A program made the position numbers and the translations under genes. Under the pieces are notes generated by a model that was not told the origin of the DNA, searched no databases, and saw only the letters and a list, made by a program, of their open reading frames with translations. Positions 1 to 53,695 of a stretch of DNA of 53,695 nt are shown in pieces; within the stretch, counting starts at the first letter, position 1, and each line of letters starts with the position of its first letter. The stretch is from an uncultured Subdoligranulum sp. (GTDB lineage Bacteria > Bacillota > Clostridia > Oscillospirales > Ruminococcaceae): the NCBI GenBank assembly GCA_964542725.1, contig CAZIVF010000002.1:1-53695 (forward strand). The letters are read 5' to 3'.

Positions 1-1
1 A

Positions 2-310
2 GACGGTGATCTTGGCAATCAGGCGCTTAACCAGCGTTTCGTCAAATTCCGTGAGGAATATCCCTTTGTCTGTTTTTCAAAGCTGACCAACCGCAGTATC
101 CTCGCTACCATGAACAAATTCCAAACGAATTACCTGAGAGACGGCTATCGGCTTTATGAATACATAGAAAACAACATCCTCCAAACAAGGAAACTGAACC
201 GCTTTCTGAATACGGATTACCTTTGCTCAGAGAAAGTGAACGGAAAGATCGAATATTTCTTCCCTATAGAAAAGCTGAAAAATTTGCTCAAAGAGCGGCA
301 CGGAAAATAG
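2..310 (+). CDS. 3' part of a hypothetical protein (5'-truncated by window edge), DUF6933-like
   Basis: The frame of ORF 110..310 stays open back to position 2 (DGDLGNQALNQRFVKFREEYPFVCFSKLTNRSILATMNK...). The segment FSKLTNRSILATMN...YFFPIE resembles the DUF6933 C-terminal region. Visibly more AT-rich than the rest of the window. Confidence 0.5.
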   Translation, partial: DGDLGNQALNQRFVKFREEYPFVCFSKLTNRSILATMNKFQTNYLRDGYRLYEYIENNILQTRKLNRFLNTDYLCSEKVNGKIEYFFPIEKLKNLLKERHGK

Positions 311-372
311 GCGGGGCAGCTTTCGCCTGCCATAGCGGCGTTTTACATTGTGCAGCCATGCAAAAAAAACAA

Positions 373-401
373 TTTACAAAATACGGCGGGGCCTTTATAA
401 T
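373..401 (+). promoter_or_regulatory. sigma-A-type promoter for the DUF362 gene
   Basis: TTTACA(373-378)-17 bp-TATAAT(396-401). Confidence 0.65.
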
Positions 402-495
402 AGACAGCGGACGGAACTGTTCCCGGCGGCTTAGAGAGCGCGCCGCCGGGGATCCTGTTTTAGACCAGAGACAGCGCTGTGCAAGGAGACTGAAA

Positions 496-1644
496 ATGGA
501 AAAATCGACTGTGTATTTTACGGATTTCCGCTGCCCGGTGGGTACAAGCCAGCTGGATAAGCTCAAGCGCCTGTGCCTTGCGGCGGGCATCAGAGGCATT
601 GACATGGACGGCAAATTCGTCGCCATCAAGATGCATTTCGGCGAGTTGGGCAACCTGGCTTTTCTGCGGCCCAACTACGCCAAGGTGGTGGCGGATCTGT
701 GCAAAGAGCAGGGCGGCCTGCCGTTCCTGACGGACTGCAACACCCTGTATCCGGGCAGCCGCAAGAACGCGCTGGAGCACATGGACTGCGCGAACCTCAA
801 CGGCTTCAACACGGTGACGACCGGCTGCCAGATCATTATCGGCGACGGCCTGCGCGGCACCGATGAGTTGGAGGTTCCCGTAGTGAACGGCGAGTATTGC
901 CGCACCGCCAAGATCGGTCGTGCCATCATGGATGCTGACGTCTTTATCAGTCTGACCCACTTTAAGGGGCATGAGTCCACCGGCTTCGGCGGCGCGGTCA
1001 AGAACATCGGCATGGGCTGCGGCAGCCGCGCCGGCAAGATGGAGCAGCACACCAGCGGCAAGCCCGCCATCAACGCGGACCGCTGCCGCGGCTGCCACCG
1101 CTGCGCCAGCGAGTGCGGCAGCGATGCCATCACCTATGTGGGTGGCAAGGCTGTGATCGACTACGATCTTTGCAAGGGCTGCGGCCGCTGCATCGGCGCG
1201 TGCAGCTTTGACGCTGTGTACAATCCCAACGACTGCGCCAACGAACTTCTGGACCGCAAAATGGCGGAGTACGCCCAAGCGGTCTGCTATGGGCGGCCCT
1301 GCTTCCACATTGCTCTGGTGCAGGATATCAGCCCCAACTGTGACTGTCACGGTGAGAACGACTCCCCCATTCTGCCGGACATCGGCATGTTCGCCAGCTT
1401 TGACCCGGTGGCGCTGGATCAAGCCTGCGCTGACGCCTGCCTGAACGCCAAGCCCCTGCCCAACAGCCAGCTGGGCGAGCATCTGGCCACCCCGGGCTGG
1501 AAGCTCTACCACGACCACTTCAAGGATTCCAACCCCAACATCGAGTGGAAGGCCACCTTGGAGCAGGCGGAGAAGATCGGCCTGGGTACCCGCCAATATG
1601 AATTGAAGCGCGTGGGGCCGACGACGCGTGTGAGCAAAGGCTGA
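496..1644 (+). CDS. DUF362 domain 4Fe-4S ferredoxin-type protein
   Basis: RBS AAGGAG before ATG 496. Motifs AIKMHFGE, TDCNTLY and HFKGH...GGAVKNIGMG, two CxxCxxCxxxC ferredoxin motifs, and CDC. Confidence 0.88.
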   Translation: MEKSTVYFTDFRCPVGTSQLDKLKRLCLAAGIRGIDMDGKFVAIKMHFGELGNLAFLRPNYAKVVADLCKEQGGLPFLTDCNTLYPGSRKNALEHMDCANLNGFNTVTTGCQIIIGDGLRGTDELEVPVVNGEYCRTAKIGRAIMDADVFISLTHFKGHESTGFGGAVKNIGMGCGSRAGKMEQHTSGKPAINADRCRGCHRCASECGSDAITYVGGKAVIDYDLCKGCGRCIGACSFDAVYNPNDCANELLDRKMAEYAQAVCYGRPCFHIALVQDISPNCDCHGENDSPILPDIGMFASFDPVALDQACADACLNAKPLPNSQLGEHLATPGWKLYHDHFKDSNPNIEWKATLEQAEKIGLGTRQYELKRVGPTTRVSKG

Positions 1645-1893
1645 CACCCGCGGCGGGTTGTGATGGTCAGCCGCGCCGCCCTGGGGAGCGCAGCAAGGTC
1701 TGCGATTGGCGTCAGCGGCGCCTCTTCCCTTCCACAGGAGCGGGCAGCATCTCGGAGCCGGGCACTCCGGGATGTTCCCCTCCCGGCGGGGAATTTTCCT
1801 TTGTTCAAACTCTTTTCCCTCCTTGTTCACGATTTTCCAACATTTCTGTGCGATAATAGTTTGCGAAATTGTAAATTAAGGTGGTTGTTTATC

Positions 1894-2298
1894 ATGAAAG
1901 CTTGGTTCCAGCGCTTTATGTCCGGCCGGTATGGGTACGATCAGCTTGGCCGGTTTCTCTGCTTTTTCGCCATGGCCTGCCTGCTGTTGGGGCTGTTTGC
2001 CAACGGGCTTCTCAACGGTGTGTTCTACTGGGTGGGGCTGGCCGTTCTGGTCTGGGCCTATTTTCGCATGTTCAGCCGCAACACCCGCAAGCGCTACGCC
2101 GAAAATCAGAAATATTTACAGCTGATGCGCCCCGTGAACGCCCGGTTCGCTAAGTGGAAGCTGCGCTTTGACCAGCGCAAGGTTTACCGGTACTACCGCT
2201 GCCCCCACTGCCACCAGGAACTGCGGGTGCCGCGCGGGCGGGGACGTATCTCCATCAGCTGCCCCAAATGCGGCACCACTTTTATCAAAAAGAGTTGA
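1894..2298 (+). CDS. membrane protein with C-terminal zinc ribbon (CPHC...CPKC)
   Basis: ATG 1894 after AAGGTGG. GRYGYDQL motif, two hydrophobic helices, RYAENQKYL, then CPHCHQELRVPRGRGRISISCPKC. Confidence 0.8.
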   Translation: MKAWFQRFMSGRYGYDQLGRFLCFFAMACLLLGLFANGLLNGVFYWVGLAVLVWAYFRMFSRNTRKRYAENQKYLQLMRPVNARFAKWKLRFDQRKVYRYYRCPHCHQELRVPRGRGRISISCPKCGTTFIKKS

Positions 2299-2304
2299 CG
2301 AACC

Positions 2305-3156
2305 ATGTTCGGGTATGTTACCATTTTCCGTAAGGAGTTGGATGACGCGGCGCTGGACTGCTACCAGAGTTATTACTGCGGCCTGTGCGAAGCGTTGGGC
2401 CGCCGCTACGGCGTGGCCGGCCGGCTTACCCTGAGCTACGATATGGCCTTTGCGGCGATGCTGCTCACCGCGCTGTATGAGCCGGACACCGCATTGACCC
2501 AGGGGCGCTGCCTGCCCCACCCGATGCGGGCTAAGCCCCGCGCCGCCAACGAATTTTTGGACTATGCGGCGGATATGACCATCGCGCTGGCATACTATAA
2601 TTGTATGGACGATTGGCAGGACGACCATCACCGGCGCAGCCTGTGGCAGGCCCAAAAGCTGGAGCGGTTCCTGCCGGAGATTCGTCGCCGGTGGCCCCGC
2701 CAGTGCGCCGCCATCGATACCCAGCTGGCTGCCCTGAACGAATTGGAGGGCGCGGGCAGCCACGATCTGGACGCGCTGTGCGGCGCTTTCGGCGCGCTGT
2801 TGGGCGCGGTGTTCGCCTGCCGTGACGATGTTTGGCGCCCCCTGCTGGAAGGGATGGGCCGGGGTTTGGGGGGCTTCATCTACCTGATGGACGCCTACGA
2901 TGATCTGGACAGGGATCGCCGCCATGGGCGCTACAACGCGCTGGCCGCACTGGCCGGGGCGCTGCCCAAGGAGGAATACGAAACGCGTTGCCATGAACTT
3001 TTGACCCAGCAGATGGGCCTCTGCGCGCAGCAGTTTGAGCTGCTGCCTATCTTGAAGGACACCAACGAGGGCAAACTGCTGTACAACACAATCTATGCCG
3101 GCGTGTGGTGCAAATACGCGCTGGTAAAGCGATACAGGGAGGGGCGGAAAAAATGA
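2305..3156 (+). CDS. DUF5685 family protein
   Basis: MFGYV start, YYCGLC, RLTLSYD, CLPHP, DDWQDD and [12 protein letters not shown]...YN motifs typical of this family. Confidence 0.8.
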
Positions 3157-3869
3157 CTGATCCGTACAGCGTGCTGGGGATCTCCCCCGACGCCGACGAG
3201 GACACCATCAAAAAAGCCTACCGCCAAAAGTGTAAGCAGTACCATCCCGACCTGCACCCCAACGACGCCGCCGCCGAGGAGAAATTCAAGGAAGTACAGG
3301 CCGCCTACAGTGAGATACAGAACCGCAAGAACGGCGGCCAAACTGCCCAGGGCGGCTACCAGGGCTACGGGCAGAGCGGCTACGGAAGCCGGGATACCGG
3401 ATATCAGGATCCCTTCCGCGGCGGGTACGACCCCTTTGGCTTTGGATTTTACAGTAGCCATGGCCGCCAAAGCCAGCAGGAGCAGCAGCCTGAGATGCAG
3501 GCCGCTGCCAACTATATCCGCAGCGGCTATTACCAGGAGGGACTCAACGCCCTGAACGACATTCCCGCCGGCCAGCGCACGGCCCGGTGGCATTACTATG
3601 CCGCGCTGGCCCACCAGGGCCTGGGGAGCAATATCCGCGCCCAAGAGGAAGCCCGCACCGCCGTGCAGATGGAACCGGGCAACTTTACCTACCAGGACCT
3701 TTTGAACCAGCTGCAGAATCCAAGCCGAACCTACACCCGCTATCAGCGCCCCTATGCTCAGCCCAGCCGGCCGCACAGCTTTTTGCTGAACCTGTGGATG
3801 TATATGATTCTGTGCAACCTTTTAAGCTGCTGCTGTTGCGGCCGCCCCAGCGGATTTTTCTGCTGTTGA
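3153..3869 (+). CDS. J-domain (DnaJ-like class C) protein with TPR-like helices and Cys-rich hydrophobic C-terminus
   Basis: DPYSVLG...IKKAYR...YHPD...[13 protein letters not shown] domain. The ATG overlaps the upstream TGA (ATGA). G/Y-rich linker, TPR-like [10 protein letters not shown]...EPGN, tail [19 protein letters not shown]. Confidence 0.88.
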
Positions 3870-3881
3870 ATCAAAAAATTT

Positions 3882-3923
3882 GCCCCGCCCCGCTGCATAT
3901 TTGCCGCGGGGCGGGGCTTTTTT
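3882..3923. terminator. rho-independent terminator between convergent genes (probably bidirectional)
   Basis: GCCCCGCCCCGC / GCGGGGCGGGGC stem followed by T6, with an A-run upstream. Confidence 0.8.
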
Positions 3924-3945
3924 GGGCAGAGAGAAGCACTGCCAT

Positions 3946-4719
3946 TCACACAGGCGCTTCGGCGATCAGCGCAAGCGCCAAACGCACCAGGTTTTCCCGC
4001 GTGGTGTACTGCCGGTTCCAGTCGCGGGCGTTCCACTCTGCGCCGGTCAGATCATCCCCGGCGTACAGCAGCTGCGCCAGCGGCAGGCCGTAGAACTGCG
4101 CCACCGCAAAAAAGGCGGCGCACTCCATCTCGACCGTCAGGCAGCCCTCCCCGGCGCGCCGCCGAATCTTATCCTCCGTCTCGCGGTAAAAGGCGTCGGT
4201 GGTCCAGGTCTTGCCCTCCACAAAGGGCAGCTCCATGGCCTGCAGCTGCGACCGCACCGCATCCAGCGCCTGCGCCGGGCAGGCGACCTCCCGCGCGGGC
4301 GGTAAGTAATGGTAGGAGGTCCCCTCGTCCCGCACAGCGGCGGCGGGCAGGATCAGTTTCCCCACCGTCAAATCGCTGCACAGGCTGCCGGCGCTGCCGC
4401 AGACAAGGAACGCCCCGCATCCCATGGCGTGCAGTTCCTCGATGGTTCCCGCCGCGCCGGGGGCGGTGGCAAACGGCATCGTCAGCGCGATGGACTGCCC
4501 GTTTTTCCTGTACTCATAGATCGGGATATCCACGATCTCGGAATGGAGATGGTCCAGGATTTTACAGTCGTTTTCCCGGATAATCTTCTCCAGGGCGTCC
4601 CGGAAAAAGGTAATCACGCACTTGCCGGGCAGCGTTTTGGGGAGTATATCCGCCGCCCGAATCTTGGCCGTCCGGTCGGTGTCATACTCTATAATAGGGT
4701 AAGCTTGGGCAGTAAGCAT
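3946..4719 (-). CDS. nucleoside phosphorylase (PNP_UDP_1, uridine phosphorylase-like)
   Basis: GSAGSL, RDEGTSYHY, TWTTDAFYRET, VEME motifs. Confidence 0.88.
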   Translation of the reverse strand: MLTAQAYPIIEYDTDRTAKIRAADILPKTLPGKCVITFFRDALEKIIRENDCKILDHLHSEIVDIPIYEYRKNGQSIALTMPFATAPGAAGTIEELHAMGCGAFLVCGSAGSLCSDLTVGKLILPAAAVRDEGTSYHYLPPAREVACPAQALDAVRSQLQAMELPFVEGKTWTTDAFYRETEDKIRRRAGEGCLTVEMECAAFFAVAQFYGLPLAQLLYAGDDLTGAEWNARDWNRQYTTRENLVRLALALIAEAPV

Positions 4720-4730
4720 ACAAACTCCTT

Positions 4731-5414
4731 TCAGGCGAACAGCCTTTCGAGCAGCGGCTCCAGCGTCTCGATGTTCTGTTGGAATTGGGGGTAAAATTCG
4801 TCCCGGATGCTATAGTCATAATACAACGCCCTGGCTATGCGGCGCCGGGCGGCGGCCAGGCGGGGGTGTTCGCGGTTGGCCAACAGCTGCTCAGACAGAG
4901 CGGTGCAGACCGCCGCCCACCGTGCGTCGACACCGGCGCGCTCCAACACACCGGCGTCCCGCAGGCAGTCCCGCAAAGTCCGCCCACCGGCGCGCGCGCC
5001 GCACAGCGGGGTTTGGGCGTAGTATTCTACCGCAGCGACGGCGGGGTCGATGCTCTGCCCCAGCGGGTAGAGCGCGCAGACCAGGGGGCGGGCCTGGTGG
5101 ATCAGGCAGGCCCCGCCCTCCAAAAAACGGCAGTCGCCGGTTTTGGGGTCAGGCGTCAGGCGCAGGGCGGGCAGCATCGTTTTTTGCCCCAGGTATTCCC
5201 GGCAGAAGGCGGCGGCCACCACCCGGGGCGGCAGATCCAGCCGCCGGGCGATACGGTACAGGTCATAGCCGGAGAGCACCAGGTCCCGCCGGGCGCGGCA
5301 GCAGCCGCCGCAGCCCGCGCAGACAAAAGCAAACGGCTCGTCCAGATCCAGGCGGGGGCAGGAATCCCATTCCCTCTCCCCTGCCCGCCCCGGCTCAGGG
5401 GCGCGGCTGCTCAC
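4731..5414 (-). CDS. YkgJ family CxxCxxCC cysteine-cluster protein
   Basis: FVCAGCGGCC ... CRFL...CLIHQARPLVCALYP. The GTG start overlaps the upstream stop. Confidence 0.8.
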   Translation of the reverse strand: MSSRAPEPGRAGEREWDSCPRLDLDEPFAFVCAGCGGCCRARRDLVLSGYDLYRIARRLDLPPRVVAAAFCREYLGQKTMLPALRLTPDPKTGDCRFLEGGACLIHQARPLVCALYPLGQSIDPAVAAVEYYAQTPLCGARAGGRTLRDCLRDAGVLERAGVDARWAAVCTALSEQLLANREHPRLAAARRRIARALYYDYSIRDEFYPQFQQNIETLEPLLERLFA

Positions 5415-6397
5415 AGAGGCACCTCGTCGGGGTTGGGACGGCCCGCGGCGAAGCAGTCCACCGCCTCGAAGGCGCTCTGCACCATGCTGACCACATTCAC
5501 ATCGGTATAAAACGCCATGTGCGGGCTGACAATAACGTTGGGGAAGCTGCGCAGCAGTGCCAGCTCCCGGTTATGCAGCGCCTCCCCGCAGCGGTTATAG
5601 TAGCACAGGCCGTTCTCGTCCTCCACCACGTCCAGGCCCGCGCCGCCGATCTTGCCGGATTCCAGCCCTGCAATCAGGGCCTCCGGGTCGATGAGGGTCC
5701 CGCGGGCGGTGTTCACCAGCAGCACGCCATCCTTCATCTTGGCGATGGCGGCGGTGTCGATCAGATGGTAGTTCTCCGGCGTGGCGTTGAGGTGCAGCGT
5801 GATGATATCGCTCTCTCTGTATAAGGTGTCCAGGTCGGTGTAGACGGCGTAGGGCAGCGCCTCCTCGCTGGGGTAGAGGTCGTAAGCCAGCACCTTGCAG
5901 CCAAAACCGGATAGATGCCGGATCACCGTCCGCCCGATTTTGCCGGCGCCGATGACGCCCACCGTGCAGTTGGTCAGGTCGCGGCCCATCTTGCCCTTGA
6001 GGGAGTAATCCTGTGCCACGGCCCGCAGCATGATCTGGTTCATCTTGCGGGTGGCCATCAGCATGAGCATGATGGTATAGTTGGCCACACCCTCGGGCGG
6101 ATAGTGGCTGTGCGCCACCCGCAGCCCCAGCCGCTTGGCGGCATCCAGCGGGATATGGTCGTAGCCGATACTGCGGCAGGGCAGATACCGCACCCCCAGC
6201 CGGGCGAATTCTTCCAGGTATTCGGGGCGTATCTCGCAAGGGTTGGTGCTGACCGCGTCGCAGCCCGCAGCCAGATGCAGATTCTCCGGCCGGGGCGGCT
6301 CCGTGGTCCAGGCGTAGTCGATGCCGTACCGAGCCTTGCACTGCTCACAGTATTCCAGTTCGTCGAAGGGACGCATGGTATAGAAAAAGATCTTCAT
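5411..6397 (-). CDS. D-isomer-specific 2-hydroxyacid dehydrogenase (D-lactate dehydrogenase-like)
   Basis: RSIGYDHI, GVIGAGKIG Rossmann motif, NTARG, LDVVEDE, SPHMAFYT. Confidence 0.9.
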   Translation of the reverse strand: MKIFFYTMRPFDELEYCEQCKARYGIDYAWTTEPPRPENLHLAAGCDAVSTNPCEIRPEYLEEFARLGVRYLPCRSIGYDHIPLDAAKRLGLRVAHSHYPPEGVANYTIMLMLMATRKMNQIMLRAVAQDYSLKGKMGRDLTNCTVGVIGAGKIGRTVIRHLSGFGCKVLAYDLYPSEEALPYAVYTDLDTLYRESDIITLHLNATPENYHLIDTAAIAKMKDGVLLVNTARGTLIDPEALIAGLESGKIGGAGLDVVEDENGLCYYNRCGEALHNRELALLRSFPNVIVSPHMAFYTDVNVVSMVQSAFEAVDCFAAGRPNPDEVPL

Positions 6398-6412
6398 GGG
6401 AAGGTTCCTCCC

Positions 6413-6562
6413 TCAGATATGGAAGTCAAAGGTCTGGTAGCCGCCGCCGGGCAGAATAAGAACGGCGGGGCGGCGCTCATAGCCGGGCATCTTTTCATCG
6501 GGTTCCCGCAGCCATCCGGTCAGCTTTGCGCCGCTGGGAAGGGTGTATTCACAGAGTTTCAT
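6413..6562 (-). pseudogene. 49-codon remnant of an alpha/beta hydrolase (acetyl esterase/lipase-like)
   Basis: Strong RBS GAGGAGG and ATG 6562. MKLCEYTLPSGAKLTGWLREP...RRPAVLILPGGGY ends after 7 more residues, with no GxSxG. Confidence 0.65.
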
Positions 6563-6576
6563 CTTATATTGCCTCC

Positions 6577-7044
6577 TCACGCTTGGGCGGCGGGCAGCGG
6601 GTGAGCCGCGATGTATTCCGCCAGAAGATCGGCAGCCAGGCGGCAAAGTTCGCCGCAGGGCCGCTTTTTATAATATTCATCGGTGCGGGGGCTGGCGGCG
6701 GGGCTGCCCTCCGGTTTAGCCAGCCCTAACAGTTCCCGGCAGAGGATGCTGCCGCCGCCGTTCTCCGCTTTATAGCGGGCGGCCAGCGCTTGCACCTCGG
6801 TGTAGAGGGCGGTCTTTTGTTCCGGATCATCGGAGCCGTACAGCGCCCCCAACACCAGCACAAGGCCGGAGAAGGCGCCGCAGACCTCCCGCATGCGGCC
6901 CATGCCGCCGCCGAAGCCCACGGTCATCCGAAAAATCTGGGTCTCGGTCATGCCCATCTCTTGGGCGAAGGCGGCGGCCACCGCCTGGCTGCAGTTGTAG
7001 CCCTGATGAAAATATTGGCAGGCCCTTTCCCCATAAACAGACAT
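6577..7044 (-). CDS. C-GCAxxG-C-C family putative redox protein
   Basis: GYNCSQAV, GFGGGMG, EVCGAFSG, ILCRELLG, PC motifs. Confidence 0.88.
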   Translation of the reverse strand: MSVYGERACQYFHQGYNCSQAVAAAFAQEMGMTETQIFRMTVGFGGGMGRMREVCGAFSGLVLVLGALYGSDDPEQKTALYTEVQALAARYKAENGGGSILCRELLGLAKPEGSPAASPRTDEYYKKRPCGELCRLAADLLAEYIAAHPLPAAQA

Positions 7045-7145
7045 TTTTGCACTTCCTTTTTTGTAAACAGTATAGCTTTAGCATACCGCAAACCGGCTTG
7101 TTTGAAAAGGGGATTTTTAATTTTTTGTAAAAACAGCCAGAAGGG

Positions 7146-7206
7146 GTTGCACTTTATAGCCGGGAGTGCTAAACTATTTTTAGCACTCATGGCACACGAG
7201 TGCCAA
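7146..7206 (+). promoter_or_regulatory. tandem CIRCE (HrcA operators) overlapping the sigma-A promoter of htpG
   Basis: TTAGCACTC-N9-GAGTGCCAA at 7180-7206 and GTTGCACTT-N9-GAGTGCTAA at 7146-7172. Promoter TTGCAC(7147)-17-TAAACT(7170) with extended TG. Confidence 0.85.
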
Positions 7207-7240
7207 ATTATTGAATATCATAAAGCGAGGTAATCCTAGT

Positions 7241-9142
7241 ATGGCTATGCGTCAATTCAAAGCGGAAAGCAAAAAGCTGCTGGACCTTATGATCAACTCC
7301 ATCTATACCAACCGTGAGATCTTCCTGCGGGAATTGATCTCCAATGCGTCGGACGCCTGTGACAAACGGTACTTCAACAGCCTGACCGACACTTCCATCG
7401 ACATCAAGAAGGAGGATCTGCACATCCACCTGACGCTGGACAAGGACAGCCGCACCTTGACCATCAGCGACAACGGCATCGGCATGACCAAGGAGGAACT
7501 GGAAAAGGACCTTGGCACCATCGCCCGCTCCGGCAGCCTGGATTTCAAGAACGAGAACCAGAGCAACAACATCGATATCATCGGCCAATTCGGCGTGGGC
7601 TTCTACTCCGCCTTCATGGTCGCCTCCAAGGTGACGGTGATCTCCCGCGCCCAGGGGTCCGAGGAGGCTTGGCAGTGGACTTCCAAGGGTGTGGAGGGCT
7701 ACACCCTGACCGCCGGGGATAAGGACGAGGTCGGCACCGAGATCATCCTGGTCCTCAAGGAAGATACCGACAACGACAACTACAGCCAATACCTGGAGAC
7801 CTACACCATCCAAAACCTGGTGCGCAAGTACAGCGACTATATCCACTTCCCCATCACGATGTTCGTGGAGAAGTCCCGCCAGAAGCCCAAGCCGGAGGAT
7901 GCGGGCGAGGATTACCAGCCGGAGTACGAGAGCTATACCGAGCTGGAGACGCTGAACAGCATGGTGCCGCTGTGGAAACGCCCCAAGAGCGAGGTCAAGG
8001 ACGAGGACTACAACGAATTTTACAAGAGCAAATTCAATGACTGGGCCGACCCGCTGCGGGTCATTACCTCCCGCACCGAGGGTACCGCCACCTACACCGC
8101 GATGCTCTTTGTTCCCAGCCAGACCCCCTACGACTTCTACACCAAGGAGTATGAGAAGGGCCTGGCGCTGTACGCCTCCGGCGTGATGATTATGGAGAAG
8201 TGCGGCGACCTGCTGCCGGACTACTTCAGCTTCATCAAGGGCGTGGTGGACAGCGAGGATTTGAGCCTGAACATCAGCCGCGAGACGCTGCAGCAGGACA
8301 GCCAGCTCAAGCTGATGCGCAACAGCCTGGAAAAGAAGATCAAGAACGAACTGCGCGCCATGCTGAACAATGACCGGGAGAAGTACGAGACCTTCTGGAA
8401 AGCCTTTGGCCGCCAGATCAAGTTCGGCATCTACGGCGACTACGGCATGCACAAGGACTTGCTGGCCGAGCTGCTGCTCTTCTACTCCGCCAAGGAGCAG
8501 AAGCTGGTGACGCTGGACGAGTATATTGAAAAGATGCCCGAGGGCCAGAAGTGCATCTACTTTGCCGCCGGCGACGACACCGACCGCCTTGGCAAACTCC
8601 CCAACGCCCAGCTGGTGCTGAGCAAGGGCTACGACCTGCTGCTCTGCACCGAGGATGTGGATGAGTTCTGCCTGCAGATGATGCGCAATTACAAGGAGAA
8701 GGAGTTTAAGAACATCAACTCCGGCGACCTGGGCCTGGAGACCGAGGAGGAAAAGAAAGCCGCCGAGGAGGCCGCCAGTGAGAACAAGGATCTCTTTGAG
8801 GAGATCAAGGCCGCGCTGAACGGCAAGGTCAAGGAGGTCAAGGCCAACCCCACCCTGCAGGCCCATCCGGTGAGCCTTTCCAGCGAGGGCGGCCTCTCGA
8901 TGGAGATGGAGAAGGTGCTGCGCAAGATGCCCGGTTCGGATGGCGTTGAGAGCACCAAGGTGCTGGAACTGAACCCCAATCACACCGCCTTTGCTGCGCT
9001 GAAGGCCGCCCATGAGGCGGGCGACGGCGACAAGGTGAAGCAGTACGCCGAGCTGCTGTACGACCAGGCGCTGCTCATCGCGGGACTGCCCATCGAGGAC
9101 CCCGTCGCCTACGCCCAGCTGGTCTGCGGCCTGATGAAGTAA
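7241..9142 (+). CDS. htpG: molecular chaperone HtpG (Hsp90)
   Basis: SIYTNREIFLRELISNASDA, DNGIGM, IGQFGVGFYSAF, GVVDSEDLSLNISRE. Confidence 0.97.
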   Translation: MAMRQFKAESKKLLDLMINSIYTNREIFLRELISNASDACDKRYFNSLTDTSIDIKKEDLHIHLTLDKDSRTLTISDNGIGMTKEELEKDLGTIARSGSLDFKNENQSNNIDIIGQFGVGFYSAFMVASKVTVISRAQGSEEAWQWTSKGVEGYTLTAGDKDEVGTEIILVLKEDTDNDNYSQYLETYTIQNLVRKYSDYIHFPITMFVEKSRQKPKPEDAGEDYQPEYESYTELETLNSMVPLWKRPKSEVKDEDYNEFYKSKFNDWADPLRVITSRTEGTATYTAMLFVPSQTPYDFYTKEYEKGLALYASGVMIMEKCGDLLPDYFSFIKGVVDSEDLSLNISRETLQQDSQLKLMRNSLEKKIKNELRAMLNNDREKYETFWKAFGRQIKFGIYGDYGMHKDLLAELLLFYSAKEQKLVTLDEYIEKMPEGQKCIYFAAGDDTDRLGKLPNAQLVLSKGYDLLLCTEDVDEFCLQMMRNYKEKEFKNINSGDLGLETEEEKKAAEEAASENKDLFEEIKAALNGKVKEVKANPTLQAHPVSLSSEGGLSMEMEKVLRKMPGSDGVESTKVLELNPNHTAFAALKAAHEAGDGDKVKQYAELLYDQALLIAGLPIEDPVAYAQLVCGLMK

Positions 9143-9177
9143 GGCCCGCCGAACCGCAGCAAAAGGAGGCATCCGCC

Positions 9178-9558
9178 ATGGATCTGAACACCGTTCACCA
9201 CGTTGCCGTCATCGGCACCGAGTATGAGCGCACACGGGATTTCTATGTGAACAAGCTAGGCTTCGCCGTCCTGCGGGACAACCGCCGCCCCGGCAAGGGG
9301 GACTGCAAGCTGGATCTGCAGCTGAACGGGCTGGAGTTGGAGGTGTTCATCAAGCCGGATGCCCCCCAGCGCCCCAGCTACCCGGAAGCCTGCGGGCTGC
9401 GGCATCTGGCGTTCAAGGTTCCCAGCGTGGCCGATGCGGTGGCGGAACTGGCTGCCCGGGGCATCGAGTGCGAGCCGATCCGGGTGGATGAGTTTACCGG
9501 CGGGCATATGACCTTCTTTTTCGACCCCGACGGCCTGCCGCTGGAGCTGCACGAATAA
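9178..9558 (+). CDS. VOC/glyoxalase family protein (YwkD/YaeR-like)
   Basis: VHHVAVI...FYVNKLG...RPSYPEACGLRHLAF...FFFDPDGLPLELHE. RBS AGGAGG. Confidence 0.9.
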   Translation: MDLNTVHHVAVIGTEYERTRDFYVNKLGFAVLRDNRRPGKGDCKLDLQLNGLELEVFIKPDAPQRPSYPEACGLRHLAFKVPSVADAVAELAARGIECEPIRVDEFTGGHMTFFFDPDGLPLELHE

Positions 9559-9567
9559 TTATGCGTC

Positions 9568-9607
9568 AAGGGCGCCCCGGCCAACCGGCCGGGGCGCCCT
9601 TTTTATT
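9568..9607 (+). terminator. rho-independent terminator
   Basis: AAGGGCGCCCCGGCC-aacc-GGCCGGGGCGCCCTT followed by TTTATT. Confidence 0.85.
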
Positions 9608-9668
9608 GTCTATCCATGCAGAGGTTTTTCTAAGTACAGCACAAGGGCGGCGGGCAGCGCAAGATTTT

Positions 9669-11048
9669 TCACGGCTCCCTCTGCGGCAGGCAGGGCAGCG
9701 TGACGGCGGCGCGCGCGCCGTGGGGTTCGTTTTGGGTGAAGGCAACGGAGCCGCCGTGGGCGGCGATGATCTGGCTGACGATGTGCAGGCCCAGGATGTG
9801 GGGGCTGCCCTCCCCCGCTTCGCCGCCCTGGAGGATTGCCAGCACGGCGGGCGGGTAACCCGCGCCGTCGTCGGCAATTTCCAGGTACAGGCTGTCCCCC
9901 CGCCGTTCGGCCTGCACGGTGACGGTGAAACCGCCTGGGTTGTGGTGGGCGCTGTTGTTCAAAAGATTTTCCAGCGCGCGGGTCAGCAGGGCCGCGTCGG
10001 CGTCCAGCAGGGCGTAGTCCGCCTCGGGCGTCAGGCTGAACTCCACCGGGCAGTCTGCGGCGTTGCAGAAATCCACCGTCGCCTGCCGCAGCAGCGGCCC
10101 CGCCTGCACCGGCGCGCGGCGCAGCGGCTGAGCGTTGTACTGCAGCTTGCTGGTGAGGTTCAGATCCTCGATCAGTGAGCGGATCTTCTGCCCCTGGGCG
10201 CGGATGGCCGCCCCCCGCCGCCGGGCCTCCGGCGGCAGGGCTTCGTCCCCCTCCAGCTGTTCGGCGTAGCCGAAGATCAGTGCCAGCGGGGTGCGGATAT
10301 CGTGGCTGACCCCGGCGATCCACTCAGTGCGGGCGCTGTCGCGCCGGGCGATGAGTTCCTCCTGGCGGCGCAGATGCTCGCCCGTCCGGTTCAGCTGGCC
10401 CGCCAGCTCGGCGGTCACGCCCCGCTCCGGCACCTCCACCGGCCTGCCCTGGGCCAGCCCCTCGATGCCCTGGCCCACGGTTTTCAGGCTCCGGTACATC
10501 TTGAAGGCCATCCACAGGCAGGGGCCCAGCAGAAGCGCCAGGTCGATGAGCAAAATCCGCGGCACCGCCCCCAGCTGGGCGTCCATCAGCAGGGCGCTGA
10601 CGTAGTAGGTGTAGCGATAGACGCTCCCCTTGGGCATAGCCATCACCAGAACGCCGCACTCCGCGATATGGCTGAAGACCGGGTAGCCGTCCAGATACCA
10701 TCGGGTGAAGGAGACGATCTCGCTGACGGTATAGGGGTGGTCCAGCTCATCGGGCAGCCGGTACCGCCAGATGATGTTCCCCACGTCGTCCAGCATCATA
10801 CCCCAGGCCCAGCCGTTCGCCCAATCCTCCGTCGTGTTCTCGGGGCCGGGATGGACCGATCCGTCCGCCTCCTGCACAAAGTGCTCGGCAATCTCGCGGA
10901 CGTAAAAGCCGGTGGCTTGGTCCTCATACTTTTCATAGTTGAAGACGATGATCCCGATAAAGGCCGCCAGGTTGAACGCCAGGATCAAAAGCACCATGCC
11001 CACGGTGGCCGCCACATAGCGGCGCACCAGCTTCCATAGCGTTTTCAT
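9669..11048 (-). CDS. sensor histidine kinase (2 TM, HAMP, HisKA, HATPase)
   Basis: H-box SHDIRTPL, N-box ENLLNNS, DDGAG, GLHIV. Confidence 0.92.
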   Translation of the reverse strand: MKTLWKLVRRYVAATVGMVLLILAFNLAAFIGIIVFNYEKYEDQATGFYVREIAEHFVQEADGSVHPGPENTTEDWANGWAWGMMLDDVGNIIWRYRLPDELDHPYTVSEIVSFTRWYLDGYPVFSHIAECGVLVMAMPKGSVYRYTYYVSALLMDAQLGAVPRILLIDLALLLGPCLWMAFKMYRSLKTVGQGIEGLAQGRPVEVPERGVTAELAGQLNRTGEHLRRQEELIARRDSARTEWIAGVSHDIRTPLALIFGYAEQLEGDEALPPEARRRGAAIRAQGQKIRSLIEDLNLTSKLQYNAQPLRRAPVQAGPLLRQATVDFCNAADCPVEFSLTPEADYALLDADAALLTRALENLLNNSAHHNPGGFTVTVQAERRGDSLYLEIADDGAGYPPAVLAILQGGEAGEGSPHILGLHIVSQIIAAHGGSVAFTQNEPHGARAAVTLPCLPQREP

Positions 11049-11049
11049 G

Positions 11050-11757
11050 CTACGCCTCCCCCGCCAGCTTGTAGCCCAGGCCCCGCACCGTCACCAGGTA
11101 CTGCGGGCGGGAGGGGTCAGCCTCTATCTTCTCCCGCAGGTGGCGGATGTGTACGCCCAATGTGTTCTCGTACCCGTAATAGCCGTCGCCCCAGACCGCC
11201 CCGCACAGGGCGTCGTAGGTGACAATGTGGCCCCGGTTGTCCGCCAGTTTCTGCAGCAGGGCGCGCTCGGTGGCGGTCAGCGGCAGGCAGGCTCCGCCCC
11301 GCAGGACCACGGCATCCCGGAAATCCACGACGCTTCTCCCCAGCGCCAGGCGGCTGCCGGCGTTTTGCAGTTCCGCCCGGTAGCTGCGGCGCAGAATCAG
11401 CTGGATGCGCAGCAGAAGCTCCTGGGTCAGAAAGGGCTTGGTCAGGTAGTCGTCCGCGCCCAGTCCCAGGCCGAAGAGCCGGTCTGCGTCGGCGTCCCGG
11501 GCCGAGAGGAAGAGGGCCGGGATGTCCGCCTGCCGCCGGAATTCCTGCAGCAGGGTGAAGCCGTCACCATCCGGCAGGTTGATGTCCAGGATCATAAGTT
11601 CGGGGCGCTGGGCGGCAAAGGCGGCCCGGGCAGCGGCGCAGCTGGCCGCCGTGACCACGCTGCAGTAGCCCGCCTCCCGCAGGGATTGACCCACTAGGGC
11701 CAGCAGGTCCCGGTTGTCATCCACCAGCAAAATCTTCGCGTCTGAAATATGCCGCAT
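11050..11757 (-). CDS. OmpR/PhoB family response regulator
   Basis: ILLVDD, LDINLPDGDG, GADDYLTKPF, VHIRHLREKIE, TVRGLGY. RBS GGGAGG before ATG 11757. Confidence 0.93.
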   Translation of the reverse strand: MRHISDAKILLVDDNRDLLALVGQSLREAGYCSVVTAASCAAARAAFAAQRPELMILDINLPDGDGFTLLQEFRRQADIPALFLSARDADADRLFGLGLGADDYLTKPFLTQELLLRIQLILRRSYRAELQNAGSRLALGRSVVDFRDAVVLRGGACLPLTATERALLQKLADNRGHIVTYDALCGAVWGDGYYGYENTLGVHIRHLREKIEADPSRPQYLVTVRGLGYKLAGEA

Positions 11758-11860
11758 GGGCGCGTCCTCCCTCCCTGTGCTGCCGAAGACCGGGGCAAGC
11801 GCCCGGTTCACCTCTATTATACCGCCGGGGCGCGGCGCAAGCCAGCCCCGGCCGCAAAAC

Positions 11861-11900
11861 TTAAGGCAAAATTAAGCTGCCCTTTGCCCTGGATTAAGCT
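11861..11900 (+). promoter_or_regulatory. TTAAG direct repeats (putative response-regulator binding site) and -10 element of the ABC operon
   Basis: TTAAG at 11861, 11872 and 11894 (11-bp phasing), with TAAGCT -10-like hexamer at 11895. Confidence 0.55.
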
Positions 11901-11941
11901 GAGGGGTGTACGATACAGGCACACGAAAGGAGCGTGCTTGT

Positions 11942-12850
11942 ATGAATGTGATCGAGACAAACGGGCTTTGCAAAGCCTACGGGAACCATTTTGCGGTGGA
12001 TCATGTGGCGCTGGCCGTGCCGGAGGGGTGCGTTTACGGTTTCATCGGCCCCAACGGGGCGGGCAAATCCACCACCATGAAGCTGCTGCTGGGGCTGATC
12101 CACCCCAGCGCCGGGCAGGTACAGCTGCTGGGCAAGACGATGAACGAGCAAAACCGCCTGGCCCTGCTGCGCCGCACTGGCAGCCTGATCGAGAGCCCCA
12201 GCTTCTACGGCCACCTGACCGCCCAGGAGAATTTGCAGATCGTGGCGGACCTGAAGGGCGTCCCCCACAAGGACATCGACCGGGTGCTGGACATTGTGCA
12301 TCTGGCCAAGGACCGGGGCCGCAGGGTGGGGCAGTACAGTCTGGGGATGCGCCAGCGTCTGGGCATCGCCATGGCGCTGCTGGGCAGCCCGCAGCTGCTG
12401 ATTTTGGATGAACCCACCAACGGCCTGGACCCTGCCGGCATCCAGGAGATGCGCGCGCTCATTGCCGAGATGCCAAACACATCCGGCGCGACGGTGCTGA
12501 TTTCCAGCCATCTGCTCAGCGAACTGGAGCAGATCATCGGCCAGGTGGGCGTCATCAACAAAGGGCGGCTGCTCTTCCAGGGGCCGCTGGCCGAACTGCA
12601 GCGCCACAGCCGGGGCGAGGTCAGCCTGCGGCTGCTGAACCCCCAGAAGGGCGCGGCCATTTTGCAGCGCAACGGGGTACAGGTGCGGCAGGAGCGGGGC
12701 GAACTGGTGCTGCCCGCCCTGCGGGACGAGTACCTGGCCGAGCTGACCCGCGCCCTGGCCGCCGGGGACGCCGGCGTGGTGGGGGTGACGGTGCGCACCA
12801 AGAGTTTGGAGGAAATCTTCCTGCACCTGACGGAAAGCGGGGTGGCGTGA
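11942..12850 (+). CDS. ABC transporter ATP-binding protein, lantibiotic/bacitracin protection type (LanF/BcrA-like)
   Basis: GPNGAGKST, LIESPSFY (E-loop), YSLGMRQRLG, LDEPTNGLDP, ISSH. Confidence 0.9.
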   Translation: MNVIETNGLCKAYGNHFAVDHVALAVPEGCVYGFIGPNGAGKSTTMKLLLGLIHPSAGQVQLLGKTMNEQNRLALLRRTGSLIESPSFYGHLTAQENLQIVADLKGVPHKDIDRVLDIVHLAKDRGRRVGQYSLGMRQRLGIAMALLGSPQLLILDEPTNGLDPAGIQEMRALIAEMPNTSGATVLISSHLLSELEQIIGQVGVINKGRLLFQGPLAELQRHSRGEVSLRLLNPQKGAAILQRNGVQVRQERGELVLPALRDEYLAELTRALAAGDAGVVGVTVRTKSLEEIFLHLTESGVA

Positions 12851-12851
12851 G

Positions 12852-13598
12852 ATGGCGCGCAGCTTTGGAGCGGAACTGCAGAAGGCCCGGCGGCGTTGGG
12901 ATCTGACGGTGGCGCTGGGGATTCCCCTGATCGTATTTCTGTGGGCGTCCCGCGCCACACCCGGCGGGGAAAATCTGGCCAGCGGCTATGCGGGCATGTT
13001 CTACTCCCTGCCGCTGATGAACGCCGTCATCATGCCGGTGGGCATGGCGGCGCTGGCCAGCCGCATCTGGGACTGCGAGACCAAGGGCAGCGCCTGCAAG
13101 CTGCTGTACACCCTGCAGACGCGGCAGAGCCTGTTTGCCGCCAAGGCGCTGCTGGGCCTGTTGGAAAACCTGCTGGTCTGCGCCGTGGAGTGCGGCAGCC
13201 TGCTGGCGCTGGGCCGCATGCAGGGCTACACTGAGGCACTGTTGCCCGGCCGGTTGGGCTGGCTGTTCCTGTGTACCTTTCTGGTGAACGCCATGCTGTG
13301 CTTTTTCTCCTTCTGGCTTAGTATGCGGTTTGCCAACCAGGTGGTGGCGCTGGCCGTGGGCTTCTGTGGGGCGCTGATCGGGCTTTTTGCGGCGTTTATG
13401 CCGATGGTGTTCAGCTATTTTATCCCCTTTGGCTACTACATCCCGCTGGGCGCCGTGGGGATGGACTGGAACCCGGAGACCAGGGTTGCCGCCTATTTCT
13501 ATGCAGACTATCCCTGGTGGCTGCTGGGTATCACCGCCCTGCTGGCCGCCGCGCTGGCGGCGCTCTGCCTGCACACCGTGAAAGACAAGGAGGTATGA
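12852..13598 (+). CDS. ABC-2 permease (LanE/G-like)
   Basis: AELQKARR start, about 6 hydrophobic helices, operonic with the ATPase. Confidence 0.85.
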   Translation: MARSFGAELQKARRRWDLTVALGIPLIVFLWASRATPGGENLASGYAGMFYSLPLMNAVIMPVGMAALASRIWDCETKGSACKLLYTLQTRQSLFAAKALLGLLENLLVCAVECGSLLALGRMQGYTEALLPGRLGWLFLCTFLVNAMLCFFSFWLSMRFANQVVALAVGFCGALIGLFAAFMPMVFSYFIPFGYYIPLGAVGMDWNPETRVAAYFYADYPWWLLGITALLAAALAALCLHTVKDKEV

Positions 13599-13600
13599 CC

Positions 13601-14338
13601 ATGCTGAGCCGTTGTATGATTGCGGAGAACCGCAAGCTGCGGGGCGCGCCTATCTGGTGGGTGTTCCTGGTGGTGCCGCTGATCTCGTCGCTATATGGCA
13701 CCTACAATTTTTTGCAGAACCAGGGGGTTCTCTCCTTTACCTGGTATAACCTGTGGACACAGCACACGCTGTTTTACGCGCTGTTCTTTTTTGCGCCGAT
13801 GGTGGGGGTGTACGCCGCCTACCTGTGGCGGCTGGAGCACCTGGGCCACAACTGGAATTTGATTATGGCCGCCCCGATCCGCCCCCTCTGCCTGTTTATC
13901 GCCAAGTTTGCGGCAGTGGTCAAGATGACGCTGCTGACCCAGCTGTGGGTGTTCGCCCTCTATCTGATTCTGGGCAAGCTGTGGGCCGGGCTGCCGGGCT
14001 GGCCGCCGGCGCAGATTTTCCTCTGGCTGCTACGGGGCGTGGCGGGCAGCTTTGCCATCATCGGGGTGGAACTGCTGCTATCCATGCTCATCCGCAGCTT
14101 CGCGGTGCCGGTTCTGGTAGGGCTGGCCGGGGGCATCAGCGGGATGCTGTTCGTCAGCCGGGGGCTGGGCCTGTGGTGGCCCTACTCGCTGATGCAGGTG
14201 GGCATGAACTCCAACAAGGCGGAGGATACCCTGGCGGGAAGCCTGCTGCCCTTTGCGGCAAGCTGCCTGGTCTGGACGCTGCTGTGCCTGGCTGCCGCCT
14301 GGCTGCTGCTGACCAAGCGGGACGTAAAAACCGAGTGA
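13601..14338 (+). CDS. ABC-2 permease (LanE/G-like)
   Basis: RBS AGGAGG, AENRKLR, WRLEH..NWN, WPYS, multiple TM helices. Confidence 0.85.
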   Translation: MLSRCMIAENRKLRGAPIWWVFLVVPLISSLYGTYNFLQNQGVLSFTWYNLWTQHTLFYALFFFAPMVGVYAAYLWRLEHLGHNWNLIMAAPIRPLCLFIAKFAAVVKMTLLTQLWVFALYLILGKLWAGLPGWPPAQIFLWLLRGVAGSFAIIGVELLLSMLIRSFAVPVLVGLAGGISGMLFVSRGLGLWWPYSLMQVGMNSNKAEDTLAGSLLPFAASCLVWTLLCLAAAWLLLTKRDVKTE

Positions 14339-14353
14339 GCAGGGGTGCGGGCA

Positions 14354-14382
14354 TTGCTTTTGGGCGCGCGGTGCGGTATAAT
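14354..14382 (+). promoter_or_regulatory. sigma-A promoter
   Basis: TTGCTT-17-TATAAT. Confidence 0.7.
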
Positions 14383-14412
14383 GGGAACAGAAATGCTTCG
14401 GGAGGGCTTGCC

Positions 14413-14802
14413 ATGACTGCCAACGCCGCTGATTTTGCCGGGAGCCGCTGCGGGCGGCGCTATGAGAAGGAACTGGAAACCCATTTCCGGGACTGTATGC
14501 TGTTTTACATCGACGGGCGCATCCGCTTTGAGCGGTACTGCTACGGCGAGGCCGCCTGCCTGGTGTTCAGCGTGTGGGCCAGCGGCCTGGATGCCGATGG
14601 CAAGATCCTGTGGGAGAAGGAACCCGAGTTTGAGAGCCAGCAGAAGGCGCTTCCCCGCGTGCTGACCGACGTGCAGGAGGGCGGCGCTGCGCTGCAGTTC
14701 GACGGCGCCCGCAAGCGCTATGTACAGACCGAGGAGTTCGACGCCGATAAGCCCAACGGCTACGGCAAGCTGAAGCTGCTGTTCCTGCGGCGGAAACAGT
14801 GA
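14413..14802 (+). CDS. hypothetical protein (129 aa)
   Basis: RBS GGAGG, ATG 14413, host-like GC3 codon usage, own promoter and terminator. Confidence 0.75.
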   Translation: MTANAADFAGSRCGRRYEKELETHFRDCMLFYIDGRIRFERYCYGEAACLVFSVWASGLDADGKILWEKEPEFESQQKALPRVLTDVQEGGAALQFDGARKRYVQTEEFDADKPNGYGKLKLLFLRRKQ

Positions 14803-14830
14803 CGCCCCGCCGCCAAGCCTTTTGTGATAA

Positions 14831-14873
14831 AGCAGCCCCCTTGCGGCTACGATCCGCAGGGGGCTGCTGTTTT
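14831..14873 (+). terminator. rho-independent terminator
   Basis: AGCAGCCCCC(T)TGCGG...CCGCAGGGGGCTGCT followed by GTTTT. Confidence 0.75.
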
Positions 14874-14939
14874 ATGCGTATGCTGCGGGGCTAGGTCTCG
14901 ATGAACCCGCCTGCACGGCGGGGTTTGCTCAAAGGAGTC

Positions 14940-16262
14940 TCAGAGCATCTCCACCCCGGCGGCGGTGACGCGGGCGTAGATGAGCGGGGGCTGGGCGGGC
15001 GCGGTGTCGGAGAGCACCAGACCGCCCAAGTACATTGCCTCGGCGGCGGCGAAGAGGGCAGGGTCGTTGGCGTGGAAGGTGCAGATGCTCTCCCCCTCCT
15101 TCACATAGTCGCCCAGCTTTTTGTGCATCGTGATACCGGCGGCGAAGTCGATGGAATCTTCCTTCCTGAGGCGGCCTGCGCCCAGCAGCACGCTGGCGTT
15201 GCCGATCTTCTCCACATCGTTCTTGGCGATGTAGCCGCCGGCGGGGGCGGTGACATCGTGATGATACGCCGCCCGGGCGAAGAGGGAGGCATCCCGCAAC
15301 ACGGCGGTATCGCCGCCCTGGGCCGCGAACATCTGACAGCACTTCTCAAAGGCGGAGCCGTCGGCAATGACCGCCCGGGCCATGGCGCGGCAGCCCGCCA
15401 GGCTGCCCTTGCCTGCCAGCGCCAACATGTTGGCCGCCAGCTGCAGGCAGACCTCGGTCAGATCGCCGGGGCCTTTGCCCTGCAGCACCGCCATGCTCTC
15501 GACCACCTCCAGCGAGTTGCCGATGTTTTGCCCCAGCGGCTTATCCATATCGGTGATGAGAGCCGCCACCTTGCGGCCGTAGGCGGTGCCGATGGCCACC
15601 ATCTGGCGGGCCAGTTCAACGGCATCGTCCAGATTCTTCATGAACGCGCCGTCGCCCATCGTCACATCCAGCAGGATGGCGTCCGACCCGGCGGCCAGCT
15701 TTTTGCTCATGATGGAGGAGGCGATCAGCGGGATGCAGCCCACCGTGGCGGTCACGTCCCGCAGGGCGTATATCTTTTTGTCAGCCGCGGCGATCTGGCC
15801 GCTCTGGCCGATGATCGAGATGCCGATCTCGTTCACCTGTTTGAAGAACGCTTCCTGGGTCAGGGCGGTCCGGGTACCCGGCACGGCCTCCATCTTATCA
15901 ATGGTGCCGCCGGTATGGCCCAGGCCCCGTCCGCTCATCTTGGCGATCTTGACGCCGCAGGCCGCCACAATGGGAGCGATGACCAGCGTGGTCTTATCCC
16001 CCACGCCGCCGGTGGAGTGCTTATCCACCTTGACGCCCTCGATGGCGCTCAGGTCCACCATCTCGCCGGAGCGAGCCATCACATCGGTGAGCACCGCCGT
16101 CTCCTCATCGGTCATACCGCGCAGGTAAATCGCCATCAGCAGGGCGGACATCTGGTAATCCGGCACATCCCCGCGCACATAGCCGTCCACGGCAAAGGCA
16201 ATCTCCGCCCGGTTCAGCGTACCGCCGTCCCGCTTTTTGGCAATGATATCGTACATTCGCAT
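14940..16262 (-). CDS. pdp: pyrimidine-nucleoside/thymidine phosphorylase
   Basis: MRMYDIIAKKRDG, DKHSTGGVGDK, KMSGRGLGHTGGTIDK, SIMSKKLA. Confidence 0.95.
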   Translation of the reverse strand: MRMYDIIAKKRDGGTLNRAEIAFAVDGYVRGDVPDYQMSALLMAIYLRGMTDEETAVLTDVMARSGEMVDLSAIEGVKVDKHSTGGVGDKTTLVIAPIVAACGVKIAKMSGRGLGHTGGTIDKMEAVPGTRTALTQEAFFKQVNEIGISIIGQSGQIAAADKKIYALRDVTATVGCIPLIASSIMSKKLAAGSDAILLDVTMGDGAFMKNLDDAVELARQMVAIGTAYGRKVAALITDMDKPLGQNIGNSLEVVESMAVLQGKGPGDLTEVCLQLAANMLALAGKGSLAGCRAMARAVIADGSAFEKCCQMFAAQGGDTAVLRDASLFARAAYHHDVTAPAGGYIAKNDVEKIGNASVLLGAGRLRKEDSIDFAAGITMHKKLGDYVKEGESICTFHANDPALFAAAEAMYLGGLVLSDTAPAQPPLIYARVTAAGVEML

Positions 16263-16337
16263 CAGAAATTCCCTCCTTGCGTTCAGATTAGGAAGCAGAG
16301 AGGGGCGGCAGACGCCGCCCCTCCCCTGTTTGTGTTG

Positions 16338-16382
16338 AGGAACCGCTGAATCAATCTTGCGCAGATTCATTCAGAGTTTCCT
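16338..16382. repeat. imperfect intergenic palindrome (REP/MITE-like family member)
   Basis: AGGAACCGCTGAATCAATCT-tgcgc-AGATTCATTCAGAGTTTCCT, 17/20 paired. Related sequences at 9611, 14919, 36222 and 52750. Confidence 0.6.
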
Positions 16383-17299
16383 TACCGTGACCCTTTATCG
16401 TAGGGGATACCCTCGGCCTTGGGGGCCTGGGAATTCTTGGAAGTGAAGGCCAGAATGACCATCGAAGCGATAAACGGCATCATGTTGTAGATGTTGCTGG
16501 ACCAGCCAAGGCCGGCAAGGATGGTGGAGTCAGCAATGTTCGCCAGGCTCTTGAATACGGCAAAGAACATGGCGGCGCCAAAAATATTGAAGGGCTTCCA
16601 CTGACCGAAGATCATAACGGCCATCGCCAAAAAGCCGGTGCCGGCCACGCCGACTTCAAAGTTCCAGGTCTGCACGGCGGGTACGATGTAGGCGAAACCG
16701 CCGACGGCGCCCAGCGCGCCGGAAATCAGAACGCCGGCGTAGCGCATTTTATATACGTTGATGCCCACCGAGTCCGCCGCCTGGGGATGCTCGCCGCAGG
16801 CGCACAGGCGCAGGCCGAAGCGGGTCTTATACATGACAATATAGCTGACGATGAGCAACACGATGCCCAGCGGGATAAAGACGTTCAGTTCCAGGCCGCC
16901 GATGCTGAAGAGGAAAGCTTTGTTGCTGTAGTTCAGCTTGGCGGAGCCGCTGTCACTGAAATACTTGGCGACAACGACGGCGATGGCGGTGGCCAGCAGA
17001 TTCAGCGCCGTGCCGCCGATGGTTTGGTCCGCTTTCAGGTTGATGGAGGCGAAGGCAAGCAGCAGCGAATAGAGCATGCCGGCCAGTGCCGCCACCACCA
17101 CAGAGAGCAGCACCACCAAAAAGGCGGGCGTACCGGCTGGCAGCAGCGAGATGGTCAGCACACCGGCGATGCCGCCGATGACCATGATGCCTTCCAGGGC
17201 GATGTTGATGATGCCGGAATGTTCGCTGAACATGCCGCCCAGCGCCACCAGCATCAGCACGATGCCGTACAGCAGGGTGTATTTGATAAGCAGCAGCAT
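16382..17299 (-). CDS. nucleoside ABC transporter permease (NupC-like)
   Basis: SEHSGIINIALEG, GLRLCACGEHPQAADSVGINV, FGQWKP. Confidence 0.9.
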   Translation of the reverse strand: MLLLIKYTLLYGIVLMLVALGGMFSEHSGIINIALEGIMVIGGIAGVLTISLLPAGTPAFLVVLLSVVVAALAGMLYSLLLAFASINLKADQTIGGTALNLLATAIAVVVAKYFSDSGSAKLNYSNKAFLFSIGGLELNVFIPLGIVLLIVSYIVMYKTRFGLRLCACGEHPQAADSVGINVYKMRYAGVLISGALGAVGGFAYIVPAVQTWNFEVGVAGTGFLAMAVMIFGQWKPFNIFGAAMFFAVFKSLANIADSTILAGLGWSSNIYNMMPFIASMVILAFTSKNSQAPKAEGIPYDKGSR

Positions 17300-17300
17300 C

Positions 17301-18479
17301 TTATTCTCCCTCCTTCTTCGGTTGGTCGGCCGGAGCGGCGGGGGCCGGCTCGGCATTGGCGTCGGGGTCCTGGGGCTTGCCGCGGCTCAGCAGCGCGGCG
17401 ATCTTGCCGCGGAACAGCATGGAGAAGGCGCAGAGGTAGATGATGATGCCGCTGATCAGATCCGCAATCTCGGTGGGGAAGTAATTGGTGGGCAGGAAGG
17501 TGCCGCCCACCGAAATGTGAGAGATGAACAGCGCCGAGAAGACGGTGCCGATCGGGTTGGAGGAGGCCAGCAGCGCCACCGAGATGCCGTTGAAGCCCAT
17601 GGCGGGCAGGCTGGTGGAGTTCAGCGGGTTCCACTCAGCCACCCCGGAAAGATAGTACAGCCCCGCGCCGAAACCGGCCAGCGCACCGGCGATCGTCATG
17701 GAGAGGATAATGTTTTTCTTCTCGTTGATGCCGGCGTAGCGGGCGGCGTTCTTGTTGAGGCCGACGGCTTTCAGTTCATAGCCGAAGGTGGTCTTATCCA
17801 GAATCACCCAGATCAGTACCGCCACCAGGATAGCCAGGAAGACGGCGATGGTGGTGGAGGTGGTCTGGAAAAGCTTGTTCAGGCCAAAGTCGGGGATTAC
17901 GCCGCCGCTGTAGGCGGCGTTCTTGCGCAGGTTCCAGCTGCGGGTGTTGCGGGCATCGTACATGATGCCGCTGCCGCCGCCGTAGATGATCTCATTGACC
18001 AGGTAGAGGCCGATCCAGTTGAACATAATGGCGGTGATGACCTCGTTGATGTTCAGATAGGCCTTGAAGATGCCGGGGATCGCCCCCCAGATGCCGCCGA
18101 ACACCGCCGATGCCAGCAGGCAGACCCACCAGGGCAGCTGCAGCACGATGGCGCAGTACAGCGCGCCGAAGGCGCCCAGTGTATACTGCCCCGCCGCGCC
18201 GATGTTGAACAGACCGGTTTTGAAGGCAAAGCCCACCGAAAGGCCGGTCATGATGAGCGGGGCAGCGTTGGCAAGCTCCTTGCCGACGCCGTAGGGCGCA
18301 TCGTAGAAGCCGCCCTGGAGGATGCGGATGATGCCCTCGCCCCAGGCGTGCTCATGGTTGATGAGCAGCAGCACGATCAAGCCGCAGACAAGGCCGATGA
18401 GGATACAGAGCAGCGCCGCCAGCACGCTACAAAGACGCTGCTGGGCCGAGGCGCGGGTTTTGAGTGTGTTCTTTGCCAT
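17301..18479 (-). CDS. nucleoside ABC transporter permease (NupB-like)
   Basis: GLFNIGAAGQ, NEVITAIMFN, GYELKAVGLN..AARYAGI. Confidence 0.9.
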   Translation of the reverse strand: MAKNTLKTRASAQQRLCSVLAALLCILIGLVCGLIVLLLINHEHAWGEGIIRILQGGFYDAPYGVGKELANAAPLIMTGLSVGFAFKTGLFNIGAAGQYTLGAFGALYCAIVLQLPWWVCLLASAVFGGIWGAIPGIFKAYLNINEVITAIMFNWIGLYLVNEIIYGGGSGIMYDARNTRSWNLRKNAAYSGGVIPDFGLNKLFQTTSTTIAVFLAILVAVLIWVILDKTTFGYELKAVGLNKNAARYAGINEKKNIILSMTIAGALAGFGAGLYYLSGVAEWNPLNSTSLPAMGFNGISVALLASSNPIGTVFSALFISHISVGGTFLPTNYFPTEIADLISGIIIYLCAFSMLFRGKIAALLSRGKPQDPDANAEPAPAAPADQPKKEGE

Positions 18480-18481
18480 GG

Positions 18482-20020
18482 TTACTGCGCCTCCTTCGTC
18501 TGCTTTTTGGCGCCGGCCATATACAGGCCCAGCTCCTGCACGGTGGTCTTCTTGGGATCGAATTCGCCGACAATCTCACCCTCGTACATAACCAGGATGC
18601 GGTCCGACAAATTCATCACCTCGTCCAGTTCCAGGCTGACCAGCAGGACGGCCTTGCCCTTGTCCCGCTCGGCCACGATCTGGCTGTGGATATACTCGAT
18701 AGCGCCCACATCCAGGCCGCGGGTGGGCTGCACGGCCACCAGCAGTTGGGGATCCTTATCGATCTCGCGGGCGATGATGGCTTTCTGCTGGTTGCCACCC
18801 GACATGCTGCGGGCGATGGTCATGCTGCCCTGGCCGCTGCGCACGTCATATTGGGCGATCAGGCGGTCGGAATACTCCCGCACGGCATCCTTTTTGATGA
18901 AGCCCTTCTGCTGGAACTCCGGCTGCCAGTAGCGCTGCAGGACCATATTGTCGGCCAGGGTGTAGTCCAGCACCAGGCCGTACTTGTGGCGGTCCTCCGG
19001 GATATGGCTCATGCCGTCCTTGGAGCGCTGGCGAATTGTAGCATGGGTGATATCCTTGCCTGCCAGGGTGAGCTTGCCCTCGGTGAGTTTTTCCAGACCG
19101 GTCAGGCCGTAGACAAACTCCGTCTGGCCGTTGCCCTCGATACCCGCCAGGCAGACGATCTCGCCCCTGCGCACCTGGAAGGAAACGCCGGTGACGCTGT
19201 TCTTTTTGTGGTGCTTGCCGGCTATCGTCACATTCTGCACATCCAGCACCACCTCGCCGGGCTGGGCAGGCTTCTTTTCCACCTGCAGCTGGACGTCGCG
19301 GCCCACCATGCGGCGGGAGAGCTCCTCCTTGGTGGTTCCGGCAATGTCCACGGTACCCATGTACTTGCCCTTGCGCAACACAGTGCAGCGGTCTGCCACC
19401 GCCATGATCTCGTTCAGTTTATGGGTGATGAACAGGATCGATTTACCCTCGGCCTTAAAGCCGCGCATAATCTCCATCAGTTCATCAATTTCCTGGGGCG
19501 TGAGGACGGCGGTGGGTTCGTCAAAAATGAGGATTTCGTTGTCGCGGTAGAGCATCTTCAGAATCTCGACACGCTGCTGCATACCCACCGAGATATCGCT
19601 GACCAAAGCGTCTGGGTCGACGCGCAGGCCGTACTTTTCCGATAAGGCCAGCACCTTCTTGCGCGCCTCGGCCTTCTGCAAAAAGCCCAGCTTGTTCGGT
19701 TCGACGCCCAGGATGATGTTATCCAGCACGGTGAAGCACTCCACCAGCTTAAAGTGCTGGTGTACCATGCCGATTCCCAGGGCGTTGGCGTCGTTGGGGT
19801 TGTTGACCTTGACCTCCTGCCCGTTCTTTTTGATAGTGCCTTGTTCCGGCTGGTACAAGCCAAAAAGCACGCTCATCAACGTGCTTTTGCCGGCGCCGTT
19901 CTCGCCCAGGAGGGCGTGTACCTCGCCTTTGCGCAGTTGCAGGGTGATATCATCGTTAGCCTTGATACCAGGGAATTCCTTGGTAATGTGCAGCATTTCG
20001 ATCACAAAATCCTCTGCCAA
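18482..20020 (-). CDS. nucleoside/sugar ABC transporter ATP-binding protein (NupA-like, duplicated NBD)
   Basis: GENGAGKST, DEPTAVL, HIPEDR, SGGNQQK, QPTRGLDVGA. TTG start inferred from RBS GAAAGGAG. Confidence 0.92.
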   Translation of the reverse strand: MAEDFVIEMLHITKEFPGIKANDDITLQLRKGEVHALLGENGAGKSTLMSVLFGLYQPEQGTIKKNGQEVKVNNPNDANALGIGMVHQHFKLVECFTVLDNIILGVEPNKLGFLQKAEARKKVLALSEKYGLRVDPDALVSDISVGMQQRVEILKMLYRDNEILIFDEPTAVLTPQEIDELMEIMRGFKAEGKSILFITHKLNEIMAVADRCTVLRKGKYMGTVDIAGTTKEELSRRMVGRDVQLQVEKKPAQPGEVVLDVQNVTIAGKHHKKNSVTGVSFQVRRGEIVCLAGIEGNGQTEFVYGLTGLEKLTEGKLTLAGKDITHATIRQRSKDGMSHIPEDRHKYGLVLDYTLADNMVLQRYWQPEFQQKGFIKKDAVREYSDRLIAQYDVRSGQGSMTIARSMSGGNQQKAIIAREIDKDPQLLVAVQPTRGLDVGAIEYIHSQIVAERDKGKAVLLVSLELDEVMNLSDRILVMYEGEIVGEFDPKKTTVQELGLYMAGAKKQTKEAQ

Positions 20021-20158
20021 CCTGCTCACGCTCCTTTCAAATGTCAGTATACATTTTATTATAAGGTTTTTTCTGCGGCAAAACAAGGTTTACTTCCCCT
20101 AATTTTCCCAAAATTTTAGCAGGAAGCAAGATTTTTTATGGTTTATGCTTTGCGCCGC

Positions 20159-20190
20159 AAAAAAGCGGAGCGCATCGAGATGCGCCCCGC
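20159..20190 (-). terminator. terminator/attenuator hairpin after the BMP gene
   Basis: GCGGAGCGCAT-cgag-ATGCGCCCCGC with an A-run on + (T-run on -). Confidence 0.6.
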
Positions 20191-20208
20191 AGGGGATAGT
20201 TTAAAAAA

Positions 20209-21396
20209 TCAGGCAATGTAGGTGACGTTGACCTTATCGCTCAGTTCTGGCTTCACAGCGTCCTCGCAGGCGTTGTCCACCGTGATCTCACCGGAAGCGA
20301 TCTTGGCCACGACAGCCTCGTACTGCTCCTGGGTGAAGGACCTGAAGTTCCAGCTGTCATCCGCGGTGGGCAGGCCGACAAAGTCGCCCTCCTCCAGGCC
20401 CAGGTTGGCGTTGGTTCCCGCAATGCTGGCCCACTCGCCGTTGGCGATGGAGGTCAGAGCGGAATTCACAGAAGCGGACAGGCCCTTCATGGCGGAGGTG
20501 ACGAAGGGGTTGTAATCGTAGCTGCCGTCCGCCACGCCGTTGACGCCGATATAGTTCTGGTCAACGTCGACGCCGACCACATAGCCGTTGCTCTTCAGGG
20601 CAGCTTCCACCGCAGAGGTGTAGATGCCGCCGCCGCAGGCGAAGACCAACTCAGTGCCGTTGCCGTACCAACCCTCCATACGGGAGGTGATGTTGGCGTC
20701 GCCGTAGAACTGGCCGCCATAGTAGTAGTTGACGGTGACGGAATTGCCGGTCTCCTGCGCGGCGGCATCCAGGCCCTGCAGATAGCCGTAGCCGTAGCGG
20801 ATAACGGCGGGAACGGCCATGCCGCCCAAGAAGCCGACGTTGGTCCAGCCGTCCATACCCACAGCGTAGCCGGCCAGGTAGCCCGCCTGCTCCTCCTTGA
20901 AGGTGATGCAATAGATGTTGGAGGGGATCGGGTCGCCGGAATCACCGGTGATATCGTACTGGGTCACGTCGATGGCGATGAAGCGGATGTCGGGGTACTG
21001 CTCGGAAGCCCACAGCAGGGAAGCGCCGTACAGATAGCCGACGCAGACGACGGTGTCGGCGCCGTCATTCACGGCGGTGCGGATCATCGTCTCGCGATCC
21101 TCATCGGAGGCGTCCTGGCTGGGGGGCAGATAGTACTGATCCTCGATGCCGTTGGCGCTCTTGTAGGCTTCCACGGCGGTCCAGCAGGCCTGGTTGAAGC
21201 TCTCGTCGTCGATGGTGCCGGTGTCGCAGACTAGGGCGACCTTGGTCAGGCCGCCGGCGGCCTCCGCCGTGGTGGCGCTGGAAGCCGCCTCACCGGAGGA
21301 CGCCTCCTGAGAAGCAGCGCTGGAGGCGCTGCCGCCGCAGGCAACCATGGACAGCGCCATACAGGCGGCCATGGCCAGTGCAAGGAATTTCTTCAT
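20209..21396 (-). CDS. BMP family ABC substrate-binding lipoprotein (PnrA/TmpC-like nucleoside binding)
   Basis: Lipobox MVAC, DTGTIDDESFNQ, FKEEQAGYLAGY, VGVDVDQ, TSAMK. Confidence 0.92.
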   Translation of the reverse strand: MKKFLALAMAACMALSMVACGGSASSAASQEASSGEAASSATTAEAAGGLTKVALVCDTGTIDDESFNQACWTAVEAYKSANGIEDQYYLPPSQDASDEDRETMIRTAVNDGADTVVCVGYLYGASLLWASEQYPDIRFIAIDVTQYDITGDSGDPIPSNIYCITFKEEQAGYLAGYAVGMDGWTNVGFLGGMAVPAVIRYGYGYLQGLDAAAQETGNSVTVNYYYGGQFYGDANITSRMEGWYGNGTELVFACGGGIYTSAVEAALKSNGYVVGVDVDQNYIGVNGVADGSYDYNPFVTSAMKGLSASVNSALTSIANGEWASIAGTNANLGLEEGDFVGLPTADDSWNFRSFTQEQYEAVVAKIASGEITVDNACEDAVKPELSDKVNVTYIA

Positions 21397-21454
21397 AGTT
21401 TTATTCTCCTTTATGCAGTTATTGGGGCGGTCGAAGCGCCGCCGCGATGTTTTT

Positions 21455-21483
21455 AGTATAGTCGATTTCGGCAAAATTTTCAA
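21455..21483 (-). promoter_or_regulatory. sigma-A promoter of the BMP/ABC operon
   Basis: minus strand TTGAAA-17-TATACT. Confidence 0.7.
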
Positions 21484-21557
21484 TGCCCCTGCCGGAAAAA
21501 GGCGTTACAAAAGCATGACAAAACAGCCTTCTGCGCTTGTTTTTATCGTTTAGACGT

Positions 21558-22712
21558 TTAATTCTGGCTGTAGACCGCCACGTTGGCCGTCTCCGGCAGA
21601 TCATCGGCGTCGGAATACCGCTCCACCTTGAGGGAACCCTCCCGCAGACGGGCGTATAGAACCTGATATTCCTCCTGGGTGAAGCGGGCAAAACGCCACT
21701 CTGCGGCAGGCAGAGCGACGGCTTCATCGCTGAATCCCAGCGTCTGCGTCTGCCCCGCCAACTCAACGTCCCAGGAACTGCCGGACGTGTAGAAGCTGTA
21801 CAGGCTCCGCTGCACCGCGGCGGACTCGCACGCAATGGCGGAGGTGAGTACCTGCTCCCCCAGCGACGCCTGATCCCACTCGGCGGCGATGACCTTACCG
21901 CCGCTCTCCCGCGCGGCGTCAACGCAGCTCTGCGCCAGGCTGCCGCCGCTGGCCAGAATCAGCTGGGTACCGTCGCTGTACCAACCGCTCATGCGGGCTG
22001 TGACATCCTCGTTAGCCTCATAGGTGCCGCTGTACCAGATCTTCAGCGCGATCTGTTCCCCCTGCAGTTCGGCGGCAGTCTCCGCCCCCTGCAAAAAGCC
22101 GGTGCAGTAGCGCACGATCCCCGGCATCTTCTCCGCCCCCAGGAAGCCCAGACGGGTGTAGCCGTCCATCACGGCGGCGTAGCCGGCCAAAAAGCCCGCT
22201 TGCTCCTCCTGGAAGAGGATACAGTGGACGTTGGAGTTGGTGGTGTAGGTCACATAGTCCTCGCTGTGCGGTTCGCCGTCCAGCAGCAGATAGCTGACGG
22301 TGGGATAGTTGCCCTGCAGGCTATAGAGGGCGGCGGCCATCGCAGCGCCCCGGCAGACCACCAGCGACGCGCCGCTCTCGGCGGCGGCGCGCAGAGCGCC
22401 GAGGGCAGCCTCCTGGGAGGATTCCTCCGCCACATAGGACACCGCGCTGAAGTGGAAGGTCTCGGCAAAGGTCTGTACGCCGCGCCAAGCGGCGGCGTTG
22501 GGGCCAGTCTCCACGCCGTTGCTGTCGGCGGCGAAGGCGATCGCCGCGCCGCCGCCATCCAGCGGGGTCTCCCCTTCGGGCGCCTCCAGAATATAGGTGC
22601 TGTCATCCGCCGGGGCGACGGCGTCCCCCTCGGCAGAGGGGGCGGCGCCGTCGCAGGCACACAGCCCTGCGGCCAGCGCCGCCGACAGGATAAGGGATAG
22701 AATCTTTTTCAT
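21558..22712 (-). CDS. second, divergent BMP family lipoprotein
   Basis: Lipobox LCAC, FQEEQAGFLAGYAAV.DGY..LGFLG. Confidence 0.85.
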   Translation of the reverse strand: MKKILSLILSAALAAGLCACDGAAPSAEGDAVAPADDSTYILEAPEGETPLDGGGAAIAFAADSNGVETGPNAAAWRGVQTFAETFHFSAVSYVAEESSQEAALGALRAAAESGASLVVCRGAAMAAALYSLQGNYPTVSYLLLDGEPHSEDYVTYTTNSNVHCILFQEEQAGFLAGYAAVMDGYTRLGFLGAEKMPGIVRYCTGFLQGAETAAELQGEQIALKIWYSGTYEANEDVTARMSGWYSDGTQLILASGGSLAQSCVDAARESGGKVIAAEWDQASLGEQVLTSAIACESAAVQRSLYSFYTSGSSWDVELAGQTQTLGFSDEAVALPAAEWRFARFTQEEYQVLYARLREGSLKVERYSDADDLPETANVAVYSQN

Positions 22713-22840
22713 GGGATCAGGGAACTCCTTTGTGCGGGGAAGCGCGCTTCGCGGGCGGATGCCCCGGGCGCTTCCCTCAGTGTAGCGTATGCCCGAACAG
22801 TATGACGCATCGGGGCGGTTTTGTCAACCCGGGCCGTCCT

Positions 22841-23266
22841 CTACTCCGTCAGGTTGGCCGGGCCGAAGCCGTAAGGCAGCAGTTCCCCTAGCGTAGTCTC
22901 GATATAATCCTCCTCGCTGCGGGCCATGAGGACGATGAGACCGGGGCCGCAGAACTCATACAGGGCCTGGCGGCAGACGCCGCAGGGGCTGGTGACAAGG
23001 CGGTTGGTCTCCCCCTCTCGGCTGCCTACCACCGCAATGGCCGCGAAGGACCGCTCCCCCTCGCTGACCGCCTTGAACAGGGCGGTGCGTTCGGCACAGT
23101 TGGTGGGGGTGTAGGATGCGCTCTCAATATTACAGCCGGTGTAGACACGGCCCTTCCGGGTGAGCAGCGCCGCCCCCACCTGAAAGTGGGAGTAGGGCGT
23201 GTAGGCAAAGCGGCGGGCGGCAAAGGCCGCCCGGATCAGTGCCCGGGCCTGGGCCGTTTCCATCAC
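22841..23266 (-). CDS. cdd: cytidine deaminase
   Basis: AYTPYSHFQVGAAL, GCNIE, CAERTA, PCGVCRQ, LLPYGF. Confidence 0.95.
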   Translation of the reverse strand: MMETAQARALIRAAFAARRFAYTPYSHFQVGAALLTRKGRVYTGCNIESASYTPTNCAERTALFKAVSEGERSFAAIAVVGSREGETNRLVTSPCGVCRQALYEFCGPGLIVLMARSEEDYIETTLGELLPYGFGPANLTE

Positions 23267-24000
23267 AGCCGCACCCCCAGATAGCGGTCGACCTGCAGGG
23301 CCACGCGCATCATCTCGGTAAAGCTGGTTTGGCGCTGCTCCGGGGTGGTGATCTCCGGCGCGACGAAACTGTCTGAGATGGTCAGCAGGCAGGCGGCGTT
23401 TTTGCCCAGCACCTTGGCGTTGTGGAAGAGGGCGAAGCTCTCCATCTCAACGCAGAGGCAGCCCTTCTCGTCACGCAGCTTCTCCCAGTAGGTGGGCTTG
23501 GCGTCGCTGGGTTCACGGTAAAAGACGTCGGAGGAATGGATGTTGCCCTCGATCAGGCGGACGCCCTGGGCCTCGGCGGATGCCTTCAGCGCGGCGTTCA
23601 GGGCAGCGCTGGGGAGTTGGATATCGGCGGGGTCGCCGGACTGGGTCATGGCATAGTTGCTCTCAGACACGGCACCGGCGGCCAGCACCACGTCGAAGAG
23701 CTTTGCCTTCTCGGTGTAGGAGCCGGCGGAACCGATGCGGATGATGTTCTCCACGCCGTACTGGCTGAACAGCTCATAGGAATAGATACCGATGGAGGGC
23801 ATCCCCATGCCGCTTCCCATCACGCTGATGGGGCGACCCTCATAGGTGCCGGTATAGCCCAGCATGCCGCGCACATCGGTGACGAGCTGCGGGTCATCCA
23901 GGAAGGTCTCGGCAATAAATTTGGCGCGCAGCGGATCGCCGGGCATTAGGACGGTTTTGGCAAAGGCGCCGTTTTCGGCGCGATTGTGGGGGGTAGACAT
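23263..24000 (-). CDS. deoD: purine nucleoside phosphorylase DeoD-type
   Basis: TPHN, VLMPGDPLRAKFIAE, GMGMPSIGIY, VEMES, LTISD. RBS AAGGAG. Confidence 0.95.
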   Translation of the reverse strand: MSTPHNRAENGAFAKTVLMPGDPLRAKFIAETFLDDPQLVTDVRGMLGYTGTYEGRPISVMGSGMGMPSIGIYSYELFSQYGVENIIRIGSAGSYTEKAKLFDVVLAAGAVSESNYAMTQSGDPADIQLPSAALNAALKASAEAQGVRLIEGNIHSSDVFYREPSDAKPTYWEKLRDEKGCLCVEMESFALFHNAKVLGKNAACLLTISDSFVAPEITTPEQRQTSFTEMMRVALQVDRYLGVRL

Positions 24001-24037
24001 AACAGTCACGCTCCTTTATGATGGTTGTTATAGGATA

Positions 24038-24070
24038 AGTATACCACATTTCAGCGGTTTGTGGTAAAAT
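24038..24070. promoter_or_regulatory. back-to-back extended -10 promoters for deoD (-) and the radical SAM gene (+)
   Basis: TGTGGTATACT on - (24038-24048) and TGTGGTAAAAT on + (24060-24070). Confidence 0.55.
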
Positions 24071-24115
24071 TAGAGAGGAAATTCTTGAAATTCTCACAGA
24101 GTAGGAGGTTCCGCC

Positions 24116-25030
24116 ATGCATCCGCCCCGTCATTGCACCCTCTGCCCCCGGGCCTGCGGCGCCGACCGCGCGGCGGGCCGCACCGGTTTGTGCGGCGCGG
24201 GGGATACCCTGCTGGCCGCCCGCGCCGCCCTACACCACTGGGAGGAGCCCTGCCTGAGCGGCGAGCCCCAGGATGCGCGGGGCAGCGGCACGGTGTTTTT
24301 CACCGGCTGCCCGCTGCGATGCTGCTACTGCCAGAACTATATCGTCAGCCAGCAAGGCCTTGGCAAGGCCATCGACGCGGCACGGCTGGCGGAGATCTTT
24401 TTGGAACTGCAGCGCGGCGGCGCGCGGAACATCAACCTAGTCACCGCCACCCAATGGCTGCCCTGGGTGACGGAGGCTCTGGACGCCGCCCGCGCCCGCG
24501 GCCTGGCGTTGCCTGTGGTCTGGAACACCGGCGGCTACGAGACGGTAGAGACGGTGCGGGCGCTGGCCGGGTATGTGGACATCTGGCTGGCCGATTACAA
24601 ATACGCCGACGGCGCGCTGGCGGCGGAGCTCTCCGCCGCGCCGGACTACCCGGCGGTCTGCGAGGCGGCGCTGCGGCAGATGCTGGCCCAGACCGGCGCG
24701 CCGGCGTTCGACGGCGCGGGGTATCTGCGGCGGGGGGTCATCGTGCGGCATCTGGCGCTGCCCGGCCACACGGCGGACAGCCTTGCCGTGTTGCGGCGGC
24801 TGGCCGCCCTGCGGCAGGAGACGGGGGTGGCGTTTATCCCCAGCCTGATGAGCCAGTTCACGCCGTTTTACCGGGCGGCGGAGCATGGCCTGGGGCGGCG
24901 GATCACCAGCTATGAGTACCGCCGCCTCATTGACGAGGCGTTGGCGCTGGGGCTGACCAATGGCTATATGCAGGAGAAGAGCAGCGCGCGGGAGGAGTAT
25001 ACCCCTCCCTTTGATCTGGAGGGGGTTTGA
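24116..25030 (+). CDS. radical SAM protein, PflX-like
   Basis: CTLCPRAC, HHWEEPCLSG, GSGTVFFTGCPLRCCYCQN, NINLVT, VIVRHLALP, SLMSQFTP. Confidence 0.88.
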   Translation: MHPPRHCTLCPRACGADRAAGRTGLCGAGDTLLAARAALHHWEEPCLSGEPQDARGSGTVFFTGCPLRCCYCQNYIVSQQGLGKAIDAARLAEIFLELQRGGARNINLVTATQWLPWVTEALDAARARGLALPVVWNTGGYETVETVRALAGYVDIWLADYKYADGALAAELSAAPDYPAVCEAALRQMLAQTGAPAFDGAGYLRRGVIVRHLALPGHTADSLAVLRRLAALRQETGVAFIPSLMSQFTPFYRAAEHGLGRRITSYEYRRLIDEALALGLTNGYMQEKSSAREEYTPPFDLEGV

Positions 25031-25031
25031 G

Positions 25032-26912
25032 ATGGAAGAGCTGTTCAGTGTTGCCTATCTGGCGGTCTTCCTGGCGGCGGGGATCCTGGCCGCCAGGAAG
25101 ATTCTGCCGGGGGAACCGCTCGCGCTGACGGCACCGCTGGGCTGCGGTTTCGGCGTGGCGCTGCTGGCGGCGCTGCCCGCAGCGCTGGCGGTTTTTCTGG
25201 GATTCCGGCTGCCCGCCCTGCTGCTGGCGCTGGCCTTGGCGGCGGCGCTGGGCCTTTGGCTGGCCCGCCGCCAGCCGCCCCGCGCCCGCGCGGCGGACCC
25301 GGACGCCCCGGCGATGCTGGCTTGCCTGCTGCCGCTCTTGGCAGTGACGGCGGCGCTGCTGTACACCCATGTGCTGCGCCCCGTGAACGGGACTTACCAC
25401 ACCGGCCAAAGCTGCTACGGCGATCTGGCGATGCATCTGGGCTTTATCAAAAACATTGCGGTGACAGGGGATCTTCCGCCCGCCTACCCTTTGCTGGGCG
25501 GGGAACACCGCTTCGGCTACCCGTTCCTGTGCGAGACGGTGTCCAGCATTTTTGTTGTGCTGGGGGCATCGCTGCGCACCGCCTATCTGCTGCCCATGGC
25601 GGCGGCCTTCGTCTCGGTCTACGGTATGCTGTGGCAGCTGGCGCGGCGGGTGCTGGGCAGCGCCGGCAAGGCCAGCCTGGCCTACTGGCTCTTTTTGATG
25701 GGAAGCGGCTTCGGCTTCCTGTATTTCACCGGCAGCGCGGCGGCGTTTGCAGGCATCTTCACCGGCTTTTACACCACGCCCACCAACTATGTGCAGGAGA
25801 ACATCCTCTGGGTGAACCCCGTCGTGGATCTGCTGCTTCCCCAGCGGGCGACGCTGTTCGGCTGGTGCGTTCTCTTCCCCGCGCTCTATCTGTTCTGGCG
25901 GTTCTGTTACGAGGGGGAGAGCGCTCTCTGGAAGCCCCTGGCTCTGCTGGTGCTGCCCCTGCCGCTGCTGCACACCCACAGTGCGTTGGCGCTGGTGTTG
26001 ATCTGCCTGGTGGGCGGGGTGTATACCCTGCTGCGCCGCCCCCGCACCCGGACGGTGCTGCTGCCCTGGCTGGGGTTTGCGGCGCTGTGCGGCGCAGTAT
26101 GGCTGGCCGAGATGTGGAATACCGTCTTCGCGCAATCCCTGGATGGGCAGAACATGCTGCGGCTCCACTTCAACTGGGTCAACGGCGGTGAGGATGGCAC
26201 CCTGACAGACAACTACTTTTGGTTTTACTGCAAGAACATCGGGCTGGTTTATCTTTTGCTGCTCCCCGCCTTTTTTCACGCCCGGCCCAAGCAGCGGTGG
26301 CTGTACGGCGGTGGGCTGTTGATCCTGGCGGCGGCGGAGTTCATCGTCTTCCAGCCCAATCTGTACGATAACAATAAGCTGCTGTTCGTCTGGCATATGC
26401 TGGGCTGCCTGCTGGCAGCGAACCTGCTGGCGGATCTGTTCGGCCGGGTGCGGGCTACCGCCTGGCGGGCGCTGGGGCTGACGGTCTGCTGTTTTTTGGC
26501 GATGTTCGGCAGCGTGCTGACGCTGGGGCGGGAGCTTTTGAGCGACTACCAGCAGTGGAGCGGGGATGAGATCGCTCTGGCGGCCTATGTGGACGAAAAT
26601 GCCGAGGCGGACGCGCTGTTCCTCACCGGCGACAGCCACCTGACGGCGGTGTTCAGCCTGGCGGGGCGGCGCATCCTGTGCGGCTCGGGCAGCTTTGTCT
26701 ACTACCACGGCATGGACTATGCCGCCGAGTACAACGCAATGTACACCCTGTACGAGTCCCCCGACGAGGCGACGCTGGCCGCCTGGGACATCGATTATGT
26801 CCTGTTTGACAGCTATGTGTACAGCCATTTTGCCGCCGAGGAAGCCTGGTATGCCAGCCGGTATCCGCTGTGGTACGACGGCGGCGGCGGCAGGATCTAT
26901 AAGATAGAATAA
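25032..26912 (+). CDS. polytopic membrane protein, probable GT-C fold glycosyltransferase
   Basis: More than 10 TM helices, loop motifs YGDLAMH, YPFL, LPQR, FQPNLYDNNK, and a soluble C-terminal domain (SLAGRR...IDYV). Confidence 0.7.
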   Translation: MEELFSVAYLAVFLAAGILAARKILPGEPLALTAPLGCGFGVALLAALPAALAVFLGFRLPALLLALALAAALGLWLARRQPPRARAADPDAPAMLACLLPLLAVTAALLYTHVLRPVNGTYHTGQSCYGDLAMHLGFIKNIAVTGDLPPAYPLLGGEHRFGYPFLCETVSSIFVVLGASLRTAYLLPMAAAFVSVYGMLWQLARRVLGSAGKASLAYWLFLMGSGFGFLYFTGSAAAFAGIFTGFYTTPTNYVQENILWVNPVVDLLLPQRATLFGWCVLFPALYLFWRFCYEGESALWKPLALLVLPLPLLHTHSALALVLICLVGGVYTLLRRPRTRTVLLPWLGFAALCGAVWLAEMWNTVFAQSLDGQNMLRLHFNWVNGGEDGTLTDNYFWFYCKNIGLVYLLLLPAFFHARPKQRWLYGGGLLILAAAEFIVFQPNLYDNNKLLFVWHMLGCLLAANLLADLFGRVRATAWRALGLTVCCFLAMFGSVLTLGRELLSDYQQWSGDEIALAAYVDENAEADALFLTGDSHLTAVFSLAGRRILCGSGSFVYYHGMDYAAEYNAMYTLYESPDEATLAAWDIDYVLFDSYVYSHFAAEEAWYASRYPLWYDGGGGRIYKIE

Positions 26913-26917
26913 AGCGG

Positions 26918-26952
26918 CGCGCCGCAGGATGGCCATCCTGCGGCGCGTTTTT
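26918..26952 (+). terminator. rho-independent terminator
   Basis: CGCGCCGCAGGAT-ggcc-ATCCTGCGGCGCG followed by T5. Confidence 0.85.
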
Positions 26953-26962
26953 GGCGGCTTAT

Positions 26963-27781
26963 CTACTTGTTTTTGGGGCTGGCGGCGCGGCGGCGGGTGG
27001 TCTTGGACGCCTTTGTGGTTTTGGCGGTCTTGCGGGGGGCCGGTACCTTTTTGACCCGCACGAATTGGATCGGGTTGCCGTTGGCCAGCAGCCGCTCCTC
27101 CACCTCCAGCTCAACGAAGGAATCCAGGAACTTATTCAGGCTCTTGCTGCCGAAGTTGCGCACGTCAAAGTCGGGGTAGCGCTTGATCAGCTGATCGCCC
27201 ACCCGGGAGGTGCGCACCCAGCCGGTGCCGTCGTCCATCTCCTCGATCAGGCCGCGCACCAGCTTACTCACCGAATCCCGGTTGATGGCGGTGTCGTCGC
27301 TGGCCTGGGGTTCTGCCGGGGGAAGGGCCTCCGGCTCCGGCTCGCTGTGATCCAGCAGCAGGTCCAGATACTTGAACTGATCGCAGGCTTTGACGAAGGG
27401 GCCAAGGGTCTTGCTCTCCCCCATGCCGATGACCAGCTTGCCGGACTCCCGCAGGCGGGCGGCCAGGCGGGTGAAATCACTGTCTGAGGAGACGATGCAG
27501 AAGCCGTCCACACTGCCGGAATAGAGCAGGTCCATGGCGTCGATAATCATGGCCGAGTCGGTGGCGTTCTTGCCGGTGGTGTAGCTGTACTGCTGCATGG
27601 GGATGATAGAGTTGTTGAGCAGCTGGTCTTTCCAGCTTTTCAGGCGCACGTCGGACCAGTCGCCATAGATGCGCTTACAGGTGGCAACGCCGAAGTTGGC
27701 GGCCTCGTCCAGAATCACTTTGACATATTTGGGCGAGATATTGTCGGCGTCAATCAAAACCGCGAGTTTCAAATCTTGCAT
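26963..27781 (-). CDS. NYN domain (PIN-like, LabA/DUF88) protein with OST-HTH/LOTUS domain
   Basis: LIDADN, KRIYGDW, GKNATDSAMIIDAMDLL, VSSDSDF, and the OST-HTH segment GWV...G...PDFDVRNFG. Confidence 0.9.
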   Translation of the reverse strand: MQDLKLAVLIDADNISPKYVKVILDEAANFGVATCKRIYGDWSDVRLKSWKDQLLNNSIIPMQQYSYTTGKNATDSAMIIDAMDLLYSGSVDGFCIVSSDSDFTRLAARLRESGKLVIGMGESKTLGPFVKACDQFKYLDLLLDHSEPEPEALPPAEPQASDDTAINRDSVSKLVRGLIEEMDDGTGWVRTSRVGDQLIKRYPDFDVRNFGSKSLNKFLDSFVELEVEERLLANGNPIQFVRVKKVPAPRKTAKTTKASKTTRRRAASPKNK

Positions 27782-27803
27782 GATGACCTCTTATTCAGTT
27801 GAA

Positions 27804-28931
27804 TCAATGTCGTTTTTCAAAATACATATACAGCTGGCAGGGGATCATACCGTTGTATATCTTGCGCCGTTTGGCGGCCTTTTTCCCAAAATGGTCCTCA
27901 AACTCGGCGTCGGCGGTGATGGCGTACAGCCCCGCGCCGGGCTGCCGCCGCCACACCGTTCCCAGCGTTTTGGCCAGCGCGGCGGCCTCGGCGGCATCGC
28001 CCAGGCGCTCGCCGTAGGGCGGGTTGGTCAGCACAACGGCGCCCGGCCGCGCCGTGAAGTCCTTGACGTCGGCCGCTTCAAAGCGGCAACGATCCCCCAC
28101 CCCCGCCAGCTTGGCGTTGGCGTTGGCCAGGGCCACGGCGGCAGGGTCGATGTCATAGCCGATCCCCTCGAAAGCGGCGTCCCGCCGGGTTTCCTCCAGG
28201 GCTTTCTGGCGCTGGAGCTTCCACACCTCCGGCGGCACAAAGTCAAACTGCTCGGCGGCGAACCGGCGGCGGAGGCCGGGCGCCAGGTTGAGGGCTTTCT
28301 GCGCCGCCTCGATCACCAGGGTGCCGGAGCCGCAGAAGGGATCCTGCACCAGGCTGTCCCGCCGGACATGGCCCAGATCCGCGATGGCGGCGGCCAGCGT
28401 CTCTTTGATGGGGGCCAGCGCGGCGTTGCGGCGGTAGCCGCGCTTGTGCAGGCCGTCGCCAGAGGTATCCAGCATTATCTCCGCCACATTTTTACGCAGC
28501 GCGAAACGGATCTTGTACAGCGCGCCGGTTTCGGGCAGGATCTGGGTCTTATGGCCGGCCTGGAGGCGCTTGACCACCGCCTTTTTGACAATGCTCTGGC
28601 AGGCCGGCACGCTGGACAGCTGACTGGACAGGCTGGACCCTTTGACGGGGAACTGGGCGTCGGGGGGAAGCAGTTCCTCCCAGGGGATGGCGTAGACGCC
28701 GTCGAACAGTTCGTCAAAGGTGGAAGCGGGGAAGGTTTTGAGCAGCAGCAACACCCGCTCTGCGGTGCGCAAATTCAGGTTGGCGGCGGCGATCACAGAG
28801 GCGTCGCCGGTGAACGCCACTCGACCGTCGGTAACTTTAACATCCTGCGCGCCCAGGCGGCGCACCTCGAAAGAGAGGGTGGACTCAGTGCCGAAAAAGC
28901 AGGGCGCCACAAGCGTATAGTTGGTGGGCAT
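27804..28931 (-). CDS. THUMP-domain class I SAM RNA methyltransferase (RlmL/YpsC-like)
   Basis: NLRTAERV, DTSGDGLHKRGYR, APIKETLAA, DPFCGSGT, TNPPYGERL. Confidence 0.92.
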   Translation of the reverse strand: MPTNYTLVAPCFFGTESTLSFEVRRLGAQDVKVTDGRVAFTGDASVIAAANLNLRTAERVLLLLKTFPASTFDELFDGVYAIPWEELLPPDAQFPVKGSSLSSQLSSVPACQSIVKKAVVKRLQAGHKTQILPETGALYKIRFALRKNVAEIMLDTSGDGLHKRGYRRNAALAPIKETLAAAIADLGHVRRDSLVQDPFCGSGTLVIEAAQKALNLAPGLRRRFAAEQFDFVPPEVWKLQRQKALEETRRDAAFEGIGYDIDPAAVALANANAKLAGVGDRCRFEAADVKDFTARPGAVVLTNPPYGERLGDAAEAAALAKTLGTVWRRQPGAGLYAITADAEFEDHFGKKAAKRRKIYNGMIPCQLYMYFEKRH

Positions 28932-28970
28932 AACGGTTCCTTTCAATTCTTACATGCCGGGGCGGCGGGC

Positions 28971-29005
28971 AAAAAGCAGAGCCTCTGCGGGAGCAGAGGC
29001 TCTGC
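28971..29005 (-). terminator. rho-independent terminator after the yabR-like gene
   Basis: perfect 13-bp IR GCAGAGCCTCTGC-ggga-GCAGAGGCTCTGC with T5 on the minus strand. Confidence 0.8.
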
Positions 29006-29014
29006 AAAGACAGC

Positions 29015-29470
29015 TTAACCCCGGCGGCGGGAGTAGCCGCCGCGATGGTTTTCCGTCACACGCTTGAGATCGGCGATCTTTTCCTCGCTCTGGGTCTTGT
29101 AGCGCGCCATCATATCCTCAAAGCTCAGGTTCCCCCGCGGCGCGGGCGGCTTGGGCTGCCACACCCGGGGCGGCGCCTCCCGCTTGGGACGCTGCTGGGG
29201 GCGCGGGCCGCTGGGTCGGGCGCCTCGCTCCGGCGCGGGCTGTGTGCGCTTGATGGACAGCGCGATCTTTCCATCGGGTGCGATGGAGATGACCTTCACC
29301 TTGACGGGCTGGCCTTCCTCCAGCACGGCAGAGAGATCCTGCACGAACTCGTAAGAGACCTCCGAAATGTGTACAAGGCCATTCTTGTTTTCCGGCAGAG
29401 AGACAAAAGCGCCAAACGGCTTGATGCCGGTGACTTTGCCCTCCACAATATCCCCAACCTGTAAAGCCAA
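29015..29470 (-). CDS. S1 RNA-binding domain protein (YabR-like)
   Basis: GKVTGIKPFGAFV, GLVHISEV, KIALSIK, SFEDMM...SEEK. Synteny after divIC. Confidence 0.9.
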   Translation of the reverse strand: MALQVGDIVEGKVTGIKPFGAFVSLPENKNGLVHISEVSYEFVQDLSAVLEEGQPVKVKVISIAPDGKIALSIKRTQPAPERGARPSGPRPQQRPKREAPPRVWQPKPPAPRGNLSFEDMMARYKTQSEEKIADLKRVTENHRGGYSRRRG

Positions 29471-29527
29471 GCTATGATACCCCTTTTTTTATATTCAGAA
29501 AGGATGCCGCAAAGCCCCTTACTGTGC

Positions 29528-29812
29528 TTATTTGCCGCTGATATCCACAAAGACGCGCTCATTGGGTTTGGCGTAGCCCTGCTCCCGGGCAATGCGCTCA
29601 ATGATGGCATCCTCACCGTCCTGCAGGGCGCGCTCCAGTTCGTCGTTGGCAGCCAGCTGGCTGTCCAGCTGGGCCTGCACGGCGGCAAGCTCCTGCTGCT
29701 TGGAACTGATTGTGACCTGGCAGCCGATCAGCGTAAAAAAGAGATAGCCGCACAGCAACACAATGCCCAGCGGAACCAGCCAGCGGGGAAAAAGCCCCCT
29801 ACGCTTTGCCAT
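29528..29812 (-). CDS. divIC: septum formation initiator DivIC/FtsB family
   Basis: TM helix, coiled coil, IERIAREQGYAKPNERVF. RBS AGGAGG. Confidence 0.85.
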   Translation of the reverse strand: MAKRRGLFPRWLVPLGIVLLCGYLFFTLIGCQVTISSKQQELAAVQAQLDSQLAANDELERALQDGEDAIIERIAREQGYAKPNERVFVDISGK

Positions 29813-29860
29813 GGCGGCCACCTCCTTTGCCTTGATTTGTATTGGTACACTTATGCATGG

Positions 29861-30325
29861 TTAATTATATAATACTTTGCTTGGCTTTTGCAACAGCTTT
29901 TTCTGATTTTTGGGCTTTTTCCGCAATTTTTGTGCAAAAAAAGTGCCGCCGAGGCAGATTTTTGCCGCAATAGGGCGCACCAGACGGCGGTTCGCCAGCC
30001 GGAAAGGCCAGACGATCATCCCCGCCAGCTGCCCCGCCAGGCGATGAACCGCGCCGGAAACCGCGTACCGCCATCCCAGCGCCCCCGCCAGCGTGCCGGC
30101 GGCCATATACCAGCGGGCCACGCCGCTGGAGGATACCCCGGCGGCAAAACCGCAGACCAGCACCGCCGCCCCCGCAAAGGCCAGCAGGTCCCACACAAGG
30201 CAGAGCAGGCGTCCGTTGCCGAACGCCAGCCCCAGGGCGTCCCGCGCCGCCGCCAGCAGCAGGCCGACGCCCAGGCACCAAAGCACGTCGCCGCAGACCG
30301 CCCCCAGGGCGGGCGAGGCGGCCAC
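29861..30325 (-). CDS. yabQ: spore cortex protein YabQ-like
   Basis: Hydrophobic, WDLL and G..RWY motifs, located between yabP and divIC. Confidence 0.65.
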   Translation of the reverse strand: MAASPALGAVCGDVLWCLGVGLLLAAARDALGLAFGNGRLLCLVWDLLAFAGAAVLVCGFAAGVSSSGVARWYMAAGTLAGALGWRYAVSGAVHRLAGQLAGMIVWPFRLANRRLVRPIAAKICLGGTFFAQKLRKKPKNQKKLLQKPSKVLYN

Positions 30326-30630
30326 TACTTGAGGAGGCGGGCCAGCAGGCTGCCGCCGCTCTGCCGGTTCTCAGCGTACTGCAGGTATTCGATCTTGCCG
30401 GAGATGTTCACCTGGCCAGTGTGGACCGAAAGTTCGCTGACCTGTATCCCCTGCCCGCCCACCGTGAGATTGCCCAGCGGCGTCTCCAGCATCGCGCCGG
30501 TCTCGTCGCAGCTGATAACGCGGGTCACACCGGTTAGTGTCAGCTGCCGGCGGTCCCGCAGGGTCAAGGTATGTTCCCGCCCCGGTGCGGCGGCCAGGGT
30601 ATGGGCTGGCTCGTTTTTGTTCTCCGGCAT
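30325..30630 (-). CDS. yabP: sporulation protein YabP
   Basis: HTLTLRDRRQLTLTGVTRVISCDE...LETPLGNLTVGG...G.I..L.Y. Confidence 0.85.
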   Translation of the reverse strand: MPENKNEPAHTLAAAPGREHTLTLRDRRQLTLTGVTRVISCDETGAMLETPLGNLTVGGQGIQVSELSVHTGQVNISGKIEYLQYAENRQSGGSLLARLLK

Positions 30631-30664
30631 GGCTTGCCCCTCCTCGATCTGGTCTACACAAAAC

Positions 30665-30692
30665 AATGTATGCGGCTCAGGCGGGTTTTAGA
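30665..30692 (-). promoter_or_regulatory. sigma-E-like sporulation promoter of yabP
   Basis: Minus strand TCTAAAA-13-CATACATT. CATACA-T is the Bacillus sigma-E -10 consensus, and yabP is sigma-E-controlled in B. subtilis. Confidence 0.6.
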
Positions 30693-30747
30693 ACGGCGGC
30701 GGGGCGGATTATTTTGCACCGGGGCGGCAGAAAGGCGCGCCGGTGGC

Positions 30748-30993
30748 TTACACCTCGATGACTTCGTACAGTTCGCGGGCCACATCCTTGCCCTTCGGCT
30801 CGTCGATGGAGAGCACCCGCACCTTGACGGGGCGGTTGCCGAAGGTGATCTCGATCTCGTCGCCGGGTTTGACGGCGTAGCTGGCCTTGGCGGCCTTGCC
30901 GTTGACCAGCACCCGCCCCGCGTCGGCAACCTCATTGGCGAGGGTGCGGCGCTTGATCAGGCGGCTGACCTTCAAATACTTGTCCAATCGCAT
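30748..30993 (-). CDS. rqcP: S4 domain RNA-binding protein YabO/RqcP
   Basis: MRLDKYLKVSRLIKRRTLANE...GRV.VNG. Confidence 0.9.
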   Translation of the reverse strand: MRLDKYLKVSRLIKRRTLANEVADAGRVLVNGKAAKASYAVKPGDEIEITFGNRPVKVRVLSIDEPKGKDVARELYEVIEV

Positions 30994-31026
30994 GGAAACT
31001 ACTCCTTCCCCGGAGGGCTTTATAAG

Positions 31027-31060
31027 AAAAGCACCCCGTTGCCATGCGGCGGCGGGGTGC
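31027..31060 (-). terminator. terminator after hup
   Basis: GCACCCCGTTGCC-atgc-GGCGGCGGGGTGC with a T-run on the minus strand. Confidence 0.65.
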
Positions 31061-31076
31061 GGCTTGCGCCGGTGGA

Positions 31077-31349
31077 TTACTGCACAGCGTCCTTCAGAAC
31101 CTTGCCGGCCTTGAAAGCGGGCAGCTTGGAAGCGGCGATGGTGATCTCCTCCTTGGTCTGCGGGTTGCGGCCTTTGCGCTCGGAGCGCTCACGAACCTCG
31201 AAGGTGCCGAAGCCCACCAAAGAGACCTTGTCGCCATCCTTCAGGGCGGCGGTGATTGCGCTCAGCGCGCTGTTGACAGCCTTCTCGGCGTCCTTTTTGG
31301 TCAAGCCGGCATCGTTGGCAACGGCGGCGATCAGATCAACTTTCGTCAT
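31077..31349 (-). CDS. hup: DNA-binding protein HU
   Basis: [22 protein letters not shown]...PAFKAGK. Confidence 0.96.
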
Positions 31350-31482
31350 TGTTTTGTACCTCCACAAAATATATCAGCAAAAAGCGGGTTCTCGGGACTG
31401 CCCCGGCATGGGGCCGCCGCGCCATCCGCGCGCAGCGGTTCCGCCCTGCGCAGGGCAGCACCTTTATAAAACCGCCCTCGGC

Positions 31483-32166
31483 TCAAGATTTTTGCGCTGC
31501 CTCGGCCACGAAGGCCTCATTGCAGCGCTGCAGCGCCTGCTCAGGGTCCACCCCGGCGCTGCGGGCCAGTGCCGCCGCGCTGAACAGCAGTTCCCCCACG
31601 GCGGCTTCTGCGGCAACCTCGTCCGGCGCGGCCTGCACCGATTGGGCGGCCGCCGCCACCGCGGACGCATCGGCCGCCGTGGGGCAGCCGTAGCGTTCCG
31701 CCCGTTCCTGCAGCTTGGCGGCGCGCATCAGGGCGGGCATCGCTTTGGGTACGCTCTCCAGATCCTGGGTCAGGGTCAGGCGGCCCTTTTCCTTATTTTT
31801 GAGCGCCTCCCAATCGTTTATGCTTTGGGGATCGGGATTTTTTCCGAAGATATGCGGGTGCCTGCCGATCAGCTTGCGGCAGACGCCGTCGCAGACCTGG
31901 GGCCAGGCAAACCGCCCCCGCTCCGCCTCGATCTGGGTGTGAAAGACGACCTGCATCAGCACGTCGCCCAATTCCTCGCACAGCAACGCAGCGTCGTCCA
32001 GGTCAAGGGCATCCACCGCCTCGTAGGCTTCCTCCAGGAAATTCATTCGGATGGACTGATGATCCTGCACCTTATCCCAGGGGCATCCCGTCTCGGGGTC
32101 GCGCAGGCGGGCGATGATCTCCACAAGGTCCTGCGCGGTATACAGTTTTTCTTGGTTTTCCTTCAT
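31483..32166 (-). CDS. mazG: MazG family nucleoside triphosphate pyrophosphohydrolase (short form)
   Basis: LRDPETGCPWD..Q, EEAYE, EELGDVLMQVVFH, KLIGRHPHIFG. Confidence 0.88.
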   Translation of the reverse strand: MKENQEKLYTAQDLVEIIARLRDPETGCPWDKVQDHQSIRMNFLEEAYEAVDALDLDDAALLCEELGDVLMQVVFHTQIEAERGRFAWPQVCDGVCRKLIGRHPHIFGKNPDPQSINDWEALKNKEKGRLTLTQDLESVPKAMPALMRAAKLQERAERYGCPTAADASAVAAAAQSVQAAPDEVAAEAAVGELLFSAAALARSAGVDPEQALQRCNEAFVAEAAQKS

Positions 32167-32223
32167 GGTCACTCGCCGCCGACGCCCCTTTGCCCGCAGT
32201 GAACAAAAAGGGTAACATGCAAC

Positions 32224-32251
32224 ATTCTACTCCCAATTCAAAATTTGTCAA
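32224..32251 (-). promoter_or_regulatory. sigma-A promoter of mazG
   Basis: minus strand TTGACA-16-TAGAAT. Confidence 0.7.
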
Positions 32252-32405
32252 GTGAGGCGGCGGTCCTTCCCGGGGCGCAAAGGGCGGTCGGGCGGCGCTT
32301 ACACACGGAAAAGCGCCGGCAGCGTTCAACGTGCCAACGGCATTTTTGCTGCTTGGAACATTCCACGCCACCGGCTGCGGTGTACTTGCCGCCTTACAGA
32401 TTTTT

Positions 32406-32876
32406 TTACAACTGCGCGCCGCAGTGGTTGCAGAAGAGAGCGTCGCCGTCCACCTCGGCACTGCAGACCGGGCAGGTCTTGGTCTCGCCGCGGAGCTTGA
32501 CCGGCTCCTCCTCGATGACCTCCTCCTCGGCGGGGGCCTTCTCAACCGGCGCGGCCTCCTCCGCCTCGGCGGTCTCGGCCTCCGCCTCAGCGCACTCCTC
32601 GGGGGTCATGCTGGCCTTCAGCGTCTCGATGGCCGTCTCAATCTCGGCAATGGCCTCGATATACTTATCGACCAAGGGCTGGTTCTCCTCGCCGGATTTA
32701 TGCAGGCTGTAGACCAGCGCGCCCAGCTGGCGCTGCGCCTTGGACAGACGCGCCTGCTGGTTGACCAGATCCAGCTGGCTTTTGCCTTTGTCTGCGATAT
32801 CCAGGGCGGTCTTCTTGGCGGTATCCACCAGCTGCAAGCCCTGCTCCTTCAGCATCTCAATATCCAATTCGAACAT
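32406..32876 (-). CDS. coiled-coil protein with C-terminal zinc ribbon
   Basis: helical N-terminus, acidic E/A-rich linker, CPVC...FCNHCG. Confidence 0.8.
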   Translation of the reverse strand: MFELDIEMLKEQGLQLVDTAKKTALDIADKGKSQLDLVNQQARLSKAQRQLGALVYSLHKSGEENQPLVDKYIEAIAEIETAIETLKASMTPEECAEAEAETAEAEEAAPVEKAPAEEEVIEEEPVKLRGETKTCPVCSAEVDGDALFCNHCGAQL

Positions 32877-32935
32877 AGTAATGCACCTCTTTCTTGCGGG
32901 CTGCGCGGGGTTCGCGCCTGCCTCATAGTGTTTCC

Positions 32936-32964
32936 ATTATATCCCAAGTTCCCTCGGTTTGCAA
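32936..32964 (-). promoter_or_regulatory. sigma-A promoter
   Basis: minus strand TTGCAA-17-TATAAT. Confidence 0.7.
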
Positions 32965-33166
32965 TGCAGTTTTGCAAAGTTTTATATGGTTTCCGTAAAT
33001 TATTTTAAAAAATTTCGTGAACTTTTTAGGCCGCGCTGTCAGTTCCCCCCAGCGATACGGTGAGCGGGCGGCGCCGCAGCCAATAGGAACGCGCCGGGCC
33101 GGATGGCATGCCGGGCATTTCCCCCGCCAGCGGTGCTCTGGGCGCGCCGTGCATTGCGCGGAGCCT

Positions 33167-34105
33167 TCACAGTTCCGCCCCGCCCGCGCCGATAAATTCT
33201 CGCAGCATACTGTCTGCCGGGACCAGCGAGGTCTGAACCGGCGGGAAAACCGCCATCCGTTCACACAGCGCGGCGAAGCGGGCGGCATTGGGGCTGCCCG
33301 GGCGCAGCTTGCCCTGCTCGGCGGCCAGCAGCGGCCCCCAGAGGCAGACCTCGTAGCTGTGGGTGGTATCCAGGATTGCGTCAGCCAGGGACTTATAAAC
33401 CTTGATATAGCGGTCCTCGCTCTCACAGACATGGTCCCACAGGTCCAGCGTAAAATCCGGTTCGTGGCCGCGGAACAGCGCGTCCCGCACCAGGCGGCGG
33501 GCCAGGCGGATATCCCGGGTGGCCAGGCAGCGCGCGCCGCCGGGGCCGGTGTACTCCTCCCGCAGGCTGGCATAGATGCGGAAGACCGCCTGCTGGGGCA
33601 GATGGTCGGTCAGCGCCGGGTTGAGGGCATGCAGTCCCTCGACGATGACCAGGCCGTCACGGCAGTCAATCTCTTGGCTGCCCCCCGGCATCTGGGTGAG
33701 AAAATCAAACACGGGGGCCTGGCAGCGGCCCGTCTCATGCAGTTGGCGCAGGCAGTCCCGCAGTAGCGGCAGGTCGAGGGCTTCCAGACATTCGTAATCG
33801 TCGGCGCCATCCGCCCGCTTGGGGTAGCGGCCCTCGCCGACAAAGAAGTCATCCAGGCTGATCACCGTGCTGCTTCTGCCGCGGGCTTCCACCGCCGCCG
33901 CCAGTTTGTTGGCCGAGGTGGTCTTGCCGGTGGCCGAAGGGCCGGTGAGCATAGCGATGCGTCGCCCCGACTCCACCAGCTGCCCGGCCAGGGAATCGAT
34001 GCGCGCCCGGTAGCTCCGCTCACACAGGGCGGCGAAAGGCTCGGGCCGGCTGGCCGCCAGCGCAATCAGCTCACAGCCGACCAGCCGCTTGGGCGTAAGT
34101 CTCAT
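33167..34105 (-). CDS. nucleoside (uridine) kinase-like P-loop protein
   Basis: GPSATGKTT, ISLDDFF, VEGLHALN, RLARRLVRD..FRG. Confidence 0.85.
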   Translation of the reverse strand: MRLTPKRLVGCELIALAASRPEPFAALCERSYRARIDSLAGQLVESGRRIAMLTGPSATGKTTSANKLAAAVEARGRSSTVISLDDFFVGEGRYPKRADGADDYECLEALDLPLLRDCLRQLHETGRCQAPVFDFLTQMPGGSQEIDCRDGLVIVEGLHALNPALTDHLPQQAVFRIYASLREEYTGPGGARCLATRDIRLARRLVRDALFRGHEPDFTLDLWDHVCESEDRYIKVYKSLADAILDTTHSYEVCLWGPLLAAEQGKLRPGSPNAARFAALCERMAVFPPVQTSLVPADSMLREFIGAGGAEL

Positions 34106-35531
34106 AGAAGGTTTCCACTCCTTTCTTGCGGGCGAGGACCGTATCAAAACGGTCGATATACTCGTTGGGATATTTGTAGTTGAAGATGCGCTGGATCTTG
34201 CCCCGGCGCGCGCCGGGGATAACCAGCTTAGTGGAGCCGCCCGCCCCGGCTGAGAGGATAGAGTGTATCTCCTCCATGATATAGATATTGTACAGGCACT
34301 CCCGCCCCGGCTTGGCCCAGCCTATGTTCTCCAGGTTCTGCAGGGTGCCTTTTTGACGGTAGAGGTAGTAGGGGCGGTAGCCCGTCTGCTCCAACAGGGC
34401 GCTTTGTTCCAGCATAGCGGCCACATCATCATATGCGGCGGCGCGGCGCTCCACCACCAGATCGGAGGCCCGCTTGAGGGTGAGGGTGTGGACCGTGATA
34501 TTCTCGGGCTGCAGTTCAATGGCGGTGCGAAGGCTGCGGGCAAACCCGTCCACCGTATCGCCGGGAAGCCCTGCGATGAGATCCATGTTAATGTTGCCAT
34601 GCCCGGCGGCGCGGGCGGCGGCAAAACAATCCAGAATATCCCGGGCGGTGTGGCGGCGGCCGATGGCGCGCAGCACCTCGTCCGAAAAGGTCTGCGGATT
34701 GATGGAGATGCGGGTGGCGCCGTACTGCTTGAGGATGCGCAGCTTCTCCTCGTCGGTGCAGTCGGGCCGGCCCGCCTCCACGGTGTATTCGTCCAGCGCC
34801 GCCAGGTCAAAGGTGGCGGCGATATGCCCCATCAGCTGGCGCAGCTGGGCGGCGCTGAGGCTGGTGGGGGTGCCGCCGCCGATATAGAAGGTGCGGATGC
34901 GCAGGCCGCAGCGGTCCGCGATCTCCCGGATAGCGGTCAGTTCCCGGCAGAGTTTGTCCACATAGGGCTGCACCAGGGCCTGGGTGGTTCTATCCCCCAC
35001 CGTGCGGGAGACAAAGCTGCAGTAGCTGCACCGGGTGGGGCAGAACGGGATGCCCGCGTAGACGCTACAGTCCATCGGCCCCGCCCCCTCCAGCACGGGG
35101 CGCTGCAGATCGGCAATGCGGCGGGCCAGGTCAAATTTTTGCGGCGTGCAGCGGAAATGATCCAAAAAGCGAGCGGCCACCTCCGCTTCCGGCGCGCCGG
35201 CAGCCCGCAAGTCGTGAATAATGCGCACCGGGCGCACGCCGGTCATCATGCCCCAGGGCGGGCGGATGCCGGTGTACCGGCCCAGCATCCCATACAGCAG
35301 GCTGCACAGGGCGTATTCGGCCTCCCCCGGGTCGGACGGGGCCGGGGCGGCCTGCCAGCACAGGCGGCCCGCCAGACGCAGCAGCACCAGCTGGGTACAG
35401 TCCCCCGCCAGGGCGGCAACAGCATCGCCCTCGGCGGGGAAGAGTTCGGCGCGCCGGGCGCCGGGGAAGAAGAGGCGGACGGTATGCTCGGCCTCATAGC
35501 CGGCAGCCGCGCCCCGCAGAATGATTTGCAT
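34071..35531 (-). CDS. hemZ: coproporphyrinogen dehydrogenase HemZ (HemN-like radical SAM)
   Basis: PWGMMTGVRP, GIPFCPTRCSYCSF, YIGGGTP, EAGRPD, RISINPQT, PYYLYRQK. Confidence 0.92.
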   Translation of the reverse strand: MQIILRGAAAGYEAEHTVRLFFPGARRAELFPAEGDAVAALAGDCTQLVLLRLAGRLCWQAAPAPSDPGEAEYALCSLLYGMLGRYTGIRPPWGMMTGVRPVRIIHDLRAAGAPEAEVAARFLDHFRCTPQKFDLARRIADLQRPVLEGAGPMDCSVYAGIPFCPTRCSYCSFVSRTVGDRTTQALVQPYVDKLCRELTAIREIADRCGLRIRTFYIGGGTPTSLSAAQLRQLMGHIAATFDLAALDEYTVEAGRPDCTDEEKLRILKQYGATRISINPQTFSDEVLRAIGRRHTARDILDCFAAARAAGHGNINMDLIAGLPGDTVDGFARSLRTAIELQPENITVHTLTLKRASDLVVERRAAAYDDVAAMLEQSALLEQTGYRPYYLYRQKGTLQNLENIGWAKPGRECLYNIYIMEEIHSILSAGAGGSTKLVIPGARRGKIQRIFNYKYPNEYIDRFDTVLARKKGVETFYETYAQAAGRL

Positions 35532-35564
35532 AGAAGCCTCCGTAACGGGGGATTGCGCTGCGGA

Positions 35565-36164
35565 TCAGTACCATTCCCCCAGCATATAGGGGTTGGTGCG
35601 GCGCTCCTGCCCCAAGGTGGTGAAAGACTCATGCCCAGGGTAAACCCGGGTCTCGTCGGGCAGGGGCAGGTTGGCCAGCAGGGAGAGGCTCTGCCGCATC
35701 TGCTGCGCGCTGCCGCCCGGCAGGTCCACCCGGCCGCAGGAGCCGGCGAACAGGGTGTCGCCGCTGAACAGATGGCCGCCGCACCAGAAGCACCAGCTGC
35801 CCTTGGTATGCCCCGGCGTGTGCCAGCAGCGGAACTCCAACTCGTCGATGGTGAAAGTTCCCTGCGCCGGGTAGGCAGCGTCGCCCCCGCGCAGCGGGAA
35901 CATGCTGTTGCCCTGAGCATCGGCAGGGTCGATCCAAACCTGCGCGCCGGTGCGGCGCTTCAGTTCCTCCACCGCTCCCACATGGTCATAGTGGCCGTGG
36001 GTCAGCAGAATGTGAGTGAGCGCCGCGTTATGCCCGGCCAGCGCGTCCAGGTAGCGCTGCGCCGAGGCGGCGGGGTCGACGGCGATGGCATGGCCCGTCT
36101 GGGTGAAAATCAAAAAGGTGTTGGTCCACAGCGGCGAAGGGCCGGGAATAGAAAGCAGTTCCAT
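35565..36164 (-). CDS. MBL-fold metallo-hydrolase (glyoxalase II-like)
   Basis: THGHYDHVG, HTPGHT, FSGDTLF, YPGH. RBS AAGGAGG. Confidence 0.92.
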   Translation of the reverse strand: MELLSIPGPSPLWTNTFLIFTQTGHAIAVDPAASAQRYLDALAGHNAALTHILLTHGHYDHVGAVEELKRRTGAQVWIDPADAQGNSMFPLRGGDAAYPAQGTFTIDELEFRCWHTPGHTKGSWCFWCGGHLFSGDTLFAGSCGRVDLPGGSAQQMRQSLSLLANLPLPDETRVYPGHESFTTLGQERRTNPYMLGEWY

Positions 36165-36288
36165 GGGAACCTCCTTGTTGTCAGACGTGGAAAATCGGAT
36201 TTTGTGGCAGCGGGGGGCAGGGAGGCCCCGCATCAATCTGGCGGCAGGGTCTTCGTTAGGGCTGCGGGGCGGGATCGGTTCGGGGTTC

Positions 36289-36744
36289 CTAGCGCTTCCA
36301 CTCGTCGGTGTCGATGATGATGGTGATGGGGCCGTCGTTGGTCAAGGTCAGCTGCATGTCGGCGCCGAACTCACCATGCCGCACCTCTTTCAGGCCCTGC
36401 TTTCCCAGTTCCTCCAGGAAGGCTTTGTAGGCGGTGTCGGCTGCCTCCCCCTTGGCGGCGCGGATAAAGCTGGGGCGCTTGCCCCGGCTGGTATCGCCGT
36501 ACAGGGTGAAGTTGGAGACCACCAGCGCCGAATAGCCCAGTTCCACCGCGCTGCGGTTGAGCTTGCCCGCCTCGTCGGGGAAGATGCGCAGATGGGCGCA
36601 CTTTTCGGCCAGTTTGGGAACGACGGCCAGCGTATCGCTCTCCCCCACTCCCAGCAGGATCGCCAGCCCGGGGCCGATGGGCCGCGGCGCGCCGCCGTCC
36701 ACTACCACCGAGGCGGAGGAGACACGTTGAATCACAGCACGCAT
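36289..36744 (-). CDS. dtd: D-aminoacyl-tRNA deacylase
   Basis: MRAVIQRV, SNFTL, GKRPSF, GEFGADM...NDGPIT. Confidence 0.95.
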   Translation of the reverse strand: MRAVIQRVSSASVVVDGGAPRPIGPGLAILLGVGESDTLAVVPKLAEKCAHLRIFPDEAGKLNRSAVELGYSALVVSNFTLYGDTSRGKRPSFIRAAKGEAADTAYKAFLEELGKQGLKEVRHGEFGADMQLTLTNDGPITIIIDTDEWKR

Positions 36745-36748
36745 GGCA

Positions 36749-38410
36749 TCAGCCTCCTATCGGCACAAGAAAATAGCAGGAATCCACCACGAATAGGATG
36801 ACGTTGGGATCGGCGGCGAAGATCGCCTGCCATTCCTCATACTGCTCCCCGGCGGTGGTGACATAGACGGTCTGCGGGTCATACCGGCCGCTTTGCAGCA
36901 GGGCGCCGGCCTCCTGGGCGGACGCCTGGGCCTGCGGGTAATCGCCGGAGACGGCGATGGAAATGTTGGTAGCAAGCCCCTGCTTGCCCGCCAGGATCGC
37001 CAGAAGGCGGCTGCGGTCCTGGCGAATCTCCCCCGTGGCCAGCAGACGGGTATGGCCCAGCCCCAGGCTCTGGGTCTGCTCGGCGTTGACAACGGTGGCG
37101 TTGATCCCGGCGGTAAAAAGAGCCCGCTTCTCCGCTGCGGCGGCGCTCAGGTCAAAGACCTGCACCGCCAGCACGGCGGCCAGCAGCAGGCAGGCCGCGC
37201 CGGGGCGGCGGACGGCCCCGGCCAGGGTGTACAGGCCGAACAGCAGGATGCAGGCCCCCACCAAATAGAACATCCGTCCGCTGGCGCGGAAGATGCCGCA
37301 CAGATTCACAAGCCACCCGGGCAGCGGCAGCGTGAAGCCCGCGCCGCCCCAATAGACGTTGTTGGAGACGGCGAAGAGGGTCAGAAAGACGCAGGCTGCA
37401 AACAGCGGGCCGTTGCGCCGCCACCACGCCCCCGCACCGCGGCGGTGCAGACCGGCCCAGGCAAGTGCGGCGGCGGCCAGCCCCAGCGCGCCCAGGCCAA
37501 GATAATTGAAGCCGTCATACTGGGCGGGCAGCTGTGGCAGGGTAGGCAGCAGCCGGGACCAGGTATAATGCCCCCGGGAGGAGGGATTTAAAAGGGCGTT
37601 GAGATTCATCGAGAAGTCGCCGTAGCCCCCCCGCGAAGCGGAGACCCCGCCGCCTACAGCGCCGCAGAGCAGGCCGCCTGCCAGCGCTGAGGCCAGCGGG
37701 ACGCCCAGCACGGCGGCAGCCCGGGGCCAGCGGCGGGTCAGGCGGGCGCAGTCGACAGCTGCCAGCAGGGCGCAGACCATGACCGGCGGCAAAAAGTAAG
37801 GATGGATGCCCACCGCCGCGAAGCTCAGCAGCGGGAAGGCCCAGGGGAAGCGCGCCCTTCCCTGCCCCAGCTGCGCCCGGTACTCCAGGTAGGCGTAGAG
37901 GGCAAACAGGTAAAGCCAATGGCTGGCCAGCGCCGTGTGGCGGAAGGCCCGCTCCCACAGGGTCGGCAGGCAGGCGAAAAGCGCGCCGCCCAGCACGGCG
38001 AAGGGCAGGTTGCCCCGGCGCAGCGCAAGCAGCGCGCCGGCGGCCCCCTGCAGAGCGAAGCAGGCCAGCACATACCAGCCGAACCACTGGAAGGTAGCTG
38101 GCAGTACGCCGCGCAGCAGTTTGAAGAAGATGCTGGCCCAGGGGATACTGTCGGTATAAGAGATGATGGTGCCATCCGGCGCGGCGATGGTATCGGCCAG
38201 CCCCAGCGGGAAGGCCCAATGGCTGTTGCGGAAGAGCAGCCAGCCCGCATAGTGTTGCTGCACGTCAGTCTCATCGTAGCCGTTCAGGATCCAGGCATCC
38301 CAGCCCACGTTCAGGGGCGCCGTGCCGTAGACCCACAGAAATACCAGGCAACCTGCCAACGCCCCCAGCAGGGCGGCCAGCATTTTTTGCTGCGGTTTCG
38401 TCAGTTTCAT
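36749..38410 (-). CDS. DUF6311-like polytopic membrane protein (probable GT-C fold)
   Basis: DVQQHYAGW..FR...W.FPLG, YTDSIP, H..LASHW, HPYF, DGFNYLGLG, FRASGR. Confidence 0.7.
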   Translation of the reverse strand: MKLTKPQQKMLAALLGALAGCLVFLWVYGTAPLNVGWDAWILNGYDETDVQQHYAGWLLFRNSHWAFPLGLADTIAAPDGTIISYTDSIPWASIFFKLLRGVLPATFQWFGWYVLACFALQGAAGALLALRRGNLPFAVLGGALFACLPTLWERAFRHTALASHWLYLFALYAYLEYRAQLGQGRARFPWAFPLLSFAAVGIHPYFLPPVMVCALLAAVDCARLTRRWPRAAAVLGVPLASALAGGLLCGAVGGGVSASRGGYGDFSMNLNALLNPSSRGHYTWSRLLPTLPQLPAQYDGFNYLGLGALGLAAAALAWAGLHRRGAGAWWRRNGPLFAACVFLTLFAVSNNVYWGGAGFTLPLPGWLVNLCGIFRASGRMFYLVGACILLFGLYTLAGAVRRPGAACLLLAAVLAVQVFDLSAAAAEKRALFTAGINATVVNAEQTQSLGLGHTRLLATGEIRQDRSRLLAILAGKQGLATNISIAVSGDYPQAQASAQEAGALLQSGRYDPQTVYVTTAGEQYEEWQAIFAADPNVILFVVDSCYFLVPIGG

Positions 38411-38416
38411 AGCGAA

Positions 38417-40582
<2,166 letters not shown>

Positions 40583-40588
40583 ACTCAC

Positions 40589-42652
40589 TCATCCCCCCTG
40601 TTTACATTCCTGGCCAGCCCCGCCGGCGGCCTGGGCCGCCAGCTTTTGCAGCACCGGCGCGCTGGCAAGGTCCCGCTTTTGGGCGGCAGGCACCGGCAGC
40701 CAGCGGCTGCCCCGCCGCTCGATCAGCCCCAACTGCTCCAGCGCGGTCAGGCTGGCCAAGGTCTTGCCGGTCTGCGCCGGCCCCTGGGCGGCGAACACCG
40801 GCTGCAGATCCGCTGCAAAAACACTGCCGTCGCGTATCTGTTTATACAGCGCTACCGTGTCTGCCCGGGCGGGCAGGAAATCCGCCGCCTGGGCGGGGTT
40901 CAGCGCTGCCCCGGCGCAGAACGCCTCAAAATGGGCCGCCTGCTCGCTGGGCTGGTTGCCTAAGCCCGCCGGGCGGATTCCCTTCAGGTGGGCGGAGACC
41001 ATCGGCCCCGACCGCCCGGTGAAGATGCCGACCTCAATGGCCGCATCCACCGCCGCCCCCATCGGGTAGGCAAAATCCTCCGGCGCGGTGCCGAATAGCG
41101 AGACAAAGCAGGCCGCGCCGCCCTGGCGCAGCCGCAGACGGGTGTGGCGCTTCTCACTCCCCAGCGGCCAGATACCGTCGATCCGGGCGCCGCGCACCAG
41201 AAGCAGCGGCACCGGGTTGCCCCGGCCAAAGGGAGCCAGCCGCTCAAACCCCTGCACAGCGGGTACGGTCAGTTCCGCCACCTCCACGGCGGCATCCAGT
41301 TCCAGCGGCAGGATCTGCGGGACCGGGTATTCTCGGGCTGCCCAGGCGTTGACCGCCCGGCGGAAGTCATCCAGTTTTTTTCTCTCAATGAGCAGCCCCG
41401 CCGCCCCGGCGTGGCCGCCGTAGCGGATCAGATGCGGGGCGCAGGCCGCCAGCGCGCTGTGCAGATTAAAGGCGCCCGGCGCCCGGCCGCTGCCGCGCCC
41501 TTCCGCCCCCTGCAGCGAGACGACGATGACGGGGCGGGCATACCGCTCCGCCAGGCGGCTGGCCACAATGCCGATGACCCCGGCGTGCCAGTTTTCCCCC
41601 GCCACCACGATCACCCGGTCATGGGCGCGGGCGGGGTCGGCGGCCAGCTGGGCCTGCGCCTCTGCAAAAAGCTTCTGCTCGGTCTGCTGGCGCTCGGCGT
41701 TGATCTCGGTCAGGCGGGCCGCGATCCCCTGGGCCTGCTCCTCACTGCCGCAGAGCAGCAGCTTGAGAGCCACCGAGGCATTGTCCATCCGGCCGGCGGC
41801 GTTGAGCCGGGGGGCCAGGCCGAAACTGACCGTCTCGGCAGTGACGGGGCGGCCCGCATAACCGGCGCTCTCCAGCAGCGCCTGCAGGCCGGGGCGCACC
41901 GTCTCCTGCAGGAGGGCCAGCCCCTCCCGCACCAGGGTGCGGTTCTCCCCCACCAGCGGCATCACGTCGGCGATGGTGCCGAGGGCCGCCAGATCGCCGT
42001 ACATATCCAGCAGTTCGGCGGGGTCGCACGCTTCGAGGGCAGCGGCCAGTTTGAAGGCCACCCCCGCGCCGCACAGGTCCTTGAAAGGGCTTTCGTCGTC
42101 GGCGCGCTGGGGATCCACCACCGCCACGGCCTCCGGCAGAGGATCGGGGGGCAGATGGTGGTCGGTGATGACCAGATCGATCCCCAATTCCTTGGCGAAA
42201 GCCGCCTCCTCCACCGCGGAGATGCCGTTGTCCACCGTGACGACCAGGGTATAGCCCTTGCCCGCCAAGCTCCTAAGCACATCGCGGTTGATGCCGTAGC
42301 CGCCGCCGTCCCGGGTAGGCAGCTTGCAGCGCACCTGAGCGCCCAGGTTGGAGAGATAGTCGTACAGGATCGCGGTGGCGCAGACGCCATCCACATCATA
42401 ATCGCCAAAGATGACGACGGGTTCCCCCTCCTCGACGGCGCGGCGGATACGGGCCACCGCCTTTTCCATATCCTTGAGCAGATAGGGGTCGGTGAGAGCC
42501 GTACCGCCGCCCAGCAGCGGCGCGGCCGCCTGGGGGTCGGTAATGCCGCGGGCCGCCAGCACGCGGGCCGCCAGCGGGCCGCAGCCCGTCCCGGCCAACG
42601 CCTGCTCCCCCGCAGGGTTAGCCGGTTTGAGCTGCCAAGCACGATAGTTCAT
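40589..42652 (-). CDS. recJ: single-stranded DNA exonuclease RecJ
   Basis: GDYDVDG, TVDNG, TDHH, PRLNAAGR, GSGR, GGH. Confidence 0.95.
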   Translation of the reverse strand: MNYRAWQLKPANPAGEQALAGTGCGPLAARVLAARGITDPQAAAPLLGGGTALTDPYLLKDMEKAVARIRRAVEEGEPVVIFGDYDVDGVCATAILYDYLSNLGAQVRCKLPTRDGGGYGINRDVLRSLAGKGYTLVVTVDNGISAVEEAAFAKELGIDLVITDHHLPPDPLPEAVAVVDPQRADDESPFKDLCGAGVAFKLAAALEACDPAELLDMYGDLAALGTIADVMPLVGENRTLVREGLALLQETVRPGLQALLESAGYAGRPVTAETVSFGLAPRLNAAGRMDNASVALKLLLCGSEEQAQGIAARLTEINAERQQTEQKLFAEAQAQLAADPARAHDRVIVVAGENWHAGVIGIVASRLAERYARPVIVVSLQGAEGRGSGRAPGAFNLHSALAACAPHLIRYGGHAGAAGLLIERKKLDDFRRAVNAWAAREYPVPQILPLELDAAVEVAELTVPAVQGFERLAPFGRGNPVPLLLVRGARIDGIWPLGSEKRHTRLRLRQGGAACFVSLFGTAPEDFAYPMGAAVDAAIEVGIFTGRSGPMVSAHLKGIRPAGLGNQPSEQAAHFEAFCAGAALNPAQAADFLPARADTVALYKQIRDGSVFAADLQPVFAAQGPAQTGKTLASLTALEQLGLIERRGSRWLPVPAAQKRDLASAPVLQKLAAQAAGGAGQECKQGG

Positions 42653-42699
42653 AGCGCTTCCTCTTCTCCCAATAGCTTCCTCTATAGCATCCGTTTGGC

Positions 42700-43854
42700 T
42701 CAGCGGTTTTGGCTCCCAAAATCGCTGCCAAAATCATGGATCAGCCCATCCTGGCTGAGCATGGCCTCCAGGGTATCGATCTCCGCCGAAACGTCCAGCG
42801 AGACATCCTGCAGCAGCGTATCGTACAGGCGGCCGTAGGCTAGATTCAGGGTGTGCAGGATGCCGGTGATGTCCCGCCGGATCGCCTCGGCCCCCTCGGT
42901 GCCGGTATCCCCCAGGCCCATGGCGGTATCCAGCAGCTTGCGGGTGGTCGGCAGGTAATACTCCGCAAAGCGGCGCACCCGGGGCAGCTGGGCGGGGTGG
43001 TTGTGGATAAAGCCCACGATGGAGGCGCAGGTCCTGCGCATTGCCTCCAGTTCAAGGTCGGCGTCAGGGGTCAGCTTGCCTCGGCAGCGGCCCAAATAGT
43101 TGATGAAATCCACACCCTTTTCCCGGAAAATCTCCATGTCGGTCTTTTCCTCCGGGGCAGCGGCTGCGGCGGGTTCCGGTTCCGTCCGGGGGGCCGACTG
43201 ATACAGCTCGGCGTCCAGATACAGGGTCTGCTCCGCCCGGTCCAGGCAGGCGTCGGGCAGATGCCCGGCGGCGACGGCCTGCCGCAGATCCCGCAGGGCC
43301 TTTTCCCGGCTTTTGGAGGCGCCCCGTGCCAGATCCGCCACCGGCTCGGTCCAGGTGCGGGCGGCGCGCAGATACCGGCACAGCCGGCCAAAGTAGCTGC
43401 CCTTGCGGCAGCCAATCCACCCCACAACGCCGAAGCCGAGGGTTATCGGCGCAAAGCAGAGCGTCAGGATGGGAAACACCTGGAATTCATCGGCGGTGAG
43501 CCCCAGCGGCCCCGGGCCGACGCCCCACAGGATGGCCATGACCAAGGTGGCAATGGCGAAGCTGCCCGCAAAGAACCAGCCGCAGAACCCCATGCCCCAA
43601 AAAAAGTCATCCCGGCTTCTCTTGAGTTTGCGCTCCAAGCTGCGGCGGTAAGCGGTGAAGCTATCCGGCGCGGCGGGGCGCACGGCGTCGGCGGCTTCCC
43701 GCAGGGCGTCGGAAATACTGCTCAGTACGCTGCTGCCCACCTGGCTTCCCACGCACACCGCGCCGTTGACAAGATCATCCAGGTCGCCGAAATCCGCAGG
43801 GCCGTAGTGGGCGGATCGCCGCTTTTCCTCATTGTCTTTGCAAGGGTGCTGCAT
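42700..43854 (-). CDS. 5-bromo-4-chloroindolyl phosphate hydrolysis (XpaC-like) membrane protein
   Basis: two TM helices, then C-terminal RRFAEYYLPTTRKLL...LDVSAEIDTLEAMLSQDGL typical of the family. Confidence 0.75.
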   Translation of the reverse strand: MQHPCKDNEEKRRSAHYGPADFGDLDDLVNGAVCVGSQVGSSVLSSISDALREAADAVRPAAPDSFTAYRRSLERKLKRSRDDFFWGMGFCGWFFAGSFAIATLVMAILWGVGPGPLGLTADEFQVFPILTLCFAPITLGFGVVGWIGCRKGSYFGRLCRYLRAARTWTEPVADLARGASKSREKALRDLRQAVAAGHLPDACLDRAEQTLYLDAELYQSAPRTEPEPAAAAAPEEKTDMEIFREKGVDFINYLGRCRGKLTPDADLELEAMRRTCASIVGFIHNHPAQLPRVRRFAEYYLPTTRKLLDTAMGLGDTGTEGAEAIRRDITGILHTLNLAYGRLYDTLLQDVSLDVSAEIDTLEAMLSQDGLIHDFGSDFGSQNR

Positions 43855-43876
43855 GGTCGGCTTCCTTTCTTTTTTC

Positions 43877-45472
43877 TCACGCCAGGCTGGGGGCCTGTTC
43901 CTTCATCAGGGCAGCGGCGCAGCGCACGCCGTCCACGGCGGCGGTCATGATGCCGCCCGCATAGCCCGCGCCCTCGCCGCAGGGATAAAGGCCCTCCAGG
44001 GCGGTGCATTGCAGATTTTCCCTCCGGGGCATCCGCACCGGGCTGCTGGTGCGGGTCTCCAGGCCGGTGAGCACTCCGTCGGGGGCGCGGTAGGCGGCCA
44101 GCTTCCCGCCAAAAGCGGTGAGGCCCTGGCGCAGCGCGCCGCTCAATTCCGGCGGCAGCAGGCTGCCCAGGTCACAGGGAGTCACGCCGCGGGGGTAGGT
44201 GGGCTGCACCGAGCCAAGTTCCAGGCGGCCCCGCCCCTGCAAGAAACTCCCCACCGTCTCGGCGGGGGCCAGGTACCTGCCGCCGCCCGCCCTGTAAGCG
44301 GCCTGCTCCAGCCCGCGCTGGAAGGCGATAGCCTTGGCGGGGTCGTTGCCAAAATCGCTGCCATCCACGCTGACCACCACCGCCGCGTTGGCGTTGCGGC
44401 CGGCGCGGGCGTGGAGGCTCATTCCGTTTGTGACCACGCCGCCCGCCTCGCTGGCGGCGGCGCAGACGGTGCCGCCGGGACACATGCAGAAGGTGTAGAC
44501 GCACCGCCCGCCGATGTGCTGGCTCAGCTGGTACTCCCCCTTGGGCAGGGCCGGATGGCCTGCCGCAGCGTGATAGAGGCTTTTGTCGATCTCGCTTTGC
44601 AGATGCTCCGCCCGGAGCCCCACCGAGAAGGGCTTGCAGGCCAGCGGCAGGCCGGCCTGCGCCAGCATGGCGAAGGTATCCCGGGCGCTGTGGCCCACCG
44701 CCAGGATCAGCCGCTCACAGGGGAGTTCCCCCGCCGTGGTGGAGATGCCGGTCAGCGCGCCGCCCCGGCTGTGCAGGCCGGTGAGAGCGGTGCGGAACCG
44801 TACCTCGCCGCCCAGGGCCTCAATCTCCGCGCGGATGGAGGTGATGACACCCCGCAGAAGATCGGTTCCCACATGGGGCTTCTGCCGCCAGGCGATATCC
44901 GCCGGGGCGCCGTGCGCCAGCAGGGCGTCGGTGACAAAGGCGCAGAGCGGGTCCCCCACCCGGGTGGTCAGCTTGCCGTCCGAGAAGGTTCCCGCGCCGC
45001 CCTCGCCAAATTGGATGTTGGCGCTCTCGTCCAGGATCCCTTCCCCCTCAAAGCGCGCCACCGCCCGCACCCGTTCGGCCAGCGCGGGGCCGCGCTCCAA
45101 CACCAGCGGGCGGTAGCCCTGGCGGGCCAGCAGCAGCGCGGCGAACAGCCCCGCCGGGCCAAGGCCCACCACCACCGGACGGTGGGCCAGCGGCGCAGCG
45201 CCCACGGGGAAGGAAAATTCCGGCTTTTGGGTGAAACAGACGCAGGGCGAGGCCCCGGCGTAAGCCGATTCCTCACCCTCGTCTTTGAGCGTGATGGCGA
45301 CGGTAGCCACCAGCACGGGCGTACCGTGCCTGGCGTCCACCGAGAGTTTGGCGATCCCGCTGCAGGCCGCCTTGCGGGGCGGCAGGCGCAGGATGCGCAG
45401 GGCCTGGCGGACCGCCTCGGCCTCATGGTCGGGGCAGGAGAGCGGCAGGCGGATATTGCGGACCAAAAGCAT
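43877..45472 (-). CDS. NAD(P)/FAD-dependent oxidoreductase
   Basis: VVVGLGPAGLFAA, FGEGGAGTFSDGKL, TFCMCPGG, ETRTSSP, GEGAGYAGGI. Confidence 0.9.
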   Translation of the reverse strand: MLLVRNIRLPLSCPDHEAEAVRQALRILRLPPRKAACSGIAKLSVDARHGTPVLVATVAITLKDEGEESAYAGASPCVCFTQKPEFSFPVGAAPLAHRPVVVGLGPAGLFAALLLARQGYRPLVLERGPALAERVRAVARFEGEGILDESANIQFGEGGAGTFSDGKLTTRVGDPLCAFVTDALLAHGAPADIAWRQKPHVGTDLLRGVITSIRAEIEALGGEVRFRTALTGLHSRGGALTGISTTAGELPCERLILAVGHSARDTFAMLAQAGLPLACKPFSVGLRAEHLQSEIDKSLYHAAAGHPALPKGEYQLSQHIGGRCVYTFCMCPGGTVCAAASEAGGVVTNGMSLHARAGRNANAAVVVSVDGSDFGNDPAKAIAFQRGLEQAAYRAGGGRYLAPAETVGSFLQGRGRLELGSVQPTYPRGVTPCDLGSLLPPELSGALRQGLTAFGGKLAAYRAPDGVLTGLETRTSSPVRMPRRENLQCTALEGLYPCGEGAGYAGGIMTAAVDGVRCAAALMKEQAPSLA

Positions 45473-45516
45473 AGGCGCAAAGACCTTTCCTGGTAGTGGA
45501 AGCCGCCGGGCGGGGG

Positions 45517-46824
45517 TTATTTCGCCGTGATCTCGCACTGGACCGTGTAGCTGCCGGTGGCAAAGATCTGCGAGGAGGACGGCACCTGGATCGTGACCGG
45601 CAAGGTCTGCTGCCCTGCGGTGAGAGAGACGCTGGAGCAGTCCAGCAGTGCCTGCACACTGTCGGCGGAGAGGGCCTCGATCTTTTCCTCCGGGCCGTAG
45701 AGGGTCACGCCGTTGACCATGCTGGAGAGAATCTCCACCTCGTAGTTGCTGGGCGTGTTGACCGGCCTGATGTTGGAGATATTCAGGGTGGTGCTGGCCA
45801 TGCCGGTGGTATCAAAGCTGAGGGTGACGGTGTTGGAGCCATCCTGAGAGACAAGGCCGGTCGGCAGTTCGATCTGGCGCTGGTAGTCGCGGTCAAAGGC
45901 GAAATCCTGGGCCAGGTCAAAGCTGGTGACAGAAAGCTGCTCCAGCGCGCTGACAACGCGGGCCGGGCCGGCCACACGGAGCGTCTGCTGGCTGAGCGAG
46001 TATTTCAGGCTACTCACGTCAAAGCCCGACGGGATGCCGATAAAGTCCACCGACAAGGGCAGTTCCCGCACCTGGTAGATGGTCAGGGTGACATTGGCGG
46101 TCTCGGTATCCATCGAGGTATAATCGGGGATGATTGTCTCCCCGTTCTCCCCCCGGAGTTCCAGGGTGGCAGGCAGGGTGGTGGTGTCGGAGATCATATC
46201 CCCGGCGACCACCGGCGCCACCACGCTGGTGATACGCTCCAGTTCGCTGGTGGGGCCGCGCAGCGTGACCTCGTTGGGGGCGGCGGTGCTCTTGTTGAGG
46301 ATATAGCCGTCCGCAATGGCAATGCCGGAGGTATCGGCCACCACGGGCAGCGTCTTGGTGCTGACCTCGTCAAAGACCACCTTGACGCTCTTGGGGAATT
46401 CCACCGTGACCTCGATGTTGCCGGGGTAATCGGTGGTGTTGGTGATGCGGGCGTTCAGCTTGCAGGTGAATTCGCCGGCGCCGTTGACATTGGCGTAGCT
46501 GGGGTAGACCATGATGTCGTCCTTGCCGATATCACCGATGACGGTGCCGTTGCCCTCCACTTTAACCTGGACCCGGGCGATCTCCTCCGTCTGGATAATG
46601 TCCAGCCCCTGCTCCGTGTAGGTGGCCGCGCCGTTGGCGTAGTTTATCTCGGTTACATCGACGGTCTGGGTGCTTTGGGGGTCAAAGTACATCGAAACAA
46701 TCATCCAGGCAAAAAAGCCGCAGAGCAGCGATGCCACGATGAGAAAGACCTTATTATCCAGCAGGGAGCCGCGGCGAACCTCCGGCGTTGGGTCGGCGTT
46801 ATTGGGCTGGGGCATTGTCTGCAC
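45517..46824 (-). CDS. cdaR: CdaR/YbbR-like regulator of diadenylate cyclase
   Basis: N-terminal TM followed by repeated YbbR-like domains (V...GP), directly downstream of cdaA. Confidence 0.8.
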   Translation of the reverse strand: MQTMPQPNNADPTPEVRRGSLLDNKVFLIVASLLCGFFAWMIVSMYFDPQSTQTVDVTEINYANGAATYTEQGLDIIQTEEIARVQVKVEGNGTVIGDIGKDDIMVYPSYANVNGAGEFTCKLNARITNTTDYPGNIEVTVEFPKSVKVVFDEVSTKTLPVVADTSGIAIADGYILNKSTAAPNEVTLRGPTSELERITSVVAPVVAGDMISDTTTLPATLELRGENGETIIPDYTSMDTETANVTLTIYQVRELPLSVDFIGIPSGFDVSSLKYSLSQQTLRVAGPARVVSALEQLSVTSFDLAQDFAFDRDYQRQIELPTGLVSQDGSNTVTLSFDTTGMASTTLNISNIRPVNTPSNYEVEILSSMVNGVTLYGPEEKIEALSADSVQALLDCSSVSLTAGQQTLPVTIQVPSSSQIFATGSYTVQCEITAK

Positions 46825-47692
46825 CTCCTTTGGCTTTCATCCGCTGCCAGAAGGAGACGGGCTTCTCCTCCTCGTCCTCCGGCGGGATGATCTCCTCCTG
46901 CAGGAGATTGTACAGGTTTTGGCGGTCAAGGCGGCGGATCAGCACGCCGTTCTTCGCCAGCGAGATGATGCCGGTTTCCTCACTGACCACCACCACGATG
47001 GCGTCGGAGTTTTCGCTCATACCCAGGCCTGCCCGGTGGCGGGTCCCCATATCCTTGCCCATCTGCAGGTTGTTGGACAGGGGCAGCACACAGCCCGCCG
47101 CCACGATCACGCCGTCGCGGATCACCACCGCGCCGTCGTGAAGGGGGGTGCCTTCATAGAAAATGGTTCCCAGCATTTCCGGGATGACGTTGGCGCGGAA
47201 GGGGGTTCCGGTGCGGATGATCTCGTCCAGGTTGTTGCTGCGTTCCAGCACCATCAGGGCGCCGGTGCGGGTATCGGACAGCTGCTCGGCGGCGTCGCAG
47301 ATGGCGACGACGGCGCTCTGCCACACCCCGCGCAGCGAGGGATCGTCCCGCCGGTTCCAGAACATCTTGCCGGCCCAGCTGGTGGTTTGGCCCATCCTTT
47401 CCAGGGTGCGGCGCAGTTCGGGCTGGAAAATGATAACCGCCGAGGTCAAGCCGATGGTGATGACGTTTTGCAACACCCAGTTGACGGTGCGCAGGTTCAT
47501 CGCGCTGGCCAGGGCGTAAAACGCCAGGATCAGCACCAGGCCCTTGATCAGCTGCCCTGCGTGGGATTTGCGGGCAAAGACGAACAGCTGGTAGAACGCG
47601 AAGGAGACGATGAGAATATCAATCGTATCCCTCCACGGGTCAAAGACGCGCAGATTTTTCAGTATCTCGCTGATCAGTTCATTCTGGAACAT
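46799..47692 (-). CDS. cdaA: diadenylate cyclase CdaA
   Basis: 3 TM helices, FQPELRR.LE, TPLHDGA, GTRHRA, VSEETG. Confidence 0.95.
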   Translation of the reverse strand: MFQNELISEILKNLRVFDPWRDTIDILIVSFAFYQLFVFARKSHAGQLIKGLVLILAFYALASAMNLRTVNWVLQNVITIGLTSAVIIFQPELRRTLERMGQTTSWAGKMFWNRRDDPSLRGVWQSAVVAICDAAEQLSDTRTGALMVLERSNNLDEIIRTGTPFRANVIPEMLGTIFYEGTPLHDGAVVIRDGVIVAAGCVLPLSNNLQMGKDMGTRHRAGLGMSENSDAIVVVVSEETGIISLAKNGVLIRRLDRQNLYNLLQEEIIPPEDEEEKPVSFWQRMKAKGGADNAPAQ

Positions 47693-47839
47693 GGCCCGCA
47701 GGCCCCCCCTCTGCCGGCAAATGCTCTGCGGCATCGCCATGGCATCTATTGCAGCCTTGTAACGCAAGGTTTCACCGCCGCCCGCCCCGTGAATACGGCC
47801 GCCGGCAGGGCGGCGGGGGCATCGCGCGGTTTTCTTATA

Positions 47840-47868
47840 AGTATAGCACAAAAAGCGGCGGCTGTGAA
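47840..47868 (-). promoter_or_regulatory. sigma-A promoter of cdaA
   Basis: minus strand TTCACA-17-TATACT with extended TG. Confidence 0.65.
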
Positions 47869-47890
47869 CAGCTTTTTTGCCCGCCGCCCC

Positions 47891-49012
47891 TTATTGCAGC
47901 AGGGCTACGGCGTGGGCGGCGATCCCCAGCCCCTCCCCGGTGAATCCCAGATGCTCCTCGGTGGTGGCTTTGACGCTGACATTCTCCACCGGCACGCCCA
48001 GCGCGGCGGCAATGTTCTGCCGCATGGCGGGAATGTGGGGCGCCAGCTTGGGCCGCTGGCATAGGATGGTGGCGTCCACGTTCCCCACCGTGTAGCCGTG
48101 CCGCCGCAGGATGGCGGCCACCTCCCGGGTCAGCTCCAGGGAATTCGCCCCCTTGTAAGCGGGGTCGGTATCGGGGAAGTGCTGGCCGATATCCCCCAGC
48201 GCCGCCGCTCCCAGAAGCGCGTCCATCACGGCATGCAGCAGCACGTCGGCGTCGGAGTGGCCCAGCAGCCCCTTCTCGCAGGGAATCTCCACCCCGCCCA
48301 AAATCAGTTTACGGTCCTCCACGAGGCGGTGGACATCGTAGCCATGGCCGATTCGCATGGTGCTCTCCCCTTTCAGGTCGTCTTTTGTGGTGATCTTATA
48401 GTTGGCGTAATCGCCCTCCGTCAGCTGGACCGGCAGGCCGGCCAGTTCAAACAGGCTGCAGTCGTCTGTGACCAGGCGCGCCCGCTCGCCGGCAACCGCC
48501 TCCAGCGCCTCAAGATACAGGCGGCGGCGGAAGCATTGCGGGGTCTGCACCGCAAACAGCGTCCCCCTGTCCGGCGTGGCGCGCACCTTTTGATCCGGCG
48601 CGGCAATCTTGATGGTATCCTTCACCGGTACGGCGGGGGCGGCGGCGCCGGTGCGGGCGGCGGCCTCCAGCGCGGCGGTGATGACAGCCTCGCTGACAAA
48701 GGGGCGGGCGGCGTCATGGATGGCCACCAGTTCCCCCCGGGCGGCGGCCAGGCCGCTGCGCACGCTGTCGGCCCGGGTCTCGCCCCCCGGCACGACGGCG
48801 CAGGGCTTGGGGCAGGCGGCGGCGATGGCCTCGCAGGCGGCGCGGTTGGCCCCCGCCACCAGCACCAGCTGGGTGACGGCGGGGTGACCCGCCAACGCGG
48901 CGGCGCTGGTCTCCAGAACGGTGCGGCCGTCCGGCAGGCGGTGCTGCAGTTTGTCGAACCCCATGCGGCGGGATGCTCCGGCCGCAACAAGGATGGCGGT
49001 GGTGGTCAGCAT
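47891..49012 (-). CDS. ispDF: bifunctional IspD/IspF (MEP pathway)
   Basis: [24 protein letters not shown], then [21 protein letters not shown]. Confidence 0.93.
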
Positions 49013-49300
49013 AACGCATCCTCCCCTGGCAGATCGTTTGGGGCCTGCGGCCCACAGATGATTTTATTATACAGGGTGCCGCCAAAAAAATCCACCGTTT
49101 TGGCCGGTTTTTCACAGGAAAGCGGCACAAAAAATGCCCGGCGCAAAAGCGGAGCGGGCATAAGGGGACTTTGGTTCTGCCGTGCCAGCAGAAAAATCGC
49201 GCAGCACCGAAAACCGCAGGGGCGCACGGGTCCACAGTTGAACGAAGTTTGCGGCGGGGCTTCCCTTGTGGGAACCCCGCCATGCCGGGCGCGGCTGAAT

Positions 49301-49957
49301 TCACTTTTTTTGGCCAAAACGGTACTCGGTCCCGTCGCGCAGGCGCTGGATGTTGCTTCGGTGCATCCAGATGACCATAACGCCCATGACGGCGGTGCAG
49401 AGGCCCGAGACCGCCAGCGTAGGCAGATTGGCCCCCTGCCAGGCCAGATAGCAGACGGTGACTACCGGGTACAGCCCGGCGATGATAATGCTCCCCAGCG
49501 AGACAATGCGGGTGATGGATACCTCGACGAGGAAGATCGCCAGCAGGCCCAGGCAGACCAGCGGTTCGGTGGCCAGGGCCGAGCCGGCCCCCACCAACAC
49601 GCCCTTGCCGCCCTTGAAGCCGAAGAACACCGGCTTGCAGTGGCCTATGACCGCAAAAATCCCGGCCAGGTACGCCCCGCATACAGGGTCCAGCGGGGAA
49701 TTGGGCAGCAGCGCCGCCATGATGGCCCGGCCAAGGAATACCACTGCCACGCTTTTTCCCACGTCGCCCACGGCGGTAGCGGCGGCGGCTCCTTTGCCGT
49801 AGTTGCGCAGCATATTGGTCATGCCAGCGTTGCCGCTGCCGTGGGTGCGCACATCGTCGTGGTAGAACACCTTAGAGATCAGCACGCCGAAAACGACGCC
49901 CCCCAGCAGATACCCTACCAGGGCCGTCAGAACAAAAGCTGCAAGATACTGTACCAT
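49301..49957 (-). CDS. plsY: glycerol-3-phosphate acyltransferase PlsY
   Basis: GSGNAGMTN..R, GH..P.FFGFKGGKG, HRSNIQRL. Confidence 0.93.
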   Translation of the reverse strand: MVQYLAAFVLTALVGYLLGGVVFGVLISKVFYHDDVRTHGSGNAGMTNMLRNYGKGAAAATAVGDVGKSVAVVFLGRAIMAALLPNSPLDPVCGAYLAGIFAVIGHCKPVFFGFKGGKGVLVGAGSALATEPLVCLGLLAIFLVEVSITRIVSLGSIIIAGLYPVVTVCYLAWQGANLPTLAVSGLCTAVMGVMVIWMHRSNIQRLRDGTEYRFGQKK

Positions 49958-49969
49958 AGCGTTCCCCTT

Positions 49970-51301
49970 TCAGCGGGCCGAGCCGTCGCCGTGCTCGCGG
50001 GTGATCATCCGCACCGGCGTGCCGGTGAGACCGAAGGTTTCCCGAATCTGGTTTTCCAGGTAGCGCTGGTAGGAAAAGTGGAACAGCGCCTTCTGGTTGA
50101 CGAAGCAGACGAACGTGGGGGGCCGGGTGGAACTTTGGGTGATATAGAACACCTTGAGCCGTTTGCCTTTATCGGAGGGCGGCTGCACCCGGGCGGTGGC
50201 GCGGGCCAGCATCTCGTTGAGGGCGCCGGTGGGGATGCGGGTGCCGTTTTGAATATCCACAAAATGAATCGCCTCAAACAGCTTATCCACCCGCTGCCCG
50301 GTCTTGGCCGAGATAAAGACGATGGGCGCGTAGGACATGAAACTGAAGTCCTCCTGCAGTTGTCTGCGCATGGCGTCCATGGTGTAGCTGTCTTTCTCCA
50401 CCGCGTCCCACTTGTTGACGGCGATGATGCAGCCCTTGCCCTGCTCGTGGGCGTAGCCCGCCACCTTGGAGTCCTGTTCGGTGAAGCCGACGGTGGCATC
50501 GATCATGATGACGCAGACGCGGCTGCGCTCGACGGCGGCCAGGCTGCGCAGCACACTGTACCGCTCAACGCCGCTCTCCACCCTGCCCTTTTTGCGAAGG
50601 CCGGCGGTATCGGTAAAGATGAACCTGCCGTGCTTGTTGTCCACCAGGGTGTCGATGGCATCCCGGGTGGTGCCGGCCTCGTTGGCGACGATGAGGCGGT
50701 TTTCGCCCAGGATATAGTTGATGAGACTGGACTTACCCACGTTGGGGCGGCCAATGACCGCCACCGGGATGCGGTCGCTCTCTTCCTCCTCTTCCCCGTC
50801 AAAGCGCAGATGGGCGCAGACGGCATCCAGCAGGTCGCCGGTGCCGTGGCCATGCACGCCGGAGACGGGGACAAGTTCCCCCAGCCCCAGCGAATAGAAC
50901 TCGTACAGTTCCATCGGCGGCTCCCCGATTTTATCGCATTTGTTCACCGCCAGCACCACCGGCTTGCCGCTGCGCATCAGCATCCCGGCAATATCCTGAT
51001 CCTGGGGGGTCACGCCCGCGCCCAGTTCTGTGACCATGACGATGCAGTCCGCCGAGTCGATGGCCATTTGGGCCTGTTCCCGCATATGGGCCAGCATACC
51101 GTCGTCAATGCGCGGCTCAATGCCGCCAGTGTCCACCAGCAGGAATTTGTGGCCGCACCACTCGCAGTCGCAGAAGATGCGGTCACGGGTCACGCCGGGG
51201 GTATTCTCCACAATCGCAAGGCGCTGGCCGGTAAGTTTGTTGAAGATCGTGGACTTGCCCACATTGGGCCGCCCCACAATGGCAACAATAGGTTTTGCCA
51301 T
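49970..51301 (-). CDS. der: ribosome biogenesis GTPase Der
   Basis: two GRPNVGKS G-domains, DTGG/DTAG, NKCD/NKWD, C-terminal KH-like domain. Confidence 0.97.
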   Translation of the reverse strand: MAKPIVAIVGRPNVGKSTIFNKLTGQRLAIVENTPGVTRDRIFCDCEWCGHKFLLVDTGGIEPRIDDGMLAHMREQAQMAIDSADCIVMVTELGAGVTPQDQDIAGMLMRSGKPVVLAVNKCDKIGEPPMELYEFYSLGLGELVPVSGVHGHGTGDLLDAVCAHLRFDGEEEEESDRIPVAVIGRPNVGKSSLINYILGENRLIVANEAGTTRDAIDTLVDNKHGRFIFTDTAGLRKKGRVESGVERYSVLRSLAAVERSRVCVIMIDATVGFTEQDSKVAGYAHEQGKGCIIAVNKWDAVEKDSYTMDAMRRQLQEDFSFMSYAPIVFISAKTGQRVDKLFEAIHFVDIQNGTRIPTGALNEMLARATARVQPPSDKGKRLKVFYITQSSTRPPTFVCFVNQKALFHFSYQRYLENQIRETFGLTGTPVRMITREHGDGSAR

Positions 51302-51353
51302 GCCGATCCCTCCTTTGATTTGTCGCGGGGTGCGCCGGGCCGGATGCGCGGTC

Positions 51354-52694
51354 TCACCCCTTGGTTCGTGTGTGTATCGATAGTTTGCGCCGGCCGCCCC
51401 GCAAATAGGCGCGACAGCAGCCTGCGCCGTCGGTAGGGATGCAGATGACCCGGCAGCCCAGGGCCTCGGCCAGCTGATCCAGCGTAATATCGTCAAGAAA
51501 GCGATCCTTTTCGTCCCGCAGCATCACCTCCGGCACCGCCAGGGTGCCGCTTTGCAGCCTGCCGCGGCACTGCTTGATGATGTCGGTGCCGGTGACAAGC
51601 CCTGCCACGCTGACGTTGCCGCCGAAGAAGTCGTTGCGGATGGCGTGGACGGTGATCCCCACTTGGGGGTAGCGTTCCCGCAGCTTGGCGGCCATATCGC
51701 TGATGAGCGGCGCGGCCAGCGTGCCGGTGACTACATCCAGCGCATGGGGCAGCACCGGGGGGCGGGGGGCCTCCAGTTCCTCCAGGAAGGTATCATGGTA
51801 TTTGCGCCACATCCCCACGCCGTCCTCCAACTGGGCGTACTCGTCATAGAATTCCGCTTCCGGCAGCGGGCGGCCCGCCGTCAGGTACCATTCGTCGCTG
51901 GGGTAGACGATGCTGCGCCCATATTCGGCGCGGCACCGCAGGCTGTAGCCCTCCAGGATATCCAGCGCGGCGGCGGCGGTTGCCCGGTCGTAAGGTTCCA
52001 GATGATACAGCCCCTTGCGGTAGGCTGTGATCCCTGCGGGTACGGCGGCGATGCTTCCCACCCGGGGGCGCAGCGCCAGCAGATCGTCCAGCGTGCGGCG
52101 CAGCTCGTCGCCGTCGTTGACGCCCCGGCAGAGCACCAGCTGGCAGTTGATCTCAATACCGCCCTTAGCGAGCTTTTCCAGGTAGGCCAGCGACTCCCCC
52201 GCCCGTTTGTTGGCCAGCATCCGCACCCGCAGCGCCGGGTTGGTGGTGTGGACCGAGACAAAGATGGGGCTGATGTGCATCTCGATGATGCGGTCTATCT
52301 CCCGGTCTGTTAGGTTGGTCAGCGTGATGTAGTTGCCGAACAGGAAGGAGAGTCGCTCGTCGTCATCCTTAAAGTACAGCGTCTCCCGCATGCCGGGGGG
52401 CAGCTGGTCGATGAAGCAGAACATGCAGTGGTTGGCGCAGCTGTGCTTGGCGTCGCCCAGGTAGGTTTCAAAGCTGCACCCGAACGGCTCATACTGGGAT
52501 TTTTCCACCGCCAGCGTGCGGGGTGCGCCCTCCTGGCAGAGCGTCAGGGTAAATTTTGGCGCAGCGCTGTAAAATTGGTAGTCCAAAGCGTCGCGCAGCG
52601 GCTTGCCGTCGATGGTCAGCAGCGAGGCGCCGGGAAGGATGCCCAGCCGCTGGGCCGGGGAATCGTCGTCGACCTTCGTTACCTGCAGGGGCAT
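51354..52694 (-). CDS. DUF512 domain radical SAM-like protein with N-terminal PDZ-like region
   Basis: CANHCMFCFIDQLP, LYFKDDD.RLSFL.GNYITLTN, QLEDGVG, FFGG.V.VAGL. Confidence 0.88.
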   Translation of the reverse strand: MPLQVTKVDDDSPAQRLGILPGASLLTIDGKPLRDALDYQFYSAAPKFTLTLCQEGAPRTLAVEKSQYEPFGCSFETYLGDAKHSCANHCMFCFIDQLPPGMRETLYFKDDDERLSFLFGNYITLTNLTDREIDRIIEMHISPIFVSVHTTNPALRVRMLANKRAGESLAYLEKLAKGGIEINCQLVLCRGVNDGDELRRTLDDLLALRPRVGSIAAVPAGITAYRKGLYHLEPYDRATAAAALDILEGYSLRCRAEYGRSIVYPSDEWYLTAGRPLPEAEFYDEYAQLEDGVGMWRKYHDTFLEELEAPRPPVLPHALDVVTGTLAAPLISDMAAKLRERYPQVGITVHAIRNDFFGGNVSVAGLVTGTDIIKQCRGRLQSGTLAVPEVMLRDEKDRFLDDITLDQLAEALGCRVICIPTDGAGCCRAYLRGGRRKLSIHTRTKG

Positions 52695-52749
52695 GGCGGC
52701 TGGCACCTCCTTTTTGTGCGTCCCGCGCCGCGCCCTTGGCGGGGCGGCA

Positions 52750-52829
52750 AGGAAACCTCTGAACAAACCCCGTCCTTCGGGCTTGGCACGCGTTTTGGGC
52801 AACCTGCGCAGGATCTATGCAGAGCCCCC
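52750..52829. repeat. degenerate REP/MITE-like intergenic element
   Basis: The left end AGGAAACCTCTGAACAAACC and right end TGCGCAGGATCTATGCAGAG resemble the arms of the 16338-16382 palindrome. Confidence 0.45.
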
Positions 52830-52874
52830 AACAACAAAAAAGGGAAGGCGCGCCGCCCTCCCCTTGCTGGAGGC

Positions 52875-53060
52875 TTACGCCTCCTTCTTGATGACTTCCT
52901 GACCCTTGTAGTAGCCACACTTGCCGCAAACCTGGTGGGGAACCTTCAGTTCACCACACTGCGGGCATTTCACCAGCGTAGGCGCCTCCAGTTTCCAGAC
53001 GTTAGAGCGACGTTTGTCGCGGCGGGCTTGAGAATGTTTTCTCTTCGGTGCAATAGCCAT
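52875..53060 (-). CDS. rpmF: 50S ribosomal protein L32 (zinc-binding type)
   Basis: MAIAPKRKHS..RRDKRR, CPQCG...HQVCGKCGYY. Confidence 0.97.
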   Translation of the reverse strand: MAIAPKRKHSQARRDKRRSNVWKLEAPTLVKCPQCGELKVPHQVCGKCGYYKGQEVIKKEA

Positions 53061-53085
53061 AATCGGACACCTCCTTGGTGAAAAT

Positions 53086-53586
53086 TCAACTGAGCAGTTG
53101 TTTTAATATGCTAAGCCGGGCATCTGGTAGGGCGGCATCTTCCGCCGGTTGGCAGGTACATCCCGCCGCACGCTTTTTGCCACAGATGGGGCATAGACCC
53201 AAGCAGTCGGGGCTGCACAGCAGCACCCGCGGGACCTCAAGAATCAGTTCCTGATAAACGAGTTCCTCTATCTCCATGCATCCCTGCGCGTCCAGAGGCA
53301 GCTCGCAGTCCGGATCGTCCAGATCACGGAGGCGCACCGTGTAGACGCGGGTAAACTCATACTGTTCTTTGACCGGGGCCAGGCAGCGGCCACATTCCGC
53401 CTCCACCGCGGCATGCACCTGCAGCGTCATCCCGGCGCCGTCCGGCGCAGGCACAGCCTCAAACGTGCAGTCGGCAGGGGCCGGCACGCGGAAGCCGTCA
53501 AAGTCCCTCCCGCCCAGGTCAACGGCCAGACGCACAGAGTAGGGCTTTTTGGCGCTTTGCAGAAAGCTTCGCAGGTCAAATGGCAT
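53086..53586 (-). CDS. YceD/DUF177 family protein
   Basis: CGRCL, LCSPDCLGLCPICG...C.C, D.RL..LK. Located upstream of rpmF. Confidence 0.9.
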   Translation of the reverse strand: MPFDLRSFLQSAKKPYSVRLAVDLGGRDFDGFRVPAPADCTFEAVPAPDGAGMTLQVHAAVEAECGRCLAPVKEQYEFTRVYTVRLRDLDDPDCELPLDAQGCMEIEELVYQELILEVPRVLLCSPDCLGLCPICGKKRAAGCTCQPAEDAALPDARLSILKQLLS

Positions 53587-53618
53587 AGTTTCAGTTCACC
53601 TCAAAAGGTTGCCTAAAT

Positions 53619-53647
53619 AGTATACACAAGCTGCGGGGGCTTGTCAA
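53619..53647 (-). promoter_or_regulatory. sigma-A promoter of yceD-rpmF
   Basis: minus strand TTGACA-17-TATACT with extended TG. Confidence 0.8.
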
Positions 53648-53695
53648 GTCAAAAAGCACAAAAAGAGGTGCGAATTTTTGTTTTTACGGCGAAGA

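Follow-up and report, generated by a model that had tools for sequence, protein, structure and literature searches.

Near the start of the window, which is the 53,695-nucleotide stretch of contig CAZIVF010000002.1 analysed here (uncultured Subdoligranulum sp., assembly GCA_964542725.1), three adjacent genes encode a zinc-ribbon membrane protein, a DUF5685 protein and a J-domain protein ending in a string of cysteines. The locus raises the question of whether these proteins work as one unit, and of what a DUF5685 protein would do beside a co-chaperone with such a tail. The first-pass annotation had proposed that all three act together at the membrane, with the DUF5685 enzyme either prenylating the tail or a client, or being itself chaperoned by the J-domain protein. 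The features of the locus are listed below in window coordinates.

1825..1857, + strand: conserved promoter-like element, with an 11-bp upstream motif and an extended -10-like box
1878..1885, + strand: Shine-Dalgarno-like site of ORF1, by sequence, with a comparable purine-rich site in genus loci
1894..2298, + strand: ORF1, accessory membrane protein of 134 aa, hydrophobic at about 17-57, followed by a basic linker and a C4 zinc ribbon (C103, C106, C123, C126)
2305..3156, + strand: ORF2, DUF5685 protein of 283 aa with a predicted class I isoprenoid synthase (trans-IDS) fold (PF18937, structure model)
2377..2511, + strand: near-invariant C25, C28 and C69 (with D46), a candidate open metal site suggested by conservation
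2608..2622, + strand: first Asp-rich motif, D102-D103-x-x-D106 (D102 in 442/443 sequences, D106 in 436/443)
2890..2937, + strand: second Asp-rich motif, D196-x3-D200-x3-D204-x6-N211 (443, 442, 442 and 439 of 443)
3153..3869, + strand: ORF3, class C J-domain protein of 238 aa, comprising a J domain, a G/Y/F-rich disordered linker (63-108), TPR, a docking helix and a Cys tail
3243..3251, + strand: HPD motif of ORF3, residues 31-33 (in 54 of 55 J-bearing partners among those listed)
3612..3755, + strand: predicted DUF5685-binding surface, ORF3 residues 154-164 and 190-201 (conserved G158 and Y194), from complex prediction
3780..3866, + strand: C-terminal helix and cysteine string of ORF3 (C221, C226-C229, C237, C238), the proposed acceptor or metal-binding tail
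3871..3925, no strand assigned: intrinsic terminator hairpin, likely bidirectional (folding, z -5.15)

Locus organization and gene products

The three plus-strand ORFs (1894-2298, 2305-3156 and 3153-3869; 134, 283 and 238 aa) are tightly packed, with a 6-bp spacer between ORF1 and ORF2 (2299-2304) and an ATGA common to ORF2 and ORF3 (3153-3156). A hairpin within 3870-3930 (-39.9 kcal/mol, z -5.15; 0 of 200 shuffles equally stable), with an A-tract ahead and a U-tract behind, lies opposite a convergent gene at 3946-4719 on the minus strand, and the earlier description of a same-strand trio closed by one terminator is borne out by these coordinates and this fold. The 33-bp element at 1825-1857 is a single copy in its own genome and recurs at 21 of the 24 loci from the genus, which are also the loci that its pattern was built from; a sigma-70 scan made no call on it. 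A terminator-like site precedes it at 1774-1794, and together with the element and the 3' hairpin this arrangement fits a single ORF1-ORF2-ORF3 transcription unit. A longer ORF1 starting at GTG 1660 was rejected, as it would span a terminator-like hairpin and homologues begin near 1894. Also rejected was a Rex site at the upstream element, which has three mismatches to the consensus in the available text of PMC5886521 and is equalled by 94 sites in the genome. The loci scanned contained no CIRCE element, and three occur elsewhere in the window's own genome. Each ORF is single-copy in the host genome, and homologues at 63-71 % identity carry the source label Gemmiger.

ORF1 is hydrophobic over residues ~17-57 (maximum of 2.26 in 19-residue Kyte-Doolittle windows), a length compatible with two helices, and its CxxC...CxxC is invariant in 13/13 aligned homologues, as expected of the two-helix zinc-ribbon protein described before; no Pfam family scored above its cut-off. 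ORF2 was matched to PF18937 (DUF5685) over positions 1-270 of the 272 in the profile (E 2.6e-86, 289.9 bits against a cut-off of 26.7), which confirms its earlier DUF5685-like assignment, and the Asp-rich motifs noted with it are near-invariant. The family comprises 3141 clusters at 50 % identity (E<=0.001) and is common in gut Clostridia. The AlphaFold2 model of ORF2, built with 61 sequences, has a pLDDT of 95.7 and a pTM of 0.92, and every Foldseek match listed for it was a class I isoprenoid synthase, only one of them at E<=0.001. VIA-align placed the model on a trans-polyprenyl synthase (Z 19.4, rmsd 2.9, 237 residues, colinear) and on MoeN5 (Z 16.1, rmsd 3.8, 227 residues); PDB sequence searches with protein and profile queries returned nothing under E 0.1. 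DUF5685 is predicted from this model to have an all-helical class I isoprenoid synthase core with two Asp-rich motifs, the fold of prenyl-diphosphate enzymes, which supports the first-pass suggestion of a prenylating enzyme.

D102, D196, D200 and D204 occur in 150/150 representatives of clusters at 50 % identity, and E148 in 441 of 443 aligned sequences. The cysteines are retained to a similar degree (C25 in 439, C28 in 441 and C69 in 442 of 443; 147, 149 and 149 of the 150 distant representatives) and may form an open Zn site, by analogy with the Cys3-Zn thiol-activating sites described in the accessible part of PMC539065. Covariation between C25 and D46 and between L70 and H108 was weak, and is a hint only in noisy data (Neff ~320 for 283 columns). 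No Arg is conserved at 107-111 after the first motif among the 443 sequences, which makes chain elongation unlikely and suggests that the acceptor is probably not IPP. The second motif reads D-A-x-x-D and not the DDxxD of chain-elongating trans-IDS, the Pfam scan of ORF2 gave no PF00348 match, and the weak alignment of the PF00348 profile with DUF5685 (2.1 %) puts a non-Lys residue at the KT position. Position 193 is Tyr in 422/443 and corresponds, in a weak alignment, to the trans-IDS Gln before the second motif. In profile alignment the second motif also falls on the class IB motif of YtpB-type proteins, where hhalign gave 12.6 % and none of 10 column shuffles more than 3.4 %; position 99 has Lys or Asn in place of the leading Asp of the class IB first motif, and PF10776 was not matched in the Pfam scan. 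Among named Atlas clusters, DUF2600 and SQS_PSY come closest (0.75-0.76), which serves as a lead only.

ORF3 has a J domain (PF00226, E 1.2e-19) that bears the HPD motif, and belongs to class C in having none of the class A/B C-terminal domains; the host genome encodes only one other J protein. In the model, the J domain is followed by the disordered linker, TPR helices at 113-188 (TPR_2 matched at E<=0.05 in 31 of 40 relatives), a short helix and a Cys-bearing helix, and seven Cys fall within the final 18 residues. The 128 distinct separate tails have a median of seven Cys per last 32 aa; Cys is the final residue in 99, 60 end in CC, and Trp is present in 67. The number and spacing of cysteines vary widely, and the window's own tail is hydrophobic with a terminal Cys. 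A 19-residue Kyte-Doolittle value of at least 1.6 is reached in 32 of the 128 tails and 96 lie below membrane-helix hydrophobicity. The earlier description of ORF3 stands for the HPD and the Cys-rich tail, with the qualification that by hydropathy this tail cannot clearly be called a transmembrane helix. The CYSTM profile did not match ORF3 and was absent among the best 25 of 39 families for 40 members.

Linkage and distribution of the gene pair

Neighbourhoods of 149 DUF5685 loci were examined, after removal of the locus in the window, two duplicates, a locus on a plasmid and a fragment. Relatedness among the loci, and the probable double sampling of a few genomes by two tools, make the counts descriptive and not independent. 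At least 900 nt were available downstream of DUF5685 in 141 loci, and in 134 of these the next gene encodes a Cys-tail partner (128 with J domain, TPR and tail, four without J and two without TPR). Shorter loci add one J-less and one TPR-less partner, giving five losses of J and three of TPR, with the tail retained. The remaining seven of the 141 (L037, L058, L059, L060, L061, L063 and L071) are diverse: in L058 the tail is fused to DUF5685 in an operon that has the polyprenyl synthase subfamily of the next three, L059, L060 and L061 lie opposite a convergent operon that carries a Cys-tail gene 2-8 kb off and a polyprenyl synthase, the genome of L037 encodes a J-TPR protein with a reduced tail away from the DUF5685 locus, L063 is a fragment, and L071 has no partner within 4 kb. 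Read from these gene contents, the constant partner of DUF5685 is the Cys tail, with J and TPR each dispensable. The earlier suggestion that the J protein chaperones the enzyme is weakened as a core function by the five loci in which only TPR and tail are found.

The association extends across genomes. A single draw from the phylum comprised 301 genomes, of which 37 carry DUF5685 (one of these only as a fragment), and all 29 genomes with a strong TPR-and-tail match (E<=1e-17; next best 3e-9) are among the carriers. The 150 distant representatives, taken from clusters at 50 % identity found with a distant query, were divided into 99 long and 51 short members, and a Cys-rich extension is fused to the enzyme in 82 of the long against 3 of the short (17 long members are without it). 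The same enzyme-tail fusion occurs in 4/4 named Actinomycetota and Bacteroidota records. Fused enzyme-tail proteins are mostly without a J domain, and the other fusions among 30 selected long members are to J domain, zinc ribbons, NfeD and RING. One fused DUF5685-J protein (P0124) was not counted, since it is known from a single contig and a small deletion or assembly artefact is possible. Acidic tails are frequent among the fusions and have as many as 16 Cys per 30 residues; CxC/CC-rich and His-rich fused tails also occur. When fused and separate tails were compared against 200 shuffles, 4 of 10 comparisons beat at least 195 of them; the similarity is mostly compositional, and homology beyond composition was not found by this test. 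The core is a pair of genes, DUF5685 and the Cys-tail protein, which is widespread and uncharacterised.

The zinc-ribbon gene behaves differently. Strong matches occur in 22 of the 301 genomes, 11 of which have no DUF5685, and the gene is present in 11 of the 37 DUF5685 genomes, adjacent in 9 of these 11. Among 126 assessable loci the third gene encodes a membrane protein in 92, this being the zinc-ribbon protein in 68, where the tail is always of the hydrophobic type, and a different polytopic protein in 24, of which 21 have the acidic type; tail types were assigned by a simple pattern, and zero loci have both genes. By these counts the third gene is a frequent and exchangeable membrane protein and not part of the core, and the zinc ribbon is accessory. 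Of the three-gene unit proposed in the first-pass annotation, conserved linkage is supported for DUF5685 with the J-TPR-Cys gene, but an obligate place for the zinc ribbon is not.

Some operons contain further genes of the Hsp70 and isoprenoid systems. A DnaK-like gene is found in the operon at eight clostridial loci, four times upstream and four times downstream, and is an additional, second copy in 5/5 genomes tested, which strengthens the tie to DnaK that had been drawn from the HPD motif. The G320-class convergent operon encodes a Cys-tail protein, a GrpE-like protein, an Hsp70, a J-like protein, a further Hsp70, a polyprenyl synthase and a membrane protein (the GrpE, J-like and membrane labels were read off the sequence and not from a family scan), and shorter forms occur in G097 and G247. 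In family f107 the fused enzyme is followed by the linked synthase subfamily in 3/3 loci with enough flank. The second motif of the linked polyprenyl synthase is altered to NDxNN, and this synthase could itself be a transferase. Of 25 loci collected in a reverse search from it, 8 contained DUF5685, each a close relative of the query; the more distant synthases with downstream room had no DUF5685 there. A quick tree (no clade test) places the window protein in a clade of clostridial J-TPR loci that is separate from the clades linked to a synthase, and no polyprenyl synthase was found in the 1.5-4 kb flanks of loci of that J-TPR clade. The host encodes IspG and one trans-IDS.

Predicted complex, proposed mechanism and alternatives

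Modelling of DUF5685 with ORF3 residues 108-238 and Zn gave a complex score of 0.76, against 0.00 for the best control. In the benchmark, 116 of 157 solved complexes attain the score mark, as do 2 of 215 mismatched pairs; this calibration is only rough here, since the job used custom alignments and included a Zn ligand. Different runs shared no less than 43 % of contacts, the partner pLDDT was 72 or higher, and the enzyme contributes residues 8, 11, 155-159, 231-242 and 264-272 to the interface. The Cys tail is absent from the confident interface residues. DUF5685 is predicted to bind the TPR part of ORF3, in agreement with the interaction anticipated for the pair; the prediction says nothing about catalysis.

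The reading favoured here, to which we assign a probability of about 0.45, is that Zn-assisted cysteine S-prenylation by DUF5685 anchors an Hsp70 co-chaperone at the membrane. The predicted Mg-dependent prenyl-diphosphate enzyme would likely dock onto the TPR of the adjacent J-domain protein, the two Asp motifs would ionise an allylic diphosphate (FPP or GGPP), and C25, C28 and C69 would hold a Zn with a free position at which the acceptor thiol is activated. The flexible stretch past ORF3 residue 201 may allow the tail to reach the active site, where the prenyl group (FPP or GGPP) would likely be moved onto cysteines of the C-terminal string. A tail modified in this way would fix the Hsp70-recruiting co-chaperone at the membrane, the putative membrane partner or client being the zinc-ribbon protein or the polytopic one that takes its place. 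A broader formulation is more tentative: a trans-IDS-fold enzyme with a Cys3-Zn site may lipidate poly-Cys tails either in trans (the co-chaperone) or in cis (itself), as a form of bacterial cysteine S-prenylation convergent with eukaryotic prenylation and cysteine string proteins, and may build a membrane Hsp70 station, equipped in some lineages with a dedicated DnaK, a GrpE and a synthase for the prenyl donor. The main results that speak against S-prenylation are the likeness of acidic 16-Cys tails to a metal-binding tail and the comparison of fused with separate tails, in which similarity was mostly compositional. Further points against it are the position of the tail outside the confident interface, the lack of a synthase in the flanks of the window's clade, the altered second motif of the linked synthase, the 17 of 99 long members without a Cys-rich extension, and the Trp specificity of all characterised trans-IDS-like peptide prenyltransferases.

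Acidic Cys-rich tails resemble metallothionein, and among the alternatives the one given most weight, although unlikely in itself, is that the Cys string is a metal or cluster module (Zn, Cu or Fe-S) that loads or regulates the Cys3 site of DUF5685 with Hsp70, the enzyme acting on another substrate. The acidic CxC/CC-rich or His-rich fused tails, the zinc ribbons and RING fused in other members and the 96 of 128 tails too little hydrophobic for a membrane helix are all consistent with it, as is the tie of eukaryotic CYSTM proteins to metal resistance in the available portion of PMC10840359. Such a module sits poorly with the wide variation in Cys count and spacing and with the hydrophobic window tail and its terminal Cys, and leaves unexplained the operons that combine a Cys-tail gene with a polyprenyl synthase. 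Next in weight, and likewise unlikely, is a small-molecule terpenoid enzyme, class IB-like or a MoeN5-like transferase onto lipid or sugar, for which the J-TPR-tail protein would be a dedicated partner and membrane tether. The class IB spacing of the second motif, with its YtpB-type alignment, and the DUF2600 and SQS_PSY clusters as a lead only would suit this, and the predicted binding is through the TPR and not the tail; the three invariant cysteines and the fused tails are left unexplained, the neighbourhoods read contained no tailoring genes, and Lys/Asn99 replaces the first class IB Asp of the motifs given in the accessible text of PMC11234867.

Quite improbable, in our estimate, is that the substrate of DUF5685 is a third protein, such as the zinc-ribbon or the polytopic partner, which the J-TPR protein and a dedicated Hsp70 would bring to it for prenylation, with the tail as a tether only. 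The extra DnaK copies in eight operons, the two Hsp70s with GrpE-like and J-like genes in convergent operons and the membrane protein as third gene in 92 of 126 loci would each provide for such a client, yet J is lost in five loci, fused enzyme-tail proteins mostly have no J domain, and 11 of the 22 genomes with the zinc-ribbon gene lack DUF5685. Non-catalytic members of the isoprenoid-synthase fold exist, and the stable protein-protein interface predicted here would suit a scaffold or assembly factor; as the Mg-binding positions are all near-invariant in ~440 sequences, a non-catalytic DUF5685 is judged very improbable. If S-prenylation of the tail is true, the unit would represent a eukaryote-like membrane anchoring of a chaperone in bacteria, and a Cys-directed member would bring new chemistry to the trans-IDS fold and a new bacterial protein lipid anchor; cysteine S-prenylation is treated as eukaryotic in the available part of a 2026 review (PMC13290415). 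If the metal reading holds instead, function would still be assigned to a widespread DUF and to one of the two host J proteins.

Comparison with known systems

Among the openly accessible articles searched, one paper names DUF5685, in a list only, and none describes the unit in its title or abstract; the supplement of PMC11234867 lists inactive candidate types 2-4, which could bear on novelty. The best structural matches are chain-elongating trans-IDS (PF00348) and MoeN5 (Z 16-19), at 8-17 % identity, from which DUF5685 differs in having no Arg pair after the first motif, a DxxxDxxxD second motif and an added beta-hairpin carrying C69. With the class IB enzymes YtpB and BalTS (DUF2600) it shares the D-x3-D-x3-D-x6-N spacing of the second motif, and the accessible text of PMC11234867 gives the class IB motifs as DYLDNLxD (first) and DY(F,L,W)IDxxED (second). 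Unlike these, the first motif of DUF5685 has no leading Asp, PF10776 is not matched and the profile match is weak. By its motifs, DUF5685 is not a chain-elongating synthase, and by the first motif it is not a class IB synthase.

DNAJC5, the eukaryotic cysteine string protein, and the CYSTM/CYSPD proteins resemble ORF3 in that a Cys string follows their J domain or low-complexity region, but theirs are S-palmitoylated by DHHC enzymes, whereas here the tail accompanies a prenyl-fold enzyme, and the Pfam scan of ORF3 gave no CYSTM match. The CC end of 60/128 tails is like the CC-ending motif of Rab substrates; unlike the substrates of FTase and GGTase, the tails have no CaaX pattern (Cys at -4 in 22/128), and FTase, GGTase and RabGGTase have a different fold, an alpha-barrel. 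The chemistry proposed here, a Zn-activated Cys and a prenyl diphosphate, is shared with these three enzymes, and the available portion of PMC539065 describes Zn use by farnesyltransferase and Cys3-Zn thiol alkylation by MetH and BHMT. For yeast CYSTM proteins, the part of PMC10840359 available describes the Cys string as a place where lipid is attached and not as a membrane helix.

The closest parallel is with the trans-IDS-like peptide prenyltransferases, of which ComQ (with ComX), PalQ and the P domain of ChrPC are described in the accessible portion of PMC13290415; there, every characterised member targets Trp, and in ComQ-type enzymes a Gln before the second motif is tied to Trp recognition. 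DUF5685 has Tyr193 in place of this Gln, together with three invariant Cys, and its proposed acceptor is the Cys string of a cytoplasmic co-chaperone, or a fused tail; no Trp is conserved in the tail. The isoprenoid-synthase fold, the two Asp-rich motifs and a proposed acceptor encoded beside the enzyme are common to both, and the preference of PalQ for a terminal acceptor residue, in the same portion of that review, is paralleled by the terminal Cys of the window tail, the proposed acceptor. By this analogy, and with the differences at the Gln and Trp positions, DUF5685 likely works in the manner of ComQ/ComX, as an isoprenoid-fold transferase encoded beside its acceptor.

Flanks of the DUF5685 unit in the window

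The three-gene unit is preceded by a gene for a DUF362 protein, from which it is separated by a terminator-like site, and is faced on its 3' side by a convergent gene set. The flanking features are as follows:

496-1644, +, DUF362 protein carrying a pair of 4Fe-4S motifs, immediately 5' of the unit
1825-1857, conserved element, 5' of the unit
3946-7044, -, convergent gene set, four products named
7211-9142, +, HtpG/Hsp90-like ORF, 3.3 kb 3' of the unit

The element at 1825-1857 lacks a canonical -35 at normal spacing. A Rex operator was considered for it and not accepted, the likeness being weak, with 3 mismatches, and not discriminating. The convergent genes encode a nucleoside phosphorylase family protein, a CxxCxxCC protein, a D-2-hydroxyacid dehydrogenase and a C_GCAxxG_C_C redox protein. 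The ORF at 7211-9142 was labelled from its own sequence, and it reads like HtpG/Hsp90.

J-protein and Hsp70 genes at other loci

The gene order is rearranged at L178:4846-6250 (-), where the J-TPR-Cys gene lies 5' of DUF5685 and the two are separated by a gene for a small membrane protein. In a genome without DUF5685 (L207:718-1896), the zinc-ribbon gene comes after the gene of a membrane protein whose C-terminal end is J-like and bears an HPD, an arrangement that is a second link between the zinc-ribbon gene and J proteins. At five loci from the class of genome G320 (L236, L237, L238, L239 and L240) and at L241 and L242, DUF5685 is faced convergently by an operon that encodes a Cys-tail protein, a GrpE-like protein, short Hsp70s (one or two), a J-like protein in which the HPD is altered, and a polyprenyl synthase. 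The second motif of this synthase is NDxNN, and in L241 the synthase is broken by a stop.

Further records and fused DUF5685 proteins

A DUF5685 match above the cut-off was found in one of the control genomes, that of Thermotoga maritima, and DUF5685 also occurs in two records from plasmid collections and in two faecal-sample 'phage' records that carry no annotation. The one such record read, L154, looks like chromosomal DNA, given its gmk, rpoZ and priA genes. At three of the loci where DUF5685 is fused to the tail, the gene order is:

L058:4053-6988, L176 and L177, fused DUF5685-tail, then unknown gene, polyprenyl synthase, A24 peptidase

Several fused DUF5685 representatives carry, immediately before the Cys-rich part, a basic stretch with Gly at its end, which might be a cleavage site and which we take to resemble prepilin leaders.
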